Positions 1 through 64,000 of a DNA stretch of 64,000 nt are shown here, in pieces (position 1 is the stretch's first letter; each line of letters starts with the position of its first letter). The notes below the pieces were generated by a model. It did not search any database and had not been told where the DNA came from. It saw only the letters and a program-made list of their open reading frames with translations. Both the position numbers and the translations under genes were made by a program. This DNA is from a virus (taxonomy: Duplodnaviria; Caudoviricetes): IMG/VR virus record IMGVR_UViG_3300035201_000245, positions 2,107 to 66,106 of that record, one strand, 5' to 3'.

Positions 1-846
1 TCCTAAACCAAATACTGCACGACCTCTATTACTCTCTGCTGTTGTTCCTCCTGGTGGAACCATATATGAGAGAGTATCAAATTTTGTATTGTCTTCAAAT
101 GTTGTTCCGTGATCTTCTCCTATATCTGGAGCAAAACGTGATGCTGATGGTCCTTTATTACTAGTAGCACTTACATATGTTTGAATTGTCTTTCCTGTTT
201 CTTCCTGTAATACATTTCCAGGTGACTGACAACAAAGAAGAATAGTACTTGAAAGTTTCTCCAATCTTGCCGATGGTACTGTAAATGCTGCAGTATAAAG
301 TGCAGTATTACTTATGCGAGCATTACTAACATATCCAACAATACCTCTATTACTAGGAGAATTTCCCTGAGCTCCAACATATGCTTCATTAGAATAAGCA
401 GTAGTTAAATCAGAAGATGAACTTCCTGATGCTTCCAATACTCCATCTATAAAAATCTTTACTGCAGATCCAGAACGAGACATCGCAACATGATACCACG
501 TATCATTAGACATGCTAGATGAAGAAGTTATATCCAAATTCCAAGAACCACTACCATAATGCACCCTTCCTTCAAGTTTTCCTTGAGCATCTGCTAACCA
601 TATACCATTCTGACCGTTTTGATTACCAGTCTCCATAATAATATTACCTACAGCATCATCATGTGTTCCCAAACCACTCTTATAATACCAACATTCAAGT
701 GTAAAATCTCCTGTTCCCACCGCAAAATCATCGGATGCGATTTTTAAAAATATTGGTTTATTTCTACCAGTCTCAAAATTTACTGATCCATTAATAGCAT
801 TTGCACCACCTAATCCAGATACTCTATCAGATCGTAATATTCCCAT
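1..846 (-). CDS. Virion structural/fibre-associated protein with LamG/ConA-like domain (3' end beyond window); paralog of 1861..3522
   Basis: Not in ORF track. Manual translation from ATG at 846: MGILRSDRVSGLGGANAINGSVNF...FAVGTGDFTLECW...YMVPPGGTTAESNRGRAVFGLG. The ATG overlaps the upstream stop (TAATG). Confidence 0.85.
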   Translation of the reverse strand, partial: MGILRSDRVSGLGGANAINGSVNFETGRNKPIFLKIASDDFAVGTGDFTLECWYYKSGLGTHDDAVGNIIMETGNQNGQNGIWLADAQGKLEGRVHYGSGSWNLDITSSSSMSNDTWYHVAMSRSGSAVKIFIDGVLEASGSSSSDLTTAYSNEAYVGAQGNSPSNRGIVGYVSNARISNTALYTAAFTVPSARLEKLSSTILLCCQSPGNVLQEETGKTIQTYVSATSNKGPSASRFAPDIGEDHGTTFEDNTKFDTLSYMVPPGGTTAESNRGRAVFGLG

Positions 847-1838
847 TATCCTAAACCTCCGTGTGCATTAGAAGTACCACTCGTATAATTTGTGTTAGTA
901 TTGGTTAAATCACCAAAATCATATGCATCTCCTGAAGTTAATAAAGAAGTATATTCCATTGTATTAATAGTGCCTGGAGATCCACCAGAGACTATTCCTC
1001 TAATAGGACTAGAAACTGCGACTCCACCAGTATGAGTAGTATCACAATCACCAAAAAGTATTCCATTTCCTTTTGATACAAGTTCTGTTTTAGTTATAGT
1101 TTTAATATGACTACCATCATCTCCTGCATAAGTAACTGATCTAGTTGAATTAGAACAAGCACCAAATTCTCTAACAGTAATTGGTAAATCACCAAAATCT
1201 TGTGTATTTCCTGTTGTTGCAATAGTTACAAATTGAATTATATTAATTTTTGCAGGTACACCACCACCATGTAAGAATCCACGAGTGGGAGTGGCAGCTG
1301 CAGCTCCTCCTGCCTGGTTTCCATTATAACAATTACCAAAGTCTATTGCATTTCCTGTGGATGCAATGGTTATATATTGACACACATCTGAAGAAGGGTC
1401 TGTTCCCATTGAAACACCTCTAATTTGATTAGAGCACATTCCATTATTAAGAGCTTTATCAGAAAGTAAATTACCAAAATCTGTTGCGTTTCCTTGGGCA
1501 GAATGTGTCCAATAATCAATCGTGTCTACCCTAGATCCATTATGACCACCCGCAAGTACTCCTCTAGTTCTTGATGCACATCCTCCTGCAGAGTTTCTTG
1601 CCTGTGTCAAATCTCCAAAATCAGATGCATTTCCTATTGTAGGTATTGTATACCAATCTATTACATTACTATAAGGACCTGGAGATCCACCTGCTGTAAA
1701 ACCACGAGCACCACCATTTAAATCTGGACTAAATGTATTAATCTGCATCCACACGTCACCATTAAAATACTCCAACTTCTGAGAATCAGAGTTGAATCGG
1801 ATTGCTCCTAATGGTATCTCCTTTGGTGGTAAACTCAT
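846..1838 (-). CDS. Virion structural protein with GNAxDFGDL repeats (probable beta-propeller)
   Basis: GAIRFNSDSQKLEYFNG fibre motif, then about 6 repeats of TIAxxGNAxDFGDL; ends HGGLG. Confidence 0.8.
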   Translation of the reverse strand: MSLPPKEIPLGAIRFNSDSQKLEYFNGDVWMQINTFSPDLNGGARGFTAGGSPGPYSNVIDWYTIPTIGNASDFGDLTQARNSAGGCASRTRGVLAGGHNGSRVDTIDYWTHSAQGNATDFGNLLSDKALNNGMCSNQIRGVSMGTDPSSDVCQYITIASTGNAIDFGNCYNGNQAGGAAAATPTRGFLHGGGVPAKINIIQFVTIATTGNTQDFGDLPITVREFGACSNSTRSVTYAGDDGSHIKTITKTELVSKGNGILFGDCDTTHTGGVAVSSPIRGIVSGGSPGTINTMEYTSLLTSGDAYDFGDLTNTNTNYTSGTSNAHGGLG

Positions 1839-1860
1839 AATAGTATTCTCCTATTCATAT

Positions 1861-3522
1861 TTATTGCGTAAGACCACCACCACTATCAGAACATCCACCA
1901 GGACCACTATTGACACCATCAGAATAGGTATCACCAAAATCATTTGCATTTCCTGTAGTTGCTATGTTTACATATTCAATTGTATTGGTCCTAGAAGGAG
2001 AAGATGGAGTCCAACCACCATAAACACCTCCACGAACACAATTACTAAATCGACCAGGCCAACCTTTTATTGCACCTAAATCACCAAAATCAGTTGTATT
2101 ACCTGTTGTTGCAATCGTTATATATTCAATAATATTCTTATCAGCACCATCATATCCTGCAGCATAACATCCACGAGTATTACTAGACCAGGCTGTTAGT
2201 CCGTGACGAGCATCAACAATATCACCAAAATCAGTAGCATTACCTGTAGATGCAATCGTTATATACTCCATTGTATTGGTATCATTACTAGCAGTACCAC
2301 CAGCTTGTACACCACGAGTAGGAGATGAACACGCTGATGTATTACGAGTTGCAGCAACCAAATCACCAAAATCTGTTGTGTTTGCTGTTGTTGCAAATGT
2401 TAAATATTGAATTGTATTTAAATTAGTAGGAGTTCTACCACCCATCATTATTCCACGAGTATCACTACCACAAGAACCTGATCCACTATTGACCTGTAAA
2501 GAATCACCAAAATCTGTTGCATTACCTGTTGTTGTAAATGTTATATAATCTAAAGTATTAACACGAGTTGGAGTTGCTCCACCACAAAATACTCCACGAG
2601 TTGCTGATCCACAAGCTGAAAGTTCTACTCTTGCTGCTGTTAAACTACCAAAACTAACTGCATTTCCTGTTGATTGAATTGTTATATAATCTACCCTACT
2701 TAAAGCACTTGGGTTTCCACCACCACCAAATACTGCACGACCTCTACCTCTCTGTGTTGTATCTCCTGTTGGAAAATACATATGTCCTGGAGTATTAATC
2801 TTAACATCTCCATTAAATACTACTCCCTCATCTATTCCTACTGGTGGAACTTTTTTATGTTGAATAGGTTGTCCTGCAGCAAGTTTTCCATAACCAGTAA
2901 TAGTCTTTCCTGTTGCTTCTTGTGTTGGATCATTAGAATCCTGACAACAAAGAAGAACTGTTCCATCAATTACTGTTAGTTTTTCTGTTGGTGGTGTGAA
3001 TGCTGCTGTATAAAGTGCAGTTCCTTTAATTACACGTAAATTGGAAATATACCCTTTAAATGCACCTTCAGTAGCCGACCTTGCTCCAACAATAAAAGCA
3101 CCAGAACTTGCAACTGAACCAGAGTTAGTTGTTGAATCAACTTCCACTCCATTTACAAATGCTTTTAATGTTGTTCCTGATCTAGCAAGTGCAATATGAG
3201 TCCAAACATTAAGACCTGGTTTATATGTTGATCTTTCATCAGTTCCAGAAACTAATGAACCAGTTAAACCAGTTCCATCAGATGTAATATACCATCCTAA
3301 TTGTCCTCCATTAGAATCAAATACCCTTTGACTATATCCACCTTCCGCATGACTATAATCTGTTGTATATATCCAGCATTCTACAGTAAAAGCACCTGTT
3401 CCCATCGCAAAATCTGTATTAGCTGCAAGACTTAAATAATCATCTCCATTAAAAATTACTGATCCATCAATAGCATTTCTTCCGCCAGTTCCACATACAT
3501 TGTTTGCTCTTAAATTTGCCAT
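1861..3522 (-). CDS. LamG/ConA-like domain plus DFGDL-repeat structural protein
   Basis: FTVECW...WTHIALARSG...GYISNLRVIKG (LamG-like), then DFGD repeats. Confidence 0.8.
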   Translation of the reverse strand: MANLRANNVCGTGGRNAIDGSVIFNGDDYLSLAANTDFAMGTGAFTVECWIYTTDYSHAEGGYSQRVFDSNGGQLGWYITSDGTGLTGSLVSGTDERSTYKPGLNVWTHIALARSGTTLKAFVNGVEVDSTTNSGSVASSGAFIVGARSATEGAFKGYISNLRVIKGTALYTAAFTPPTEKLTVIDGTVLLCCQDSNDPTQEATGKTITGYGKLAAGQPIQHKKVPPVGIDEGVVFNGDVKINTPGHMYFPTGDTTQRGRGRAVFGGGGNPSALSRVDYITIQSTGNAVSFGSLTAARVELSACGSATRGVFCGGATPTRVNTLDYITFTTTGNATDFGDSLQVNSGSGSCGSDTRGIMMGGRTPTNLNTIQYLTFATTANTTDFGDLVAATRNTSACSSPTRGVQAGGTASNDTNTMEYITIASTGNATDFGDIVDARHGLTAWSSNTRGCYAAGYDGADKNIIEYITIATTGNTTDFGDLGAIKGWPGRFSNCVRGGVYGGWTPSSPSRTNTIEYVNIATTGNANDFGDTYSDGVNSGPGGCSDSGGGLTQ

Positions 3523-3523
3523 C

Positions 3524-4882
3524 TTAGAAACCTCCTAGTCCACCGTGGGAATCAGAACAAGCACCAATTCTAAATCTAGGTTCACTTAAATCACCAAAGT
3601 CTACCGCATTTCCTGTTGATGCAATATCTACATAGTCAATAGTATTTCTCCTAACAGGTGCTTCATAACCACCACCAAAACATGCTCTAGTTTGAGATGC
3701 TACAGCTCCTGCACCATTTCTTGCTAGTGTTAAATCACCAAAAACTATTGCATTACCTTCAGATGCAATAGTTACATAATCCATAAGAACTACTGAAACA
3801 GTAGGTTCAGATCCACCACCAAATACTCCTCTAACTGAATTAGATGCTCCATTAACATTCCACCTTCCATGAGACAAATCACCAAACCTTGTTGCATTTC
3901 CTTTTGATGCAATTTCATAAGATTGAATTATATAATCCGCATAAGGTGCTGCAGGACTACCAAAACCACCACCCATCACACCACGAGTAGGTGATGAAAG
4001 TGATCCATGTGCATATACCATTTGATAAGGATCACCAAAATCTTTTGCATTTCCTATTGTTGCTATCTCCACATAATCAATTACAGAATTCCAATAAGGT
4101 GATGGAGAAGATTTATAACCACCATTAAACATTCCACGAGTAGATGATGAACAATTAGAATTAAATGAACAATTATCACCCGTTGATATATCACCAAAAT
4201 CACTTCCAAGACCACCTGAAGCAAGAGTATTATATTCTATCGAATTTAAATATCCTGGATTATTACCATATCCAAATATACCACGAGTCGAACTTGAACA
4301 TGCACCATGATTAGTTCTTTGAACAAGTAATCTACCAAAATCTACTGCATTACCTGTTGATGCTATATCAATATAATCCATAACATCACATCCATTAGTA
4401 TCATATATGGATCCACCACCTGAAAATACTCCACGACCCCTATTACCCATATCAACATAAGAATTTACTGTTCTCCATTCCACACCAGTATAAAATTCAA
4501 GTGATCCTAAATCCTCATTAAATCTTGTTGTTCCTACTGATGGTTTATCTTCACTAATACCAGGAAGAGTGAAACTATCTGTTACTGTTAAATTCTCTGG
4601 ACCACTTGTAAATGTTGCTCCTGCTGATACTGTTGTACTACCTTCAATAATAATCTCACCAGATATTGAACCCTGTTCAGAACCTTCAAGACCAGATATT
4701 GATGCCTTAGTATCTACAAACCCATCAAAGGTTGTAAGAGTAGATACACCAACTGCTTTTGCATTAGATGAATGAATATTTCCAAGTGCCTGAAGAGTAT
4801 TGGTAGGATTATCAGTTCCTATACCAACTAGTTCGTTTTCTAATTCAAATGCGGTTGAAAAACCTATGCGTACTTTTGCCAT
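3524..4882 (-). CDS. DFGDL-repeat structural/tail-associated protein
   Basis: VGIGTDNP fibre motif, RFNEDLGSLEFY, DFGDL repeats, C-terminus SDSHGGLGGF. Confidence 0.8.
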   Translation of the reverse strand: MAKVRIGFSTAFELENELVGIGTDNPTNTLQALGNIHSSNAKAVGVSTLTTFDGFVDTKASISGLEGSEQGSISGEIIIEGSTTVSAGATFTSGPENLTVTDSFTLPGISEDKPSVGTTRFNEDLGSLEFYTGVEWRTVNSYVDMGNRGRGVFSGGGSIYDTNGCDVMDYIDIASTGNAVDFGRLLVQRTNHGACSSSTRGIFGYGNNPGYLNSIEYNTLASGGLGSDFGDISTGDNCSFNSNCSSSTRGMFNGGYKSSPSPYWNSVIDYVEIATIGNAKDFGDPYQMVYAHGSLSSPTRGVMGGGFGSPAAPYADYIIQSYEIASKGNATRFGDLSHGRWNVNGASNSVRGVFGGGSEPTVSVVLMDYVTIASEGNAIVFGDLTLARNGAGAVASQTRACFGGGYEAPVRRNTIDYVDIASTGNAVDFGDLSEPRFRIGACSDSHGGLGGF

Positions 4883-4883
4883 C

Positions 4884-6239
4884 TTAGAAACCTCCTAGTC
4901 CACCATGACAATCAGAGATACTTCCCATATGATCTCTTGCCTCAGTTAAATCACCAAAATCTAATGCATCTCCTGACGATGCAATAGTTACATAATCAAT
5001 AGTATTTAAGTGTGCATTACTTGGTTCAGTATCACCTCCACCAAATAACACTCTCGTATTAGTTGCAGCTGCTCCTGCACGATAATATGAGGCTCTATTC
5101 TGAGATAAATCCCCAAAGTATTGAGCAACTCCCCCACTAGCCATAACAAATGAAAACAAACCTGTTATATTAGGTTGATCATTCGTTGCCAGATACATTA
5201 CTCCCTTAACAGAATTAGAATCTGCAGCAGAAGAATTTCCTGCATCACATTCTCCAAAATCAATTGCAGCTCCACCACTTCCATAATGAATTCTTTGGAT
5301 TGTTCGTTGATTATTCGATCCCGCTGTAATATGTGCATGTGTTGGATTATTAAATGATTGACCACTATGTACATAGTCCAACGATCCAAAACTAACTGCA
5401 TTTCCTGCTGTAGACATTTCTACTTTTGCGATATCTGTATTATTATTCCATCCAGCACAAAATAAACCCCTTGTAGAATTTGATGCTCCTATTATTCCCC
5501 AATGTCCACCAGCAGTAAGATCACCAAAATCTTCTCCATCACCCTGCGATGCAAGTGTTATATAATTCATATCAGTCTGAGTAGAAGTTCCACCCGAATC
5601 TTTATATCCACCACCAAATATTCCTCTTGTAGAACTAGAAACTCCATCCAAAGCAGCATACTTATTACCAGAACTAGTCAGTTTACCAAAGTCTTTTGCA
5701 TTCCCTAGTGATGAACCATTCACATAATCAATAGTTGTAGATATTTCATACCCACCACCCCAAATACAACGAGTACTAGTTGTTGTATGGTCTACCTGTC
5801 TCCAGAAATTACCATCCCAATATTCAATTGTTCTAAAATCTTTATTATAATATAATGCTCCTGGTTGTGGTGCTGATGGTCTATCATTTGTTCTACCAAT
5901 CGGAGGATTAAATGTATTACTTACTTTCAGACTCTTAATACTTCCTTGACCAGTTGTTGCACCAGTTCCTACAGACATTGTAAGACCAGATCCTACAACT
6001 ACCTCACCTGATAGAGTTCCACTCTCTCCACTATCAATAACTACATCACCCGTATATGATGTATTTTTATTTAAGAAACCACTTGAAGATGTAAGAGTTG
6101 CAATACCTGTTACAACTACATCCCCACCCCTTGTTCCACCAATAACCTCTAGCTTCTCACTTGGTGTGGAAGTTCCTATACCAACCTTTTGACCCTTAAG
6201 GGATAAATCGTCTAAGTAACCGAAGCGTTTAGTAGCCAT
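4884..6239 (-). CDS. DFGDL-repeat structural/tail-associated protein
   Basis: KVGIGTSTP, RPSAPQPGALYYN, DFGDL repeats, C-terminus HGGLGGF. Confidence 0.8.
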   Translation of the reverse strand: MATKRFGYLDDLSLKGQKVGIGTSTPSEKLEVIGGTRGGDVVVTGIATLTSSSGFLNKNTSYTGDVVIDSGESGTLSGEVVVGSGLTMSVGTGATTGQGSIKSLKVSNTFNPPIGRTNDRPSAPQPGALYYNKDFRTIEYWDGNFWRQVDHTTTSTRCIWGGGYEISTTIDYVNGSSLGNAKDFGKLTSSGNKYAALDGVSSSTRGIFGGGYKDSGGTSTQTDMNYITLASQGDGEDFGDLTAGGHWGIIGASNSTRGLFCAGWNNNTDIAKVEMSTAGNAVSFGSLDYVHSGQSFNNPTHAHITAGSNNQRTIQRIHYGSGGAAIDFGECDAGNSSAADSNSVKGVMYLATNDQPNITGLFSFVMASGGVAQYFGDLSQNRASYYRAGAAATNTRVLFGGGDTEPSNAHLNTIDYVTIASSGDALDFGDLTEARDHMGSISDCHGGLGGF

Positions 6240-6240
6240 A

Positions 6241-7587
6241 TCAATAACCTCCTAGTCCGCCGTGGGAATTAGAAACACCAGAAGCACCACGACGACCAAG
6301 CCCTAAATCACCAAAATCCATTGCATCTCCTAAAGTACTAAAGTTTATATACTCTATTAAATTCAATGCTGTTGCTCCTCCAGACCATACTCCTCTTGTT
6401 TCATTAGAAACACCACCATTAATTATGTAACGAGATGACATTGCATCACCAAAATCTTGTGCATTTCCATCCGATGCAATAGTTATATAATCTAATGTAG
6501 TGACCGTTCCAGGAGATCCATGTGCTTCTCCACAAACAAAAACACCTCTCGTACTATTAGAACATCCAGCAAGACCTTTACGAGCAACAGATAAATCACC
6601 AAATTTAATTGAGTTACCTTTTGCTGCAATAGTAATCACATCAATAAGACTATCAGGACTGCTACCACCAGCAAATATTCCACGAGTTGGTGAATTAACT
6701 AATCCACTATGAAGATCCTTACGGACTTTTGTTAAATCCCCAAAATCAACTGCATTTCCTATAGTATTAATCTCAATATATTCTATTATATTAACATTAG
6801 TACCAGGTTGCTCACCACCACCCCAGACTCCTCTAGTTGAACTAGAAGTTGATCCTAACATTCCACGAACTGCTGATAAATTACCAAAATCTATTGCATT
6901 TCCTGCTGATTGAATGGTAAAATATTCCATTGTATCAGTCCTAGCAGGTGAACCTTCTCCACCACCCGTAACTCCTCTTACAGAACTAGCAACTCCACGT
7001 AAAAAACCACGAGCAACTGTCAAATCACCAAAAAATTGTGCGTTTCCTAAAGAAGATATAGTAATATAATCTTGAAAAGTATAATAAGTTGGAGTAGCAC
7101 CACCACCCCATACTCCACGACCACTTCCACCAGAATTATTTACAGTAAATTGTCTCCAATCTACTCCATCATAAAATTCAAGTGTATTTAACTCTGTATT
7201 AAACCTAACAGTTCCTTCTACTGGTACTTCTGGTCTATCTTCTACACCACCAGTTGGAGGAGAAAAATGAGTTCCTATACTTACACTCTCAACAGTTCCA
7301 ACAGTAACAGTAGCACCTGTTGATACTGTAAATGTACTATTTAATCCTACAACAATATCTCCTATCGTACTGTGCTCTGAACTAAGACTTGTATCTCTAT
7401 TAATATTTAAATCATCTGCAGCAAAACCAGCATATCTCTGGAAAGTAGATACACCTGTTACATCTAAATTCGCTGTCTTTATAGTTCCTTCTACCTTAAG
7501 ATTTCCAAGGCCACTAGACTCCGTACCAATGCCGACAGCACCGTCTTTTAAGTTAAAAGATCCTATTCCGACGCGGTAAGTTGCCAT
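6241..7587 (-). CDS. DFGDL-repeat structural/tail-associated protein
   Basis: RPEVPVEGTVRFNTELNTLEFYDG, DFGDL repeats, C-terminus HGGLGGY. Confidence 0.8.
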   Translation of the reverse strand: MATYRVGIGSFNLKDGAVGIGTESSGLGNLKVEGTIKTANLDVTGVSTFQRYAGFAADDLNINRDTSLSSEHSTIGDIVVGLNSTFTVSTGATVTVGTVESVSIGTHFSPPTGGVEDRPEVPVEGTVRFNTELNTLEFYDGVDWRQFTVNNSGGSGRGVWGGGATPTYYTFQDYITISSLGNAQFFGDLTVARGFLRGVASSVRGVTGGGEGSPARTDTMEYFTIQSAGNAIDFGNLSAVRGMLGSTSSSTRGVWGGGEQPGTNVNIIEYIEINTIGNAVDFGDLTKVRKDLHSGLVNSPTRGIFAGGSSPDSLIDVITIAAKGNSIKFGDLSVARKGLAGCSNSTRGVFVCGEAHGSPGTVTTLDYITIASDGNAQDFGDAMSSRYIINGGVSNETRGVWSGGATALNLIEYINFSTLGDAMDFGDLGLGRRGASGVSNSHGGLGGY

Positions 7588-7598
7588 TTCTTACCCCC

Positions 7599-8528
7599 TT
7601 ATACTGTCACGGGGTTTGGAAGTACCGTAACCGTCGCAGACGAGGCACTACCCATATTCACATAAACTTTTAGATTTGATCCATCTATACCAGCAGTAAA
7701 TGTTCCAAGCATAGATCCTGTTGCAATTGCCGATTCTTCTATAATTGTAGCAGTCGTTCCATCATGTATTACCAAATACCGACCTACTTGATATGCACTA
7801 CCTTGAGTAATCTGCATTATCATATATGCAGAACGATAAGTTGCGTGTGCTATTGTATATACAGCAGTTGCACTTGTTGATGAAACTGCAACATCTGTTT
7901 CTGCAGCTCCTCCACCACCACCTATCTCACCCCATTCGTCAGTATATCCCTCAAACTTTCCGTCTGTAGTATTATATCTAAAGTCACCTGCAGCTGGAGA
8001 ACCAGGTCTTTGTCCTGTCGTACCTTTTGTTACACCAATTGCACCAGTACCACCAAAATCTGCACCGTCAGTTGTTGTACTTACTCTAGCAGCATTATCA
8101 TAATATACAACACCAGATCCATCTGTAGTAAATACAAATCCACTTTCAGTACCTGCTGCATTTTGAATTGCAACTGCATCGCCTCTCAAATGAAGAGCAC
8201 CAGTTCCAGCATCAGCAATGATACTATTTGATGCGTCATGCCATATTTTTAAATCTGAACCAACACCCGCAATTATCTGCTCTCCATCCCCTAATTTTAA
8301 TCCACCAACTGTTGCTATACCACTAATATTCCAACCATCGGTATATATTTCCTTACACGTTACAATACCACAAGCTAATTTACCTGGGTTATTAGCACTT
8401 ACAGGATCACTAACAACTGTAGTACCAATACCAACATTTTTATCGAAGGTAAAACCATCACCCGCAAAACTCAGGGTGTTAATACCTGCTCTTCCTTTTA
8501 TGGTATCTACTCTAATTTCAGCAGCCAT
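7599..8528 (-). CDS. Tail fibre-like protein
   Basis: N-terminal IRVDTI, DLKIWHD/GTGALHL repeat, GTTGQRP...GDFRYNTT motif. Confidence 0.75.
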   Translation of the reverse strand: MAAEIRVDTIKGRAGINTLSFAGDGFTFDKNVGIGTTVVSDPVSANNPGKLACGIVTCKEIYTDGWNISGIATVGGLKLGDGEQIIAGVGSDLKIWHDASNSIIADAGTGALHLRGDAVAIQNAAGTESGFVFTTDGSGVVYYDNAARVSTTTDGADFGGTGAIGVTKGTTGQRPGSPAAGDFRYNTTDGKFEGYTDEWGEIGGGGGAAETDVAVSSTSATAVYTIAHATYRSAYMIMQITQGSAYQVGRYLVIHDGTTATIIEESAIATGSMLGTFTAGIDGSNLKVYVNMGSASSATVTVLPNPVTV

Positions 8529-8562
8529 TCGGGTTCACTCTCCCCCTAGTTTTTACTATTTA
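8529..8562 (-). repeat. 34-bp late-promoter/RBS leader repeat, copy 1 (TAAATAGTAAAAACTAGGGGGAGAGTGAACCCGA)
   Basis: Identical to 19562..19595 and 1 mismatch to 10825..10858; contains the T4-type late promoter core TAAATA and a GGGGGAG SD directly before ATG. Confidence 0.9.
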
Positions 8563-8565
8563 GCA

Positions 8566-10824
8566 TTAAACCACCACATAATTACCATCAATAGTCAAGA
8601 CACCGTTAATAGTGACTGGACCTGCCATCATACCATTAAAATTAGTTCCAATGTAATGATTACCATTCAGTGCATTATCAACCATAAGCATACCATTACC
8701 AATATAAAGTCCTTGGAATGAATTACCAATACCTTGGACATCTGGATCGTTAAGTGCCGTCGTATTAATACCAACCGATTTACTGGTTGATATACCAATA
8801 GACCCTTCTGGTGTCCATGTTCCTGCAGCACCTGCATTACCACCTCCACCTTGGAAGCAAAGTGTAGCAATACCAAGATTACCATCATAATATGCTGTGG
8901 TAAATCCAGCACCTTTAAATTCAAGATAGGTTACACCATAACCAACAGGATGAATACCTGCTGAACCATCACCAGTTGTTCCAATACCAATGGTAACACC
9001 AGTTAGATTTGCACCATCACCATAGTATGTAATAATACCTGCATGAGCACCAACTGTTGCACCACCACCAACATAACCTGCACCAGTAACTAATAGTCCT
9101 GATACACCACCATTTCCACTACCAAAGGTACTAACACCAGATATGTTGAGGTTTCTACCAGATACTTCATCATAAGTGATATCACCAGTAACATCAAGGT
9201 TTCCAAGTACAACAAGATCACTACCTACAGTTGCAATACCAGAAATAGTTACATTACCATTAGAAAATATAGTAGCAGCAGAACCAATTATTATACTTGA
9301 ACCAGTACCAACAACAATTCCACCATTAGCAGTTACAATTCCTGCAGCAGCAATATTACCGTTTGCAGAAGCTGTAACACCAGAACCAACGGATATCTTA
9401 CCACTTACAGTCTCATCTCCAGTAACCGCAAGTGTCGATCCATCAAATGTTAAGTTACCACTATCTTCCAGTTCTCCAGAAGTTCCAGCAATAACAACTC
9501 TATTATCTGTTAGATCAGAAATCTTTGCAGTATCAGCAACTAATGCATCAACAGTTGCAGTACCATCAAGGAATAAATCACCCCACTCACTTGTAGCAGC
9601 ACCAATATTTCTAGTACCGTCTACATCTGGTATTAAATTACTACCAATAGATGTAAAGGTAGATACTCCACTGATGTTTAATCTATTACTTGTCGTTACT
9701 CCACTAACATTAACACCTTGCGGAGTAGTCTGGAAAACGTTTCCATTATCATAATAAAGAGATACAGCTCCATTCTCTGCAAAGGTTGCTTGAGTTTCAT
9801 TACCTGCTGCATTTCTTACCTGTAAACTATTACTATCGACATATAAATTCCCAGTTCCTGTGGTATCCTGTATATAACTATGTGATCCATCATGCCATAC
9901 AATTAAGTCAGATTGAGCTCCGAATGTTAACTTAGCACTATCTTGGAATGTTGATACACCAGATACTACATTAATTCTATCAGAGAATGTAGTGATACCA
10001 GTTATATTGAGGCCACCACTTGTAGACTCTAGCTTCTTCGAATTATCATAGTAGACTTCTACTGAGCCAGTATCATTAGCAATAATATAATTCTCACTAC
10101 TTGCACTTTGTAATTTTATATCTGCAGAACCTCTAATAATAAGGTCTCCAGTTCCTACATCTTGAATGTAGGAATTCGAACCATCATGATGAATTTTTAA
10201 ATCTGAGCCATCTCCCATAAAGATAGCTGCATTATCTCTAAAGAATGCAGTAGTACCAAATCCAACAGTTGCACCTACAGCAACATAGTTAGATGATAAT
10301 CCTGCCTGACCATCAATCTTAGAAATACCAAACTGAACAGGAGCACTAAAAGTAGATACACCTGATCTAAGATCTACATCAATTCCACCAAGGAATGATG
10401 CAATACCTACAAATGTAGAAATTCCAGCAACTTTTAAGTCACTGAAACTGTTTGGACCAACCCTTATTGCTTCTTCAATTGTTGCAGTCGTTGTTGCGTC
10501 AAGTGATGCAATACCACTCAAACGCATTCCTCTATCTACTATCTCTGTCGTACCTATCGCAAGTGATTGAGCACTAACTATTCCGCTAACACTTACATCC
10601 GAACTAAACCCAGAATATCCGCTAACTAATAAATCTTTAACTGTACCAACACCTATTATATTCAGGTCGGTTGCGCCTATTCCACCTCTCGCGCCACCAA
10701 CATGGAGGGTATACCCAGGAACCGTAGTACCTATACCAACTTTGTTTGTCGTCGAATCACCTACGATCAGGTTAGTGTTTACCTGAACACCATTCTTAAT
10801 GACAAAATTCTTATTAATTGCCAT
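8566..10824 (-). CDS. Tail fibre protein (MAINKNFVIKNG family)
   Basis: Cyanophage fibre N-terminus, many GVSTF/GITTF repeats, DLKIHHDGSNSYI repeats. Confidence 0.8.
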   Translation of the reverse strand: MAINKNFVIKNGVQVNTNLIVGDSTTNKVGIGTTVPGYTLHVGGARGGIGATDLNIIGVGTVKDLLVSGYSGFSSDVSVSGIVSAQSLAIGTTEIVDRGMRLSGIASLDATTTATIEEAIRVGPNSFSDLKVAGISTFVGIASFLGGIDVDLRSGVSTFSAPVQFGISKIDGQAGLSSNYVAVGATVGFGTTAFFRDNAAIFMGDGSDLKIHHDGSNSYIQDVGTGDLIIRGSADIKLQSASSENYIIANDTGSVEVYYDNSKKLESTSGGLNITGITTFSDRINVVSGVSTFQDSAKLTFGAQSDLIVWHDGSHSYIQDTTGTGNLYVDSNSLQVRNAAGNETQATFAENGAVSLYYDNGNVFQTTPQGVNVSGVTTSNRLNISGVSTFTSIGSNLIPDVDGTRNIGAATSEWGDLFLDGTATVDALVADTAKISDLTDNRVVIAGTSGELEDSGNLTFDGSTLAVTGDETVSGKISVGSGVTASANGNIAAAGIVTANGGIVVGTGSSIIIGSAATIFSNGNVTISGIATVGSDLVVLGNLDVTGDITYDEVSGRNLNISGVSTFGSGNGGVSGLLVTGAGYVGGGATVGAHAGIITYYGDGANLTGVTIGIGTTGDGSAGIHPVGYGVTYLEFKGAGFTTAYYDGNLGIATLCFQGGGGNAGAAGTWTPEGSIGISTSKSVGINTTALNDPDVQGIGNSFQGLYIGNGMLMVDNALNGNHYIGTNFNGMMAGPVTINGVLTIDGNYVVV

Positions 10825-10858
10825 TCGGGTTCACTCTCCCCCTATTTTTTACTATTTA
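10825..10858 (-). repeat. 34-bp late-promoter/RBS leader repeat, copy 2
   Basis: tcgggttcactctccccctattttttactattta, 1 mismatch to copies 1 and 3. Confidence 0.9.
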
Positions 10859-10868
10859 TGAAAAAAGT

Positions 10869-13800
10869 TTAGTGTAAATCAACCCAGGCTGCTCCAGTAA
10901 ATCCTTGGAACTTACTTGTAGCAGTATTGAACATCATTGCACCTGCAGTTGTACCTAAACCAACAACGCTGCTGACCTTAGGAAGAATCATAAAGGTGTT
11001 AATTCCAACACCTTCCGCAAGATCTAATGTTGCTCTAGGTGATGCAGTTCCAACTCCAGCAGAAGAAACTCCAATAATAGTATTAATAGATGCAGTAACA
11101 GCAGTTACAATTCCTGAGAATGTTGCATTACCGTTAGAATTAATAGTTGCACCAGTTCCAACGCTAAGTCTATCAACACTAGCATAATCATAATTTACAT
11201 CAGTGCTTATGTTACCAAATCTCTTCCAGGCTTTATCGGTTGTGTAAACCCATCCAAGATACTTACCACCTTGTGGATTATCATTGAAAGTAATATCACC
11301 AGGAGTTGCTGAATCAGTTGGAGTAGCAATTCCAACGGTTAACTTACGTGATACTGATGCATCTCCTTGTAAGAATAGAGATGATGCTTCAAGTCCCTTA
11401 GTAGAAGATGAAGTTACCTTATTACTAAAGACAACTGGACCTTTAAACTCAGAGATTGACTTATTCTGATCTCCACCATCAATCTTAATAGACTGTGTGA
11501 ACTCACCTTCAGTTGCATTAACAATATTGACTCCCTTCTTAACAGAGATGTCTTCACCTGTTACCGTTCTGATTGGAGTATTAACAACTTCTTCCTTACC
11601 AGTAACAGAATTTAACTTCTTATTACCAGAGTAGAAGATACCCTTATCATTCATACCAGTGAAGTAGTTAATACCACCATTCTTTCTGAGAGATTGACCT
11701 AACAACTCTTCAGTATCTGATATTTGACGGGTTTGTTTCTCTGGAAGTGCAGTTGAGTAGTTACCTGGACCAAATCCAACGTACTCAAATGTATGACCTG
11801 CAACTCTATTAATTGAATGTCTTCTTAATTCAACAGGCAGTGGTCTAATTCTACGAACAACTGCATTTGCTGCGTGTGTTGCTGCTTTTGTTCCAAGACA
11901 AGCACGGAAAACATAAAGTGGGTTTGTTACAGGATTAGCAGGAGTAGTCTTAATTCTGACTATCTCATCATCAATCACGAAGTAATCACCCATCTGTAAT
12001 CCAATTTCATCTTGCTCACCAGCAGTTAAATTCATTTCTGTGGTGGTCTTAGTCATTGCAGCATTCAAGTTTGTATGAAGATTATTCAAATCTCCACTAA
12101 TTGGTGTCATTCTTCCGTTTAGACTCTCATCTTCTAATGTTGGAGTACCATTTGCACAAGCAAAACCTGTACGTTCAACAAACATAGAAGAACCAACAGA
12201 TATTGTACCTGCACTAACTGTCTTACCAGCACCAACATTTAACTCAAATTCATTCCAAGTATTACTCTTGGTTACAACATAATCTCCAACAAAGTAATCT
12301 TTAGCAGAAGGTCCAGTACTTGCACCATCTGTTCTAACACCAACAGTAGATATAGCAACCTTAACCTTAGCATTTACACTTAATCCGTGAGCAGTTGATA
12401 CTCCAACTGTTGCAATACCTAAACTTGTATCATAAGTGAATGTACTAATACCAAGAGCATCTCCAGTATTATATAAGTATGCATTAGAAGTTACAACAGA
12501 ACCTATACCTGCAGTTGTTACACCTGTTACTGGAGTATTACCAACAACAGTGAAACTTCTTGCTGCACCTACATGAACATCAAGAATACGATAAAGATTG
12601 TTATATTGTCCGTAAGTTTCTGATGATACACCAGCAATTCTAACAATATTACCTATATTGTTGTAAATCTTACTGACGGTAATCTTAGCAGCACTGTATC
12701 CTGTACCGACACTACTTGCGTGAGTTGTAATACCCGCAACATATAATGTGTTACCAATACCATAAGCACTACCACCATTCATGATGAGTAGTTCAGTAAT
12801 ACCACCACTATTCTTATCTACAGTAACCTTCGCAGTAGCAAAGTGTCCAGTTGTTGTACCAATACCAGCACTAGTCCAAACAAAATGCTGCTCGCTATTT
12901 AATAACTGAGCATTATAGTAGACTTCTTCAGTACCACCACCTGTACCATATCCACCACCACTACTTGCAATACTGACTTGAGTAACAGGATTTAATCCAT
13001 GATCAGCATCAGTGTAAATGGTATGAACCTTAGAATTAGGGAAGTTAAATGATCCTACTGGAATCTTAACTGGTTGTGAAGCAATTCCAGTTGTACTGGA
13101 AGCTGGGGCCATATGTGTCTCAGTAGAACCAACACTTGTTATAATCTGTGTTATACCAACACCGACTTTAACATCACTCATAAAGTTATCAAGTGCTTCT
13201 CTAGTAAGACTATCTCTAACATCACTTACAGTAACATCTCCAATTGGATCCGAAACAGCATGAGTTGTTGTTGCTTCAGGATCAAGAACAGGGTTATCAC
13301 GATTTACTTGAGGATAAAGATACTTAACTGGTTGAATAAATTTCTCTCCAGTAAATGGTGAAACAGAAGGAGCATTTGATGACTTTAATGCAGTTACATA
13401 GTAAATACCATCTTGCTTACCACTAACATACTGCTGAACTTCTTCAGTATCCTGAACAACATATGAATTATTATAATTCTTTCTCTTAAAGTATGGGAGA
13501 TCAATATCTCTTGTTGTAGTATCGTTTGTAAATGAACCACCATCAGTTGACATTCCAACAAAGAATTCCCTTGCACTTGTAATACCAGTAATAGCAAATG
13601 TACCATTAAATCCAGAATTACCAGCACCAGTAGTATTCACACTACTCTTAACATTAGCAATCTCAACAAGAGAACCAACAGATAAGTTATGTGGTTGCTC
13701 TGTTAAATATCTTGCTCTATCAACACTAGTTGATGAATCCCAGTTTGCATGTGCAATTAAATTAAAGTTTCTTTGCTGATTGACATTAGTTAATGAACCA

Positions 13801-16280
13801 GTACCAAAGTAAGTCTGAACTTCTGCAGTTGTTGATCCAATAGAAGTATTAGACTCCTGAATAACATATCCACTTGTAGGAGGTCTTGCAACAGAACCAC
13901 CAGTGGATGAAGGAATAATATATCTTAAACGATACGTAGTATCTTCTGCTTTTCTATCATCAGTCTTTCTCTTAATATAAGTTCTAGGAGAAGCATTTCC
14001 TAATCCCGCAGTTCCTTGATTTAGGAAATATGGATGAATTGCATCTTTTCCTATAGCAGTATCAATACCAACCTTAACATACCATTGAGAAGCAGTTGTA
14101 TCATACTGAATAGGATGTCCAATATCACCAGAATCCTTATCAGATACTCTACTTACAATTTTTAGAGGTCCACCAAGATTGTTAATCGTTAATGCTGTTG
14201 TATTCTCTGCATCATTTAAAGTCTTAGCAAGTTTTAAACCAACATTAGTTGATATTCCTGTAGTAATAGCATAATATATTCTATTTGGATCGATTCCATC
14301 AGGCAATCTACCGTCAGAACTTATAACCCTAACAGTTTCTCCATTCTCAAAAGTATGTGCTGCTGTTAATTCAAACTGATTACTTGTAATACTATTGATA
14401 CCAGTAGCACTTCTATTAACTTTAAAACTCTTCTCTCCACTCGTTTGTGAATTAGGCATCACAATACGAGAACTAAACTCCGAACTAACACCTGCAGAAA
14501 TAGGAATTAATACATTAAGTCTATCAGATGCTGCTGCACCTACTCTATAACCATCAACAACACTCTCTGGTTTAACAGATGAATTTGTTTGTCCCTTAAG
14601 ATACAAACGTTCACAAGTTGTACCAGAACCAACTATCTTAGAAATATCAAGAGCAGTAAATTCTACAGTCTTTTCAGTAGACTGGAATCCTTTTGGAGGA
14701 ATAACGTGTGTAATATATCCTAAATCGTCCTGTGAATACGCATCCTTTTTATATCCTGCAGAAACTAATGCCTTTGCACCAAAGTTTGAATTGGAGTTGG
14801 TGATAGACATATCACCACCAGTATCAGTAACAAAGTGTTCTGCATAACCTATAGCAAATGCTGATGCTGCTTGAATTGTTGCATCATTAATTGCTTTAAT
14901 ATGATAGTTATTATATGCAGGTTTAAAGACTGCTCTCGAATCTGTAACTAAATTCTCATTTCCAGTAACAGTACCATCATCATATGCACCTGTAGTTGCA
15001 TTATACTTTAAGAATGCATTATTATCCTTCTGCAATCCAATACCTGTGTACTGGGCAACAACCATTGATTTAAATCCAGTTGCTTTGTTACCATCTGCAA
15101 GCAAACCACACATACCATAAACTGATCTCAATGAGCAGTTAAAGATATATGGAGAAGCAGAGGAAACAGTATCAACAGTAAGAGCTGCTACACCACCAGA
15201 TGTACCTGGAAGTGCATCAGAAGGAGCATTTTGTACAGAATACTTAAATTGAGTAGAATTTACCTTCTCTGTAATAACAAATCGACCATTATATGAAGTA
15301 TCAGTTAATCCACTAATATGAACTGCAGTATCTACATCTGCACCAGTCAGAGCAGAAGTAGTAGTAACTGTAATAACTGTAGATGAGGTTGTACCATCAC
15401 CCGATTTAATGCTACTAATACCTACAGAACCTGCAGTAGGACCAACAATACGATATTCATCAACTTTAGGTTGAATATCTAATCCAGTTGATGGATAATC
15501 TGGTTCTATTTCACGACCAGATGTAACACCATAAACTAAACCAACCTTCTCATAATACATGTCAAGGTCAGTTCTGGTATTAGAACCATAAGTTTGGTTA
15601 TTATCATTAATACTTACCTTGTTTACACCATCAGCATATTCAAATGCAGTTAACTTATGGTGTGAAAAATCAGGTGCATATGCATTATTAGTATAATCTA
15701 GATATACCTGTCCGTTTGGATCTCCATCAAATATAGAGAATTGCCAGAAATAACATCCACCAGTTACACGGAATATTGCGGATTTTTCAACATTATCATT
15801 AGTTGGATTAGGAACATACTTAGGACGGATCTTGGTCTTTCTAAGATCCATACCAACAAGTGAAGTACCACGAGGTACAATTACACCACCATAAACACTA
15901 TTCAGTTTATAAAGTGAATTATTAACATTAGATAACTCAAAATTAGTATTTAAATCCCATGCACTAAAATCAGAAGAGGTTGAACCAAATCTATCTCTAA
16001 AATTTCCAGATCCATCAGGAATCCAACCAGGCCTATTATCTACTACGTGCTCACCAGGATACAACAAGATTGTGGTTTGACCAAAACGATCATTATTCAA
16101 ACCACGTTGATATGAAAACCTTGATGCCTCTACGAGTGCTCTTTGAATCGTCTTAAATGGACGAGTTAATGAATTCCCTTTATTCTCAACACTATCCGTT
16201 GCATCCAAATCATTTGGACTGACATACAGGATATTCCCGCGAACATTTTTGAGAAAATTCTCTAATCTGGAAAGACCCAT
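10869..16280 (-). CDS. Large virion structural / tail-baseplate-associated protein (1803 aa)
   Basis: MGLSRLENFLKN...ILYV...RPFKTIQRAL N-terminus typical of cyanomyovirus large structural proteins; fibre-like C-terminus; TATAAATA upstream. Confidence 0.8.
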   Translation of the reverse strand: MGLSRLENFLKNVRGNILYVSPNDLDATDSVENKGNSLTRPFKTIQRALVEASRFSYQRGLNNDRFGQTTILLYPGEHVVDNRPGWIPDGSGNFRDRFGSTSSDFSAWDLNTNFELSNVNNSLYKLNSVYGGVIVPRGTSLVGMDLRKTKIRPKYVPNPTNDNVEKSAIFRVTGGCYFWQFSIFDGDPNGQVYLDYTNNAYAPDFSHHKLTAFEYADGVNKVSINDNNQTYGSNTRTDLDMYYEKVGLVYGVTSGREIEPDYPSTGLDIQPKVDEYRIVGPTAGSVGISSIKSGDGTTSSTVITVTTTSALTGADVDTAVHISGLTDTSYNGRFVITEKVNSTQFKYSVQNAPSDALPGTSGGVAALTVDTVSSASPYIFNCSLRSVYGMCGLLADGNKATGFKSMVVAQYTGIGLQKDNNAFLKYNATTGAYDDGTVTGNENLVTDSRAVFKPAYNNYHIKAINDATIQAASAFAIGYAEHFVTDTGGDMSITNSNSNFGAKALVSAGYKKDAYSQDDLGYITHVIPPKGFQSTEKTVEFTALDISKIVGSGTTCERLYLKGQTNSSVKPESVVDGYRVGAAASDRLNVLIPISAGVSSEFSSRIVMPNSQTSGEKSFKVNRSATGINSITSNQFELTAAHTFENGETVRVISSDGRLPDGIDPNRIYYAITTGISTNVGLKLAKTLNDAENTTALTINNLGGPLKIVSRVSDKDSGDIGHPIQYDTTASQWYVKVGIDTAIGKDAIHPYFLNQGTAGLGNASPRTYIKRKTDDRKAEDTTYRLRYIIPSSTGGSVARPPTSGYVIQESNTSIGSTTAEVQTYFGTGSLTNVNQQRNFNLIAHANWDSSTSVDRARYLTEQPHNLSVGSLVEIANVKSSVNTTGAGNSGFNGTFAITGITSAREFFVGMSTDGGSFTNDTTTRDIDLPYFKRKNYNNSYVVQDTEEVQQYVSGKQDGIYYVTALKSSNAPSVSPFTGEKFIQPVKYLYPQVNRDNPVLDPEATTTHAVSDPIGDVTVSDVRDSLTREALDNFMSDVKVGVGITQIITSVGSTETHMAPASSTTGIASQPVKIPVGSFNFPNSKVHTIYTDADHGLNPVTQVSIASSGGGYGTGGGTEEVYYNAQLLNSEQHFVWTSAGIGTTTGHFATAKVTVDKNSGGITELLIMNGGSAYGIGNTLYVAGITTHASSVGTGYSAAKITVSKIYNNIGNIVRIAGVSSETYGQYNNLYRILDVHVGAARSFTVVGNTPVTGVTTAGIGSVVTSNAYLYNTGDALGISTFTYDTSLGIATVGVSTAHGLSVNAKVKVAISTVGVRTDGASTGPSAKDYFVGDYVVTKSNTWNEFELNVGAGKTVSAGTISVGSSMFVERTGFACANGTPTLEDESLNGRMTPISGDLNNLHTNLNAAMTKTTTEMNLTAGEQDEIGLQMGDYFVIDDEIVRIKTTPANPVTNPLYVFRACLGTKAATHAANAVVRRIRPLPVELRRHSINRVAGHTFEYVGFGPGNYSTALPEKQTRQISDTEELLGQSLRKNGGINYFTGMNDKGIFYSGNKKLNSVTGKEEVVNTPIRTVTGEDISVKKGVNIVNATEGEFTQSIKIDGGDQNKSISEFKGPVVFSNKVTSSSTKGLEASSLFLQGDASVSRKLTVGIATPTDSATPGDITFNDNPQGGKYLGWVYTTDKAWKRFGNISTDVNYDYASVDRLSVGTGATINSNGNATFSGIVTAVTASINTIIGVSSAGVGTASPRATLDLAEGVGINTFMILPKVSSVVGLGTTAGAMMFNTATSKFQGFTGAAWVDLH

Positions 16281-16315
16281 GTTATTGTTCCAAGCTATAT
16301 GTATCCGTTATGGAT

Positions 16316-16323
16316 TATTTATA
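16316..16323 (-). promoter_or_regulatory. T4-type late promoter TATAAATA
   Basis: tatttata on + strand about 35 nt upstream of the ATG at 16280. Confidence 0.75.
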
Positions 16324-16341
16324 ATTAATGCTAACATGTAT

Positions 16342-16776
16342 TTATGGACGCGATTCTAGAATTTCTGACCAACCAGTTCTGTTACTATCATAAAATGTAT
16401 AGGAATCATATAATTCTTCATCCCATCTATAAGGTTTTCCATCATTAGGATATGCAATTGGGGCTTCCCATCGGCAAGTAGTTTCATTTAAAACCCAAGA
16501 ATTCCATACAATTCCATCCATTTGAGGTTGTGGATCTATAAAAGCATCTTTATCTGCATCATAAGTACCACCTACTGTTGCATAATTTTTTCGCATATTT
16601 GAATTATAAGATGTTTGTTTATAAGTAACTCCTCCACCACCATGAATCTGTTCTAAAAAATCAATACCTAATTGCTCTTGTTCATCACCATTAGAATCAG
16701 TGATCACTGCGTTATTAACTACTTCAATGTTAATAACTTTATTTGTGGAATTATCTATTGTTGCGAAATGTGCCAT
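16342..16776 (-). CDS. Fibre-associated small protein (MAHFA family; probable chaperone)
   Basis: MAHFA...YKQTSYN..RKNYA..G.TYD...DAFI.PQP...W.L.E.TCRWEAP; translationally coupled to the glycine-rich gene. Confidence 0.7.
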   Translation of the reverse strand: MAHFATIDNSTNKVINIEVVNNAVITDSNGDEQEQLGIDFLEQIHGGGGVTYKQTSYNSNMRKNYATVGGTYDADKDAFIDPQPQMDGIVWNSWVLNETTCRWEAPIAYPNDGKPYRWDEELYDSYTFYDSNRTGWSEILESRP

Positions 16777-17699
16777 TATACAGTATAAGTACCTGAAGCA
16801 TTGTATGTTATTATGGTATAACCATCAGCAGTTGTAACAGATGGTGATCCTGATGTCGTACCTGAATAATCAGCAGCTGCCATCTTAATTATAACAACTC
16901 CTGATCCACCAGCACCACTAGGTTGTGCAACACCAGGAGGGGAAGGGGATGTATCAAAGTTTCCTCCACCACCTCCACCTGATCCAGTGTTAACAGTTCC
17001 TGCAGATGCTAGTCGTTGAATAGGTGATGATCTTCCTGCACCATGACCGCCACCGCCTGAACCTGCTTCACCACCACCATAGTTAGGATCATTAGTAGCC
17101 CAATATCCAGTACCACCACCACCTCCACCTGCTCTTGTTACTCCAGAACCAGTAATTGAGGATGAACGTCCTGCTCCTCCATCTCCTGAATGACCTACAG
17201 ATGGAGCATTTTGTCCAACACCTCCTGCTCCTCCACCGCCACCACCTGCTTGTTCCCACCAAGTACCATGATGACCGCCATCTTCACCACCATCATGACC
17301 TTGATAAGTTGCAGTACCAAAAGTTCCACCATCATTTATACCAGAACCTCCAGGATAACCACCTAATCCACCACCAGCACCTCCACCTGAACCACCATCA
17401 CAAGATGCAGGACTAGTATTAAAATTAGCACCACCACCTCCTCCTGTTGAGGTTATATCAGCCATAACAGAATTCGATCCCGCATTTCCATTTGCTACGA
17501 TTGAAGCTCCACCAGCACCTACAGTTATTGTTACTGTACCAGAAATTTTATGATTAGTACCTATTCTATAACCACCAGCACCACCTCCTCCACCAGCATA
17601 TCCACCACCACCTGCTCCGCTACCTCCACCAGCGATAACTAGATATTCAACCTCAATGGATTTAGCTCCATGACCCAAGAGAATCTGCTGAATAGCCAT
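16776..17699 (-). CDS. Glycine-rich tail fibre tip/adhesin-like protein
   Basis: VEYLVIAGGG..GGGGAGG, GGSGVVII glycine-rich domain. Confidence 0.75.
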   Translation of the reverse strand: MAIQQILLGHGAKSIEVEYLVIAGGGSGAGGGGYAGGGGGAGGYRIGTNHKISGTVTITVGAGGASIVANGNAGSNSVMADITSTGGGGGANFNTSPASCDGGSGGGAGGGLGGYPGGSGINDGGTFGTATYQGHDGGEDGGHHGTWWEQAGGGGGGAGGVGQNAPSVGHSGDGGAGRSSSITGSGVTRAGGGGGGTGYWATNDPNYGGGEAGSGGGGHGAGRSSPIQRLASAGTVNTGSGGGGGGNFDTSPSPPGVAQPSGAGGSGVVIIKMAAADYSGTTSGSPSVTTADGYTIITYNASGTYTV

Positions 17700-17700
17700 T

Positions 17701-19560
17701 TTAACTTAACCCCGAACCTGAAATGTAAGCAGTAGATCCATTATGGAACCACACAGTTGCAACCCCTCTTCCAGCTAAAGTTCTATTTCCAGTAGTACCA
17801 GCATCACCTCCCAAATACATTGTAAGACTAGATCCTTGTGTAATTGTTTGATTACTATTACTTGAATTGACTATTGTAACTGCTTCACCACCTGCAAAAG
17901 TAGCATTAGGTACTGTTACTCCTCCAGTAGTAATATGAATTGCCTTACCACCATCAGTAGCAACTAATGTATAAGCACTTGTTTTACTAACATTTGGTAT
18001 ATCTCTAACATCACCTTTACTATCATCTATTGTTCCACTAAATATAGCATTTCCACTTGAGTTGATAGTAAGTCTCGTTCCAGCATTAACCCAAAACTCC
18101 ATTTTATTATCAGTATGATTATACTGAACATAACCAGGAGCCCAAGAATCAGAATCACCAAAAACTACTCCACCAATTCCAGTATTATTGGCAACATTTA
18201 CACTTAACCAACTATTTGCATTGGAGGTATTTTTAAATGCTGCAACTTGTCCTGCATTATCTCTTGCTGTTTGACCTGCACCCATCCACCCAGTTGTGTC
18301 GATGCGAAGTCTTTCTGTTGCTGATTCTGCACCATCAGCAGTTGTACTGAATACCAAACGACCTGGCATATCTCCAGCACCAGGCGTTCCATCTACTTCT
18401 GCCTTGATGCTTGCAGCAATAGACAAATAATCAACACCATCATCACCTCTGAATTGAATTTCTCCTAGATTATCATCATCCTGAACAATAGTCTTTGATC
18501 CGGCCGTACCATTTCTACTTTTTGCCATTACATGAGTTGGACCAGAGGCAGAAGCAGTAAATCTTATTTGAGAAGATGAAGAAGTATTTCCATCTTCACC
18601 TACAAGTTGACTTCTAAATCCATAACCAATATCAGAAGTGTGTCCTAAAAGTAATCTACCACTTGAGTCGATCATTAATCTAGTTTGGTTTCCATTAACA
18701 CGGAAGATCATAGAATTATCACCGTGATTATACATTATCTGCCCAACACGATTACTTCCATCATCAGCAAACTGTATGACTCCACCACCACCTTCTCCAT
18801 AGATGGTCATTCCACGCCAACCAGAACCACCAACAACTAAATCATCTCCTTCGGAATGAGCAGCAAATGTATGTGTAGCAGCATCTCCAATTGTTACAGA
18901 ACCACCTGAATCGATGCGAAGTCTTTCTGTTGGTGCTGCTGCTCCATCAGCAGTTGTTTGGAAAGTTAACCTAGTAGGTATATCATTAGAACCTGGAGTT
19001 CCATCTACTGTTGCTTCTATTCTCGCACCTTCAGATGCAATATCAGTTCCGTCACCACCACCAAATCTAATAGCTCCTAAATCATCAGCATCTTGAATAA
19101 CTGTTACCGCACCAAGAGCTGTTCCTCTGGATTTAGCTAAAGAAATATAAGGTCCGTGTGCATCATTAGAGTTACGAACAGCAGAAAAACCAGCAGCAGC
19201 AGTAAGACCTTCAACTTGAACTAATTGAGCACCACCTACAGCACTACGAGAACTACCACCACCATGAACAAGATTTCCAGATGCGTCTATAATTGCTCTA
19301 TCATCTCCATTTGTACCAAAGGTCAATACATTACCTGACCCGTTAGATATACTTGCTCCTAAACCTATATTTAATCCACCACCCTGAGAAAAGTCAGTCC
19401 ATGCTGCTCCAACTGATGCTGTGGCAAAGGTAGTTACTCCAGTTGAACCAGTAATCGTTCTTAAAAGTGATCCATCAGCTTTATGGATCGACAAAGAATT
19501 ACCCGTTTGAACGGTAATTGAATTTATACCAGAAACTGCATTTGGATGTACAACAGTCAT
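17701..19560 (-). CDS. Mosaic tail fibre protein
   Basis: Repeated KSRG...VQDxDxLG.I.F.GxDG...VDGTPG.NDMPGRL.F.TTADGA...TERLRID modules. Confidence 0.8.
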   Translation of the reverse strand: MTVVHPNAVSGINSITVQTGNSLSIHKADGSLLRTITGSTGVTTFATASVGAAWTDFSQGGGLNIGLGASISNGSGNVLTFGTNGDDRAIIDASGNLVHGGGSSRSAVGGAQLVQVEGLTAAAGFSAVRNSNDAHGPYISLAKSRGTALGAVTVIQDADDLGAIRFGGGDGTDIASEGARIEATVDGTPGSNDIPTRLTFQTTADGAAAPTERLRIDSGGSVTIGDAATHTFAAHSEGDDLVVGGSGWRGMTIYGEGGGGVIQFADDGSNRVGQIMYNHGDNSMIFRVNGNQTRLMIDSSGRLLLGHTSDIGYGFRSQLVGEDGNTSSSSQIRFTASASGPTHVMAKSRNGTAGSKTIVQDDDNLGEIQFRGDDGVDYLSIAASIKAEVDGTPGAGDMPGRLVFSTTADGAESATERLRIDTTGWMGAGQTARDNAGQVAAFKNTSNANSWLSVNVANNTGIGGVVFGDSDSWAPGYVQYNHTDNKMEFWVNAGTRLTINSSGNAIFSGTIDDSKGDVRDIPNVSKTSAYTLVATDGGKAIHITTGGVTVPNATFAGGEAVTIVNSSNSNQTITQGSSLTMYLGGDAGTTGNRTLAGRGVATVWFHNGSTAYISGSGLS

Positions 19561-19561
19561 T

Positions 19562-19595
19562 TCGGGTTCACTCTCCCCCTAGTTTTTACTATTTA
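19562..19595 (-). repeat. 34-bp late-promoter/RBS leader repeat, copy 3
   Basis: Identical to 8529..8562. Confidence 0.9.
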
Positions 19596-19602
19596 TTGAT
19601 AT

Positions 19603-21111
19603 TTATGCTGATTCAAGTGCTTCAACCCTAGCAACCAATTCTTGAAGTGCTTTAGTTAATAAAGGTGTAAATTTACCATAATCAACACCTTGAGGATTAA
19701 TTTCAGTGCTTGAGTATTGTCCAGTCCAATCACCTACCTTTTTACCTTCAGGAATTGTATCTCCTGATTTGTAGTAAGTAGGAGCCATCTCATCTTTAGT
19801 TCCTGTTACGGCTGTAGGTACAACTTCAGCTGCTTCGTGTGCATAAAAACCATCTACTTTGTCACTAGGATACGTTTTAAAGTTAAAGGTATAAGGTTTA
19901 AGTGCTTTTAACTTAGTTATAGCATTCTCTAATGGTACTTCATTCTCTTTTAAACGATAGTCAGAACTGGTATTAAACGAAGTAGCAGCTGCATTAGTTT
20001 TAATACTACCTACATTACCATTTCCAGGATTAAAGAACATGAATAAACTTGCTGTAGTATTACCAGTCGCATACCACTTACCTCCAATGTTTGCATTACC
20101 TAATGAAATACCACCATTAGTAACACCTGAATCAACAGCACAACATACAATTGGTCCATTATCAGCCATTGCTATATTCATTTTTTCTTCCCAAGAACCA
20201 GAAGTAGCTGAATCTATAGAAAATCCACCACCAGCAGCTACATTGAGTCGCCACCTATCATCATCATCATCACCTTCATCAGCACTAAGATGTATATTAC
20301 AATCACCACCTTCTGCTCCCCAAACATCTATTCCAGTTGATGTTGTAGCAAAAACCTTAGTATTATCGCTATAAAGTGATACAACCCCATCATCTGCAAA
20401 TTTTCCAAAAATTTCATTACCACCAATATCTCCAATTATAACCTCTGCATCTGACTGTAAATGTAGATTTGAATTAGGAGCACGGATAATTCCTTGTGTT
20501 CCATCCGAATACAAGTACAAATCTTCTCCAGCTCCAGCAGAGAACCTTCCATTATCTGGTATTATACATTTACCATCATTATCAATGCGAAGTCTTTCTG
20601 TTGTTCCAGCAGTTTTAAATATATGCACACCTGCTGCCGCTGGATTATCAACAACATACTCCATATCACCTGAAGTATTATGTTTTATCCATGAATAATC
20701 ACTACCAGCACCATCACCGTCTGAATCACCATCAAAATAAATGCTAGCTCCACCAGCATCAGTAGAACCAATCAGTATATGAGTATCGCCACTTCCAGTT
20801 TCTTTTAATTGATTTGTCCCATTCCAAGTAAGATTTACTTCACCTTCTAGTGTATTAGCAGTACCTGAACCAGTTATTAATCTATTATCTGCATTATTGT
20901 TTATTGTTGTTCCAGTAATACCAGTTAAATTTGCACCACTACCATAATATGTTGTAGCAGTAATAACACCAACATTTAATACCTTAGTATTTGCAGAAAC
21001 AGCAGCATTACTTGGAACGGAACTTCCAATACCAACGTTACCAGATGAGTCCTGCCAAACTCCACCTGTTCCGCTTCTGTGTAACCAACCGTTGAATCTA
21101 ATATCAGACAT
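19603..21111 (-). CDS. Tail fibre with C-terminal intramolecular chaperone (peptidase S74-type autocleavage) domain
   Basis: TSSDYRLKEN...LKPYTFNFK...GFYAHE...VDYGKFTPLLTKALQEL coiled coil. Confidence 0.85.
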   Translation of the reverse strand: MSDIRFNGWLHRSGTGGVWQDSSGNVGIGSSVPSNAAVSANTKVLNVGVITATTYYGSGANLTGITGTTINNNADNRLITGSGTANTLEGEVNLTWNGTNQLKETGSGDTHILIGSTDAGGASIYFDGDSDGDGAGSDYSWIKHNTSGDMEYVVDNPAAAGVHIFKTAGTTERLRIDNDGKCIIPDNGRFSAGAGEDLYLYSDGTQGIIRAPNSNLHLQSDAEVIIGDIGGNEIFGKFADDGVVSLYSDNTKVFATTSTGIDVWGAEGGDCNIHLSADEGDDDDDRWRLNVAAGGGFSIDSATSGSWEEKMNIAMADNGPIVCCAVDSGVTNGGISLGNANIGGKWYATGNTTASLFMFFNPGNGNVGSIKTNAAATSFNTSSDYRLKENEVPLENAITKLKALKPYTFNFKTYPSDKVDGFYAHEAAEVVPTAVTGTKDEMAPTYYKSGDTIPEGKKVGDWTGQYSSTEINPQGVDYGKFTPLLTKALQELVARVEALESA

Positions 21112-21118
21112 TGTTTAT

Positions 21119-21163
21119 TACTTTTTAGATATTTAGGAAAGATTTGAATAACATTATGTATCA
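21119..21163 (-). repeat. 45-bp direct repeat A (gene end + late promoter)
   Basis: tactttttagatatttaggaaagatttgaataacattatgtatca; 43/45 identical to 22676..22720. Confidence 0.9.
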
Positions 21164-22668
21164 GCCCATCTTATAAAGTGACATCCACTATAGAGATCAT
21201 TATCATCACCACCTGTATATAATGTACCAGGACCACCAGCTATTACAAACTTAACCTTACAATTACTTGTATTTGTAATATCTAAAAGAAAAGGCATAGT
21301 ACTAACACTCATATAGTTTGTAGAACTGTTGTTGTGGAACCATCCATATTGACGACCTATAATATCCCAACTACTACCATCATCTGTAGTACCATATGTT
21401 TCTAATCGAAATTCTGTTGTACCACCATTTAAATAGAAAAGAATAGAGGCTTGACATTCCCATATTCCTGTGGAAGGGAATGAAAATACACCATTAGTAT
21501 TAGTTACAGCAGTATTAATAGTTGGTGATATACCAGGACTATATAAATCCCAATTGTTAATCGGGTTTTGGTTTCCTTGTACGCTTTCTAAAGTAAATTT
21601 ACTATAATGAGTTGGTCCACCACTAACAGAAGCCCACTGAACCGCTGACCCAGAACCTTGACTTGTTAATACTTGACCTGATGTTCCATAGTTAGCACCA
21701 GCAATACCCCATGCACCAGCACTTGTGATGCGAAGTCTTTCTGATACACCACCTGCACCATCAGCAGTTGTAGAGAACATCAATCTACCAGGCGTATCAT
21801 TACCACCTGGAGTTCCATCTACTACACAATCAATACGACCAGATGTATTTTCTCTATCTGTTCCATCTGCACCAGTAAACGAAATAGTTCCTAAGTAATC
21901 ACCATCTTGAACAACAGTAGCAGAACCATCAGAAGTTCCTCTTGATTTACAAAAAGCAAGATAGAAAGGTGCATTACTATTTTGATTACTAATCAAAGCT
22001 GCAGTAGCAGTAGAAGCAGTAGTACCTTCTACCTGCAGAGCTCCCTGCAATCCCCATACTTGATTTGATGCAGTAGATCCTATTAATAATCTACCTGCAG
22101 AGTCGATGCGAACTGATTCTGTTCCTGCATTTGCAAATGCAAGATTACTACTCAACATAGAAATAGTTGCTGAGTGAGAAACGTTATCACTTAACTGAAT
22201 TGTTGCATCTCTACCAGCAGCTCCTGATGATTGGAATCTTGCAACTATATTTCCACCTACAGTTGTGCTAGTTCCATCAGTTTGAACTTGAAATGGATAG
22301 GAAGAAGCAGTGGTATTGATACCAACCGCACCACCAGATGAGATGCGAAGTCTTTCTGTACCAGCAGTAGTTACTCCAAATACATCTGATCCTGGTAAAA
22401 ATATCCCTGTATTTGTATCATCAACACTTGAATAAGTTGGTGTTGTTGCAGAAGATAATGCAGACCTTAAATATACTCCCTTCTGTCCAGCAGTTCCTTT
22501 AAATACGTTTGCACTTGTTAAAAATGAATTAGCACCTGTTGTTACTTCAAGTTGTCCTGTTACTTTTGCTCCAGTACTCGTCGTAACACCACTAACACTC
22601 AAACCATCACTAATAGTGACGGTAGGAGTGGTATCCGATGCAATAGTATCAACCTTTAGTGTACTCAT
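21154..22668 (-). CDS. Mosaic tail fibre protein
   Basis: MSTLKVDTI N-terminus, ERLRI modules, GANYGTSGQVLTS, C1q/TNF-like C-terminus (GVFSFPSTGIW). Confidence 0.8.
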   Translation of the reverse strand: MSTLKVDTIASDTTPTVTISDGLSVSGVTTSTGAKVTGQLEVTTGANSFLTSANVFKGTAGQKGVYLRSALSSATTPTYSSVDDTNTGIFLPGSDVFGVTTAGTERLRISSGGAVGINTTASSYPFQVQTDGTSTTVGGNIVARFQSSGAAGRDATIQLSDNVSHSATISMLSSNLAFANAGTESVRIDSAGRLLIGSTASNQVWGLQGALQVEGTTASTATAALISNQNSNAPFYLAFCKSRGTSDGSATVVQDGDYLGTISFTGADGTDRENTSGRIDCVVDGTPGGNDTPGRLMFSTTADGAGGVSERLRITSAGAWGIAGANYGTSGQVLTSQGSGSAVQWASVSGGPTHYSKFTLESVQGNQNPINNWDLYSPGISPTINTAVTNTNGVFSFPSTGIWECQASILFYLNGGTTEFRLETYGTTDDGSSWDIIGRQYGWFHNNSSTNYMSVSTMPFLLDITNTSNCKVKFVIAGGPGTLYTGGDDNDLYSGCHFIRWADT

Positions 22669-22675
22669 TTTTAAC

Positions 22676-22720
22676 TACTTTTTAGATATTTAGGAAGGAT
22701 TTAAATAACATTATGTATCA
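22676..22720 (-). repeat. 45-bp direct repeat B
   Basis: tactttttagatatttaggaaggatttaaataacattatgtatca. Confidence 0.9.
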
Positions 22721-23157
22721 CCCATAATTGGATACTTGTCCTTAACAGCCTTGATACTCTTATAAAAAGAACCAGTCTTATCAAGTTTACCATTTTCAAT
22801 ATCATGATATATCATATCCAATTGTTCCCTCAAACTAGGGTACTCATCCAATCTTGGTCGCTTATAAGAAGAAAATTTATCATCCCATTCTTTTTGTGAT
22901 TTTAATAATTGATCATTTAATTCATCCAAAGATGGAAGATTCTTAATGGGATTAGGTTTCATCACCAAAGGTCCATTAGGATTTTTGGCATATGCCTCCT
23001 CATCATATACTTTCTCAACCAATCTCAAATTTTCATAAACTTTATTCTTACTATCAGCCCAATAAAACCAACCACCAGGATGTAATTGATGAACTATTTC
23101 AGAATAATGTTTAGGTCTAGAAGGTCCAATTGGGACCTCTTGTTGAAAAGGTATCAT
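22711..23157 (-). CDS. Tail fibre assembly chaperone-like protein
   Basis: C-terminal R..EYPSLREQLDMIYHDI...IKAVKDKYP motif; follows a fibre gene. Confidence 0.7.
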   Translation of the reverse strand: MIPFQQEVPIGPSRPKHYSEIVHQLHPGGWFYWADSKNKVYENLRLVEKVYDEEAYAKNPNGPLVMKPNPIKNLPSLDELNDQLLKSQKEWDDKFSSYKRPRLDEYPSLREQLDMIYHDIENGKLDKTGSFYKSIKAVKDKYPIMGDT

Positions 23158-23159
23158 GA

Positions 23160-24572
23160 TTATGTAGCAGCCAATCGAATAAAGATAAATCCAGTGTAAG
23201 TATATGTAGTATGTCCTTCAAGATACTCACCACCTTGACCAGCACCAAAATTAAAGGCTACTTTAACATTACTAGTACTAGTAACATCAATTAACGCATT
23301 TGTGCCTATATTACCATATGAATCAGAACCTTGGTCATAAATTCCTTGAGCACCTACAGAAGCAGTAGCCCAGTTACTACCACCATCTGCTGTGTATCTA
23401 ATTTGTAAAGTGTTTGTTTGAGAATGGTTAGCAGAATAAACATTACCAAAAGCATGTACCCAATAAAGTCCTGTAGCTGGGAATGTAAATACACCACTAC
23501 TCTCCGTCATTCCAGATCCAAGTAATGATCCAGTACCAAAACCATAAGTATCTACTCGTTCTAAATTAGAAGCAATTGGAAGTTGGTTTGCTTGCAAACT
23601 AGAACTTAATCTCCAAAAATCAGCTTGAGTTATACCACCAGCAGTTGCCCAAGAAACAGCAGAACCAGAACCACCAGATGTTAATACTTGACCTGATGTT
23701 CCATAATTTGCTCCAGCAATTCCAATTTCACCTGAAGTTCCTATACGAATTCTTTCTGTAAAAGTTGCTGCGGCATCAGCAGTACCAGAAGGAGCGTTAT
23801 GGAAACTCCAAACTCCTGATTGTTGTCCAGTATAAGATGCAGTAGCAGTATTGTTATACTTCCAAGAAGTTCCCGTATATCTAGCATTAACAACTGTATA
23901 AAAATTGACGTTACCAGAACCCCATATATTTGCATTACCATTAGCAAAATACAAACTATTTGCTTGTCCATCTGTCTCAGGAGTAGTTCCTAATCCCATA
24001 CTACCATCAGATGTGATGAGAAGTCTTTCTGAGCCATCATTGGTTCCAAAAGAAAGAGAATTAGTAGAGTGACTATAACTTACATAACCAGCATATTCAG
24101 CAGTGCCTGATGTTGCATCAGAGAAATAGATATTACCAGCATTACTTGTTCCACTTCTAATTGTTATTCCAGTAGCACCTGAAGTTGCAATTGTTAAATC
24201 ATCTGCACTTGTATGTCCCTCAGTCGTGGTTCCTAAAAGTAATCTACCACTTGTATCAAGCCTAGCTACCTCTGTATGATTAGTTCTAAGAATTAAAGGA
24301 TCATTACTTTTCGATCCTATAAACGTTCCTGTACTGTCTGCATATAATCTTCCATAACCAGATGTAATATCACCAAAATCAATCATCCCATTGGAACCAC
24401 TGTCAACTTCTATGTTCCCAGAAAACTTTGCTGTTCCACTTGAGTCAATACGAACCCTCTCATCACCATTTGTTCCTAATGTCAGGGTATTACTTGCAGG
24501 AGAATGTACTGATGCCCCTGCACCTACCGTGACGGTTCCATTTCCAGCAACACCAACCTGTAAATTAGCCAT
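23160..24572 (-). CDS. Mosaic tail fibre protein
   Basis: ERVRIDSSG, ADDLTIATSGATGITIRSG, GANYGTSGQVLTS, GVFTFPATGLY tip domain. Confidence 0.8.
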   Translation of the reverse strand: MANLQVGVAGNGTVTVGAGASVHSPASNTLTLGTNGDERVRIDSSGTAKFSGNIEVDSGSNGMIDFGDITSGYGRLYADSTGTFIGSKSNDPLILRTNHTEVARLDTSGRLLLGTTTEGHTSADDLTIATSGATGITIRSGTSNAGNIYFSDATSGTAEYAGYVSYSHSTNSLSFGTNDGSERLLITSDGSMGLGTTPETDGQANSLYFANGNANIWGSGNVNFYTVVNARYTGTSWKYNNTATASYTGQQSGVWSFHNAPSGTADAAATFTERIRIGTSGEIGIAGANYGTSGQVLTSGGSGSAVSWATAGGITQADFWRLSSSLQANQLPIASNLERVDTYGFGTGSLLGSGMTESSGVFTFPATGLYWVHAFGNVYSANHSQTNTLQIRYTADGGSNWATASVGAQGIYDQGSDSYGNIGTNALIDVTSTSNVKVAFNFGAGQGGEYLEGHTTYTYTGFIFIRLAAT

Positions 24573-24598
24573 TTATCAGATAATCCTATTTTTTGTAT

Positions 24599-25111
24599 TT
24601 ATGCTATAAGTAGGGTACATCCTGCTTCCACAGTAATCCCAATTCCTGCAGCAACTTGTACAGGACCTACTAATATTGCGTTCTTACCTGCAGGTAATGT
24701 TATATTCTTATCAATAACCTGATCAAGCATTAACATACCATCATATATGGAAACATTACCATGTGCCTGAACTGCACCTTCTGAAGTAGCAGCACCAGCA
24801 GCAATTCCTTTAACACCAGTAGTATTAATACCAGCAACCTTAATTGTGCTGACACCAACTGAATCTTCTGTCCAGACACCAGCAGCAACACCTGTTAATA
24901 ATGAACCATCACCAACAAAAGCATTCGCAGTAACTATACCCGCAAAAGTAGAGTTACCTCCGTTATATATCCCAATCGTTACGGCACTTCCTACTCGAAA
25001 TCCAGATGCAGCAGTTACAATTCCAGTAGTATTAATCTGCTGTCCTTCAATGGTAAGACTGCCATCCGCTGCTGATAAAACATCGGTTTGTCCATCTATG
25101 CGAATACCCAT
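24599..25111 (-). CDS. Short fibre/adaptor protein
   Basis: GIVTA/GDGSxLTG motifs; C-terminus resembles that of the 752-aa fibre. Confidence 0.65.
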   Translation of the reverse strand: MGIRIDGQTDVLSAADGSLTIEGQQINTTGIVTAASGFRVGSAVTIGIYNGGNSTFAGIVTANAFVGDGSLLTGVAAGVWTEDSVGVSTIKVAGINTTGVKGIAAGAATSEGAVQAHGNVSIYDGMLMLDQVIDKNITLPAGKNAILVGPVQVAAGIGITVEAGCTLLIA

Positions 25112-25144
25112 TTCTGCTTACACATAACTTTTTTATTATTTATC

Positions 25145-25196
25145 AAAAAAGTAATAGGGCGAAAAAATTGCCGCGATTTTTATCGCCCTTTTTTGG
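25145..25196 (-). terminator. Long-stem hairpin/terminator, copy 1 of a pair (see 43194..43245)
   Basis: Minus strand: AAAAAAGGGCGATAAAAAT...ATTTTTTCGCCCTATTACTTTTTT. Confidence 0.65.
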
Positions 25197-25198
25197 AA

Positions 25199-25450
25199 TC
25201 AAAAGTCGTTTTTCCCTGAGGATATTGGATCTGCATACACTAACCTCTCTTCAGGACAGGTAGCACGTACCAACTCCAACACATTCATAAACTGTTCTGT
25301 ATCATCACACACTACCGTCTTAGTATCCCCTTCATTAGAATATAAGTAGAAAGTTTTCTTTGTAGGGTCAACCACACACTTCATTAAATATTCTTCATCT
25401 TCATACTGAATATTATCTTCTCCTAGATCAGGCCTTTGATTCTCTTCCAT
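25199..25450 (-). CDS. Conserved cyanophage hypothetical protein
   Basis: Probable start MEENQRP (ATG at 25450); KCVVDP.KK.FYLYSNEG...FMNVL. Confidence 0.7.
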   Translation of the reverse strand: MEENQRPDLGEDNIQYEDEEYLMKCVVDPTKKTFYLYSNEGDTKTVVCDDTEQFMNVLELVRATCPEERLVYADPISSGKNDF

Positions 25451-25471
25451 AGAAGTCTCCAAAATAGTTGT

Positions 25472-25660
25472 GTGGGAGGTTGGATTCCTGTTTACCAACA
25501 AGAGCAGGGCATTTCTACAGTTTAGAATTACCACTCTGCCTACGACCTACTTGGTATGTAGTTCTGTCTCAAGGACAGCGAGCACCACCTCTGTCGTATC
25601 ACCTTAACCAGCTATATGCCAGTAAGTTTATTCAGTCACTCCCTATGTTGTGCGCTCAAC
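25472..25660 (-). ncRNA. manA-like structured RNA motif
   Basis: GC-richer intergenic about 190 nt: GGGAGTGACTGAATAA...GAGGTGGTGCTCG...TACCAAGTAGGTCG...GTTGGTAAACAGGAATCCAACCTCCC. The 5' GGGAG and 3' CTCCC can pair; several hairpins; own sigma70 promoter. Family assignment is from memory of the motif. Confidence 0.6.
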
Positions 25661-25666
25661 AAAGAT

Positions 25667-25695
25667 AATATAGCACTATAATTAGGTCTTGTCAA
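25667..25695 (-). promoter_or_regulatory. Sigma70-type promoter
   Basis: TTGACA-17nt-TATATT just upstream of the structured RNA. Confidence 0.75.
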
Positions 25696-26225
25696 GGGTT
25701 AGAAATAAACGACTCTTCAGATGAAATAAAATTTCCCGCAATAATATATCGTCCTTCACATTCATTAGAAGGAATATAATGACGCAATCTACTCTCAAAA
25801 ATAATAACCTTTCCATTCTCTGCTTTAATTTCATGTCCAGAAGTTGGAAAAACTAAAGGAGAAGACCCATCAGGAGCATTAACATAATAAACAAAAGAAA
25901 AATAATTAGGAGTAGATGAATCAATAACATCACCCTGCTTATGAGTGTGAGTATTAATATAATCTCCTTTATTATAAATTACACCCCATGCTTCTGAGCA
26001 CACTAACGGAATATCAACAATATCATCACAAATTTTCTTATGTATCCATTCTAATAAAGATTTAACCTCATCAGGTTCTTCCTTAAAATAAGTAATATAA
26101 TATTTGCTATTAGGACCTTCAACTCTAAGTTTATTTTCTTCAATTAAATTATGAAAAATAGGATTACTAGTACTGGATGCAGGATAAAAGCATTCCAGTA
26201 CATGTAAATCTTCAGAAAGTTTCAT
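25692..26225 (-). CDS. 2OG-Fe(II) oxygenase family protein
   Basis: W...Y.KGD....HTH...FSFVYYV...G.VIIFES.LRH...RYIIAGN. Confidence 0.8.
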   Translation of the reverse strand: MKLSEDLHVLECFYPASSTSNPIFHNLIEENKLRVEGPNSKYYITYFKEEPDEVKSLLEWIHKKICDDIVDIPLVCSEAWGVIYNKGDYINTHTHKQGDVIDSSTPNYFSFVYYVNAPDGSSPLVFPTSGHEIKAENGKVIIFESRLRHYIPSNECEGRYIIAGNFISSEESFISNP

Positions 26226-27133
26226 TACATAGTAAAGGTATTACGTGAACCTCTATATTTCTCATCCAATAGATTTCTATCAGGATCAAGGGGATCAAAG
26301 TTCCTATGGTTAGGATCAGGATAATCTTCCCAAGTCTCACCCTCATATTCTACATGTAATGGGTTAATATCCTTTCTTTCTCCATATACATGATAAAAAC
26401 AATCAATTGGTAATCCACCTTGAGCTTGAAGATGTATAAATTCATCATCCCATCTCTTCACAATAATATCCTGATGAGATCCAATAGGTTGAAGTTGAAC
26501 TGAAATACTATCTGTATGAACTAAACCTTTCCAATAATCTGGTATTTTTATTGCCTTTTGATTCCTACACCTTCCTCTAAAATATACACCAACTTCTGGA
26601 CCCTCAATACAAGCATGAGCAAGTCTCCATCCCTGTCCCTTGGTGGGATGAACCATATCAAAAACTTTACCCAAGGAATCAGCAGTTCCAAATCTAGAAG
26701 CAAGTCTTCCTTTATTATCACCATCTATCTTACCACTAACGTATAAATCACCCTCAACATAAAGAGCATTATCTGATGATCCACCTGTTACATATAAACC
26801 ATTAGCAGTCTGCCCATTACCTATTATCTCTTGATTACCTTCAACATTAACTGCCCAAGGAGTTCCACTATCACCTTCTACATGAACATTACCTCTTGTA
26901 TTAAGTGCTCTAGGTGTCGGTTTAGTATCTGTTCGACCAATCATTACAGTCGCAGTACCTGGATAATCACCTGCTCCAAAATCATCAACCGCACCAACCT
27001 GAAGTGATCCTTGAATATAAGAGGACCACTTAATTTTTTCTGCACCAACCCCCAATACTTTTGGTGTAGTAAAAGGTTTTGCAACTACATGTTGACCATT
27101 ATAAACCCATTGTTCATCAATAGAAAATGCCAT
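26225..27133 (-). CDS. Baseplate spike/fibre-like protein with C-terminal chaperone-like domain
   Basis: Beta-repeats LYVEGDLYVSG; K.FD..HP...L.H.C.EGPE..VY.RG C-terminal domain. Confidence 0.65.
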   Translation of the reverse strand: MAFSIDEQWVYNGQHVVAKPFTTPKVLGVGAEKIKWSSYIQGSLQVGAVDDFGAGDYPGTATVMIGRTDTKPTPRALNTRGNVHVEGDSGTPWAVNVEGNQEIIGNGQTANGLYVTGGSSDNALYVEGDLYVSGKIDGDNKGRLASRFGTADSLGKVFDMVHPTKGQGWRLAHACIEGPEVGVYFRGRCRNQKAIKIPDYWKGLVHTDSISVQLQPIGSHQDIIVKRWDDEFIHLQAQGGLPIDCFYHVYGERKDINPLHVEYEGETWEDYPDPNHRNFDPLDPDRNLLDEKYRGSRNTFTM

Positions 27134-27142
27134 ATTTACCTC

Positions 27143-27754
27143 CTAGCCGTTTTGAATTTGTGTTCCTGGTTTGGGCATCGTACCAGGTATAGATGCTGCT
27201 GTTACCCCTGTTATAAGAGGAGAAATAATATGAACCCCCAACAAACCACTTAAAGTCAGAATTCCTGTACTCACTATTTTATATGATTGCTTACCATCTA
27301 TTGTAATATTCTTTGAGTCAAGTTTAATACTCTCATACCCATTAATCTCAACCCTTCCATGATCTGGTGGTTGACCTGTTGCAACCATCTCTATATCATG
27401 GGCCTCCATTCTAATTTTACCATTCGCTGCTTTCAATTGAATGTCACCATTCTTTGCAATAACAACAAAGGCTTCCTTCTCACAGATACCTTCTGGTGGA
27501 TCACTTCCTTCAGGAACTGCTGCTAAATCTTCTCCTGTGTGAATCATTGTTGCACCAGGAGAATTCATTACAGTCCATCCTGTACGAACCCCATCCTCAT
27601 CTAAAGATAAGAAATGCCTACCATCTAGTCCTTTTAATTCTACACTAGAAGTAACATCATCTCTTGGACTCAAAGCACCAAATTGAATCATGCCATTCAT
27701 AGCACTCCAGGCTTGTACCCAGAAATTCTTTTTTGGTCCTGCGTTACCTGACAT
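27143..27754 (-). CDS. gp5 C-terminal-like beta-helix spike protein
   Basis: AKNGDIQLKAANGKIRMEAHDI beta-repeats; downstream of gp5. Confidence 0.55.
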   Translation of the reverse strand: MSGNAGPKKNFWVQAWSAMNGMIQFGALSPRDDVTSSVELKGLDGRHFLSLDEDGVRTGWTVMNSPGATMIHTGEDLAAVPEGSDPPEGICEKEAFVVIAKNGDIQLKAANGKIRMEAHDIEMVATGQPPDHGRVEINGYESIKLDSKNITIDGKQSYKIVSTGILTLSGLLGVHIISPLITGVTAASIPGTMPKPGTQIQNG

Positions 27755-27762
27755 AATAGTAT

Positions 27763-28749
27763 CTATTGAAGTTTTTCTGTAGTTGGGTTATCAATACTCT
27801 CTAAACGAGTATCATAAACTCTAATGTCTGTTCCATCACTAGTAGTAGTACCAGCATACTTTGTTCCACCAACAAAGTAAACGTTTCCATAATAAGCTTT
27901 ACCGTCAACATATCCATTAAGAGTTAGACCAACAAGATCATAAACACGAACAAGTTGTGATTGATCTATCAATCTTACCTCTTCAGGATCACGATTAATC
28001 TCAAAGACAGGAATAAATGATGCATTAAATCCACTCTCAGTATCCATTGCTATATTTGGAAGTTGAGTAAAACTACCTCGCTGATCGACACTAACAGATC
28101 TAATCTTACCAAATGGATCACATTTATATGTTAATACTGTACCATTACTAGGAGTAATTGTCAATTTATCTACACCACAATTATAATTAAATCCTGGATT
28201 CTTTACGCGAACTTCTGTAAGTGTTAGAACTGCTGGATATTGTGAAGTTGTTCCTGCTGGTGGAAGATAACCCAAACCACTATCATTAACAATAACTTTT
28301 ACAACAACACCATCCTTTACTAATGTCTGTAGAACAGCACCAGAACCATTCTTACAAGGATCTATAACCTGTACTTGAGGTGGAGATTTATATCCTCCAC
28401 CACCACGTATAAGATCAACAGCAATCAATTGACCATTACTATCGATAACTGGATTTGCTGCTGCACCTATACCCTGACCACCAAAGAACTTAAGAATAGG
28501 AGGACCACAAGGTTTGTCTCTTGTATCACAAGGATCAGACCTTAATAAATTTTTAGGTGTTAGTTGATTAACACCATCAATGTCTAAGTATATAACTTTA
28601 TTATCACCATTTATAAAGATAAATTCAGTCTTTGGATTTGCTTCTGCATATGTATTTGCATCAGCAATAGACAAATTCTTAACATATCCGTCAGTCTGAC
28701 TGATATATCCTACTTTAATATTATTAAATGAGGTTGGTGTTATTGGCAT
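27763..28749 (-). CDS. Baseplate-associated structural protein
   Basis: GGGYKSPP.V, NPGFNY repeats; coupled to gp5. Confidence 0.6.
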   Translation of the reverse strand: MPITPTSFNNIKVGYISQTDGYVKNLSIADANTYAEANPKTEFIFINGDNKVIYLDIDGVNQLTPKNLLRSDPCDTRDKPCGPPILKFFGGQGIGAAANPVIDSNGQLIAVDLIRGGGGYKSPPQVQVIDPCKNGSGAVLQTLVKDGVVVKVIVNDSGLGYLPPAGTTSQYPAVLTLTEVRVKNPGFNYNCGVDKLTITPSNGTVLTYKCDPFGKIRSVSVDQRGSFTQLPNIAMDTESGFNASFIPVFEINRDPEEVRLIDQSQLVRVYDLVGLTLNGYVDGKAYYGNVYFVGGTKYAGTTTSDGTDIRVYDTRLESIDNPTTEKLQ

Positions 28750-30875
28750 TATAAGAAGTTACCTCCAGACCCTAAACTCATTGCTTTTTCAGCTTGACTT
28801 TGTGCTGCTTGTGCAACTCCAGCACCACTTCCACCATCCGATGAAGAACCTCCACCCTGCATAGTATGAACATCATTTGGTGAACAATGTGGTGGTGGAT
28901 CACAATTAAACAATTCCGAAACTGATTGTACAAAAGTTAATGATGATGCGATATCAAAACTCATTCCACCCAGTCCACCCAAACCACCCAGTAAATTACC
29001 AGGATTTATTCCTGCTAATGCAGCACCCTTACCTGCAATTGAATTTAAAACTCCAGGATACATTGAAGCAAGTCCTCCTGCTGCACTAAGAAGATTTGCC
29101 GTATTACCTGATGAGATTGCATCAAAAGCTGTACCCATTCCTTGCATTAACTTAGAATCTACACCTAATATATTAGTCATTGCACCAAAACCACTCAGCA
29201 AATCTCCATTCTTAATTGCTGCAATTGCTACACCTATTGCAGCAGCATTTGCGGGAATATTTTTACCAGAAAGGTCAAGGAATGATGACATTCCTGCATC
29301 ATAATTACCTCTATTAAAACTATTAACAACAGATCCTATCTCATTAGGACTTACTCCTGCTTGCTCTGCCATAGTAGATGACATAGCACCAACAAAATCT
29401 CCTGATGATACTGCTGCTAAAACATTTGCTTCATTAATTGCAGTATCAAAACTACCCACTCCTTCAGTTCCACCCTCATTCATATCTCCACCCAAAGATT
29501 GTTTAACAGTATTAACAATTGGACCAGCAGCTGCATCATATGCACCCATTATATCATTAATAACAGACCCCAATACTTCCCCAACTAATTCCTCAGTTGA
29601 ACAAAGAGGATCGGGAGAATAATATCCATCTCTTGGAAGTGGTGGAAGTATCTCTGCACCTGGAGTTTTAAGTTCTGGTATCATCTCTTCAGTTGCAACC
29701 CAGTTTCCATGACTATCACCATCTGCATTTACAACAGGAATAAATGTCTCAAGAACACCATTGTTTGCTCTTGTACTTCCTAATGCAGTACCAATACCAA
29801 CAGGTGGTGTCGCTCTTGATTGATTCTTTTTCTTTTGGAATGCTTTTATTAATGCACCAGCAAGTAACCCCGCTAACCTACCATTAATACCATTAAATGC
29901 ACAAGAAATACCTTCAAGTCCCGCAATCTGTTCTTCCAATAACTTATTCTTAAAAGATGGAACAGCCAAATTTAACATTGGTTGCATCTTCTCTACAAAA
30001 TCATTTGTAGTAAACTGTTGAACCTGTCCCATTATACCTTTCATATACTTGGACATCTCTTTTGATGCTCTATCAATTTCATCACTTACATTTCTACTCA
30101 TCTGAACTATGGGCATTCCTGCAGCTGCAGCAGCATCCGCTTCTGCCTTTTTAAACTTATCTAAAGTTTCAGTAAGAGTTTCCTGTACTGTCTGAATATT
30201 TTTCATATCAGACCCTCGATTTGGATTAGGACATGCTAATGCATGTTTCTCTTCCAATACATTCTTTTTCTTCTCGTCTGCTGTTGTATATAAATTAGTA
30301 GAATCTACACTTTCTCTTGATACATTTGAATCTGATGGGGAATTATATGCTTCATTTCCTGCTTGCTGTGGAGCAAAATCATTATCCTTTAACTTCTTCT
30401 GAGTTGTTGGTTCTTCATCTGCATTTTTAGAATGAAAACTTTGAGGTGCATAGTTCTCACCACCACCCTCTTCACTACCAGTCTTTCTTCCCATAATTGT
30501 CTTGGCATTATTACCAAGAACACCCATAATCACAGGAGATTGTTTATCCTGTCCATCAAGAAAGAAACCAAAAACAAACATCCCTTGCTTTAATGCAGGA
30601 GTCATAGATGATCCACCTTGACCACCACCAGCAGTAATAGGATACATTACTTGGGCCCAAGGAAGTTGCTCTGCTTTAATAGCAGCTTCAGATTGATCAT
30701 GGTAACCCATAATCTTTACCTTATAACGGTAACCCCAAGCAGGAATGTCTGTTACCTTCTCAAATTTTTCTGGGTTTATGTTTTCACGCCACGTAGAATC
30801 ATCTACAATCTGGCCAATCCACCAATGGAAACCAGATCCTACAAAACCAGGATTAAAAAGACCATTACCTTCCAT
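28749..30875 (-). CDS. gp5: Baseplate hub/central spike gp5 (N-terminal OB domain; no recognisable lysozyme domain)
   Basis: F.WWIGQIVD...YRYKVKIMGYH...LPWAQVMYP...VFGFFLDG...PVIMG. Confidence 0.85.
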   Translation of the reverse strand: MEGNGLFNPGFVGSGFHWWIGQIVDDSTWRENINPEKFEKVTDIPAWGYRYKVKIMGYHDQSEAAIKAEQLPWAQVMYPITAGGGQGGSSMTPALKQGMFVFGFFLDGQDKQSPVIMGVLGNNAKTIMGRKTGSEEGGGENYAPQSFHSKNADEEPTTQKKLKDNDFAPQQAGNEAYNSPSDSNVSRESVDSTNLYTTADEKKKNVLEEKHALACPNPNRGSDMKNIQTVQETLTETLDKFKKAEADAAAAAGMPIVQMSRNVSDEIDRASKEMSKYMKGIMGQVQQFTTNDFVEKMQPMLNLAVPSFKNKLLEEQIAGLEGISCAFNGINGRLAGLLAGALIKAFQKKKNQSRATPPVGIGTALGSTRANNGVLETFIPVVNADGDSHGNWVATEEMIPELKTPGAEILPPLPRDGYYSPDPLCSTEELVGEVLGSVINDIMGAYDAAAGPIVNTVKQSLGGDMNEGGTEGVGSFDTAINEANVLAAVSSGDFVGAMSSTMAEQAGVSPNEIGSVVNSFNRGNYDAGMSSFLDLSGKNIPANAAAIGVAIAAIKNGDLLSGFGAMTNILGVDSKLMQGMGTAFDAISSGNTANLLSAAGGLASMYPGVLNSIAGKGAALAGINPGNLLGGLGGLGGMSFDIASSLTFVQSVSELFNCDPPPHCSPNDVHTMQGGGSSSDGGSGAGVAQAAQSQAEKAMSLGSGGNFL

Positions 30876-31129
30876 TATTCGTCGTATACTCTACACTCTA
30901 GTGCATCAGGATGATTATCACAATACTGATCCAACTTCTTATCCTGATGTCTTAAATGATAATCATTAATACCAGTTTCTGGTTCATCATCCTTATGGTA
31001 CTCTTCATAATTAGCATGAATATTTTCTAAGTCGTCCTTAGAATATTCTAACATACCATGATTGATATGTTCTTTACCATCCTTAGGGTCAAGATAAACT
31101 TCGTGATCTAAATCGTGCTTCTTTGTCAT
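30875..31129 (-). CDS. cp12: CP12-like Calvin cycle inhibitor
   Basis: C-terminal LDQYCDNHPDALECRVYDE matches the CP12 C-terminal Cys pair motif. Confidence 0.75.
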   Translation of the reverse strand: MTKKHDLDHEVYLDPKDGKEHINHGMLEYSKDDLENIHANYEEYHKDDEPETGINDYHLRHQDKKLDQYCDNHPDALECRVYDE

Positions 31130-31135
31130 AATGGA

Positions 31136-32524
31136 TTACCTATTGGTGTGGTTGCCTTTTCTTCCAAATGAATCCCGTGCCAAGTTTAACTTAGTCCAAG
31201 TTCCATCTGGATTCACTAAGTGGCATAAGTCAGCTATAATATATAGACCCCCACTTTGCCTATTTACTGTATCATCTCTTTCAGACTGAACAGCAGGAAT
31301 GTCAACAAATATAACATCTCCTGCGTGTAAACTAAAGTCACCAGCAATAGTAATCTCCATCATACCAGAAAAGAGTTGATTATACCTACGAATTGCTTGA
31401 TTGAGATTCTTTGCTACGTTAAGATTTTCTTCTTCGTTAGACTTTATCTGCTCATCAGTAGCACCAGCAGGAAGAGAACCAATATCTAATAAATGATATG
31501 TTGTACGTGTTGCTTTCTTATTCTCAAACTTCTCATTAAATACAGGAAGTTCTTTACCAGCAAGTTGCAATCCAGGAGATTGATTACTATCAAGATCAGT
31601 AGCACTCTGTTCTATTACTTCATAATGACAATTAAATGGATTAAAAATAACCAACTTTGTAGCATATGCACCCATCATCATTTTCTCTTGAGCATTAATA
31701 GCATTATCAGATGACTGCTTTAATATTTTTCCATCATAACCCACAGGAATTTGACCACGAGCATCTGTAGATTCATTAAAGATAAAAGATTTCTTTTTCT
31801 CTTGCTTAAACAATGAATCTATGGATTTAAAATGAAACTTTTCTGATGTCTCAAAGAAAAGAAATCCTGCAGTCTTATTTGTTCCACCACTAGTTGGATT
31901 ATTTTCTGTGGAAACATTTGCTTGTTGATTAATCGGAACTGAATACTTAGAGAGATAGTTAAGAATATAAAATGGTTTACGTCCATTACCAAGAAAGTTA
32001 TAAGTATTAGAAGTCTCCTCTATATCAACTTCCTTTGTAGTCTTAAAAGATATACTTGTCTTTGGTTCTTCTGCACCAGCAGGAGCACCTTTTATAATAC
32101 TAGTAACATGATCAGAAATCTTTCCACTATATCTTTCAATTAATCTCATCCTACCTTCTTCATTCTTAATATATTCTTCTGATACCAATTGAATACTAAC
32201 TATCTGTTTATTTGTATCCTCTACAACTGGTGTTACCTTATTAACATTTAAATCTACCTTTATTTCATTCTCCTGATTATCCTTAAATACTAATTTCACA
32301 TCCTCTGTTCCTACTAAAGGTAAACCTTCTAAAATAGATTGATTATCAATAGCATTACCAGAATCAACAAATGTATAAACTGCTTTTATAGAATCTTGTA
32401 AAATACTTTCATAATATCTAAGCTCAATAAATCCACCAAGTAAACTTGCAGATTTACTTGAATCTTTATTGGATGTTACATCTACCTTGGTTGGAAGGGA
32501 TGGTACTGAGAGTTGTGAAGCCAT
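31136..32524 (-). CDS. Baseplate hub/tail protein (gp27-like)
   Basis: YYESIL, GFLFFET...FHFKSID, I.I.GDFSLHAGD...SGGLYIIADLCH; position upstream of gp5. Confidence 0.7.
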   Translation of the reverse strand: MASQLSVPSLPTKVDVTSNKDSSKSASLLGGFIELRYYESILQDSIKAVYTFVDSGNAIDNQSILEGLPLVGTEDVKLVFKDNQENEIKVDLNVNKVTPVVEDTNKQIVSIQLVSEEYIKNEEGRMRLIERYSGKISDHVTSIIKGAPAGAEEPKTSISFKTTKEVDIEETSNTYNFLGNGRKPFYILNYLSKYSVPINQQANVSTENNPTSGGTNKTAGFLFFETSEKFHFKSIDSLFKQEKKKSFIFNESTDARGQIPVGYDGKILKQSSDNAINAQEKMMMGAYATKLVIFNPFNCHYEVIEQSATDLDSNQSPGLQLAGKELPVFNEKFENKKATRTTYHLLDIGSLPAGATDEQIKSNEEENLNVAKNLNQAIRRYNQLFSGMMEITIAGDFSLHAGDVIFVDIPAVQSERDDTVNRQSGGLYIIADLCHLVNPDGTWTKLNLARDSFGRKGNHTNR

Positions 32525-32531
32525 ATCTTAT

Positions 32532-34589
32532 TTACCCCTGATATAAATGCGTAACCATTGGATCATCAGAACTTTCTGAAGATGAGGATGATCCACCACC
32601 ACCTCCACCAGAAGTAACAACTGCTCTATTAGGAGTTATTATAGGTATAGGAATAATCATTGGTTCCCCTTCTCCACCCTCATAAGAAGTAGACTCGGAT
32701 ACATCTGAAGCATCAGAATTACCATTACTTGATGCTACAGATTCTGCTCCACCATTAGATCCACCACTACCAGGGAAGAAAGCATTCTTAGTATGGTTAA
32801 ACATAAACCCAGGATGACCAAGCAACCAGAACTTAGGAAATCCTTTTACTTCACCATTATCATCTACAAGTGCAGATAATCCAGGAATACTCTGCCATAA
32901 GAAACCTAATATTCTAGGTAACCTTGGAAGATTTTCTAAAAAGTCTGGTCTCCATTCATGTAAGAATGGTAAAACAGGTTCACCACCAATACCTAATGAT
33001 ATCTTACCACTAAAAGGCCAAATGTCAGGCCATGTCATATCGAAGAATTTATATAACGCATCCTGTATACCCACATTGGGTATCTCAAACATTGGGAAGG
33101 TTGACTTCCATCTTTCTACTCCAGAACCAATCCATTCTCCTATTATCCTTCCTATATTACCTATCTTTGCAGTTGCCCAAGGTATTGCTTCAAGGAACAC
33201 CCACTTTCCAAAATTAAATAATATATTTCCACCTTGCTGAATTATTCTTAGTAAATCACCAATGATAGGAATCTTAGTAAGGAATCCAAAAATACCTTTA
33301 AAGGTATCTACAAGCATCGTTAATGCTTTACCAGGATTTCTCTCCATAATTGCATAATAAAGTAAGTCACCAACAAATGCACCTACCATTTCACCAATCA
33401 TCAAACCAATAAATGCAACAGGTCCACCAACAGCACCAATTCCTGCACCTATTGCTCCACCCAATGCAGAACCAACCGCTTTAAATAATGCCTGTCCAAG
33501 TGGTTCCCCAGACATCAATGATACTATACCAACAATTAATGGACCAAGAATGGGAATCCTACCAAAGAATCCTTTAACTGCTGGCATTGCACCTTTAATA
33601 GCAGGTCCAATAATGTTAGCAGCTTTACCAAATATCTTAACAACTAATCCACTTGCTCTACCTGCTGCTGTTCCACCTAATCTTGAGGCAATCGCAGTAC
33701 CACCCCTACTAAGAAGACCACCTACTCTACTTAGACCAGCTCTACCTACATTAAGTAATCCCCGACCAGCACTCCTAACAATACCACCAGCACGTTGAGC
33801 AAGTTTAGCAAAGAACATTCTCGCCTTTCTACCTATCAATCTCCTCACCTTAGTCCAAATAGTCCTAACAATTCTCCTAACAAATCCAAATACTCTTTTT
33901 ATATTCGCAATTATTTGTTTAAATATTTTTTCAAAAACTAATTTCCATACAAGGAAACCCGTAATTAAATCCTTTAGACTTGAAGTAAAAGTTTTAAATT
34001 TTTCTAATGCTTCTTCACCAAACGTATTACCTACCCATTGCTCAAGTTGATCATAAAGACCATAAGCCCAATCAATAAAAGTTGCAAGTCCATCTAATAT
34101 CTTTCCACCAATATTACCAACCCATGAAATAAAGTCAATAAAACCATTCAAAAATCCTAAAAATTCAGGATCTTGCAACTTATCAACCAACTTCATTATA
34201 ACACTACCAATCAAGAAAGTTATAAGGAAATGAAATACCCTATCAAAAATACCCATTCCTTTAGCCTTTAGACCACCTCCACCACCACCTTTTTTCTTCT
34301 CTGCTTCTAATGCTGCTTCTCTAGCCTTACGTCTTTCATTTTCTGCTTTTCTTTTTCTAAGACCTTCTCTTACTTTAGATAATACTAACTGATCCTTTAA
34401 TCCATTACTAACCTCACCAAGTTTTACATTAACAATATGTAAAGACTGAACTTGTTCTGAGGTAATCCTTGCACCACCACCTGGTTTTGTTGGTAATAAT
34501 TTCTCAGCAGTTATCTTTGGAGATGATTTCTTATCTCCACCACCCATAATCTTTTGAACTCTTGCTCTTCTTTCTTCTTTTACTGCCAT
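32532..34589 (-). CDS. Tape-measure-like / baseplate hub protein
   Basis: Long helical Gly/Ala-rich protein with hydrophobic segments (RIPILGPLIVG), in tail module. Confidence 0.55.
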   Translation of the reverse strand: MAVKEERRARVQKIMGGGDKKSSPKITAEKLLPTKPGGGARITSEQVQSLHIVNVKLGEVSNGLKDQLVLSKVREGLRKRKAENERRKAREAALEAEKKKGGGGGGLKAKGMGIFDRVFHFLITFLIGSVIMKLVDKLQDPEFLGFLNGFIDFISWVGNIGGKILDGLATFIDWAYGLYDQLEQWVGNTFGEEALEKFKTFTSSLKDLITGFLVWKLVFEKIFKQIIANIKRVFGFVRRIVRTIWTKVRRLIGRKARMFFAKLAQRAGGIVRSAGRGLLNVGRAGLSRVGGLLSRGGTAIASRLGGTAAGRASGLVVKIFGKAANIIGPAIKGAMPAVKGFFGRIPILGPLIVGIVSLMSGEPLGQALFKAVGSALGGAIGAGIGAVGGPVAFIGLMIGEMVGAFVGDLLYYAIMERNPGKALTMLVDTFKGIFGFLTKIPIIGDLLRIIQQGGNILFNFGKWVFLEAIPWATAKIGNIGRIIGEWIGSGVERWKSTFPMFEIPNVGIQDALYKFFDMTWPDIWPFSGKISLGIGGEPVLPFLHEWRPDFLENLPRLPRILGFLWQSIPGLSALVDDNGEVKGFPKFWLLGHPGFMFNHTKNAFFPGSGGSNGGAESVASSNGNSDASDVSESTSYEGGEGEPMIIPIPIITPNRAVVTSGGGGGGSSSSSESSDDPMVTHLYQG

Positions 34590-34590
34590 C

Positions 34591-36177
34591 TTATCTTCTT
34601 ATCCCCAATGTCTGCTCTTTTGGTTTACCACCCCAAGCAATAGCACTAAAAGATGGAACACCACTTCCAGTTCCAGGTGGAGCTCCAGTTACTCCTCCTG
34701 AACCAGAACCTGCTTCTGTAGGAACTAACTGAATAGATTGAGCAGTCATAACTGGAGTACCTGGAGGTGCTATATTATCATTAGTACCAGACGGTTGAAC
34801 TGATCCACCACCAGCAAAATGTTTCTCAACACCACTCCCACCACTATGATAATGATGCTCAACAGGTACATTAGTTCCACCAGCAGCAGCATTCATAGAA
34901 GCAAAAGTATTAGCACCAAAAGTATTCACAGCACTCTTACTCATCACAAATTCACCTGCAGTTAACTTCGCAGGAACTTTATCTACTCCACCTCTTCCTG
35001 TTACCTTACCACCTTTTGCAAATGGTTTACGATATTCTTTTCCTTCATATGGAAGCATTGTTTGAGTTGGTTTAACTTCAACATTATTATTTGTATCTCC
35101 ACTATAACTATTCTTATTCAGAACTAATCCACCACCATTAAATGCAGATCCACCACCACTACTATTACTACTACCTGATGGTCTATTAGTTCCACCAGCT
35201 GCAGCATTCATACCAGCAAGAGTATCAGAACCATACTGTTGAACTGCACCCTTACTCATTACAAATTCACCTGCAGTTAATTGTGCAGGAACTTTATCTA
35301 CTCCACCAGGTCCTTTTACTAATCCACCTTCATTGAACATCTGCAAAGGTTCTTCCTGATCCCGCTGTGTTGGTGGTTGTTCCTCTGGTGGAGTAACATC
35401 TGGTTGTTCAGAATCTTGTTCAGCCTCGTTTATCAGATTATCTACATCTATATCTTCACCTAGAGTCTCAAGATTATTCAGATCCGAATCACCTTCAGCA
35501 ATAACTTCAGCAGTATCTTTATTCAATCCAAAAATAGATTTAACTGCAGCAATAATCTTAGTTACAGCCCATGTTCCCAATACAATTATCCCTAAAATAA
35601 CTCCACCTGGTCCCAATAAAGCTGGAAAAAATGCTATCAAACCAGCAAGTAAAACAGGCCACCAATCTTTAAAGAATCTAATTAAAGTTGTAACTTTTTT
35701 CGAATTATTCTTATCTTGGAACCAATCAAAGAATTTCATTACTCCTGCACCAAGAAGAAAAACTCCTATAAACTTTAGTATCCTATCAAAAAGATTTTTT
35801 ACAGGTGCTATTGCCTTCATTGCTACTTTCTTAACACCACCACCCATCTTTTCTAAGAAATTTTCTCTCTTCTTTCTACCTTTCTGTTCTGTAGATATTC
35901 TTTCATCTTCTACCTTATCCTTTTCAAATTTATTCTGATCTTCAACTGTTTCAGAAATACTCTCAACAGATGCAGCAATACCTGATATAGTATCACCAAC
36001 CTTATTCTTACCATCAGATTGCTGACGCATCTTCAGGATATTTTTCAATATAGTTATCTTCCTCTCATTAGTTTCAACTCTCTTCTCTAACTTATTACCT
36101 GCAGCAAAAGATGCACCCATAAATTTGGATGGATCTATCCCTCTTCTAGTTGGTGCTGCTTGTTCTTCTTCAGGCAT
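34591..36177 (-). CDS. Tape-measure-like / baseplate hub protein
   Basis: Coiled-coil N-terminus, TM-like segments, duplicated GGVDKVPAxLTAGEFVMSK motif. Confidence 0.55.
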   Translation of the reverse strand: MPEEEQAAPTRRGIDPSKFMGASFAAGNKLEKRVETNERKITILKNILKMRQQSDGKNKVGDTISGIAASVESISETVEDQNKFEKDKVEDERISTEQKGRKKRENFLEKMGGGVKKVAMKAIAPVKNLFDRILKFIGVFLLGAGVMKFFDWFQDKNNSKKVTTLIRFFKDWWPVLLAGLIAFFPALLGPGGVILGIIVLGTWAVTKIIAAVKSIFGLNKDTAEVIAEGDSDLNNLETLGEDIDVDNLINEAEQDSEQPDVTPPEEQPPTQRDQEEPLQMFNEGGLVKGPGGVDKVPAQLTAGEFVMSKGAVQQYGSDTLAGMNAAAGGTNRPSGSSNSSGGGSAFNGGGLVLNKNSYSGDTNNNVEVKPTQTMLPYEGKEYRKPFAKGGKVTGRGGVDKVPAKLTAGEFVMSKSAVNTFGANTFASMNAAAGGTNVPVEHHYHSGGSGVEKHFAGGGSVQPSGTNDNIAPPGTPVMTAQSIQLVPTEAGSGSGGVTGAPPGTGSGVPSFSAIAWGGKPKEQTLGIRR

Positions 36178-36352
36178 TATTTTTTTGTTGTTGTTGTTTC
36201 AACTTCTCTTCTTCGAGATGTTGTTTTAATAATCCAACATAAATGTCTCGTTCCCAAGGCATCCAATTTTCAATCTCTGTTAAGCTATATTTATGGTACT
36301 GCATCAAAGCAAAATTAAGCCTGAAATAAGATTCCAGGTTCATGTATACCAT
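36170..36352 (-). CDS. gp51: gp51-like baseplate hub assembly protein (possibly the C-terminal part of a -1 frameshift product)
   Basis: YFRLNFALMQYHKYSLTEIENWMPWERDIY. Confidence 0.8.
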   Translation of the reverse strand: MVYMNLESYFRLNFALMQYHKYSLTEIENWMPWERDIYVGLLKQHLEEEKLKQQQQKNNA

Positions 36353-36354
36353 AG

Positions 36355-37074
36355 CTACGCGAAAAAAGACGCTAAGCCCTCCAATACCACTTCACTTTCA
36401 ACTTTTGTATTAGGATTAGTTACCTTCACTGTATGAGATAACTTAGGCATTGTTGTAAAGAAACTTTCAATCTCCTTAAACTGTGCCGAATTCATTGACT
36501 CAAGAAAGTCATTCATTTCTTTCTTGGTACAATCAGATGAAGTCCAAACCTCTTCCTCATTATAAATTTTATCAATACAAGATGCAATCAATTCAAATGA
36601 CTGCTGCATCTGATTCTTTTCATCAAACTCAAAGTTATTCTTAATAAACTCATTCAAAGATGGATACTTCATCTCCATCATTAAACTTTTATCTAACTGA
36701 ATCTTATTACTATGTTCCTCAGTTTTCTGAACATGAATATCATCAAGATCAATAGTTATAGGAACTTGGGTCTTCTCATCATCAGGACAAATAATATTAA
36801 CTTCTAGTTCTTCTCCAACAGATTTACCCCTGATATGTAAGAACAAAAATTCAATATCAAATGTTGGTAATGTTTCTACTTTAATTCCCTTTGTAAGAAC
36901 ACAAGCTTTGATGACTGCTTTAATAGCATTCGTTATTTGTTTTGTATCTTCACTCTCTAAAGCAAGTACAAGTAATTTTTCTTCTTTAACTAGGAAAGGT
37001 CTGTATGTAATTGTCTTTCCTGTTGATGGCAACTCAAGTTCATAAGTTGGCGTAGCAATCTTTGGTAAAGGCAT
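36355..37074 (-). CDS. gp26: gp26-like baseplate hub assembly chaperone
   Basis: MPLPKIATPTYELELPSTGK.I.YRPFLVKEEK...FDIEFLFL.IRGKSVGE. Confidence 0.9.
   Translation of the reverse strand: MPLPKIATPTYELELPSTGKTITYRPFLVKEEKLLVLALESEDTKQITNAIKAVIKACVLTKGIKVETLPTFDIEFLFLHIRGKSVGEELEVNIICPDDEKTQVPITIDLDDIHVQKTEEHSNKIQLDKSLMMEMKYPSLNEFIKNNFEFDEKNQMQQSFELIASCIDKIYNEEEVWTSSDCTKKEMNDFLESMNSAQFKEIESFFTTMPKLSHTVKVTNPNTKVESEVVLEGLASFFA
36361..36367 (-). other. Candidate -1 programmed frameshift heptamer T TTT TTC
   Basis: X XXY YYZ in correct phase immediately before the last codon and stop; the -1 frame is open into the gp51-like ORF. Confidence 0.65.
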
Positions 37075-37105
37075 AATGTTTTATAACAAGTCGTATATGT
37101 ATATA

Positions 37106-37939
37106 TCAGCTCAGTAGAGACTCTGTAAGACCACCAGCAAAATCACCAAGCCATCTGTTACCAGTAAGACTAGTGACTGCTCTATCAGCCAATGCTCCAC
37201 CAAACTGAGAGATATTAAACCCTGCTTGACCTATAGGATTTAATATTGGGTCAGATGAATCTGAATTACCAGCAGTTGTAATGTACCTAGAATAAGTAAA
37301 TGAAACAGTACACTTTAAAAGTGATGATGAATCATATGTCACAGGCATTGAAGAAATTGCTAACGGATATGTATTAATAAAGGTATAGGTAAGAGGTATT
37401 GCTCTCCGAATTCTATCAGCACTACCTCTTTTTGCTTCTATATTCTTCTCAAACTTTGTAATCTCAAGGGATCCCTTATAATCATTAGGGAATCTCATAC
37501 GATAATGAAAGTGTGGACTCCTATTATCCATCTTTTCATTACCAATAAACTGAATCCATGATTCAAAATATCTAATAGGTAAGTACTCTACTGCATCACA
37601 ATAGAATGTTAAGTCAATTCTATCATCAAATATTCTACGGTGAACATGTCTTTCTGTTACACCAGTATGATCATTAAGTAATTCAGTTGTTGCTAAGTTT
37701 GATCCCGGCAATGCTGTCTCACAACACATTAAATTTAACTTATCTCTCTTTTCATTAGGAAGACTACTTCCAACCTCCATGATCCCTTGCTTACGAAGAT
37801 AATCTCCAAAATCTGAAGTACCAAATGCACCTCTAGAAGGATCTCCAATCATCACTTGAAAGTGTGATGTGGTAGCTGGATTTAATAGTTTGGCCTTGAC
37901 TTCTGAAAGAGACCTTGATCGTGGTCTTGGTGATGCCAT
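37106..37939 (-). CDS. Tail tube-like / baseplate tail-tube initiator (gp19/gp54 family)
   Basis: C.E..LPGS.L.T...LTFY.D....IRYFE.W...Y.F...YP..IS...V.Y......K.TV.F.Y. Confidence 0.75.
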   Translation of the reverse strand: MASPRPRSRSLSEVKAKLLNPATTSHFQVMIGDPSRGAFGTSDFGDYLRKQGIMEVGSSLPNEKRDKLNLMCCETALPGSNLATTELLNDHTGVTERHVHRRIFDDRIDLTFYCDAVEYLPIRYFESWIQFIGNEKMDNRSPHFHYRMRFPNDYKGSLEITKFEKNIEAKRGSADRIRRAIPLTYTFINTYPLAISSMPVTYDSSSLLKCTVSFTYSRYITTAGNSDSSDPILNPIGQAGFNISQFGGALADRAVTSLTGNRWLGDFAGGLTESLLS

Positions 37940-37981
37940 TTATAAATACTATTTGACCTTATATATTATGTATGCAAGATA

Positions 37982-38425
37982 ATGGCAGAAAGTATTAAGA
38001 GTCGGTACAAACCATTAAATCCACAGAAATATCAAGGCAATCCCAACAATATTATCTGTAGAAGTAGTTGGGAAAGAAAGTTTTGTCAGTGGGCTGATAG
38101 AAAAGATAGTGTAATCTCTTGGGCATCAGAAGAAATTACTATACCATACGTTTCTCCTAAAGATAATAAAGTGCATCGTTACTATCCAGACTTTCTTATT
38201 AAAATAAAAGAAACTAACAATAGAATTAAAACATATGTGGTTGAAGTCAAACCAAAGAAACAAACACTACCACCTAAACCAAGAAAGAAAGTGACCAAAT
38301 CATACATCTATGAGTGTCAAACCTATGCTGTAAATCAAGCGAAGTGGAAAGCAGCATCAGAATTCTGTAAGGATAATCGTATTGAATTTAAAATCATAAC
38401 AGAACAAGAATTAGGTATCAGATAA
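37982..38425 (+). CDS. gp4: Head completion nuclease gp4
   Basis: KY.G.P.NII.RSSWERKF..W.D...W.SEE..IPY...HRYYPDF...EVKP; TATAAATA at 37941. Confidence 0.9.
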   Translation: MAESIKSRYKPLNPQKYQGNPNNIICRSSWERKFCQWADRKDSVISWASEEITIPYVSPKDNKVHRYYPDFLIKIKETNNRIKTYVVEVKPKKQTLPPKPRKKVTKSYIYECQTYAVNQAKWKAASEFCKDNRIEFKIITEQELGIR

Positions 38426-38826
38426 TGACATACTCTCCTGGTAAAGAATTCGTATTTGATGAAAAATTTGATCAAAATGAAAATAGAATTATAGGAAATG
38501 ATATAAACCTCAGAACCAACGACCCTGAAGATATGATGTTAGAAATTATGGAGTTATTAAATGATACTGTAACACCTATACCTGAAGTAGGTAAGTTCTA
38601 TACCTTTGTATATAATGCTAAGACTCCTGGTTATCAATACGATCAGCACCCATTGATTGCTTGTACTTCATTAGAACAATGGGGTTTTAAAGGACTTAAT
38701 TTTCACTGGCAACAATCCAGAAACTACACCTGGAATGAACTGGCAGGTCAATTATATATTGTACAATGGAATGAACTTGATGACCTCATGGCCATACCTT
38801 ATGCAAAATTCATCCTAAATAAATAA
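38425..38826 (+). CDS. DNA end protector gp2-like
   Basis: GKFYTFVYNAKT...YDQHPLI...GF.GLNFH. Confidence 0.6.
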   Translation: MTYSPGKEFVFDEKFDQNENRIIGNDINLRTNDPEDMMLEIMELLNDTVTPIPEVGKFYTFVYNAKTPGYQYDQHPLIACTSLEQWGFKGLNFHWQQSRNYTWNELAGQLYIVQWNELDDLMAIPYAKFILNK

Positions 38827-38838
38827 AAAGTCTTATAT

Positions 38839-40257
38839 ATGGCATCTGCGGCATCCCCTACCATTTATAGAACAACTACTAATACTGACGGTACTAAAAC
38901 AAGAACCGCCTATAGGGTTAATGTTGACTATTCTACAGATACTCAAGGTAAACCTAAACAATTTGAAGTTCAACTACAAAATGATCTTGTTGCACAAGAT
39001 GCTGGAGTAACTGGCGGTGGTATTAATGCATCTTGGACCACAGGTGCAAAGTTAAACGAGGGTAATATATGGTCTAGAATGTATAGAGATGAAGATGATA
39101 CAACTAAAGGATGGGTAACTCCTGATAATGGTTGGGAAGAATTAACAGATAGAAAAGGAACTTTTAATTCACAAGTTATGGATGCTGGTGCTGATGCATT
39201 AGCAAAGCATTTTAATTCATCAAACTATGGTATGGACTTTGGATTTGCAACCAAAGCAGGTGCAAGACTTAATCTACAAAACGCTTTAGGTACAAATCAA
39301 GCTGGTACGGGTTCAGCACTAAGTGGTGATGGTGGTGCTAGAATGACCCCACGTTTAGAAGGTGCAGATTCAATTCCAGGCAATGCAAATACTCGCCCTA
39401 GTTACTCAAAAGAAATGCTGTATTATCCAGCAGCATTGAGAAATAATAAAGGTCAAGATAGATTAAAAATATCCGTCCTTAAATATGAGGCTAGAACAGC
39501 AGGTACAGGATTCACATTAGAAGATAGAAAAAGTTTTACAGAAAGAATTATTGGTACTTGTGTCTTACCTGTTCCTGGTGGAGTAGGAGATCAAAACTCA
39601 GTTAGTTGGGGTCCAGATAATATGGATCCAGCATCAATGGCAATAGCTGGTGCAACTTTTGACGCTCTCCAAGCAGAAAACCCTGCAGAAGCAGCAAAAA
39701 AATCAATAGAAGATATGAAAACAGGTCTAAGTGGAGCAACACAAGAGGTTAAAGCAGCATTAGCAGGAATACTTGCAAAGGAAGCAACTGGTGTTACTGG
39801 TAACATCCTAACAAGAAGAACTGGTGCAATTGTAAACCCAAATATGGAATTACTTTTTAATGCTCCAGCTCTAAGACCATTTTCATTTACCTATAAATTA
39901 AGTCCTAGAAGTAGAGAAGAAAGTGTAATGGTGAGAAAGATAATTAGAATGTTTAAACAATCAATGGCAGTACAAAGATCACAAAGTCAACTCTTTTTAA
40001 AATCACCCAACACATATAAACTACAGTGGTTAACTGGATTTAGTAGACAAAAAGAACATGATTATCTACCAAGAATAAAAGAAGTTGCACTACAAACTTT
40101 CAATGTTAACTACACACCTGATGGTAACTATGCAACATATGAAGATACTTCTATGGTTTCTTATGAAATTCAGTTTGGGTTCTCAGAACTAGAACCAATA
40201 TACAATGATGATTATACTAAACTTGATAAAAATTCAGACGAATCTATAGGTTACTAA
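38839..40257 (+). CDS. gp48: Baseplate tail-tube cap gp48
   Basis: NPNMELLF..P.LR.FSF..KL.PRS..E...I..FK...VNYTPDG...F.ELEP. Confidence 0.85.
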   Translation: MASAASPTIYRTTTNTDGTKTRTAYRVNVDYSTDTQGKPKQFEVQLQNDLVAQDAGVTGGGINASWTTGAKLNEGNIWSRMYRDEDDTTKGWVTPDNGWEELTDRKGTFNSQVMDAGADALAKHFNSSNYGMDFGFATKAGARLNLQNALGTNQAGTGSALSGDGGARMTPRLEGADSIPGNANTRPSYSKEMLYYPAALRNNKGQDRLKISVLKYEARTAGTGFTLEDRKSFTERIIGTCVLPVPGGVGDQNSVSWGPDNMDPASMAIAGATFDALQAENPAEAAKKSIEDMKTGLSGATQEVKAALAGILAKEATGVTGNILTRRTGAIVNPNMELLFNAPALRPFSFTYKLSPRSREESVMVRKIIRMFKQSMAVQRSQSQLFLKSPNTYKLQWLTGFSRQKEHDYLPRIKEVALQTFNVNYTPDGNYATYEDTSMVSYEIQFGFSELEPIYNDDYTKLDKNSDESIGY

Positions 40258-40258
40258 A

Positions 40259-40930
40259 ATGGCAAATCAATACTTTAGAAATCTTCCAGATATTGATTAC
40301 GTTAATCGTACCAAAGACGGTCAATTTATTTCTAACTACACTCAAGTAAAGAACTTTTTTAAAAGAGGTAAATTAAGAGAAGATATCTTCCAAGACTTAA
40401 CTGTTTTTCAAAAATATAATGTCAAAGGCGATGATCGTCCAGATAATGTTGCGAATGAAATCTATCAAGATCCCCGTTTAGATTGGGTTGTTCTCCTATC
40501 TAATAATATTGTTAACGTCTACAACGAATGGCCATTATCTCAACAAGCATTTGATACTTATATATTAGATAAGTATGGTTCTGTTGAGAAATTAAATGAA
40601 GTACATCACTACGAATCAAATGAAGTTAAGGATACTCAAGAGGTTATATTGTTTCCTAGAGGAGTTCAAGTTAGTGTTGCACAAAGTATAAGTTACTATG
40701 AACATATGACAGACGAATCAAAAACTGTTAACCCAATCTCAAGAGCAGTTACTAATTTACAATATGAAGAAGATATAAACAATAAAAAGAGACGTATATT
40801 TTTACTTAAACCATCATATCTAAGTGTTGTATTTGATGACCTAGAAGAAATGATGGCATATAAAGAAGGTTCCACTCAGTATGTGAATGGAACCTTGAAA
40901 CGTGCAGATAATACTAGATTGTATAATTAA
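40259..40930 (+). CDS. gp53: Baseplate wedge gp53
   Basis: YF..LP...DRPDNVA..IY.D..LDWVVLL.NNI.N...EWP...VHHYE. Confidence 0.9.
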   Translation: MANQYFRNLPDIDYVNRTKDGQFISNYTQVKNFFKRGKLREDIFQDLTVFQKYNVKGDDRPDNVANEIYQDPRLDWVVLLSNNIVNVYNEWPLSQQAFDTYILDKYGSVEKLNEVHHYESNEVKDTQEVILFPRGVQVSVAQSISYYEHMTDESKTVNPISRAVTNLQYEEDINNKKRRIFLLKPSYLSVVFDDLEEMMAYKEGSTQYVNGTLKRADNTRLYN

Positions 40931-41823
40931 CTCTCTGCTAACTTTTGGAAGTAACTTAGAGCATCATCTTCATCCTCATCTTTAGAGGATACTGCTTGAG
41001 TCACTGTCCTTTCTGCTGTAGCATAAGAACCACGACCTTCACTCTCATCCTCTAGTTCCTCATCTACACGACGAGTAGCAGGACGACCTTGACCTAACAC
41101 ATACTTCAGACGTTTCTCAAGTTCATCATATGTCTTGAACTGATCTGGAGCAGTTACTGCTGTGAGTGAATACTCTTTCTTCCATAATGCTTCTAATGCA
41201 TCATCATCGTCAAGAAGTGGTGATACTTTATCAAATTCTGAACTATCATAGTTCCAGAATCCTGCTACCTTCTTGATCTTCAACTTGAAGTTTGCACCTT
41301 GCCAGAAGTCAAAGGGATTGATTGCCTCTTCATCTTCAAACTCAGGTTGCATTGCTTCCATAACCTTATCAAAGATCTTCTTACCGTACTTAAACAGAAA
41401 TACTCCACCCTCATTCTGAGGATTAGTTGGATCCTTAACAACATAGATGTTGCTGTAGTAGGACAACTTACGCTTCTGCTTGCGAACAGTATCCTTATCT
41501 GCTTCATTACCACTGTTCCATAAGGTACGGTTGTAATCAGAGACAGGATCTTTGCCACCAGTTGTGGTCAAAGAGTTCTCTATGTACCACCCACCAGGTC
41601 CTTGGAACGCATGGGAGTACAACTTTGCCCAGGGAATTTCTTCTCCATCTGGTGCAGGTAAGAATCGGACAACGGCATAACCGTTTCCTGTTTTATCTAG
41701 TTCTGGTTTCCAGAGGCGGTCATCTCCACCTCCACCAGCATTATTTGTTTTCTCTACTTCTTTAACTAACTTAGCGGTCAACGAACCAAGCGATGACTGC
41801 TTCTTTAGACTTGCGAAAGACAT
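40927..41823 (-). CDS. gp32: Single-stranded DNA-binding protein gp32
   Basis: DDRLWKPELDKTGNGYAVVRFLP...HAFQGPGGWYIENSLTT, acidic tail. Confidence 0.95.
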   Translation of the reverse strand: MSFASLKKQSSLGSLTAKLVKEVEKTNNAGGGGDDRLWKPELDKTGNGYAVVRFLPAPDGEEIPWAKLYSHAFQGPGGWYIENSLTTTGGKDPVSDYNRTLWNSGNEADKDTVRKQKRKLSYYSNIYVVKDPTNPQNEGGVFLFKYGKKIFDKVMEAMQPEFEDEEAINPFDFWQGANFKLKIKKVAGFWNYDSSEFDKVSPLLDDDDALEALWKKEYSLTAVTAPDQFKTYDELEKRLKYVLGQGRPATRRVDEELEDESEGRGSYATAERTVTQAVSSKDEDEDDALSYFQKLAES

Positions 41824-41869
41824 TCGGATTACCTCGGATTAAATTGGATTTGGCTTGTGGTACTTTGTT

Positions 41870-41898
41870 ATTTTAGGATTAATTTTAGGAGATGTCAA
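41870..41898 (-). promoter_or_regulatory. Sigma70-type promoter of gp32
   Basis: TTGACA-17nt-TAAAAT. Confidence 0.8.
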
Positions 41899-42217
41899 GC
41901 TGTTGTTTCATCATACCAATCATATCTGCCATCTGTCTCCAGATGATATTCATATCAACATTTTGAGGAAGACCCATCATTGCAGCAGACTCAGTGATTT
42001 CTTTTTTCATCCTCTTAGCTTCAGGATCCTCAGATAAACTCAACCTAGCGTACATAATTTTTTGTTTATCAATAAGTTTCTCCAAAAGTTCAATATGATA
42101 TGCCTTATCAGCATTATTCATATAAGGAAATTTCATGACTTGCTCATAAATTTCCTCTTGAAGTTCTTGGATTTCGGCCATTTCTGACCGAACTATATCT
42201 GAGTTAAAGAAACTCAT
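41885..42217 (-). CDS. Conserved cyanophage/cyanobacterial protein (DUF1825-like)
   Basis: MSFF.S.IVR.E...L..KQKI.YARLSLS.DPEA. Confidence 0.7.
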   Translation of the reverse strand: MSFFNSDIVRSEMAEIQELQEEIYEQVMKFPYMNNADKAYHIELLEKLIDKQKIMYARLSLSEDPEAKRMKKEITESAAMMGLPQNVDMNIIWRQMADMIGMMKQQLDIS

Positions 42218-42414
42218 TCGCCTCCTTCATTCTCCACTACTTCAACAGAACCTGTTTCAGCAGGTACTTCTTCCTTACTCTCTTCAATCTGCTCTAGTAC
42301 ATCAATTGCACCAAGCAGTTTCATACGAGTAACAGAAAGACTTTCATACTGTTCATTAACTGTTTTCAATTGTTCTTTTAAATTACCAAGAACTTCACTG
42401 TTTTCAAGAGCCAT
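42214..42414 (-). CDS. Hypothetical coiled-coil protein
   Basis: ORF coupled to both neighbours. Confidence 0.65.
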   Translation of the reverse strand: MALENSEVLGNLKEQLKTVNEQYESLSVTRMKLLGAIDVLEQIEESKEEVPAETGSVEVVENEGGE

Positions 42415-43000
42415 GGATGACTACCTCCTTCAAGATTTTTTTATAACGGAATACATCAATATTTATGAAGGGTGAATATTTTCTCACTCTTCTACTGACG
42501 GTTTCCCACACTGGGTCTTTTAACTTCTTATCGAAGTTTTTAGTGTACCCAAGTATTCTATCATAGATTACCAAAGTTTCCAAGTTTATATTCCCACCCA
42601 AGAATTTCTTCAATACTATAGGATGACCTTTACTACAATCAAATACATCATCAATCTTATTATCTGTAAATAATTTCTCACAATCTTCTTTAAACATATA
42701 AGATAATGACTGCAATTTCTTCTGCCAATCCTGATACCTACCTTCACCATCCTTTATCATCTCTCCAATCCATAAGGATTCTGGGTCCGTACAAGATGTA
42801 AAGTTAGCAACAAAAAAATCTTCTATTTCTTTATCACTTTTCTGTCGTGCAAATTTTTCAAACCAAAATCTATCTTTACGTTTATAAAAGGCCTCATTCG
42901 TTGCCCTAACCTTACCTCTATACTTTATATAATCATACTTATCCTTAGTGAAGTGATTCTTCATCGCAAGGTAACATCTATAAGCATCAGCTGGCATCAT
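42404..43000 (-). CDS. gp59: Helicase loader gp59
   Basis: Y..YLAMKNHFT.DKYDY.KY.G...FYKRKDRFWFEK; start MMPADAY. Confidence 0.85.
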   Translation of the reverse strand: MMPADAYRCYLAMKNHFTKDKYDYIKYRGKVRATNEAFYKRKDRFWFEKFARQKSDKEIEDFFVANFTSCTDPESLWIGEMIKDGEGRYQDWQKKLQSLSYMFKEDCEKLFTDNKIDDVFDCSKGHPIVLKKFLGGNINLETLVIYDRILGYTKNFDKKLKDPVWETVSRRVRKYSPFINIDVFRYKKILKEVVIHGS

Positions 43001-43190
43001 CTTCCTCTTCTTCACACTCTAACGTGGATATTGAATCAACAGGAACCTCTGCTCCTCCTATACGATACCAAGGAACATCTTCTCCTGTTTTATAACTAGG
43101 ACGCTCACCAAGGTATTCTAGATCAGGAAAACTATGTTCTTCTAATATCGCTTGAAGTTTGCGATGCATTAATTCACCTGTAAGATTCAT
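42987..43190 (-). CDS. Hypothetical protein
   Basis: ORF track, operon context. Confidence 0.6.
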   Translation of the reverse strand: MNLTGELMHRKLQAILEEHSFPDLEYLGERPSYKTGEDVPWYRIGGAEVPVDSISTLECEEEEDDAS

Positions 43191-43193
43191 TAT

Positions 43194-43245
43194 AAAAAAA
43201 GTAATAGGGTGATTTTTTTGGCGGGATTTTTTTCGCCCTTTTTTG
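43194..43245 (-). terminator. Long-stem hairpin/terminator, copy 2 (see 25145..25196)
   Basis: Minus strand: AAAAAAGGGCGAAAAAAATCCCGCCAAAAAAATCACCCTATTACTTTTTT. Confidence 0.6.
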
Positions 43246-43248
43246 AAA

Positions 43249-43506
43249 TTAAAAAACCAATTTAGCCCGTGAAGTTCTCTTTAAAAAGTTTAACTCTTGT
43301 GCTTCGTATTTAATTTTTTCTTTAAGGGGTTTGGATATAAGTTTAGGAACGGATTCTAAATCAATAGAATTAATTTCGCAGAATGAAACTATCGCATCAA
43401 TATAGTTCATGCCCTCATGAGTTTGCACCATGCTCTCAATCTCTTGTGCAAACCTTGCAGGACAAAAGAACTTGTCTTCAAATGCCTTTTCTAGTTCATT
43501 CTCCAT
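43249..43506 (-). CDS. gp33: Late transcription coactivator gp33
   Basis: F..EIE.......YIDAIV.FCE.N.I..ESVPKLISKPLKEKIK.EA..LNFLK. Confidence 0.85.
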   Translation of the reverse strand: MENELEKAFEDKFFCPARFAQEIESMVQTHEGMNYIDAIVSFCEINSIDLESVPKLISKPLKEKIKYEAQELNFLKRTSRAKLVF

Positions 43507-44179
43507 GCTTTGACCCAGTATTGTAAGATACAAATTCTTTTATATAACGTACTAATAATTTAATATAATCCCCTTTGTTCCTTTTGTCAAATACTTTGAC
43601 CTCTCCACCAGGTGTAACCATAATGGTGATCAGTTTTTTCACAGGAATTTCAGTGAGTTCATAGTACGCTGCTGCATAAAACATCTCCTGAACGAAATAG
43701 TTTTCCAACCACTTCTCAGGTTTAATTTTTTCTGATGTCTTAAAATCTATCACCGCTAGTTCGCCATCATACTCAGCGATACAATCAACTCTACCTGCAA
43801 GACCGTAGTATTCTGAGTAAAGAGTCCTTTCTATAGCGTGTATGTTATTTATCTTGTCCAGATATGGAGTAGCATGATGGAACATAAACTTAGTAGCAGG
43901 AAGGTAATCCTCCCACACCAAATTTCTATTCTCCAAATATGCCTGAGCAGCTTCATGAAAATCTGTTCCACGGGCAGTCGCCTTCCTTGTAATACGGTTT
44001 GCTTCTTCTATACCAATTCTCTTTCTCCAATCAGCAAAGATCTGTCTATTATAAAAAGATGTTACTGATGTAATGGATGGAACCCATCGACCATCTGGGA
44101 GATTATATAATCGAATCCCATTCTTTTCTTTCTTTTCTAATTCTAAATCACCTAAATGATTTTCATGGATAAAATTCAT
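43496..44179 (-). CDS. PD-(D/E)XK / Cas4-like exonuclease
   Basis: PSITSV...RGT.FH...AGRVDCIAEYDGELAVIDFKTS. Confidence 0.85.
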   Translation of the reverse strand: MNFIHENHLGDLELEKKEKNGIRLYNLPDGRWVPSITSVTSFYNRQIFADWRKRIGIEEANRITRKATARGTDFHEAAQAYLENRNLVWEDYLPATKFMFHHATPYLDKINNIHAIERTLYSEYYGLAGRVDCIAEYDGELAVIDFKTSEKIKPEKWLENYFVQEMFYAAAYYELTEIPVKKLITIMVTPGGEVKVFDKRNKGDYIKLLVRYIKEFVSYNTGSKHGE

Positions 44180-44889
44180 TAAAATCCCCTCACTGTTCCA
44201 AGATTAGATTTCTTCTTTTTAGTTTTCCCAAATAGAAAACTTACAGGACATTTACTTTCACTAGTTGTTCTAGTAAATAATTTTCCTTTCCAATTTTTAT
44301 CACTCCAACCTTGCTTCTGCTTCTTTGCATACCTAGTTTTAATTTTCTCAATCACTTTAGAGTTCTTCTCTTCCTTAAGAAGAACCCCATCATCCAAATC
44401 ATCTGTTGGATAAAAACGTATGTTGCAAACAGGATCACCCCTCTTAATAATGACTGGTTTAGTCTCATCAACTATAGTCATTGCAAGACTAGATGCTCTT
44501 GACCAATTAGATAAATTAAACCAACCACCAACAGCAATAAAATTATTATTCAATGCTGTCATAGGATGAGCATCAAATTCAAACCAAACGTTATCTGCTT
44601 CTGTCCAAAATAAAAACATAGGAGACTTCAATTGAAGGACTGGATTAGGTGCAGAAAAATAATCATCATTATATTCCAATAACTCTTGGTTATCACACCT
44701 AACAGTAATTCCCTCCGAAGTTCTATCAACCTTTGCTTCAAAATCAATGGGAGAATGTGCTACAAATATCCTGTTATTCTTATGATGAACAACAGGACAT
44801 TGTGAATAGATATACTGCTCATCAAGTCTTTGTTTAACAAGACAGTCACCAGGAGTATCAACTCCAAAATAATGTATCTTTGTGGACAT
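44179..44889 (-). CDS. Hypothetical protein (possible dUTPase-like beta fold)
   Basis: CP at both termini; IIKRGDPVCNIRFYP motif. Confidence 0.6.
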   Translation of the reverse strand: MSTKIHYFGVDTPGDCLVKQRLDEQYIYSQCPVVHHKNNRIFVAHSPIDFEAKVDRTSEGITVRCDNQELLEYNDDYFSAPNPVLQLKSPMFLFWTEADNVWFEFDAHPMTALNNNFIAVGGWFNLSNWSRASSLAMTIVDETKPVIIKRGDPVCNIRFYPTDDLDDGVLLKEEKNSKVIEKIKTRYAKKQKQGWSDKNWKGKLFTRTTSESKCPVSFLFGKTKKKKSNLGTVRGF

Positions 44890-45641
44890 TACATACCCAT
44901 TTCTAACTTGGTAAGAATGTATTCTTTAACTAATCCTGAACGAACAATATCTTCTATTCCAAACTCAACAATATCAACTGACGACATGTTGCGAAGAATT
45001 TTCATAAAGTCTATGATACCATTCCTCTCATTAGTTTTAACCAAATCCGATTGAGTAGCATCACCACAGAACATAATCTTAGAACTCTCACCAACTCTAG
45101 TCATTATACTATCAAGTTCGTGAAAATTCAAGTTCTGGAATTCATCAACGATAATAATTGCTTTATCAAATGTTGTACCACGAATGAAACTGGTAGACCA
45201 GAACCCAATAGTATCCTGTGCTTTTAGATTACCATACAACATCTCAAAGTCGGCCTCTGTAGGCATCTCAAACATATACTTTACCATATTCTTATATGGT
45301 ATCTGGTATAAGAAAGACTTGTCCTCATGATCTCCTGGTAGGAAACCAATCTCCCTTGTAGAAACAAGAGACCTGACGATATAGATCTTTTCGTAGGGTG
45401 TCTCTGGATCTAAAACATCTTTAAGAGCATTATAAAGAGTAATAAAAGTCTTACCTGTACCAGCAACACCATATGCTATGAGATTTTTATCTTCCTCATA
45501 TGCATTATAAAGAAGTCTCTGGTTATCTGTGAGGGGTTCAATGTCCCTCATCATATCTGTATTAATAGGTTTCTTTCTCTTCATCTGCTTCGCGGTCATC
45601 CCGACCCCTATTGGTTGATCTGATTTCTTCTTTCTAGGCAT
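44889..45641 (-). CDS. phoH: PhoH-like ATPase
   Basis: GVAGTGKT Walker A, REIGFLPG, RGTTF, IVDEFQN, GDATQSD. Confidence 0.95.
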   Translation of the reverse strand: MPRKKKSDQPIGVGMTAKQMKRKKPINTDMMRDIEPLTDNQRLLYNAYEEDKNLIAYGVAGTGKTFITLYNALKDVLDPETPYEKIYIVRSLVSTREIGFLPGDHEDKSFLYQIPYKNMVKYMFEMPTEADFEMLYGNLKAQDTIGFWSTSFIRGTTFDKAIIIVDEFQNLNFHELDSIMTRVGESSKIMFCGDATQSDLVKTNERNGIIDFMKILRNMSSVDIVEFGIEDIVRSGLVKEYILTKLEMGM

Positions 45642-45643
45642 AC

Positions 45644-45895
45644 TTAAAAACTGTAGTCACGGTTTTTACGAACATTAGCACCAGGTTGTTTAGATGCTCT
45701 GTCTAAAACTTCATTCCAACCACTGGAATTGGCTTCACCAGTCCACCTAAATTCATTTGACGCGGTAGCACATCCTTTTGACCAATCCTTATCCCAATCT
45801 GGATTATCTTCTTTCCATTGTGCATATTCTTTCATAGTCATAGAGAGTTCTTTCTCCTCTCCAGTCTCTTTATTTTTTACAGGATATGTGGGCAT
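45644..45895 (-). CDS. Conserved cyanophage protein (FmdB-like N-terminus MPTYP)
   Basis: MPTYPVKNKETGE...W..DNPDW; late promoter TAAATA upstream. Confidence 0.65.
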   Translation of the reverse strand: MPTYPVKNKETGEEKELSMTMKEYAQWKEDNPDWDKDWSKGCATASNEFRWTGEANSSGWNEVLDRASKQPGANVRKNRDYSF

Positions 45896-45918
45896 AGTAA
45901 GATAATGTGTAGTTTTAT

Positions 45919-46554
45919 TTAGACCCAAGCAAGGGCTTCAGAGACTGCAGGGAACTGTTCAGTGAATACATCTCTACATTGCTCTGCAATGTCCTTATGT
46001 TCTTTTTGTGTTCCGTGTGCAGAACGTAAATTTATATAATGAATCCAAGAACGACAAGAACCAGTCATATAGATTCGTGTAGGAGTAGAAAGAGGAAGTA
46101 CAAACCTTGCACATTCCTTTGCAATACCATCATCAAGCATCTTATTATAAAGATCCATAGAAGATTTAAAATGTTCTTCCATTAATATATCATACTTCTG
46201 AACAATATAAGGATCTACATCATCAGTAGAGTTCTGACGATTCTTAGTGTCTTGTCTTCTTAATTTAGGAAGAGGAATCTTTTCACTTAATAAATTAGCA
46301 TCAGCATATCTCTGAGAGAATTCTTGATAAGTAAATGATCTATGACGTAATATCTGTGCAGCAAGTCCTCTGGTAGTATTAATCTCCAGCGTCATATATG
46401 CTTGCTCAAATACACTCCAATGCCCATGCTTAATACAGTAACTTAATAGACCAGCAAACTTATCGTTATTCTGGTTCTTTGGATTAGAAACTCTAGCAAC
46501 ATATGCCATTGTCTTTTCAGCATCTGGAGTTACACTAATCAATTTAACTGTCAT
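45919..46554 (-). CDS. thyX: Flavin-dependent thymidylate synthase
   Basis: HWSVFEQ, QILRHRSFTYQEFSQRY, ECARFVLP; start MTVKLIS. Confidence 0.95.
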   Translation of the reverse strand: MTVKLISVTPDAEKTMAYVARVSNPKNQNNDKFAGLLSYCIKHGHWSVFEQAYMTLEINTTRGLAAQILRHRSFTYQEFSQRYADANLLSEKIPLPKLRRQDTKNRQNSTDDVDPYIVQKYDILMEEHFKSSMDLYNKMLDDGIAKECARFVLPLSTPTRIYMTGSCRSWIHYINLRSAHGTQKEHKDIAEQCRDVFTEQFPAVSEALAWV

Positions 46555-46702
46555 CGTCTTCGAAAACCTCATCATAATCTGGTGATGGTGAAGAGAAATC
46601 AGAACCCGTATATGCATCTGGATCAGAATAAACTTCCGATTCCAGTTCATCTACAATCTCTTTAAGAGCTCTAACTAAAACTTTTAGTTTTGCTTTGTTC
46701 AT
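46544..46702 (-). CDS. Conserved cyanophage hypothetical protein
   Basis: MNKAKLKVLV..LKEIVDELESEVYSD..AY. Confidence 0.7.
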   Translation of the reverse strand: MNKAKLKVLVRALKEIVDELESEVYSDPDAYTGSDFSSPSPDYDEVFEDDDS

Positions 46703-46721
46703 TACTTTCTCTTTCTCACTA

Positions 46722-46761
46722 ATTATAATACAAAAAAAGAGTAGGGTCAATCCCTACTCTT
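46722..46761 (-). terminator. Intrinsic terminator whose loop/3' arm overlaps a sigma70 promoter
   Basis: AGAGTAGGG-loop-CCCTACTCT+TTTTTT; TTGACC-17nt-TATAAT at 46750..46722. Confidence 0.8.
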
Positions 46762-46786
46762 GTAAACGTATATGTAAGTCAGTTAC

Positions 46787-46915
46787 TTACCTTGCACATA
46801 CAGTTTTTTCCTCTGTATGCTTGATGCCTCTGTATGTGAGTTCAGAGACTTGCTTCTGACAAGTTTGCTTGTCATTGGTGTTGTATGTAACACCACGGTA
46901 GGTTACTTGTGCCAT
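46787..46915 (-). CDS. DUF4278-like small protein (42 aa)
   Basis: Manual translation MAQVTYRGVTYNTNDKQTCQKQVSELTYRGIKHTEEKTVCAR; duplicated (L/V)TYRG(V/I) motif; AGGAG SD. Confidence 0.8.
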   Translation of the reverse strand: MAQVTYRGVTYNTNDKQTCQKQVSELTYRGIKHTEEKTVCAR

Positions 46916-46948
46916 GTTGATACTCCTAAAGTAGTTGGATTTTTAGGC

Positions 46949-47125
46949 CCGTTCCTTTAGTCGTTTGCGTCCCAACACCCAGCTTCTGTAGAGTTTTTAA
47001 CAACTCTAATCAACTCAACCTTCTGTTCTTGAGAAACATTTCTCTTGTTGAATTTCTCTACGAGAGATTCAGCATCAGAGCAAGAAAGAGTTGATGCTAG
47101 AAGGAAAGGTATCATGGGATGAACG
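46949..47125 (-). ncRNA. Glutamine-II (Downstream-peptide)-like aptamer 2, with an ORF inserted in its P2 loop
   Basis: CGTTCA TCCCA-[ORF]-TGGGA CGCA AACGACTAAA GGAACG. Confidence 0.6.
46957..47115 (-). CDS. 52-aa small protein nested in the riboswitch-like RNA
   Basis: MIPFLLASTLSCSDAESLVEKFNKRNVSQEQKVELIRVVKNSTEAGCWDAND; GGAG about 10 nt upstream. Confidence 0.65.
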   Translation of the reverse strand: MIPFLLASTLSCSDAESLVEKFNKRNVSQEQKVELIRVVKNSTEAGCWDAND

Positions 47126-47128
47126 CTC

Positions 47129-47166
47129 CGTTCCGCGACTTACTTGCGGCCCCGAAGGGCTGAACG
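47129..47166 (-). ncRNA. Glutamine-II (Downstream-peptide)-like aptamer 1
   Basis: CGTTCA GCCC-TTCG-GGGC CGCA AGTAAGTCGC GGAACG: P1 CGTTC/GAACG, P2 with cUUCGg loop, CGCA core. Confidence 0.7.
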
Positions 47167-47191
47167 ATTGTGTTAATAATAACACAGTTAT

Positions 47192-47227
47192 ATTATATAT
47201 GCAACCAATACTGTAGTCTTTGATACA
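47192..47227 (-). promoter_or_regulatory. NtcA box over the -35 region of a sigma70 promoter
   Basis: TGTA-GTCTTTGA-TACA (GTA-N8-TAC) at 47212..47227; TATAAT at 47197..47192. Confidence 0.7.
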
Positions 47228-47230
47228 ATT

Positions 47231-47389
47231 TTAAACATTATTAACAAACCTATTCCATATTCCTAAAGCATGTTTATTATGATCACACAATTTCTGAGCC
47301 CAAATTCTTTCTGCAAGTGTTGTCTCTCTACCCAACTTGACTTTGCAAGCAATCTCTGTCAATCTTAGTCTGCTGTCTTTGCTTAACAT
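47231..47389 (-). CDS. Conserved cyanophage small protein (52 aa)
   Basis: Manual translation MLSKDSRLRLTEIACKVKLGRETTLAERIWAQKLCDHNKHALGIWNRFVNNV; overlaps the purN 3' end. Confidence 0.6.
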   Translation of the reverse strand: MLSKDSRLRLTEIACKVKLGRETTLAERIWAQKLCDHNKHALGIWNRFVNNV

Positions 47390-47897
47390 ACTTAATTGCC
47401 TCAGGTAGAATTGCGTATTCCTTTCTTTGAATTTCTTTTGTTAATGATTCTACAGTATCATCAGAAAGAATAGGAACCTTTGACTGCATAATTATCTCAC
47501 CACCATCCAATTCCTCATTAACATAATGAACAGTACATCCAGTATGAGTATCACCAGCATCCATTGCCTTTTGAATCACATCTAATCCTTTATGTTTGGG
47601 AAGTAATGATGGATGGACATTTATAATAGGACAATGAAATCCAGAAGGATTCTTAAGGACTCTCATATATCCTGCAAGAATAATAAGATCAACACGCCAA
47701 GCATCAAACAACTGAATCATCTGATCTTCATTCTTATGACTGATATGACAATGGGGGATTCCTAATTTTTCTGCTCTCTTTGCTGCTCCACACTTCTCTT
47801 TGTTGTGAATCATTAACACAACTTCATCCTCTCTACAAGTACGCACTATGTTCTCAAAATTTGTACCATTTCCAGAACACATTACGCCAAGTCTCAT
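47328..47897 (-). CDS. purN: Phosphoribosylglycinamide formyltransferase
   Basis: SGNGTNFE, LAGYMRVL, INVHPSLLP, GCTVHYVNEELDGG. Confidence 0.95.
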   Translation of the reverse strand: MRLGVMCSGNGTNFENIVRTCREDEVVLMIHNKEKCGAAKRAEKLGIPHCHISHKNEDQMIQLFDAWRVDLIILAGYMRVLKNPSGFHCPIINVHPSLLPKHKGLDVIQKAMDAGDTHTGCTVHYVNEELDGGEIIMQSKVPILSDDTVESLTKEIQRKEYAILPEAIKYVKQRQQTKIDRDCLQSQVG

Positions 47898-48130
47898 CTC
47901 TCGTACCCCTCCTTCCACTTACCCTTCTCATAATCATAATTTGGATGTGGTGCTGCAGAAACTACAGGATTTTTAGTTCTATTTGTTAATGTAATAAATT
48001 TATCTCCAGCAAAAGTTCCTGCAATATTTACAGAAATGTCATCACCATCTTCCCATATCTCATCACCACTCTTCTTTCTCATGTCGAGTGCTTTCTCTAA
48101 ATCATCAATAATCTTTTGAGTAATTTTCAT
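47894..48130 (-). CDS. Hypothetical protein
   Basis: Coupled ORF in operon. Confidence 0.65.
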   Translation of the reverse strand: MKITQKIIDDLEKALDMRKKSGDEIWEDGDDISVNIAGTFAGDKFITLTNRTKNPVVSAAPHPNYDYEKGKWKEGYER

Positions 48131-48423
48131 TGGTAATAAGAAGGTTTATAACGTGGTTTATACTCTGGTTCATCCTCTACTACAGTATGCTTAAACTTTT
48201 CAGTTTCAAAATAAGATGTATAATCAAACTTACCTTCTCTCTCATCCAATACTTCATGGATAAGAATCTTTAACTCCATCACATCCGTAGAAGTAAGAAT
48301 TCTTCTAGGTTTAACAGTAGAAGGTTTATATTCCTGCTCCTGTGCATTCTTTGCATCTTCAGGAGACAGTGGAGCACCCATACCCTGGGTGTCTATGTAA
48401 CTTCCTGGTATAGGTTTACTCAT
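48127..48423 (-). CDS. Hypothetical protein
   Basis: Coupled ORF (ATGA overlaps). Confidence 0.65.
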   Translation of the reverse strand: MSKPIPGSYIDTQGMGAPLSPEDAKNAQEQEYKPSTVKPRRILTSTDVMELKILIHEVLDEREGKFDYTSYFETEKFKHTVVEDEPEYKPRYKPSYYQ

Positions 48424-48704
48424 AAAGGCCTCCCATTCTTATCAACTAAACCAAGTTTTTTTATTTGACTAAAATTAGACTTGCTTTTCCTCTTGAGTTT
48501 CTTATATTCTTTAATCAATTTATCAACTTCATCTTTAGGTACATTAACCTTAAGTTCCTTTTCCTTATCTTCTTTAGTAACGAACCCACTGAAACCTTCT
48601 GGATTAACAACTTTCTCCTTGTCATCAACATAGTTGTTGATAACATCTTGAATTTCATCTCTAATGATAGCATCAACCTGTGCTCTCAGTAGTTCATCAC
48701 TCAT
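48420..48704 (-). CDS. Hypothetical protein
   Basis: Coupled ORF. Confidence 0.65.
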   Translation of the reverse strand: MSDELLRAQVDAIIRDEIQDVINNYVDDKEKVVNPEGFSGFVTKEDKEKELKVNVPKDEVDKLIKEYKKLKRKSKSNFSQIKKLGLVDKNGRPL

Positions 48705-49057
48705 CCTTTTCTCCTCTTCTTTCTTTCAGGTGCTTTATAACCCCATTGTGCAGGATTAACAGTTCCATGTCCATAATCTATTTTTTGAATAGCATCCTTA
48801 CCAAATTTATCATAATAAAGATCAAAGATATTAACTCTTGGACCTCGAACAAGATCTTTATGAATCTTACCCTCAGTCTTATAAGATACTATCATAGTAT
48901 CAGTTGGAAGTTTTCTTTCTTGAATCTGATCTTCATTAGCATCATCTACCAGTAACTGACAACCATAGTTAGAGATGTTCTTCCGTTCTTCAGATGACCA
49001 AATAGATTTCTTTGGTTTCTCTAATACTTTCTTTTCTTCTTTTACTTCTTCTGTCAT
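48701..49057 (-). CDS. Conserved cyanophage hypothetical protein
   Basis: IFDLYYDKFG...I.YG.G.VNP..WG. Confidence 0.7.
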   Translation of the reverse strand: MTEEVKEEKKVLEKPKKSIWSSEERKNISNYGCQLLVDDANEDQIQERKLPTDTMIVSYKTEGKIHKDLVRGPRVNIFDLYYDKFGKDAIQKIDYGHGTVNPAQWGYKAPERKKRRKG

Positions 49058-49578
49058 GATCCTCTATACCTACCCCAAACAATATCAGGAAATGCTTCCT
49101 GCACTACATCAATAGTAACTTTAGGATATACATCTCTTAGATTTTTATCTTTAACAAGACAAATAATCTCTGCTTCCTTTGGATGAAGTCCTTCAAGTAA
49201 CTGAATAAACATAGACTCTCTACGAAGACTACTAAGAGAATCATTACCACCTTTAATAAAATGATATAATGTCTTCCACTCTCTACGTAATGAAGTGTGG
49301 TCAGTTCCTACTGGTACTTCATTCTCCTTATAAGGAACTTGTCCTTCGGGAACTGCAGACTGAACTCTTTCATCAAAATTCCAAATAAGAATCGCAGTTA
49401 ATGAGTCATCACGGTACTCTTTAAGAATTTCAACTCTCTTTGCCTTTGTCCTTTGTTCACTTACAAGATCAAGAATCTCATGAATAAAAGGATTAGGTGG
49501 GAGTTTAACTCTCTTAACGACAGGTTTCTTCCTAGTCGTCGTCTTCTTCGTCGTCGTTGGTGTCATAATTGTTTTCAA
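49054..49578 (-). CDS. Conserved T4-like phage hypothetical protein
   Basis: LPPNPF..EIL...RRESMFIQLLEGLHPKEAE. Confidence 0.75.
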   Translation of the reverse strand: MKTIMTPTTTKKTTTRKKPVVKRVKLPPNPFIHEILDLVSEQRTKAKRVEILKEYRDDSLTAILIWNFDERVQSAVPEGQVPYKENEVPVGTDHTSLRREWKTLYHFIKGGNDSLSSLRRESMFIQLLEGLHPKEAEIICLVKDKNLRDVYPKVTIDVVQEAFPDIVWGRYRGS

Positions 49579-49768
49579 AGCGTACTGCTACAATTTCATC
49601 AGGTGTTAAATTACCATTCTCATCAAACATTTCTGGATGAGTATAGACTATCTGAGGAGTTGTTTCATATGAATGCTGTCTTGCTAACCATCCTATCATA
49701 CCTCCTACTAGAAGTGCAAGGAACGACACAACTGTCGTTAATGTTAACGTTACTATGGTAGTTTCCAT
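49532..49768 (-). CDS. Small membrane protein
   Basis: N-terminal TM; HPEMFDENGN motif. Confidence 0.7.
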   Translation of the reverse strand: METTIVTLTLTTVVSFLALLVGGMIGWLARQHSYETTPQIVYTHPEMFDENGNLTPDEIVAVRFENNYDTNDDEEDDD

Positions 49769-49786
49769 AATACCCCCAGATAATTT

Positions 49787-49963
49787 TTACTTTTTTTTAA
49801 CGTCCAAGTAAAAAGTTATCTCCCATTTAAAGAAAGAAAACTCTACCTGAAATGATTTTGATCTTGGTTTCTTCCTCCTATTTCTTAATAGTAATTCAAC
49901 ACCTTTATTGATTTCAGTGTTGTCTTTATTTAGATCGTCGTTTGCGTCCTCTTCGTTTGTCAT
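49787..49963 (-). CDS. Conserved cyanophage hypothetical protein
   Basis: INKGVELLLRNRRKK; start uncertain. Confidence 0.5.
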   Translation of the reverse strand: MTNEEDANDDLNKDNTEINKGVELLLRNRRKKPRSKSFQVEFSFFKWEITFYLDVKKK

Positions 49964-50285
49964 TACTATACTGAACTGCATCTTCAAGAATGCAAGCAAG
50001 ATAATCTCTTATCTTTCTTGCTTGAGGTTTGGGTATGTGATGATAGGCCTCTCGTAATTGTTTGTGGTCACTATCCATACCCCCTTTAATATACTCAGTA
50101 AGTTCTGTAACAACTGAAGCAATCTCGTGAGCAGTAGAACTGTTCAAAAATTGATCTGCTTCTAATTTAGTTACTCCCCTTGACTGAAAATATTCATACA
50201 ATTTTACCACAAATTGACCCTTAAAAGCAAGTTCTAGAGACTCCTCCAGAACATAATATACTTCTTCGAAATTATTCGACATAGC
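49926..50285 (-). CDS. Conserved cyanophage hypothetical protein
   Basis: YIKGG.D..HKQLREAY.HIPKPQARKI; probable start MSNNFEE. Confidence 0.7.
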   Translation of the reverse strand, partial: AMSNNFEEVYYVLEESLELAFKGQFVVKLYEYFQSRGVTKLEADQFLNSSTAHEIASVVTELTEYIKGGMDSDHKQLREAYHHIPKPQARKIRDYLACILEDAVQYSNDKRRGRKRRSK

Positions 50286-50286
50286 A

Positions 50287-50532
50287 TTAGACCAGTTGTT
50301 GCTCCTGTAAATACTGGACTGTATCAGTACAACCTCCAAGTTTCTGACCATTTACTGTTACCTGAGGGAATGTCGATCCTTCCCCAAATTCACCATAGAA
50401 ACTTTTTTTGTCAAAGTCCTTACCTAATTTATAAGTTACAAAATTTAAACCAGCTAACTTAAGGACTTCTTGTATCTTAGAACAGTAAGGGCAACCGTCC
50501 TTAGAAAAGACTGTAAAGTTTCTCAGTGTCAC
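50287..50532 (-). CDS. nrdC: Glutaredoxin
   Basis: CPYC active site, TFPQV, GGCTD. Confidence 0.9.
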   Translation of the reverse strand: MTLRNFTVFSKDGCPYCSKIQEVLKLAGLNFVTYKLGKDFDKKSFYGEFGEGSTFPQVTVNGQKLGGCTDTVQYLQEQQLV

Positions 50533-51194
50533 TTTCCTTCCTCCAAAACTCTAATAGCTTCTGCGTAATCTTGATCAAAAAGTTGTAGACCTTTCTCTGT
50601 AAGAATGTGCTTGTACATACCTTCAAATACTGCTGGTGGTATGGTACAAATGTTAGCACCATATTCAAATGCTCTACCAACATCTCTCACTCCTCGAATA
50701 GAAGCACCTAAGATTTCAGTAGTATCCCAATTCTGTTTGGCATATACATTAGCAATATCTTTTATAAGACATAACCCACCAAAGGAATTATCATCTACTC
50801 TACCCACAAAGGGTGAAACATATGCTGCTCCTGCCTTAGCGGCCAGGATCGCCTGAGAGGGACTAAAGATCAAAGTAACATTAACCCTTATACCAGACTC
50901 AGAAAGATCCTTACAGGCACGTAGACCGTTAGGAGTACAAGGCACTTTAATAGTAGCAACCTTACCAAATTTCTTATGCAATCTCTTACCTTCAGAAATC
51001 ATGTTACCTGTATCACCTATGACTTCCATACTGATATCAGTAAGACCTATATCTTTAATCTCCTGATATACATCTTCATGATTTCTACCACTCTTCCTAA
51101 TGAGTGTAGGATTAGTAGTGATACCATCAATTAAACCTGTCTTCCACCCAGAACTAATAGCACCCACATCAGCAGTGTCTAAAAAGATTTTCAT
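50529..51194 (-). CDS. talC: Transaldolase (TalC/MipB family)
   Basis: MKIFLDTAD, GITTNPTLI, IKVP, NVTLIFS, YVSPFVGR. Confidence 0.95.
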   Translation of the reverse strand: MKIFLDTADVGAISSGWKTGLIDGITTNPTLIRKSGRNHEDVYQEIKDIGLTDISMEVIGDTGNMISEGKRLHKKFGKVATIKVPCTPNGLRACKDLSESGIRVNVTLIFSPSQAILAAKAGAAYVSPFVGRVDDNSFGGLCLIKDIANVYAKQNWDTTEILGASIRGVRDVGRAFEYGANICTIPPAVFEGMYKHILTEKGLQLFDQDYAEAIRVLEEGK

Positions 51195-51256
51195 AGTAGA
51201 TTTTAAAAATGTATTTGTATTTAACGGACTTGATTTTTTTAAATGTTAGGGAAAGA

Positions 51257-51466
51257 TCATCTACCTTCCCTAGATTTGTTCCGAATAGTAATATGATTAC
51301 CCTCTATTGCAAACTCAAGTTTGTCTCGATGATCCCATAACAATTCTTCATAAAGAGAATCAAGTTTCTTCATGTCCTCCCACACATCAGTAGGAGTAGG
51401 TTCACCCCAAAAAGGATTAGGATTCTCCCTCCAAACGTGTTCTTCTGGTTCTAATGATCCGTGCAT
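51257..51466 (-). CDS. Hypothetical protein
   Basis: ORF with GGAG SD. Confidence 0.6.
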   Translation of the reverse strand: MHGSLEPEEHVWRENPNPFWGEPTPTDVWEDMKKLDSLYEELLWDHRDKLEFAIEGNHITIRNKSREGR

Positions 51467-51476
51467 AGAAATCTCC

Positions 51477-52238
51477 TTATGTAAATTGTCTAAGCTTCTG
51501 TAGTATATATTTGTATGCCTCCACTATGTCTCCCTCATCTTTTCTAAAAAGATCCTTATCGAATCTCTCTTTCGTTCCTTTCTTCCAGAGTCGCATGTTG
51601 TCAGGTGATAGTTCATCAGCCAAGAATAAATCGCCGTGAGCATCGTAACCAAACTCCAATTTAAAATCAACAAGGTCAATACCCATAAGGGTAAATAAGG
51701 ATTGCAACTCAAAATTAATGAGGAGTGCTTGTTCCTTCATAGGTTCAGGATCAATACCCATTAATCTTACACGATCATATGTAAGTAATGGATCATCCTT
51801 AGCATCATCCTTTAAGAAGTACTCAACAATAGGAGGTTGTATTAATACACCCTCATTGATATTGGTATTCTTAACGATAGAACCTGCTGCTATGTTCCTA
51901 ACAATAACTTCTACTGGTATGATTGTCAACTTTCTACAGAGTAATGTGTCGAGAGATGGACAATCAATGTAATGAGTTTTAACCCCCTGCTTTTCTATGT
52001 GTTCAAAAAGAAGTGCTGAAATAAGACAACACACCTTACCCTTCTCTTCTGGATACTCTACAAGTCTTCCATTACCAGCAGTTACTTTATCATGAAAATG
52101 TATATGAACTTTATCTGCTACACCTGATATCTCATATACAGATTTTACTTTACCTTGAAGCATCAAGATATCTTTTGCATCTGATGGTTCCTTGGAATGA
52201 AATATGGGTATTTTGTCTGGTCCTGGATCTCCACTCAT
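51477..52238 (-). CDS. purC: SAICAR synthetase
   Basis: GKVK.VY, IPVEVIVRNIAAGS, LVDFKLEFG, LADELSPDNMRLW, DKDLFR. Confidence 0.95.
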   Translation of the reverse strand: MSGDPGPDKIPIFHSKEPSDAKDILMLQGKVKSVYEISGVADKVHIHFHDKVTAGNGRLVEYPEEKGKVCCLISALLFEHIEKQGVKTHYIDCPSLDTLLCRKLTIIPVEVIVRNIAAGSIVKNTNINEGVLIQPPIVEYFLKDDAKDDPLLTYDRVRLMGIDPEPMKEQALLINFELQSLFTLMGIDLVDFKLEFGYDAHGDLFLADELSPDNMRLWKKGTKERFDKDLFRKDEGDIVEAYKYILQKLRQFT

Positions 52239-52281
52239 AATTTCTATTAATTTTTTTATATATTATACCACAAACTCACAA

Positions 52282-52875
52282 TCATTTCAACGGTTCATCT
52301 CCGTGATACCATTTCACTAGAGAATATCTTGTACCAGAAGTAACAGGAGTTACCTCATGTATAAATCTACTATCAAAAACAATGACACTTCCTTTACCCC
52401 TAGAAGCTTGGGCATAAGTTTCTTCTGATGCTTCTATACTTGGATTCCATATACCAGTATAAAATTTAAGATCTCCTCCTTCATAATCATTTTCATCTGA
52501 AAGTTGAATAGTTAAACTTAATTTTCTTGTTGAAGATTTACAGTCTCCATAATAGATACTACAATCTACATGTCTTTGATAAAAATCATCTTTTGAATAC
52601 TTAGATATCTGTACTAGTTCTTTATCAATATCAGACAAATTATAATGAAAATTTGCATGATTAGCATATCGTATATAACCAGAAAGCAATGCATTTATCC
52701 AATTCATACTACCAAATTGCATATCAACCTGTCTTTTTCTAGTATCTAAATCTGCTTCTTCTCCCCAACCTCCTGTTCTTCCTTTCTTAAATTCGTTTTT
52801 ATCAACAGTATCAATAATATAATCACATAGATCACTGGGTATTTCACCTTTCTCCCACTGCCAAATTGGAACCAT
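52282..52875 (-). CDS. 2OG-Fe(II) oxygenase (prolyl 4-hydroxylase-like)
   Basis: H.D...RKLS.TIQLS...YEGGDL...G...VFDS...HEVTPVT.GTRYSLV.W. Confidence 0.9.
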   Translation of the reverse strand: MVPIWQWEKGEIPSDLCDYIIDTVDKNEFKKGRTGGWGEEADLDTRKRQVDMQFGSMNWINALLSGYIRYANHANFHYNLSDIDKELVQISKYSKDDFYQRHVDCSIYYGDCKSSTRKLSLTIQLSDENDYEGGDLKFYTGIWNPSIEASEETYAQASRGKGSVIVFDSRFIHEVTPVTSGTRYSLVKWYHGDEPLK

Positions 52876-52904
52876 TTCTCAATTACTTCTACGGATATTA
52901 TACA

Positions 52905-53132
52905 TTACCAATCTGGATATGTCCACTCTGGAAAAGTCTTAGTCTTCTTTCTACGTTCTATTATTCTTTTAATCGTACACTCCTTACACTCATACGAATA
53001 AGATGATGGAAGTTTTACATTCTTACGAACACGATAGTAAGAATGCAATAAGTTCTTTTGTTCTCCGCAAACTCTACAGACTCTTTCTTCCAACAGAAGA
53101 TGTCCGAGTTGTATTTGTTCGTCTAAATCCAT
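52905..53132 (-). CDS. Small zinc-finger-like protein
   Basis: CRVC...YECKEC. Confidence 0.7.
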   Translation of the reverse strand: MDLDEQIQLGHLLLEERVCRVCGEQKNLLHSYYRVRKNVKLPSSYSYECKECTIKRIIERRKKTKTFPEWTYPDW

Positions 53133-53138
53133 GCATTA

Positions 53139-53168
53139 AAAAAGACCCTAAAGTAATTTAGGGTCTTT
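53139..53168 (-). terminator. Intrinsic terminator downstream of psbA
   Basis: AAAGACCCTAAA/TTTAGGGTCTTT inverted repeat with T-run on the minus strand. Confidence 0.8.
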
Positions 53169-53195
53169 CTTCTAGGACTTACCGACACGCAGTGC

Positions 53196-53270
53196 CTAGT
53201 TTTTTGGAGTCATACTCCATGCACCTAATGCAGCACCACCTACAGCGGCAACTATGATTAGGATTTCCAT
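53196..53270 (-). CDS. 24-aa single-TM micro-protein coupled to psbA
   Basis: [24 protein letters not shown]; ATG overlaps the psbA TAA (TAATG). Confidence 0.5.
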   Translation of the reverse strand: MEILIIVAAVGGAALGAWSMTPKN

Positions 53271-54352
53271 TATCCTATAGCAGGAGCAACAAGAGCAACC
53301 TCACTGACGTTAGCAGCAGCCAAGTCTAATGGGAAGTTGTGTGCGTTCCTTTCATGCATAACTTCCATACCAAGGTTAGCACGGTTAAGGACATCTGCCC
53401 ACGTTGGAACAACCTTACCATTAGCGTCTAGAATAGACTGGTTGAAGTTAAATCCATTGAGGTTAAATGCCATCGTACTTATACCCATCGAAGTAAACCA
53501 GACACATACGACTGGAAATACTGCTAAGAAGAAGTGTAGAGAACGACTATTGTTGAACGATGCATACTGGAAGATTAACCTACCGAAGTACCCGTGGGCA
53601 GCAACGATGTTATAGGTCTCTTCTTCTTGTCCAAATTTGTATCCATAGTTTTGGGATTCAATATCAGTTGTTTCACGGATAAGTGAGGAAGTAACCAATG
53701 AACCGTGCATAGCACTGAACAAAGAACCTCCAAACATCCCCGCAACTCCCAACATATGGAAAGGATGCATAAGGATATTATGTTCCGCTTGGAATACAAA
53801 CATAAAGTTGAACGTACCTGAGATTCCCAACGGCATACCGTCAGAGAAACTTCCTTGTCCGAACGGATAAATGAGGAATATTGCAAAGGCAGCTGAGACG
53901 GGTGCAGAGTAAGCAACACAGATCCAAGGCCTCATTCCTAAACGATAAGACAATTCCCACTGGCGACCCATGTAGGCACAGATACCAATAAGGAAATGCA
54001 TAACTACCAATTGGTAAGGACCTCCATTGTATAACCACTCATCAAGAGTAGCTGCTTCCCAGATGGGATAGAAGTGCATACCAATTGCGTTGCTTGAAGG
54101 AACAACAGCACCAGAAATGATGTTGTTACCATACATTAAAGAACCAGCAACAGGTTCTCTGATTCCGTCGATATCGACTGGAGGAGCAGCGATGAACGCT
54201 ATTATGAAACAAGTAGCTGCAGTTAGAAGGCAAGGGATCATAAGGACTCCAAACCATCCTAAGTACAAGCGATTGTTCGTGGAAGTAACCCAAGAACAAA
54301 ACTCGTCCCAATTCTGTAGCGGTGAACTGCTCTGTTTTTGCAGAGTTGTCAT
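53270..54352 (-). CDS. psbA: Photosystem II D1 protein
   Basis: Full 360-aa D1 from MTTLQK (NRLYLGWFG...[13 protein letters not shown]); no intron. Confidence 0.99.
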
Positions 54353-54354
54353 CT

Positions 54355-54435
54355 GAATTAATAGGGCGGGTAATTTACTTGTAAGATGAGAGGCATGTCG
54401 CATCCACGACTCCCCATGGCCTCGGTTTGGGGATA
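54355..54435 (-). ncRNA. PhotoRC-II-like psbA 5'-leader RNA
   Basis: CCCC-AAACCGAGGCCAT-GGGG hairpin whose loop GAGGC can pair with downstream GCCTC; inner GTCG/CGAC hairpin. Confidence 0.55.
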
Positions 54436-54460
54436 AAAAAGGACGGTAAACCGCCGAAGT

Positions 54461-54494
54461 TATTTATTATAAACAAATGTTAAGTATCTGTCAA
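54461..54494 (-). promoter_or_regulatory. psbA composite promoter: consensus sigma70 plus overlapping late TAAATA
   Basis: TTGACA-17nt-TATAAT immediately followed by AAATA. Confidence 0.9.
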
Positions 54495-54558
54495 CCCCCG
54501 TGTACAAATATACTACGAGTATAATTACTAAATACAACAAGGAAAGTTGTCAGAACTT

Positions 54559-55083
54559 ATGAAAAGAATTGCACTTGCCGTTGGTATGTTATTGATGACA
54601 GCACCGTTTGCTAATCCAGCTCGTGCTGACCTTGTTCACCGTATGACCAGTTCAACTCAGCTGAGTGTGAATGGAGCTTATACAGATGCTAGTCGCATAG
54701 GCTCAACTTATTCGGTATCTGGATCCAATATCAAAGTAGATACATCTAACAGTGGACACTTCGGTGCTCTTACTGCTGGTAGTGCTACTGCTGCACCAAC
54801 ACTTGACGTTGGTACTTACGACGTAAATACAGCCGGCTCGGCCTTCACGTTCACGGAAACCTATACCCAAGGTGATGCTATTGCAGCAATGGGTGCAGGT
54901 GTTGACGTAACTGCTGGTGTCGTCGCAGACATGCCGTCGTATGGTGAAACCTTAACGATGTCTGGTGGTGTCGCAGGTACATTGGCTGGAACGATTACCA
55001 GTGCGGGAGTCACGACTCTAACGGCAGGTGGGGCTGGAACTTCAGCTACAGGCCAATTTGTAACCGAGATCATAATTGACTAA
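54559..55083 (+). CDS. Exported Thr/Gly/Ala-rich protein
   Basis: Signal peptide MKRIALAVGMLLMTAPFANPARA; CTAAATA upstream. Confidence 0.7.
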   Translation: MKRIALAVGMLLMTAPFANPARADLVHRMTSSTQLSVNGAYTDASRIGSTYSVSGSNIKVDTSNSGHFGALTAGSATAAPTLDVGTYDVNTAGSAFTFTETYTQGDAIAAMGAGVDVTAGVVADMPSYGETLTMSGGVAGTLAGTITSAGVTTLTAGGAGTSATGQFVTEIIID

Positions 55084-55085
55084 CC

Positions 55086-55526
55086 ATGAAAGGATTACTA
55101 ACAGTACTATTACTGCTTAGTAGTGCAGGGGCTGCAAGAGCAGTCCCCGTTGTGCCTAATTTTACACAAGGCTCAATGACCTCAAATACGACTACTACTA
55201 GCACAGTCGTTGAGACCATAAATTCGATGGACTATAACACAGGCTGGCAGTATGTAGTAACTGGGACAAACGTTCAAGCAGATGGAAACCTAGTACCAAC
55301 AGGTACAGGTTCTACTACTAATACAGCAGTAACATTAGACGGAGTGACTTCAACATGGAATGGATTGAATCTAAATCAAAGACCAAATTTCACAATGACA
55401 ACCCCTGGAGCGGCCTTTCAATTTACCGAAAGTTATCAAGGGCCAGGCCTCTCAAATCACACAATAATTCAAAGAACGACTACAATACAAAGCGTCACAG
55501 ATACAACAAGCACGTTTACACAATAA
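55086..55526 (+). CDS. Exported Thr-rich protein
   Basis: Signal peptide ...AGAARA-VPVVPNFTQG. Confidence 0.7.
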   Translation: MKGLLTVLLLLSSAGAARAVPVVPNFTQGSMTSNTTTTSTVVETINSMDYNTGWQYVVTGTNVQADGNLVPTGTGSTTNTAVTLDGVTSTWNGLNLNQRPNFTMTTPGAAFQFTESYQGPGLSNHTIIQRTTTIQSVTDTTSTFTQ

Positions 55527-56428
55527 GTACATTAGTACTATCATTATTGAGTCCGACGGCCGCAATGGCAGCAGATGTAGGTGGAGTTAGTGCAACAGCA
55601 AACCCAATTGCGAACTCCTCTGGCTCAGTAACGAACCAAGCTATACAAGTATTACAAGGACCGTATATAACTAACACTTATGGTGGGCAGATTAGTTGTC
55701 AGGGACCTACCATGAACGTGACTCCATATGTTACTGGAACAGGTGCTTTCAAGCGTCCCTTTGAGCACATGTATAATGAACCTGTATATAATAACGCAGA
55801 TAATAATGACGATGGTATACCAGATAATCCAGGAGAAATTTTATATCATATCCCAACAAGAACTGGACAACAAGAAATTTATAACTTATCAGTAGGTTTA
55901 TCTGCTACTTGGTCGCGACCATTAGATAGAGAACTGCAAGAATTATGTAAGAGTGCAGCAACCACTCAGATAGCGTTACAAAGTCAGATGGTTGCTAATA
56001 AAAGATTAGACTTTGAGATAGCTCGTCTCAAAAACTGTGGTGAACTAATGAAAGCTGGAATAATGTTCCATCCAAGATCACCATATGCAAAAGTATGTGC
56101 TGATGTAGTATTAACAAACCCTGCTGGTGTAGTCGCAAATCATACACACGGACTACAACCCAATCAACCTGTAATACAACCTCCTGCTAATGGTACTGCA
56201 GAAGACTTAGGAACATTTGAAATTAGAAATCCTATGGTTTTAGAGGAGGTAAATTCTTCTTCTTCCGATACTCATTCGCCTGAAGCGTCTGACGACTCGG
56301 CTTCGTGGGGCTTTTTCCGAGGATGGCGTTTACCTTGGTCAAAGCCTGTTTTATCGCAGGACGAAACACCCGTAGAAGTAAATCAGCCAGAGGCTTTGCA
56401 AGAAGAGCAGACGCACCAGCAACAGTAG
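55355..56428 (+). CDS. Exported protein (true start uncertain, probably about 55490-55565)
   Basis: Signal-like ISTLVLSLLSPTAAMA; SATANPIANSSGSVTNQAIQV; LDFEIARLKNCGEL. Confidence 0.65.
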   Translation: MEWIESKSKTKFHNDNPWSGLSIYRKLSRARPLKSHNNSKNDYNTKRHRYNKHVYTISTLVLSLLSPTAAMAADVGGVSATANPIANSSGSVTNQAIQVLQGPYITNTYGGQISCQGPTMNVTPYVTGTGAFKRPFEHMYNEPVYNNADNNDDGIPDNPGEILYHIPTRTGQQEIYNLSVGLSATWSRPLDRELQELCKSAATTQIALQSQMVANKRLDFEIARLKNCGELMKAGIMFHPRSPYAKVCADVVLTNPAGVVANHTHGLQPNQPVIQPPANGTAEDLGTFEIRNPMVLEEVNSSSSDTHSPEASDDSASWGFFRGWRLPWSKPVLSQDETPVEVNQPEALQEEQTHQQQ

Positions 56429-57020
56429 CGATTACAGCCGTAGTAGTAGCAACCTGAGCACTAGGTAGGTACTGTTCTACTGGTCCAATGTCCTCATAAA
56501 GAACAACACATATTTTTCTACCTGGATTAACGGGATCAGGTTGTAATTCATGTCCAGATATCTTTTCTTTCTCATTAGGTCCAAGTGATCCTATCCTCTG
56601 AGCATTAGGGCCAGGACAAGGAGGATCTTTAGGTCCTGTCTCTCCTGTGTCTGGTGTCTCAGGGGTTCCTGGAGGGTCAGGAGGAGGTGCAACTGCTGGT
56701 GCTTCTTGTTCTCTTATAATAACTAACTGCTCTGGTTCATAATTCATCGCATCAAATGTTGGATATGATCCGTCAGGACACACTGTCATTGCACCATCAG
56801 GGTCATTAGTTACCAATCCTTTTTCAATAGGAAGACCATTATTATGCCTCTTGTTATCCTTGTGCATTGCAACACAACCAGGGATATTCACAATAGGAAA
56901 CCCTAGATGATTAGTTACAGGATAAAAATTAGGAACATATGGCTGATTGATTTGCCATGCAGGTACATAAGGAATACTCTGATTATAAACTTGAACCCTT
57001 GGTATATTAGGGATTCCCAT
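56232..57020 (-). CDS. Proline-rich membrane-anchored protein
   Basis: Probable start MGIPNIP; C-terminal TM TTAVIATVAGASALLAKP. Confidence 0.65.
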   Translation of the reverse strand: MGIPNIPRVQVYNQSIPYVPAWQINQPYVPNFYPVTNHLGFPIVNIPGCVAMHKDNKRHNNGLPIEKGLVTNDPDGAMTVCPDGSYPTFDAMNYEPEQLVIIREQEAPAVAPPPDPPGTPETPDTGETGPKDPPCPGPNAQRIGSLGPNEKEKISGHELQPDPVNPGRKICVVLYEDIGPVEQYLPSAQVATTTAVIATVAGASALLAKPLADLLLRVFRPAIKQALTKVNAILGKSPTKPSRQTLQANEYRKKKNLPPLKP

Positions 57021-57327
57021 TTTGATTATCCTTATTAATAAAATCAACCCATTGTTGATTATCCTTTTGGGTTCTTAATACAGGTCCACTAGTCTGAGGA
57101 AACCTCATCATCAATTCTTTATCTACTATTTCTGTAATCTTATCTTGTAATTGTTGCTCTGCTTTCTTTTCTGCACCAGTTATCATACCAAGTAAAAAAC
57201 CTCCAGTACCAATAAAAGCATACAAAAATGCTGCTACTGCTAGGTAATGAGGTATCTTACCACCAACAAACTTCTGGATCGCACTCTTCTCATTAGGATC
57301 CTTCAGTTTCTTTTTTAAGTTCATCAT
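57007..57327 (-). CDS. Small membrane protein
   Basis: Single TM. Confidence 0.6.
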   Translation of the reverse strand: MMNLKKKLKDPNEKSAIQKFVGGKIPHYLAVAAFLYAFIGTGGFLLGMITGAEKKAEQQLQDKITEIVDKELMMRFPQTSGPVLRTQKDNQQWVDFINKDNQNGNP

Positions 57328-57329
57328 AG

Positions 57330-57623
57330 TCATAATGCAGGATACTCATCACCCAAATTAGCACAGTCAACTTCTACATCATCAATACTACAAGTCACAT
57401 TATTAGGATCAAAGTTATCATCCAATAAACGATTAGGAAAATACTTACGTGGTTCCATCATCGTTTTAATAATACGTTCAACCTGATTTTTGTCTTGTCC
57501 AGCCATCATAATACAATTCTCCAAGCAAAGTAAAATACATTGTTTATCTGTCCAAGGAACTCTTTCCTGGAATCCATTCTCCTTACCCTTTGGATAATGA
57601 AATTTGGGTTCAAATAAAGCCAC
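57330..57623 (-). CDS. Hypothetical protein
   Basis: Coupled ORF with GTG start. Confidence 0.55.
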   Translation of the reverse strand: MALFEPKFHYPKGKENGFQERVPWTDKQCILLCLENCIMMAGQDKNQVERIIKTMMEPRKYFPNRLLDDNFDPNNVTCSIDDVEVDCANLGDEYPAL

Positions 57624-57823
57624 TACTTCTTAGCAGTACACTTGTATAGTTTAGCACAAACCGCAGCAAGAACAACCACCCCAACTAAGATACCAAAATC
57701 ACGAACTCTATTGTCTGGGGGTGCTACTACTTCCTGAACTGCTTCTTTCACTTCAATAACTTCTACTGCTGCTGGTACTACATCTGCTCCTGCAGATACA
57801 GCACTTTTAATAATCTTGTCCAT
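57623..57823 (-). CDS. Small membrane protein
   Basis: C-terminal TM. Confidence 0.6.
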   Translation of the reverse strand: MDKIIKSAVSAGADVVPAAVEVIEVKEAVQEVVAPPDNRVRDFGILVGVVVLAAVCAKLYKCTAKK

Positions 57824-57825
57824 TG

Positions 57826-58092
57826 TTATTCTCCTGAGTTAGTTAAAATTACATCAGCACATAAGTAATGCATTGGTGCTCTAGGATCTATATCAACACC
57901 ATAGCGTTTCATTTCACCACAAGTCTTAATACGACCCAAATCGTAATCCAATTGTCGATTCATTAACAATTGCTCCTTCATTTTTTTATCAGGACCCTTA
58001 TCAAGAACATTCCCAACAAGACAAGCACCCCATGCTACAGCAGTTGCTATAGCAATAACATTAACTGTTGTCTGATTCAAATACTTTTTCAT
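57826..58092 (-). CDS. Membrane-anchored protein sharing a domain with 55355..56428
   Basis: LDYDLGRIKTCGEMKRYG...LCADVILTN. Confidence 0.65.
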   Translation of the reverse strand: MKKYLNQTTVNVIAIATAVAWGACLVGNVLDKGPDKKMKEQLLMNRQLDYDLGRIKTCGEMKRYGVDIDPRAPMHYLCADVILTNSGE

Positions 58093-58095
58093 AGT

Positions 58096-58560
58096 TTACT
58101 CCACTAAAGTTCCATGTGCTCTACGAATCTCACGAAGTGCCTCAAGGTTCATATCCTTGGTTCCACCATCATAAGCGTGAGCATATCCCTCTTCGATCAT
58201 TTGTTCGTTAAGAGAAACTGTATCCTCATTTATATATAACCATCCCAAAAGTCTACCGTACTTACCTACACCACCTTCTAGTTCAGTTCTAACAGTAAGT
58301 TCATCTCCATCACCTGCAATAGTATCTTCTAACTTTTTCTTCAACCAGTTAGTAGCATCTATTCCCAGTGCCTTCTCTTCCAAGTTTCTTGTTCTCTTCT
58401 CTGGCGTATCAACTCCTGCAACTCTAACTCTTTCTTTCTTGAATAAATCAAACCCAAGATCAATGGTGACATCAATAGTATCCCCGTCAAGAACACGGTT
58501 AATCTCTGTTACTCTGAAGTTGTAGCAGCTCTTCCTGCTCGGTGGGGTCATCGCTCCCAT
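58096..58560 (-). CDS. Thermonuclease (SNase-like) family endonuclease
   Basis: RVLDGDTIDV.IDLGF...RVRVAGVDTPE...GKYGRLLG...N.QMIEEGYA. Confidence 0.9.
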   Translation of the reverse strand: MGAMTPPSRKSCYNFRVTEINRVLDGDTIDVTIDLGFDLFKKERVRVAGVDTPEKRTRNLEEKALGIDATNWLKKKLEDTIAGDGDELTVRTELEGGVGKYGRLLGWLYINEDTVSLNEQMIEEGYAHAYDGGTKDMNLEALREIRRAHGTLVE

Positions 58561-58885
58561 TGTAGATCTCCAAATTAGCTAGTGCATTATTTATAGAGTC
58601 TTCAGGGTCAGTTCTTGTTTTCTCTGCTTCATGTTCTCTTATTCTGTTTATCATCTCACCTACACTAGGCCATGGACTTGCCTCTACCTTGGGTGCAAAG
58701 TATCCAGCACCAATAACAGCAAGAACCACTGTACCCAATAGGGTAACAGCGGCTACTACCTTCTCATTAGCACGTACTCGTGCCGTAAGTTCTTTTTGTT
58801 TTTCGATTAAAGCATCAACCTTTGTATGGAGCACCGCTATGTGTGCATCAACCTTCAGATCCTCTAGTGTTTTGTCGCTCATCAT
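58499..58885 (-). CDS. Membrane protein with coiled coil
   Basis: Coiled coil followed by TM. Confidence 0.6.
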   Translation of the reverse strand: MMSDKTLEDLKVDAHIAVLHTKVDALIEKQKELTARVRANEKVVAAVTLLGTVVLAVIGAGYFAPKVEASPWPSVGEMINRIREHEAEKTRTDPEDSINNALANLEIYNGSDDPTEQEELLQLQSNRD

Positions 58886-58988
58886 TCATTTCAAGGTAAG
58901 CTAACCTCATTATATAGTAAATTGACCAAGATACACCACCTAATAATATACCAATCATTATGTTGACGCTCTGGACAACTTCTTGCAT
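58848..58988 (-). CDS. Small membrane protein
   Basis: MQEVVQSVNIMIGILLGGVSWSIYYIM; ATG overlaps the petE stop. Confidence 0.55.
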   Translation of the reverse strand: MQEVVQSVNIMIGILLGGVSWSIYYIMRLAYLEMNDERQNTRGSEG

Positions 58989-59332
58989 TAGGATACGTGA
59001 ATAACGCCTTTCATTCCAGCACCAGCATGAGGCTCGCATTGGAATTCATAATCACCTGGTTCATCAAATGTTACTGTGAAACTTTCTCCACCTGTAAACG
59101 CAAGGTCTGGGTGTGATAGTTCTGGATGATCTGCTACCACAAAATTATGTGGGGGTAGATCTCCGTTAGTGACGGTGACTGATTCACCAGCAGCAATAGT
59201 AAGTTCGCTAGGATCAAATACCAAATTGCCGTTGGAACCCATAGTAATTTCGGCTGCATAAGCCATCCTCGGCATAAAAATAACCGCTGCAGATATTAAC
59301 ATGATCCACAGGGTTTGTATAAATGTTTTCAT
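58988..59332 (-). CDS. petE: Plastocyanin
   Basis: Signal peptide; LVFDP, PHN, Y.F.CEPHAGAGMKG copper ligands. Confidence 0.95.
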   Translation of the reverse strand: MKTFIQTLWIMLISAAVIFMPRMAYAAEITMGSNGNLVFDPSELTIAAGESVTVTNGDLPPHNFVVADHPELSHPDLAFTGGESFTVTFDEPGDYEFQCEPHAGAGMKGVIHVS

Positions 59333-59511
59333 CTTATAGCACTGAATAAACTGCCTTCTGACAGTATACAGTCTATACTATTTGGATGAGAATGTAAATA
59401 TGGTACGTCTTGTACTGCTTGATTTCTTGCTGAGAAAGCATCCTCTGCATATTCACAGATGCTTTGGTGATGCCTAGATTCATCTAGGTATTGAACGGTA
59501 TAGTGGGACAT
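59329..59511 (-). CDS. Conserved cyanophage small protein
   Basis: MSHYTV.Y.D...ICEYAED...A..DVPYL..HP; GGAG SD. Confidence 0.65.
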   Translation of the reverse strand: MSHYTVQYLDESRHHQSICEYAEDAFSARNQAVQDVPYLHSHPNSIDCILSEGSLFSAIR

Positions 59512-59571
59512 GATCTTTCAACTCCACGTTACCCAAATATTTATTTTACTTATGAGTAATATTAACTATTT

Positions 59572-59847
59572 TTATGTTGACTCGCTGACCTTATATTCAA
59601 AGAAGACTTCACCCTCATTTCCATACATAGCAACTCTCCAACCACCATCTTCATTCGTCCAAACCTCCTTAGAAGTCTCTGCACCAGTCTTAGTTGCTAC
59701 CAACCAAGTTCTTTCCCACTGTTGTTCTTCCTTGTTATAATGAAAACCCTTCTCTTCTAACTCAGCAATCTTTGGATCTGGTTCATCTTTAGTTGCTGGT
59801 TCATTCCATCCATAGAATAGATTTTTAAACCAATCGATAAGGGTCAT
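59572..59847 (-). CDS. Hypothetical protein
   Basis: ORF track; coupled. Confidence 0.6.
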   Translation of the reverse strand: MTLIDWFKNLFYGWNEPATKDEPDPKIAELEEKGFHYNKEEQQWERTWLVATKTGAETSKEVWTNEDGGWRVAMYGNEGEVFFEYKVSEST

Positions 59848-60047
59848 CCATTTGCCTCCTTAATTGCTTCTACAATAACTCTTTTAAGTTCGTTACGCTT
59901 TTTCTTACCAAGTCCTGCTCTAGTATCTATCTGTACCTTCAACCAATAAACAAAAGCAAGAACTAAAATAAATTGAATGCCTTCACCCCAAGATAAATTC
60001 CACGCTTCATTAAGATCAAGGGATGCTGCTGCTAACGTGTTTAACAT
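59844..60047 (-). CDS. Small membrane protein
   Basis: EAWNLSWGEGIQFILVLAFVYWLK. Confidence 0.6.
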   Translation of the reverse strand: MLNTLAAASLDLNEAWNLSWGEGIQFILVLAFVYWLKVQIDTRAGLGKKKRNELKRVIVEAIKEANG

Positions 60048-60071
60048 TATATTAATATACAAAACAATACT

Positions 60072-60100
60072 AGTATACCAACAAAACTAAATTGCGTCAA
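60072..60100 (-). promoter_or_regulatory. Sigma70-type promoter
   Basis: TTGACG-17nt-TATACT. Confidence 0.75.
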
Positions 60101-60128
60101 GATGGTCATAAAGAACATCCCAAAGGTA

Positions 60129-60359
60129 TTATAAGACTTGGACGACTCCTTTGACATCTGGTATCTCGATCATTAATTTCTTTTCTATTCCCATCTTTAA
60201 TGTCTGAGAACTCATAGCACACGTAGAACATGCACCACCAAGTCTTACCTTAACCCATCCTTCTTCTGTCTCAACATATTCTAACCACCCACCATCTGCT
60301 TCGATGTAGGGTAATAATTCATTAAGAACTTCAACAACATTACCATCATTCAATTCCAT
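60129..60359 (-). CDS. NifU/Nfu-type Fe-S cluster carrier
   Basis: PYIEADGG...VKVRLGGACSTCAMSSQTLKMGIEKKL...IP. Confidence 0.9.
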   Translation of the reverse strand: MELNDGNVVEVLNELLPYIEADGGWLEYVETEEGWVKVRLGGACSTCAMSSQTLKMGIEKKLMIEIPDVKGVVQVL

Positions 60360-60517
60360 TACAATAAAATTGCTCCAATAATAAATCCTTTTGCAAATGA
60401 AATAACAAGCATTTGATAATCAGTCAGGTTAAACTTGTCCTGAAATTTCTTTGCTAGGTTTCTATCCCAAGCAACGACTTTATCAAATGCTTTCTGTGCT
60501 TTGTCTGGTAATCCCAT
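60359..60517 (-). CDS. Small membrane protein (52 aa)
   Basis: Manual translation MGLPDKAQKAFDKVVAWDRNLAKKFQDKFNLTDYQMLVISFAKGFIIGAILL; TAATG coupling to the NifU-like gene. Confidence 0.7.
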   Translation of the reverse strand: MGLPDKAQKAFDKVVAWDRNLAKKFQDKFNLTDYQMLVISFAKGFIIGAILL

Positions 60518-60526
60518 TAGTTTTAA

Positions 60527-60820
60527 TTAAAGGTTTTCTTCTTCACCCAACTGAATCTTACAATCCGATGTTGGATATGCGACACAAGTAAGAACAAATC
60601 CATCATCTACCTGATCATCATCAAGGAATGATTGTTCAGATTGATCTACAGTTCCTTCCAAGACCTTACCAGCACATGTAGAACAAGCACCAGCACGACA
60701 GGAGTAAGGAGCATCAGCACCTTCCTCCTCGGCTTTGTCTAGAATATATTCATCATCTGGACACTGAAAAGTTGTTTCGTTACCTTCAGTATCTACAACT
60801 GTAACTTGATATGATGCCAT
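60527..60820 (-). CDS. petF: Plant-type [2Fe-2S] ferredoxin
   Basis: [14 protein letters not shown]...QSFLDD...VLTCVAYP. Confidence 0.97.
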
Positions 60821-60855
60821 GAGTAATTCCTATCATTCGAATGATATTTATTATA

Positions 60856-61320
60856 TCACTCTTTAGGAGGATTTGTCGATTGTTGTGGAGTCAAGACCAA
60901 AGGTGCTTGCTCAATTCTAATTGTCTGAGCAGGTGCTGCTTCAGTTGCCTTAGCAATCAACTTCTCCATATCTGCTTTAGATATAGATCCATTAGGACCA
61001 CTACCACCACCCTTGTCCATCTTCATAGTACCATCACCCTTTTTAGATGCTGTCTGAATTCCGAAGCTAGCTAAAACTCCAGTAAACACCGAAGCAATGA
61101 ATGTGGGATCTATTTTTTGCTGTGGAACTCCAGGTATGGCCACGTAATTTAAAGTCAAAATCCCTCCCGACCACACAAGAACTCCGATTCTCACCATAGT
61201 ACTGATGATTGCGGCTTGTTCTTCAGCGTCAGGAAGGATAGCGGCTTTTGCTTTAGCAAGAAGACCTTTCTTTTTTTCTTCTTTATGCTCTTCTAATTCT
61301 TCTTTTACTTCTTCGGCCAT
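60856..61320 (-). CDS. Conserved cyanophage 2-TM membrane protein
   Basis: VR.GVLVWSG.ILTL...KIDPTFIASVFTGVLASFG. Confidence 0.75.
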   Translation of the reverse strand: MAEEVKEELEEHKEEKKKGLLAKAKAAILPDAEEQAAIISTMVRIGVLVWSGGILTLNYVAIPGVPQQKIDPTFIASVFTGVLASFGIQTASKKGDGTMKMDKGGGSGPNGSISKADMEKLIAKATEAAPAQTIRIEQAPLVLTPQQSTNPPKE

Positions 61321-61350
61321 AAGAACAGGAGTGACTATTCTTATATATGC

Positions 61351-61638
61351 TTAAAAAGGACTTGCAGGTGCGTCAGGTGCAGCTGCTTGTGGAGCAACAT
61401 CAGGATTAGTTGTAGGAGAAAGATCATTAGCACCAGTAGGAAGTGCATCTCCACTTACGGCAGATCCACCAAGTGCTCCACCCAATCCACCAGAACCACC
61501 CAATACAGCTTCAAGAGCTTGAGACTTAATATTATCAATGAGTTGATCTCGCTGTACGTATACATATATACCACTGCCAACAACGGCAAGAGATACAACG
61601 CTAGACGCAACAGCAAGTACATTTACTACTTTTTGCAT
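61351..61638 (-). CDS. N-terminally anchored membrane protein
   Basis: MQK..NVLAVAS..VS..VVG.G.YVY. Confidence 0.7.
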   Translation of the reverse strand: MQKVVNVLAVASSVVSLAVVGSGIYVYVQRDQLIDNIKSQALEAVLGGSGGLGGALGGSAVSGDALPTGANDLSPTTNPDVAPQAAAPDAPASPF

Positions 61639-61656
61639 TTTATTTAAACGAGTATG

Positions 61657-61911
61657 CTATTTAGTATAGTATGCTTTATAATAACTGACAAGCCCATTAG
61701 TGGTCGATTGTTTACCTGACCACTCATGAGCACATTCATAAATCGATTGAGCAGGATTTGATCCACCAAAGTTTGCCATCAACAACCTCAAAGAATCCTG
61801 TCTCAATTTAAATTGTGACTCTGTTATTTCATCATCCAAACTATTAAAATATGCTTGTGCTTCACCACATACTATAGTATCTGTTTCATCGTAAGTGATG
61901 TTGTTTTCCAT
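61657..61911 (-). CDS. Hypothetical protein
   Basis: LRQDSL..L...FG.....IYECAHEW. Confidence 0.65.
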   Translation of the reverse strand: MENNITYDETDTIVCGEAQAYFNSLDDEITESQFKLRQDSLRLLMANFGGSNPAQSIYECAHEWSGKQSTTNGLVSYYKAYYTK

Positions 61912-62006
61912 TAAATTAATCCTAAAGATCCAGCAGTTAGTCCTATGCTAACAAAGAAACCAAATTCTATCAAGTCCCTGTAAGGACTCATTAACATATC
62001 GGTCAT
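61911..62006 (-). CDS. 31-aa TM micro-protein
   Basis: MTDMLMSPYRDLIEFGFFVSIGLTAGSLGLI; coupled at both ends. Confidence 0.6.
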   Translation of the reverse strand: MTDMLMSPYRDLIEFGFFVSIGLTAGSLGLI

Positions 62007-62107
62007 AGTCTTTTATCGTAAGTGAAAATAGTAATTAATATTGCCAGACTTCCGCCTATTACCACAGTTAAAAACATTCCCATTGTACAATGATGTAAAA
62101 GATTCAT
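62003..62107 (-). CDS. 34-aa TM micro-protein
   Basis: MNLLHHCTMGMFLTVVIGGSLAILITIFTYDKRL; ATGA overlaps. Confidence 0.55.
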   Translation of the reverse strand: MNLLHHCTMGMFLTVVIGGSLAILITIFTYDKRL

Positions 62108-62178
62108 TGTAATACAAATTGTGCTCCGTTAAAATAAACGTAGGCTGCTAATGTGGATAGAAAAAATACTTGATACAT
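62104..62178 (-). CDS. 24-aa TM micro-protein
   Basis: MYQVFFLSTLAAYVYFNGAQFVLQ; GGAG SD; ATGA overlap. Confidence 0.55.
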   Translation of the reverse strand: MYQVFFLSTLAAYVYFNGAQFVLQ

Positions 62179-62179
62179 T

Positions 62180-62386
62180 TTATGCTCCTGCAGGAACTGT
62201 AACTGGTACAGGTTCCATTTGGCCTACCCGTATACCTTTACCTCCGCCAAAATCATCATCGTCATCATCATTAAATCCACCACCAGCAGCTGCCCAGAAT
62301 CCAAGTAGTATAAGTACAGGGATAAAAGGGAATACTAATGCCCATATTGGTGAGACTGATTCAGTAGCGTATATTAATTCGCCCAT
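62180..62386 (-). CDS. Small membrane protein with DDDDD-GGG motif
   Basis: TM followed by NDDDDDDFGGGKG...PV. Confidence 0.7.
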   Translation of the reverse strand: MGELIYATESVSPIWALVFPFIPVLILLGFWAAAGGGFNDDDDDDFGGGKGIRVGQMEPVPVTVPAGA

Positions 62387-62440
62387 TTTGTTTTGATTCG
62401 GAGATAAAGTTACGAGTAATTATTTAGTTTTGTTACATTT

Positions 62441-62614
62441 TTAGAATAGGAATATACCCCTAGACTGAAAGAACATATGAACCGCAGGGTTATGGAGGTA
62501 CTGGTAATAGAATTCTAAACCAAGTACTCCAGTTACCCATGCAGTATATGCTAGTCTTGCAGTCAATAAAAGTTGTGGATCAATTCCTCTTCTCTTTATT
62601 GACGATGTGGTCAT
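62441..62614 (-). CDS. 57-aa membrane protein, possibly a divergent Hli
   Basis: Manual translation MTTSSIKRRGIDPQLLLTARLAYTAWVTGVLGLEFYYQYLHNPAVHMFFQSRGIFLF; TAATG coupling. Confidence 0.55.
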   Translation of the reverse strand: MTTSSIKRRGIDPQLLLTARLAYTAWVTGVLGLEFYYQYLHNPAVHMFFQSRGIFLF

Positions 62615-62721
62615 TAGAAAATACCAGGAATGATATTTCCAGTCATAACGTAATTGATAATTAATATATTAAAACCAATCATTGCCAAACGGCCATTTGT
62701 TAATTCTGCTTCTTTAGTCAT
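62614..62721 (-). CDS. hli: High-light inducible protein (35 aa)
   Basis: MTKEAELTNGRLAMIG...TGNIIPGIF; AGGAG SD. Confidence 0.9.
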   Translation of the reverse strand: MTKEAELTNGRLAMIGFNILIINYVMTGNIIPGIF

Positions 62722-62792
62722 TTGTTTGCTCCTTTCGTTAGATTTGAGGGTTAGAAAGTCACCTGTTAAGGTGGGTGTAAGAGACCTGAATC

Positions 62793-62978
62793 TTAAAAGA
62801 TGCCAGGGATGATTTGCCCAGTAGTAACATAGGCTCCGACAGCGGCTACAAAACCGATCATTGCCCAACGTCCATTAGCCATTTCGGCTGCAGGACCATA
62901 CTCTTCTTCGAGTACTTCCATACGGGGTTCTTTGGCGTACATGTTTTGTCTTCCGCCGTCTTCCGTTGTAACAGTCAT
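62793..62978 (-). CDS. hli: High-light inducible protein
   Basis: AEMANGRWAMIGF...TGQIIPGIF. Confidence 0.95.
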   Translation of the reverse strand: MTVTTEDGGRQNMYAKEPRMEVLEEEYGPAAEMANGRWAMIGFVAAVGAYVTTGQIIPGIF

Positions 62979-63005
62979 TTAAGTTGTGTTAAGAAACGTA
63001 ACATA

Positions 63006-63035
63006 ATTATATAGCAAACATTAAATTTACGTCAA
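63006..63035 (-). promoter_or_regulatory. Sigma70-type promoter of the hli cluster
   Basis: TTGACG-18nt-TATAAT. Confidence 0.65.
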
Positions 63036-63059
63036 GTATTTGTACCTATTCCCTAACAT

Positions 63060-63296
63060 TTAATATGCGTTATTCTCGTAAAATCTTTTTAATTCTTTAA
63101 CAAATTCTTTCTGACCACAATATCCATGAGCATCTCCTTCAGCAGACTGATGATAGTGGGTATGCATTACTTCTACCATAAGAAAGAAAGTAAGACCAAA
63201 CATGGGTAACATCCATAACGGATGTCCGAAGACCTCACAAAACTCTTCGTAGTATTTACGAAAAGGTGTCTTCTCGTATTGTTTCTTATCTGCCAA
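63060..63296 (-). CDS. Small membrane protein
   Basis: TM followed by His-rich HTHYH...AHGYC. Confidence 0.55.
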   Translation of the reverse strand: MADKKQYEKTPFRKYYEEFCEVFGHPLWMLPMFGLTFFLMVEVMHTHYHQSAEGDAHGYCGQKEFVKELKRFYENNAY

Positions 63297-63328
63297 GATA
63301 TTTTAGCAAGTATATTATATTATAACAT

Positions 63329-63354
63329 AAAAAAAGGGACCCGAAGGCCCCTTT
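63329..63354 (-). terminator. Intrinsic terminator
   Basis: GGGGCC-TTCG-GGTCCC-TTTTTTT. Confidence 0.85.
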
Positions 63355-63376
63355 ATATGCGTTATCTGATTAGAGA

Positions 63377-63763
63377 TCAGAATGTGAACTTAGCACCAAG
63401 CTTAGCAGTCCAGTCGATTTCGTCGTCGCCATTGGAAGCCTCATCAGTAATACCAGCGAGTTCGCCGTATACTCCAAGGTTCTCAGTAGCAGCTACGCTA
63501 ACGCCAACTTTACCAGATATTTCAGTTTCAGAACCGTCAGTTCCGTCTACAGCAGTGAAGGCAGGGCCAATCTGTGCATAGAAGTCAGCACTTTCGCTGA
63601 GTGAACCTTCGTAACCTACGTGAAGATCTGTAGTAGCGTTGTTGTACTCTCCATCAGGATATGAAAGATTGCTCTCTACATTCACGTAAGGACCAGCAAA
63701 AGCGGCTCCAGCGAGTACGAAAGGTGATGCAGCTAGTGCTGCGATTGTTGATTTGATAGACAT
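63377..63763 (-). CDS. Outer-membrane beta-barrel/porin-like protein
   Basis: Signal peptide MSIKSTIAALAA...AFA-GPYVNVE, alternating beta strands, C-terminal KFTF. Confidence 0.75.
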   Translation of the reverse strand: MSIKSTIAALAASPFVLAGAAFAGPYVNVESNLSYPDGEYNNATTDLHVGYEGSLSESADFYAQIGPAFTAVDGTDGSETEISGKVGVSVAATENLGVYGELAGITDEASNGDDEIDWTAKLGAKFTF

Positions 63764-63907
63764 GATTGTTTTTTTTATATCTCGCAAGGAAAAACCCCAC
63801 GGATGATAGCACCCCCGACAAGGGTACTGTTTACATTCGCCGCAGGGTACGATAATTTCGGGCCTTTGACTTGTAACTGTCACATTGTATAGTGTGACGG
63901 TTGATAT

Positions 63908-63941
63908 TATTTATATTAACATATGTGTAAAAACATGTCAA
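63908..63941 (-). promoter_or_regulatory. Composite sigma70 plus late promoter
   Basis: TTGACA-17nt-TAATAT overlapping TATAAATA. Confidence 0.8.
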
Positions 63942-64000
63942 TACGTGACGACCAGAGATGTGGGTGTCACTCTTGTTGCTGTTGTGCTGCAGAATTTTCG

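Follow-up and report, generated by a model that had tools for sequence, protein, structure and literature searches.

A probable two-core glutamine riboswitch leader with a shared helix and an enclosed gene in T4-like cyanophages

Introduction

Tandem riboswitches such as the glycine riboswitch carry two ligand-binding cores in one leader, an arrangement thought to sharpen the response. In leader-peptide attenuation and translational coupling, a ribosome on a short upstream ORF decides between alternative downstream helices, while the tag ORF of tmRNA is an example of a translated ORF within a folded functional RNA. Protein genes also occur in the loops of structured RNAs in group I introns, where ORFs for homing endonucleases are found (PMC3984707).

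According to the structural account in PMC6698751, the glutamine binding site requires only CGUUC, CGCA and GGAACGG, and the Glutamine-II aptamer is functional when cut into two strands. Glutamine riboswitches ahead of DUF4278/IF17 genes are described in PMC6212724 as ON switches in which an adjoining strand masks the ribosome-binding site; the same source gives DUF4278 as a domain common to the glutamine-synthetase inactivating factor IF17. For cyanophage genomes, a 2017 survey counted no more than two glutamine aptamers (PMC5473149).

Here we describe a locus in a window of 64,000 nucleotides, the whole stretch analysed, from IMG/VR record IMGVR_UViG_3300035201_000245. We read the window as T4-like marine cyanophage DNA with two glutamine-aptamer cores at 47168-46913 on the minus strand, to which all positions below refer. 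The locus is probably a two-core, shared-helix glutamine riboswitch leader in which P2 of core 2 surrounds a real gene, and for which we infer a regulatory logic. Unlike the cores of the tandem glycine riboswitch, those found here appear to lie one within the other, with a Watson-Crick helix common to both, rather than side by side. As in group I intron ORFs and tmRNA, an ORF is tolerated in a peripheral loop, and folding and translation must separate in time. Those RNAs are ribozymes and rescue RNAs, however, whereas the RNA described here is a putative ligand sensor, and the ends of its ORF overlap the ligand-binding core. The likeness to leader-peptide attenuation and translational coupling is that a ribosome on the upstream ORF would choose the downstream helix; the differences are that no terminator lies between the ORFs, that the upstream ORF is a conserved 52-aa gene instead of a codon-biased leader peptide, and that the competing structure is a metabolite aptamer. 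No published description of this layout was found in the literature covered, a scope outside which lie Ames & Breaker 2011, Ren 2015 and supplements.

Results

The region from 47168 to 46737 would form a single small transcription unit of a T4-like cyanophage, the leader of which would be a glutamine riboswitch with two sensor cores that have one helix in common. A candidate sigma-70-type promoter lies at 47204-47176 (TTGCAT at 47204-47199, 17 nt, TATTAT at 47181-47176) with a TG two bases ahead of TATTAT, and RNA would start from it at about 47168. This candidate upstream of core 1, the first hexamer of which matches at 3 of 6 positions, was not called in a promoter scan of the window. The pattern TTGACN-16..18-TANNNT, ending 7-10 nt ahead of CGUUC, is present in 79 of 134 related loci. 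An intrinsic terminator at 46761-46737, a 10-pair stem followed by a T run, closes the unit.

A blastn search with the region matched 431 phage records, and the layout was also present in well over 100 environmental phage contigs. S-CAM8, S-SZBM1, S-H38 and S-RIM44, which belong to four genera, have the identical order, with two small CDS annotated there. Related loci were collected by DNA patterns. When the aptamer context was classified in 139 loci, 99 had the form of the window, 33 an extra ORF and 1 was doubly compact, with 6 loci cut; the additional ORF encodes 65-75 aa and lies within P2 of core 1. The P2 of core 2 could be parsed in 181 loci, 160 with an ORF-sized insert and 21 compact. 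Covariation was assessed on an alignment of 94 distinct loci, all of the type of the window (A2). The four matches of the region in RNA runs were all contigs, which indicates presence in RNA libraries only and neither transcription nor transcript ends or level; stretches that these contigs leave uncovered carry no meaning. Joints of 46973 to 47127 in two sequences (X2 and X3, with sides of 26 and 18 letters) were assigned to relatives with a compact core 2 and not to RNA processing. A search of genome contigs with a 15-base pattern found the aptamer context in 0 of 120 stretches, the pattern being too short to be informative for cyanobacteria.

In core 1, CGUUC(1) at 47166-47162 is assigned as the 5' strand of the outer P1; it is invariant in 94 of 94 loci (A2) and is placed in this role by the Rfam alignment of compact relatives. 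It is followed by the compact P2 hairpin GCCC-UUCG-GGGC at 47160-47149, as stated in the preliminary description, and each of its four stem pairs varies on both sides in A2. The nearly invariant segment at 47148-47141 comprises CGCA (third strand plus linchpin C) and AGUA (5' half of loop E), and is aligned with CGGAAGUA of RF01739. AGUA (47144-47141) is directly 5' of AGUCG at 47140-47136, the 5' strand of P3, which covaries with CGACU at 46963-46959. The latter, as 3' strand of P3, takes in part of the final sense codon of the nested gene and the first letter of its UAA (46959-46957), and is directly 5' of AAAG. AAAG (3' half of loop E), GAACG(2) and the linchpin G occupy 46958-46949 and are aligned with GAAGGAACG of RF01739 in relatives; GGAACGG of core 2 is invariant, and AAAG is GAAG in most relatives. 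Judged by sequence, covariation and the curated family model, CGUUCA-hairpin-CGCA-AGUA (47166-47141) and AAAG-GAACGG (46958-46949) together constitute one canonical glnA-type (Glutamine-I) aptamer. Across all 181 parsed loci AGUA was confined to core 1 and G/AAAG to core 2. Each core has the putative linchpin letters, a C in CGCA and a G behind GAACG; they never vary and hence show no covariation. The CGUUC/GAACG strands of P1, and a P2 directly after CGUUCA, are both present twice in the window. Because all four P1 strands are invariant, the choice of P1 partner is beyond the reach of covariation; we propose that CGUUC(1) pairs with GAACG at 46954-46950, the alternative partner being GAACG at 47133-47129.

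The complementarity of AGUCG (47140-47136) and CGACU (46963-46959), strands about 170 nt apart, had been reported earlier as interlocked pairing between two aptamers. The pairing is real. On A2 it is 99.8% paired, with G-C replaced by A-U in 7 and in 1 sequences. The 181 loci contain 22 strand combinations, all complementary, with one U-U mismatch among the 5-bp forms; they include AGUCG/CGACU (127 loci), AGUCA/UGACU (6), AAUCG/CGAUU (1), AGACU/AGUCU (1) and GGACGG/CCGCCC (1), as well as AGCCGACU/AGCCGACU (22) and AGCCGACA/UGCCGACU (7). The link between the two cores that had been described is thus supported, as a covarying helix, but the notion of two interlocked aptamers gives way: AGUCG/CGACU, flanked by two loop E halves, makes better sense as an ordinary P3 stem that belongs to a single outer glnA-type aptamer with the second core inside. 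Rfam's own Glutamine model takes this outer reading in compact relatives. A local mini-hairpin of AGCCGACU was rejected as the sole reading of that strand, as AGCCGACA pairs with UGCCGACU across the cores in 7 loci; When Rfam matches core 2 by itself, which it does in 5 of 16 compact loci, it does use a local mini-P3 of the 8-nt AGCCGACU type.

At the Rfam gathering cut-offs the window gave no match to Glutamine-I (RF01739, 35 bits) or Glutamine-II (RF01704, 33 bits), and core 1 of the window alone scored 27.1 and 24.5 bits, respectively. The window falls below the RF01739 cut-off because of the insert of about 170 nt and not because of lost core letters; the P2 and the loop E/P3 arrangement of RF01739 are present in it by sequence and by covariation. 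Sixteen compact relatives were scored. Under RF01739 the outer reading reached 46.4 (L136), 41.4 (L306), 41.0 (L274) and 38.4 bits (L322). Of the 16, four have a 5-bp P3, and the outer reading was found in all four; the set did not include L363, which is of the same type. In L136 the alignment runs from the 5' half of core 1 through P3, which holds an insert of 41 nt, to the 3' half of core 2. Core 2 alone was above the cut-off in 5 of the 16 relatives (35.3-38.8 bits) and 7 had no match; under RF01704 (cut-off 33), L136 scored 28.1 bits and L322 34.0 bits on core 2.

A plain tandem riboswitch would have each core close its own P1, CGUUC(1) with GAACG(1) and CGUUC(2) with GAACG(2), and AGUCG/CGACU would be an extra cooperative bridge, as in tandem glycine riboswitches. 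Such an arrangement is consistent with the sub-threshold matches to an isolated core 1 (27.1 and 24.5 bits), with the 5 of 16 compact relatives in which core 2 by itself passes the cut-off and with the predicted minimum-energy fold of the window, which pairs CGUUC(1) with GAACG(1); core 1 is also transcribed first and is able to fold alone. However, AGUA is directly 3' of CGCA(1) and G/AAAG directly 5' of GAACG(2), and none of the 181 loci has both loop E halves in a single core. Provided that loop E and P3 take the form of the family model, CGCA(1), P2(1) and CGUUC(1) would be placed on the helix with GAACG(2), judging from the family consensus and the account in PMC6698751. Moreover, despite the 41-nt insert, the score of the outer reading exceeds that of core 1 of the window alone by about 11 to 19 bits, and the 7 loci with AGCCGACA in core 1 and UGCCGACU in core 2 have broken local mini-hairpins and intact inter-core pairing. 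We consider the plain tandem arrangement quite improbable.

In the favoured outer reading, P3 encloses a second full core set in permuted order, namely GGAACGG, a 3-nt linker, CGUUCA, a hairpin and CGCA. From the sequence, GGAACGG(1) with the linker AG at 47134-47126 is taken to supply the linchpin G and, for the inner P1, the 3' strand, the 5' strand being CGUUCA(2) at 47125-47120; the minimum-energy fold predicted for compact L136 pairs CGUUCA(2) with GAACG(1) as a hairpin. The P2 strands of core 2 are UCCCA at 47119-47115, the last A of which is the A of the nested AUG, and UGGGA at 46974-46970, which specifies codons W-D of the nested gene. They are followed at 46969-46964 by CGCA(2) plus AA, the inner third strand and linchpin C in the alignment of relatives. 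UCCCA/UGGGA covaries, with 4 of 5 pairs changing on both sides in A2, and the variants CCCCA/UGGGG, UCCUAUG/CAUAGGA and UCUAUG/CAUAGA occur in other loci. As had been described, the AUG overlaps the 5' strand of this helix, which encloses the ORF at 47115-46957. For the whole structure, 98.4% of the cells of A2 were paired compared to 94.6% in shuffles, and ten pairs change on both sides. None of 500 shuffles reached any of five measures, with slid controls 32-51% paired, although these counts are not probabilities because the loci are related and kinship inflates shuffle statistics. The covariation check that had been suggested for both helices, carried out with shuffles on the 94 loci and for P3 over 181, thus found the pairing kept and covarying.

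The resemblance to Glutamine-I (RF01739) lies in the order CGUUCA-P2-CG(G/C)A-AGUA-P3-GAAG-GAACG, in the loop E flanking P3 and in the letters of a putative capping long-range pair. The locus differs in that P3 is long-range and encloses the second core set and a 52-codon gene instead of being a small hairpin, that the putative capping pair would be C:G (CGCA...GAACGG), the version known from Glutamine-II, rather than the G:C of Glutamine-I, and that the clade of the window has AAAG where the family has GAAG. Features in common with Glutamine-II (Downstream-peptide motif, RF01704; 6QN3, as presented in PMC6698751) are CGUUCA-hairpin-CGCA, GGAACGG, the putative C:G capping pair, the helix strands flanking GGAACGG, the short DUF4278-type ORF downstream and the possibility, on the account in PMC6698751, of assembly from two strands. 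In Glutamine-II, CGUUC forms a pseudoknot with GGAACG, which lies in a 3' hairpin loop; unlike in that class, the loop of the flanking helix is much longer here, at least 23 nt, and the helix overlaps P3 by two bases. The Synechocystis gifB/IF17 leader, a Glutamine-I example characterized in PMC6212724, likewise has a DUF4278 gene downstream and an aptamer-adjoining strand that can mask the ribosome-binding site.

The nested gene (47115-46957) encodes a 52-aa protein that matches phrog_504 with an E value of 1.7e-14, residues 1-52 aligning with profile positions 1-53 of 53. Its dN/dS, the check proposed in the preliminary description, was 0.26 in frame compared to 0.75 and 2.14 in the shifted frames, and its alignment contains 0 stops in 4592 codons in frame compared to 341 and 489 in the shifted ones. 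Each of the 134 loci in which P2 is long has an ORF of at least 49 aa, which starts with ATG in 132 and TTG in 2. We conclude that the ORF noticed earlier in the aptamer hairpin is a conserved, real gene. The protein is predicted to be a two-helix hairpin with Cys12, which is invariant, and Cys47; the AlphaFold model also has two helices (pLDDT 81.4). This model had no PDB match at E 0.001 or better among the 23 matches listed, no Pfam family was above cut-off, and the protein atlas returned viral hypothetical clusters only. A possible ribosome-binding site, GGAG at 47129-47126, is located 10 nt ahead of the AUG, but is not universal, as other loci have different linkers behind the linchpin G (AAU, GUU, AGC, GUA and others). 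The last codons and UAA, CGCAAACGACUAA, do supply letters of the aptamer core as had been stated: the final codons and stop are nucleotides of CGCA, P3 and loop E.

The nested gene could be a passenger in an insertion-tolerant P2 loop, the riboswitch acting on untranslated RNAs and expression being uncoupled. The compact core 2 of 21 of the 181 loci and the 1 locus in 139 with both cores compact indicate that the switch needs no ORF. The inserts, moreover, encode proteins of 49-66 aa that fall into several diverged types, many loci have an ORF behind a linker that lacks GGAG, and overlap with the core is not obligatory, as the stop is about 20 nt ahead of UGGGA in L039 and inside the P2 strand in 4 loci. 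Against this, the start codon is in, or just past, the P2 5' strand in 134 of 134 loci and the stop is in the P3/loop E strand, within CGACU(G/A)A, in 128 of 134, which is very exact for neutral insertions. P2 covariation persists around the insert, and the loci with an ORF in core 1 repeat the design in 33 of 33 cases, with the start codon in one P2 strand and the stop codon in the other. A ribosome at the last codons would also necessarily open P3 and the masking helix described below. We therefore regard a mere passenger as unlikely. It is barely credible that the complementarities are coding by-products of peptide conservation. WDAND is nearly invariant in the nested-protein alignment, but compact loci without the ORF retain identical nucleotides, the compensatory combination AGUCA with UGGCU in L008 changes the peptide to WDANG, and AGUCG and CUUUAG covary with the end of the ORF while lying outside it.

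The downstream gene (46915-46787) encodes a 42-aa DUF4278 protein (Pfam PF14105, phrog_5049) that scores 27.5 bits against PF14105 (cut-off 25.3; E 4.2e-6), which places it in the family. Its ribosome-binding site, AGGAG at 46927-46923, is contained in CUUUAGGAGU (46931-46922), which pairs with ACGACUAAAG (46964-46955). In this masking helix CUAAAG at 46960-46955 faces CUUUAG at 46931-46926, which abuts AGGAG. The pairing, as noted previously, is kept and covaries: A2 is 96.3% paired, and the third pair is GC in 39, AU in 38 and GU in 17 sequences, with 0 mismatches. Minimum-energy folding of the window and of L136 also predicts the helix. P3 and the masking helix are mutually exclusive because bases 46960-46959 are part of both, which bears out the exclusive pairings proposed earlier. 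CUAAAG/CUUUAG might nevertheless be a constant part of the bound structure rather than a switch element, because it sits where P2 of Glutamine-II does, around GGAACGG. The other competitor that had been proposed, CCUAAA (46947-46942), is complementary to UUUAGG in the window but performs at chance level across relatives, with 66.4% paired compared to 65.9% in shuffles (98 of 500 shuffles reach 66.4%) and a covariation of 0.050 compared to 0.051.

Discussion

The segment ACGACUAAAG would have three exclusive fates. It could be part of the ligand-bound aptamer, in P3 and loop E; it could form the helix with CUUUAGGAGU that would mask the downstream ribosome-binding site; or it could be within a ribosome completing the nested gene. 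As the first and third fates would free the downstream site, high glutamine, and perhaps translation of the nested gene as well, would turn on the IF17-like gene. This ON direction agrees with the ON switches of cyanobacterial gifB leaders. The folded P2 and cores would hinder initiation on the nested gene, so that one sensor may give opposite outputs. Sensing of the nitrogen state of the host, through glutamine, and nested-gene translation should compete on one mRNA. The earlier suggestion that a ribosome on the nested ORF melts aptamer 2 follows from the geometry, as reading must open P2 and AGUCG/CGACU. The accompanying term "riboswitch-attenuator hybrid" is dropped: with no terminator to separate the nested ORF from the gene downstream, "attenuator" does not fit, and any effect would be translational coupling.

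A more speculative extension, which is possible but which we hold only tentatively, is a pseudo-symmetric two-site glutamine sensor with cores at both ends of P3 and opposite outputs that integrates metabolite level and translation. At high glutamine the folded cores would hold both ends of the gene or genes nested in P2 clamped (OFF) and the IF17-like ribosome-binding site would be freed (ON). The downstream site could also be opened in another way, independent of ligand, by a ribosome ending the nested gene.

Riboswitches are held to be rare in phages, and the layout described here is present in 431 phage records; standard scans miss it because the gene sits inside the aptamer. The L136 type is a compact natural two-core RNA of about 100 nt. 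If the proposed working is true, a protein gene can reside in an RNA domain that binds a ligand, its start and stop codons being themselves parts of the sensor, and two aptamer cores can fuse via a shared helix. Cyanophages would then read the host glutamine pool to control an IF17-like factor, and glutamine synthetase may be affected too, in the most abundant marine phototrophs. Should the two-site sensor also prove true, most T4-like cyanophages would tune host nitrogen assimilation in this way during infection.

Organization of the locus

The window derives from a 66-kb viral contig in which cyanomyovirus genes (PhoH, ThyX and formyltransferase) flank the site. Read along the minus strand from 47168 to 46737, the locus begins with a weak promoter-like site, followed by CGUUCA of the first glutamine-aptamer core (core 1), the hairpin GCCC-UUCG-GGGC (P2), CGCA-AGUA, AGUCG plus C, and GGAACGG plus AG. 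CGUUCA of core 2 comes next, and its P2 opens with UCCC-AUG, of which the AUG starts a 52-codon ORF (47115-46957; phrog_504) whose end forms UGGGA-CGCA-AA-CGACU-AA. The remainder consists of AG-GAACGG, a 23-nt spacer, CUUUAG-GAG placed 7 nt before the AUG of a 42-codon ORF of the DUF4278 family, and a terminator. This order was identical in four genera examined in full, and blastn hits to the region came from 431 phage records, every one named as a cyanophage.

Several features of the neighbourhood were also recorded. A strong promoter-like site, TTGACC-17 nt-TATAAT (11/12), at 46722-46750 (-) overlaps the terminator and would be the promoter of the small gene that follows (46702-46544, phrog_878). 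Just upstream of the unit, a 52-aa phrog_19028 ORF (47231-47389, -) shares 62 bases, in another frame, with the 3' end of the formyltransferase ORF (47328-47918). The Rfam search of the window also identified a full-length manA RNA at 25469-25661 (-) (RF01745, 161 bits, E 7.9e-43), a candidate riboswitch-like element typical of cyanomyoviruses. One 361-nt contig from a poly(A) metatranscriptome (library set X2) covers 46828-47168 and continues for 20 letters that we take to be the reverse complement of a template-switch oligo. This would place the 5' end of an RNA at A47168, with CGUUC starting two bases downstream and a TATTAT box 8 nt upstream. The evidence is weak, since it comes from a single contig and another contig is followed elsewhere by the same adapter-like letters.

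Conservation and covariation of the proposed helices

Comparison loci were collected by two IMG/VR pattern scans and one protein scan. Chance matches were removed (4 of 143 records in one set); in another set, 69 of 119 stretches lacked aptamer context and 3 of the 50 retained were also due to chance. End-to-end parsing was possible for 181 loci. The preliminary description had claimed pairing between the cores and beside the downstream ribosome-binding site, and both pairings proved to be kept and to covary. Among 94 aligned sequences of the window's type, pairing in the proposed helices stood at 98.4%, and both partners had changed in 10 pairs. None of 500 shuffles reached any measure, and slid controls were only 32-51% paired. 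As the sequences are related, the shuffle counts are not probabilities, and we regard the diversity of compensated forms across lineages as the stronger argument.

A helix joining the two cores

The AGUCG/CGACU helix between the cores occurred in 22 strand combinations among the 181 loci, all complementary, including AGUCA/UGACU, AAUCG/CGAUU, AGACU/AGUCU and GGACGG/CCGCCC. An 8-bp form, AGCCGACU/AGCCGACU, has the variant AGCCGACA/UGCCGACU, for which pairing is possible only across cores, and one change in the helix was made at the cost of the nested protein's last residue. The helix is flanked by AGUA on one side and GAAG on the other (AAAG in the window's clade), which is exactly the arrangement of P3 and the loop-E halves in the consensus of the glnA family. 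For that family, both the loop E in the junction and a pseudoknot of one pair have been confirmed (PMC12510878).

The window contained no glutamine riboswitch at Rfam cut-offs, and a loose-threshold search returned core 1 only (27.1 and 24.5 bits). In compact relatives, in which P2 of core 2 carries no ORF, the Rfam Glutamine model aligned to core 1 as CGUUCA-P2-CGCAAGUA, to P3 with a 41-nt insert, and then to GAAGGAACG, scoring 46.4, 41.4, 41.0 and 38.4 bits (cut-off, 35). These four were every locus with a 5-bp P3 among the 16 compact loci tested; the other 12 all had longer P3 types, 5 of them exceeding the cut-off for core 2 alone and 7 giving no match to the model. Because of the P3 covariation, the loop-E flanks and this outer Rfam alignment, we interpret the locus as a single glnA-type aptamer that holds another core, in permuted order (GGAACGG-loop-CGUUCA-P2-CGCA), within its P3. 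The locus may instead be a plain tandem of two aptamers with a bridging helix: the minimum-energy fold of the window pairs the first CGUUC locally, and all four P1 (CGUUC/GAACG) strands are invariant, so covariation cannot choose against it. As the two arrangements differ only by a swap of identical strands, both may occur. The interlocked pairing initially proposed is retained as a covarying helix, which we read as the P3 of one aptamer with the second core inside it.

In core 1 of three loci (L049, L080 and L140), CGUUCA...CGCA is replaced by CGUUCG...UGCA. The A and C flanking P2 change jointly to G and U, which would fit an A-C or G-U pair lengthening P2.

The nested ORF

Each of the 134 loci in which the second hairpin is long had an ORF of 49-66 aa. 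The start codon (132 ATG, 2 TTG) falls within the 5' strand of P2 or directly behind it, and the stop lies inside CGACU(G/A)A in 128 loci, in the P2 strand in 4, earlier in 1 and later in 1. We estimated dN/dS from 99 different ORFs 49-56 aa long, excluding longer ORF types and the six that stop elsewhere, and trimmed 3 codons from the start and 7 from the end, where the ORF overlaps the RNA core. The median was 0.26 in frame versus 0.75 and 2.14 when the frame was shifted, and 4592 codons contained no in-frame stop versus 341 and 489 stops in those other two frames. From these sequence comparisons we conclude that the nested ORF is a gene, as first suspected. Its product is predicted to fold as a two-helix hairpin (pLDDT 81.4); protein-family, protein-cluster and structure comparisons yielded no informative relatives.

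Core 2 lacked the ORF in 21 of the 181 loci, and therefore the switch does not need the gene. RNA-library contigs of relatives (sets X2 and X3; joints 46973 to 47127) have a compact core 2, UCCC-UUCG-GGGA, and a linker of four bases (GAUA); marine RNA libraries thus also contain the form that lacks the ORF.

A second locus type has an ORF in the core 1 hairpin as well (33 of 33 loci; 65-75 aa). Its start and stop codons lie in opposite strands of P2, and this stem covaries. The encoded sequence, MLxLLLAFTLAHH..PYGWHMSCERF.. (65-68 aa; L027, L029, L031, L039 and others), lies ~210 nt upstream of CGCAAGUA. A hydrophobic N-terminus and a Cys...Cys pattern are common to the core 1 and core 2 ORFs, which may be old paralogues.

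A proposed masking helix at the downstream ribosome-binding site

ACGACUAAAG (46964-46955) pairs with CUUUAGGAGU (46931-46922), the site of the DUF4278 gene's ribosome-binding site. The six core pairs of this putative masking helix (CTAAAG/CTTTAG), noted at the outset, are 96% kept; the third is GC in 39 sequences, AU in 38 and GU in 17, with zero mismatches, and is linked with the choice of UGA or UAA as nested stop. A CCUAAA competitor for the same site, also proposed, was not conserved across relatives. The masking helix is predicted in the minimum-energy folds of both the window and a compact relative (L136). It overlaps P3 by two bases and its remainder overlaps loop E, making these pairings mutually exclusive. 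It is placed around GGAACGG, like P2 of the Glutamine-II class (PMC6698751), and by this likeness could be a constant element. In the gifB leader, glutamine is proposed to melt a helix masking the ribosome-binding site, switching IF17 synthesis on (PMC6212724); by analogy, glutamine should free the DUF4278 site.

About one-tenth of the loci (L027, L043, L059, L062, L095, L105 and others) carry an extra insert of ~28 nt, a conserved module of the form GGAUCC-stem-GAAA-stem-GAGAAGGUUAA. It sits between the second GGAACGG and CUUCAG, in the small hairpin 3' of that GGAACGG.

Proposed mechanism and significance

We infer a mechanism in which glutamine would stabilize the outer aptamer and thereby free the downstream site (ON), while the folded P2 and cores would make it harder for translation to start at the nested AUG. 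A ribosome reading the final codons of that gene would open P3 and the masking helix, so that the downstream site could also be freed.

Tandem glutamine riboswitches have been described (PMC2864571), glutamine riboswitches are known in a few cyanophage genomes (PMC9964418, PMC5473149), and their link to DUF4278 genes is likewise known. In the article texts searched, neither a gene placed within the aptamer nor a P3 common to two cores was described. The RNA architecture, an apparently new form of glutamine riboswitch with an embedded gene, is well supported as real and widespread.
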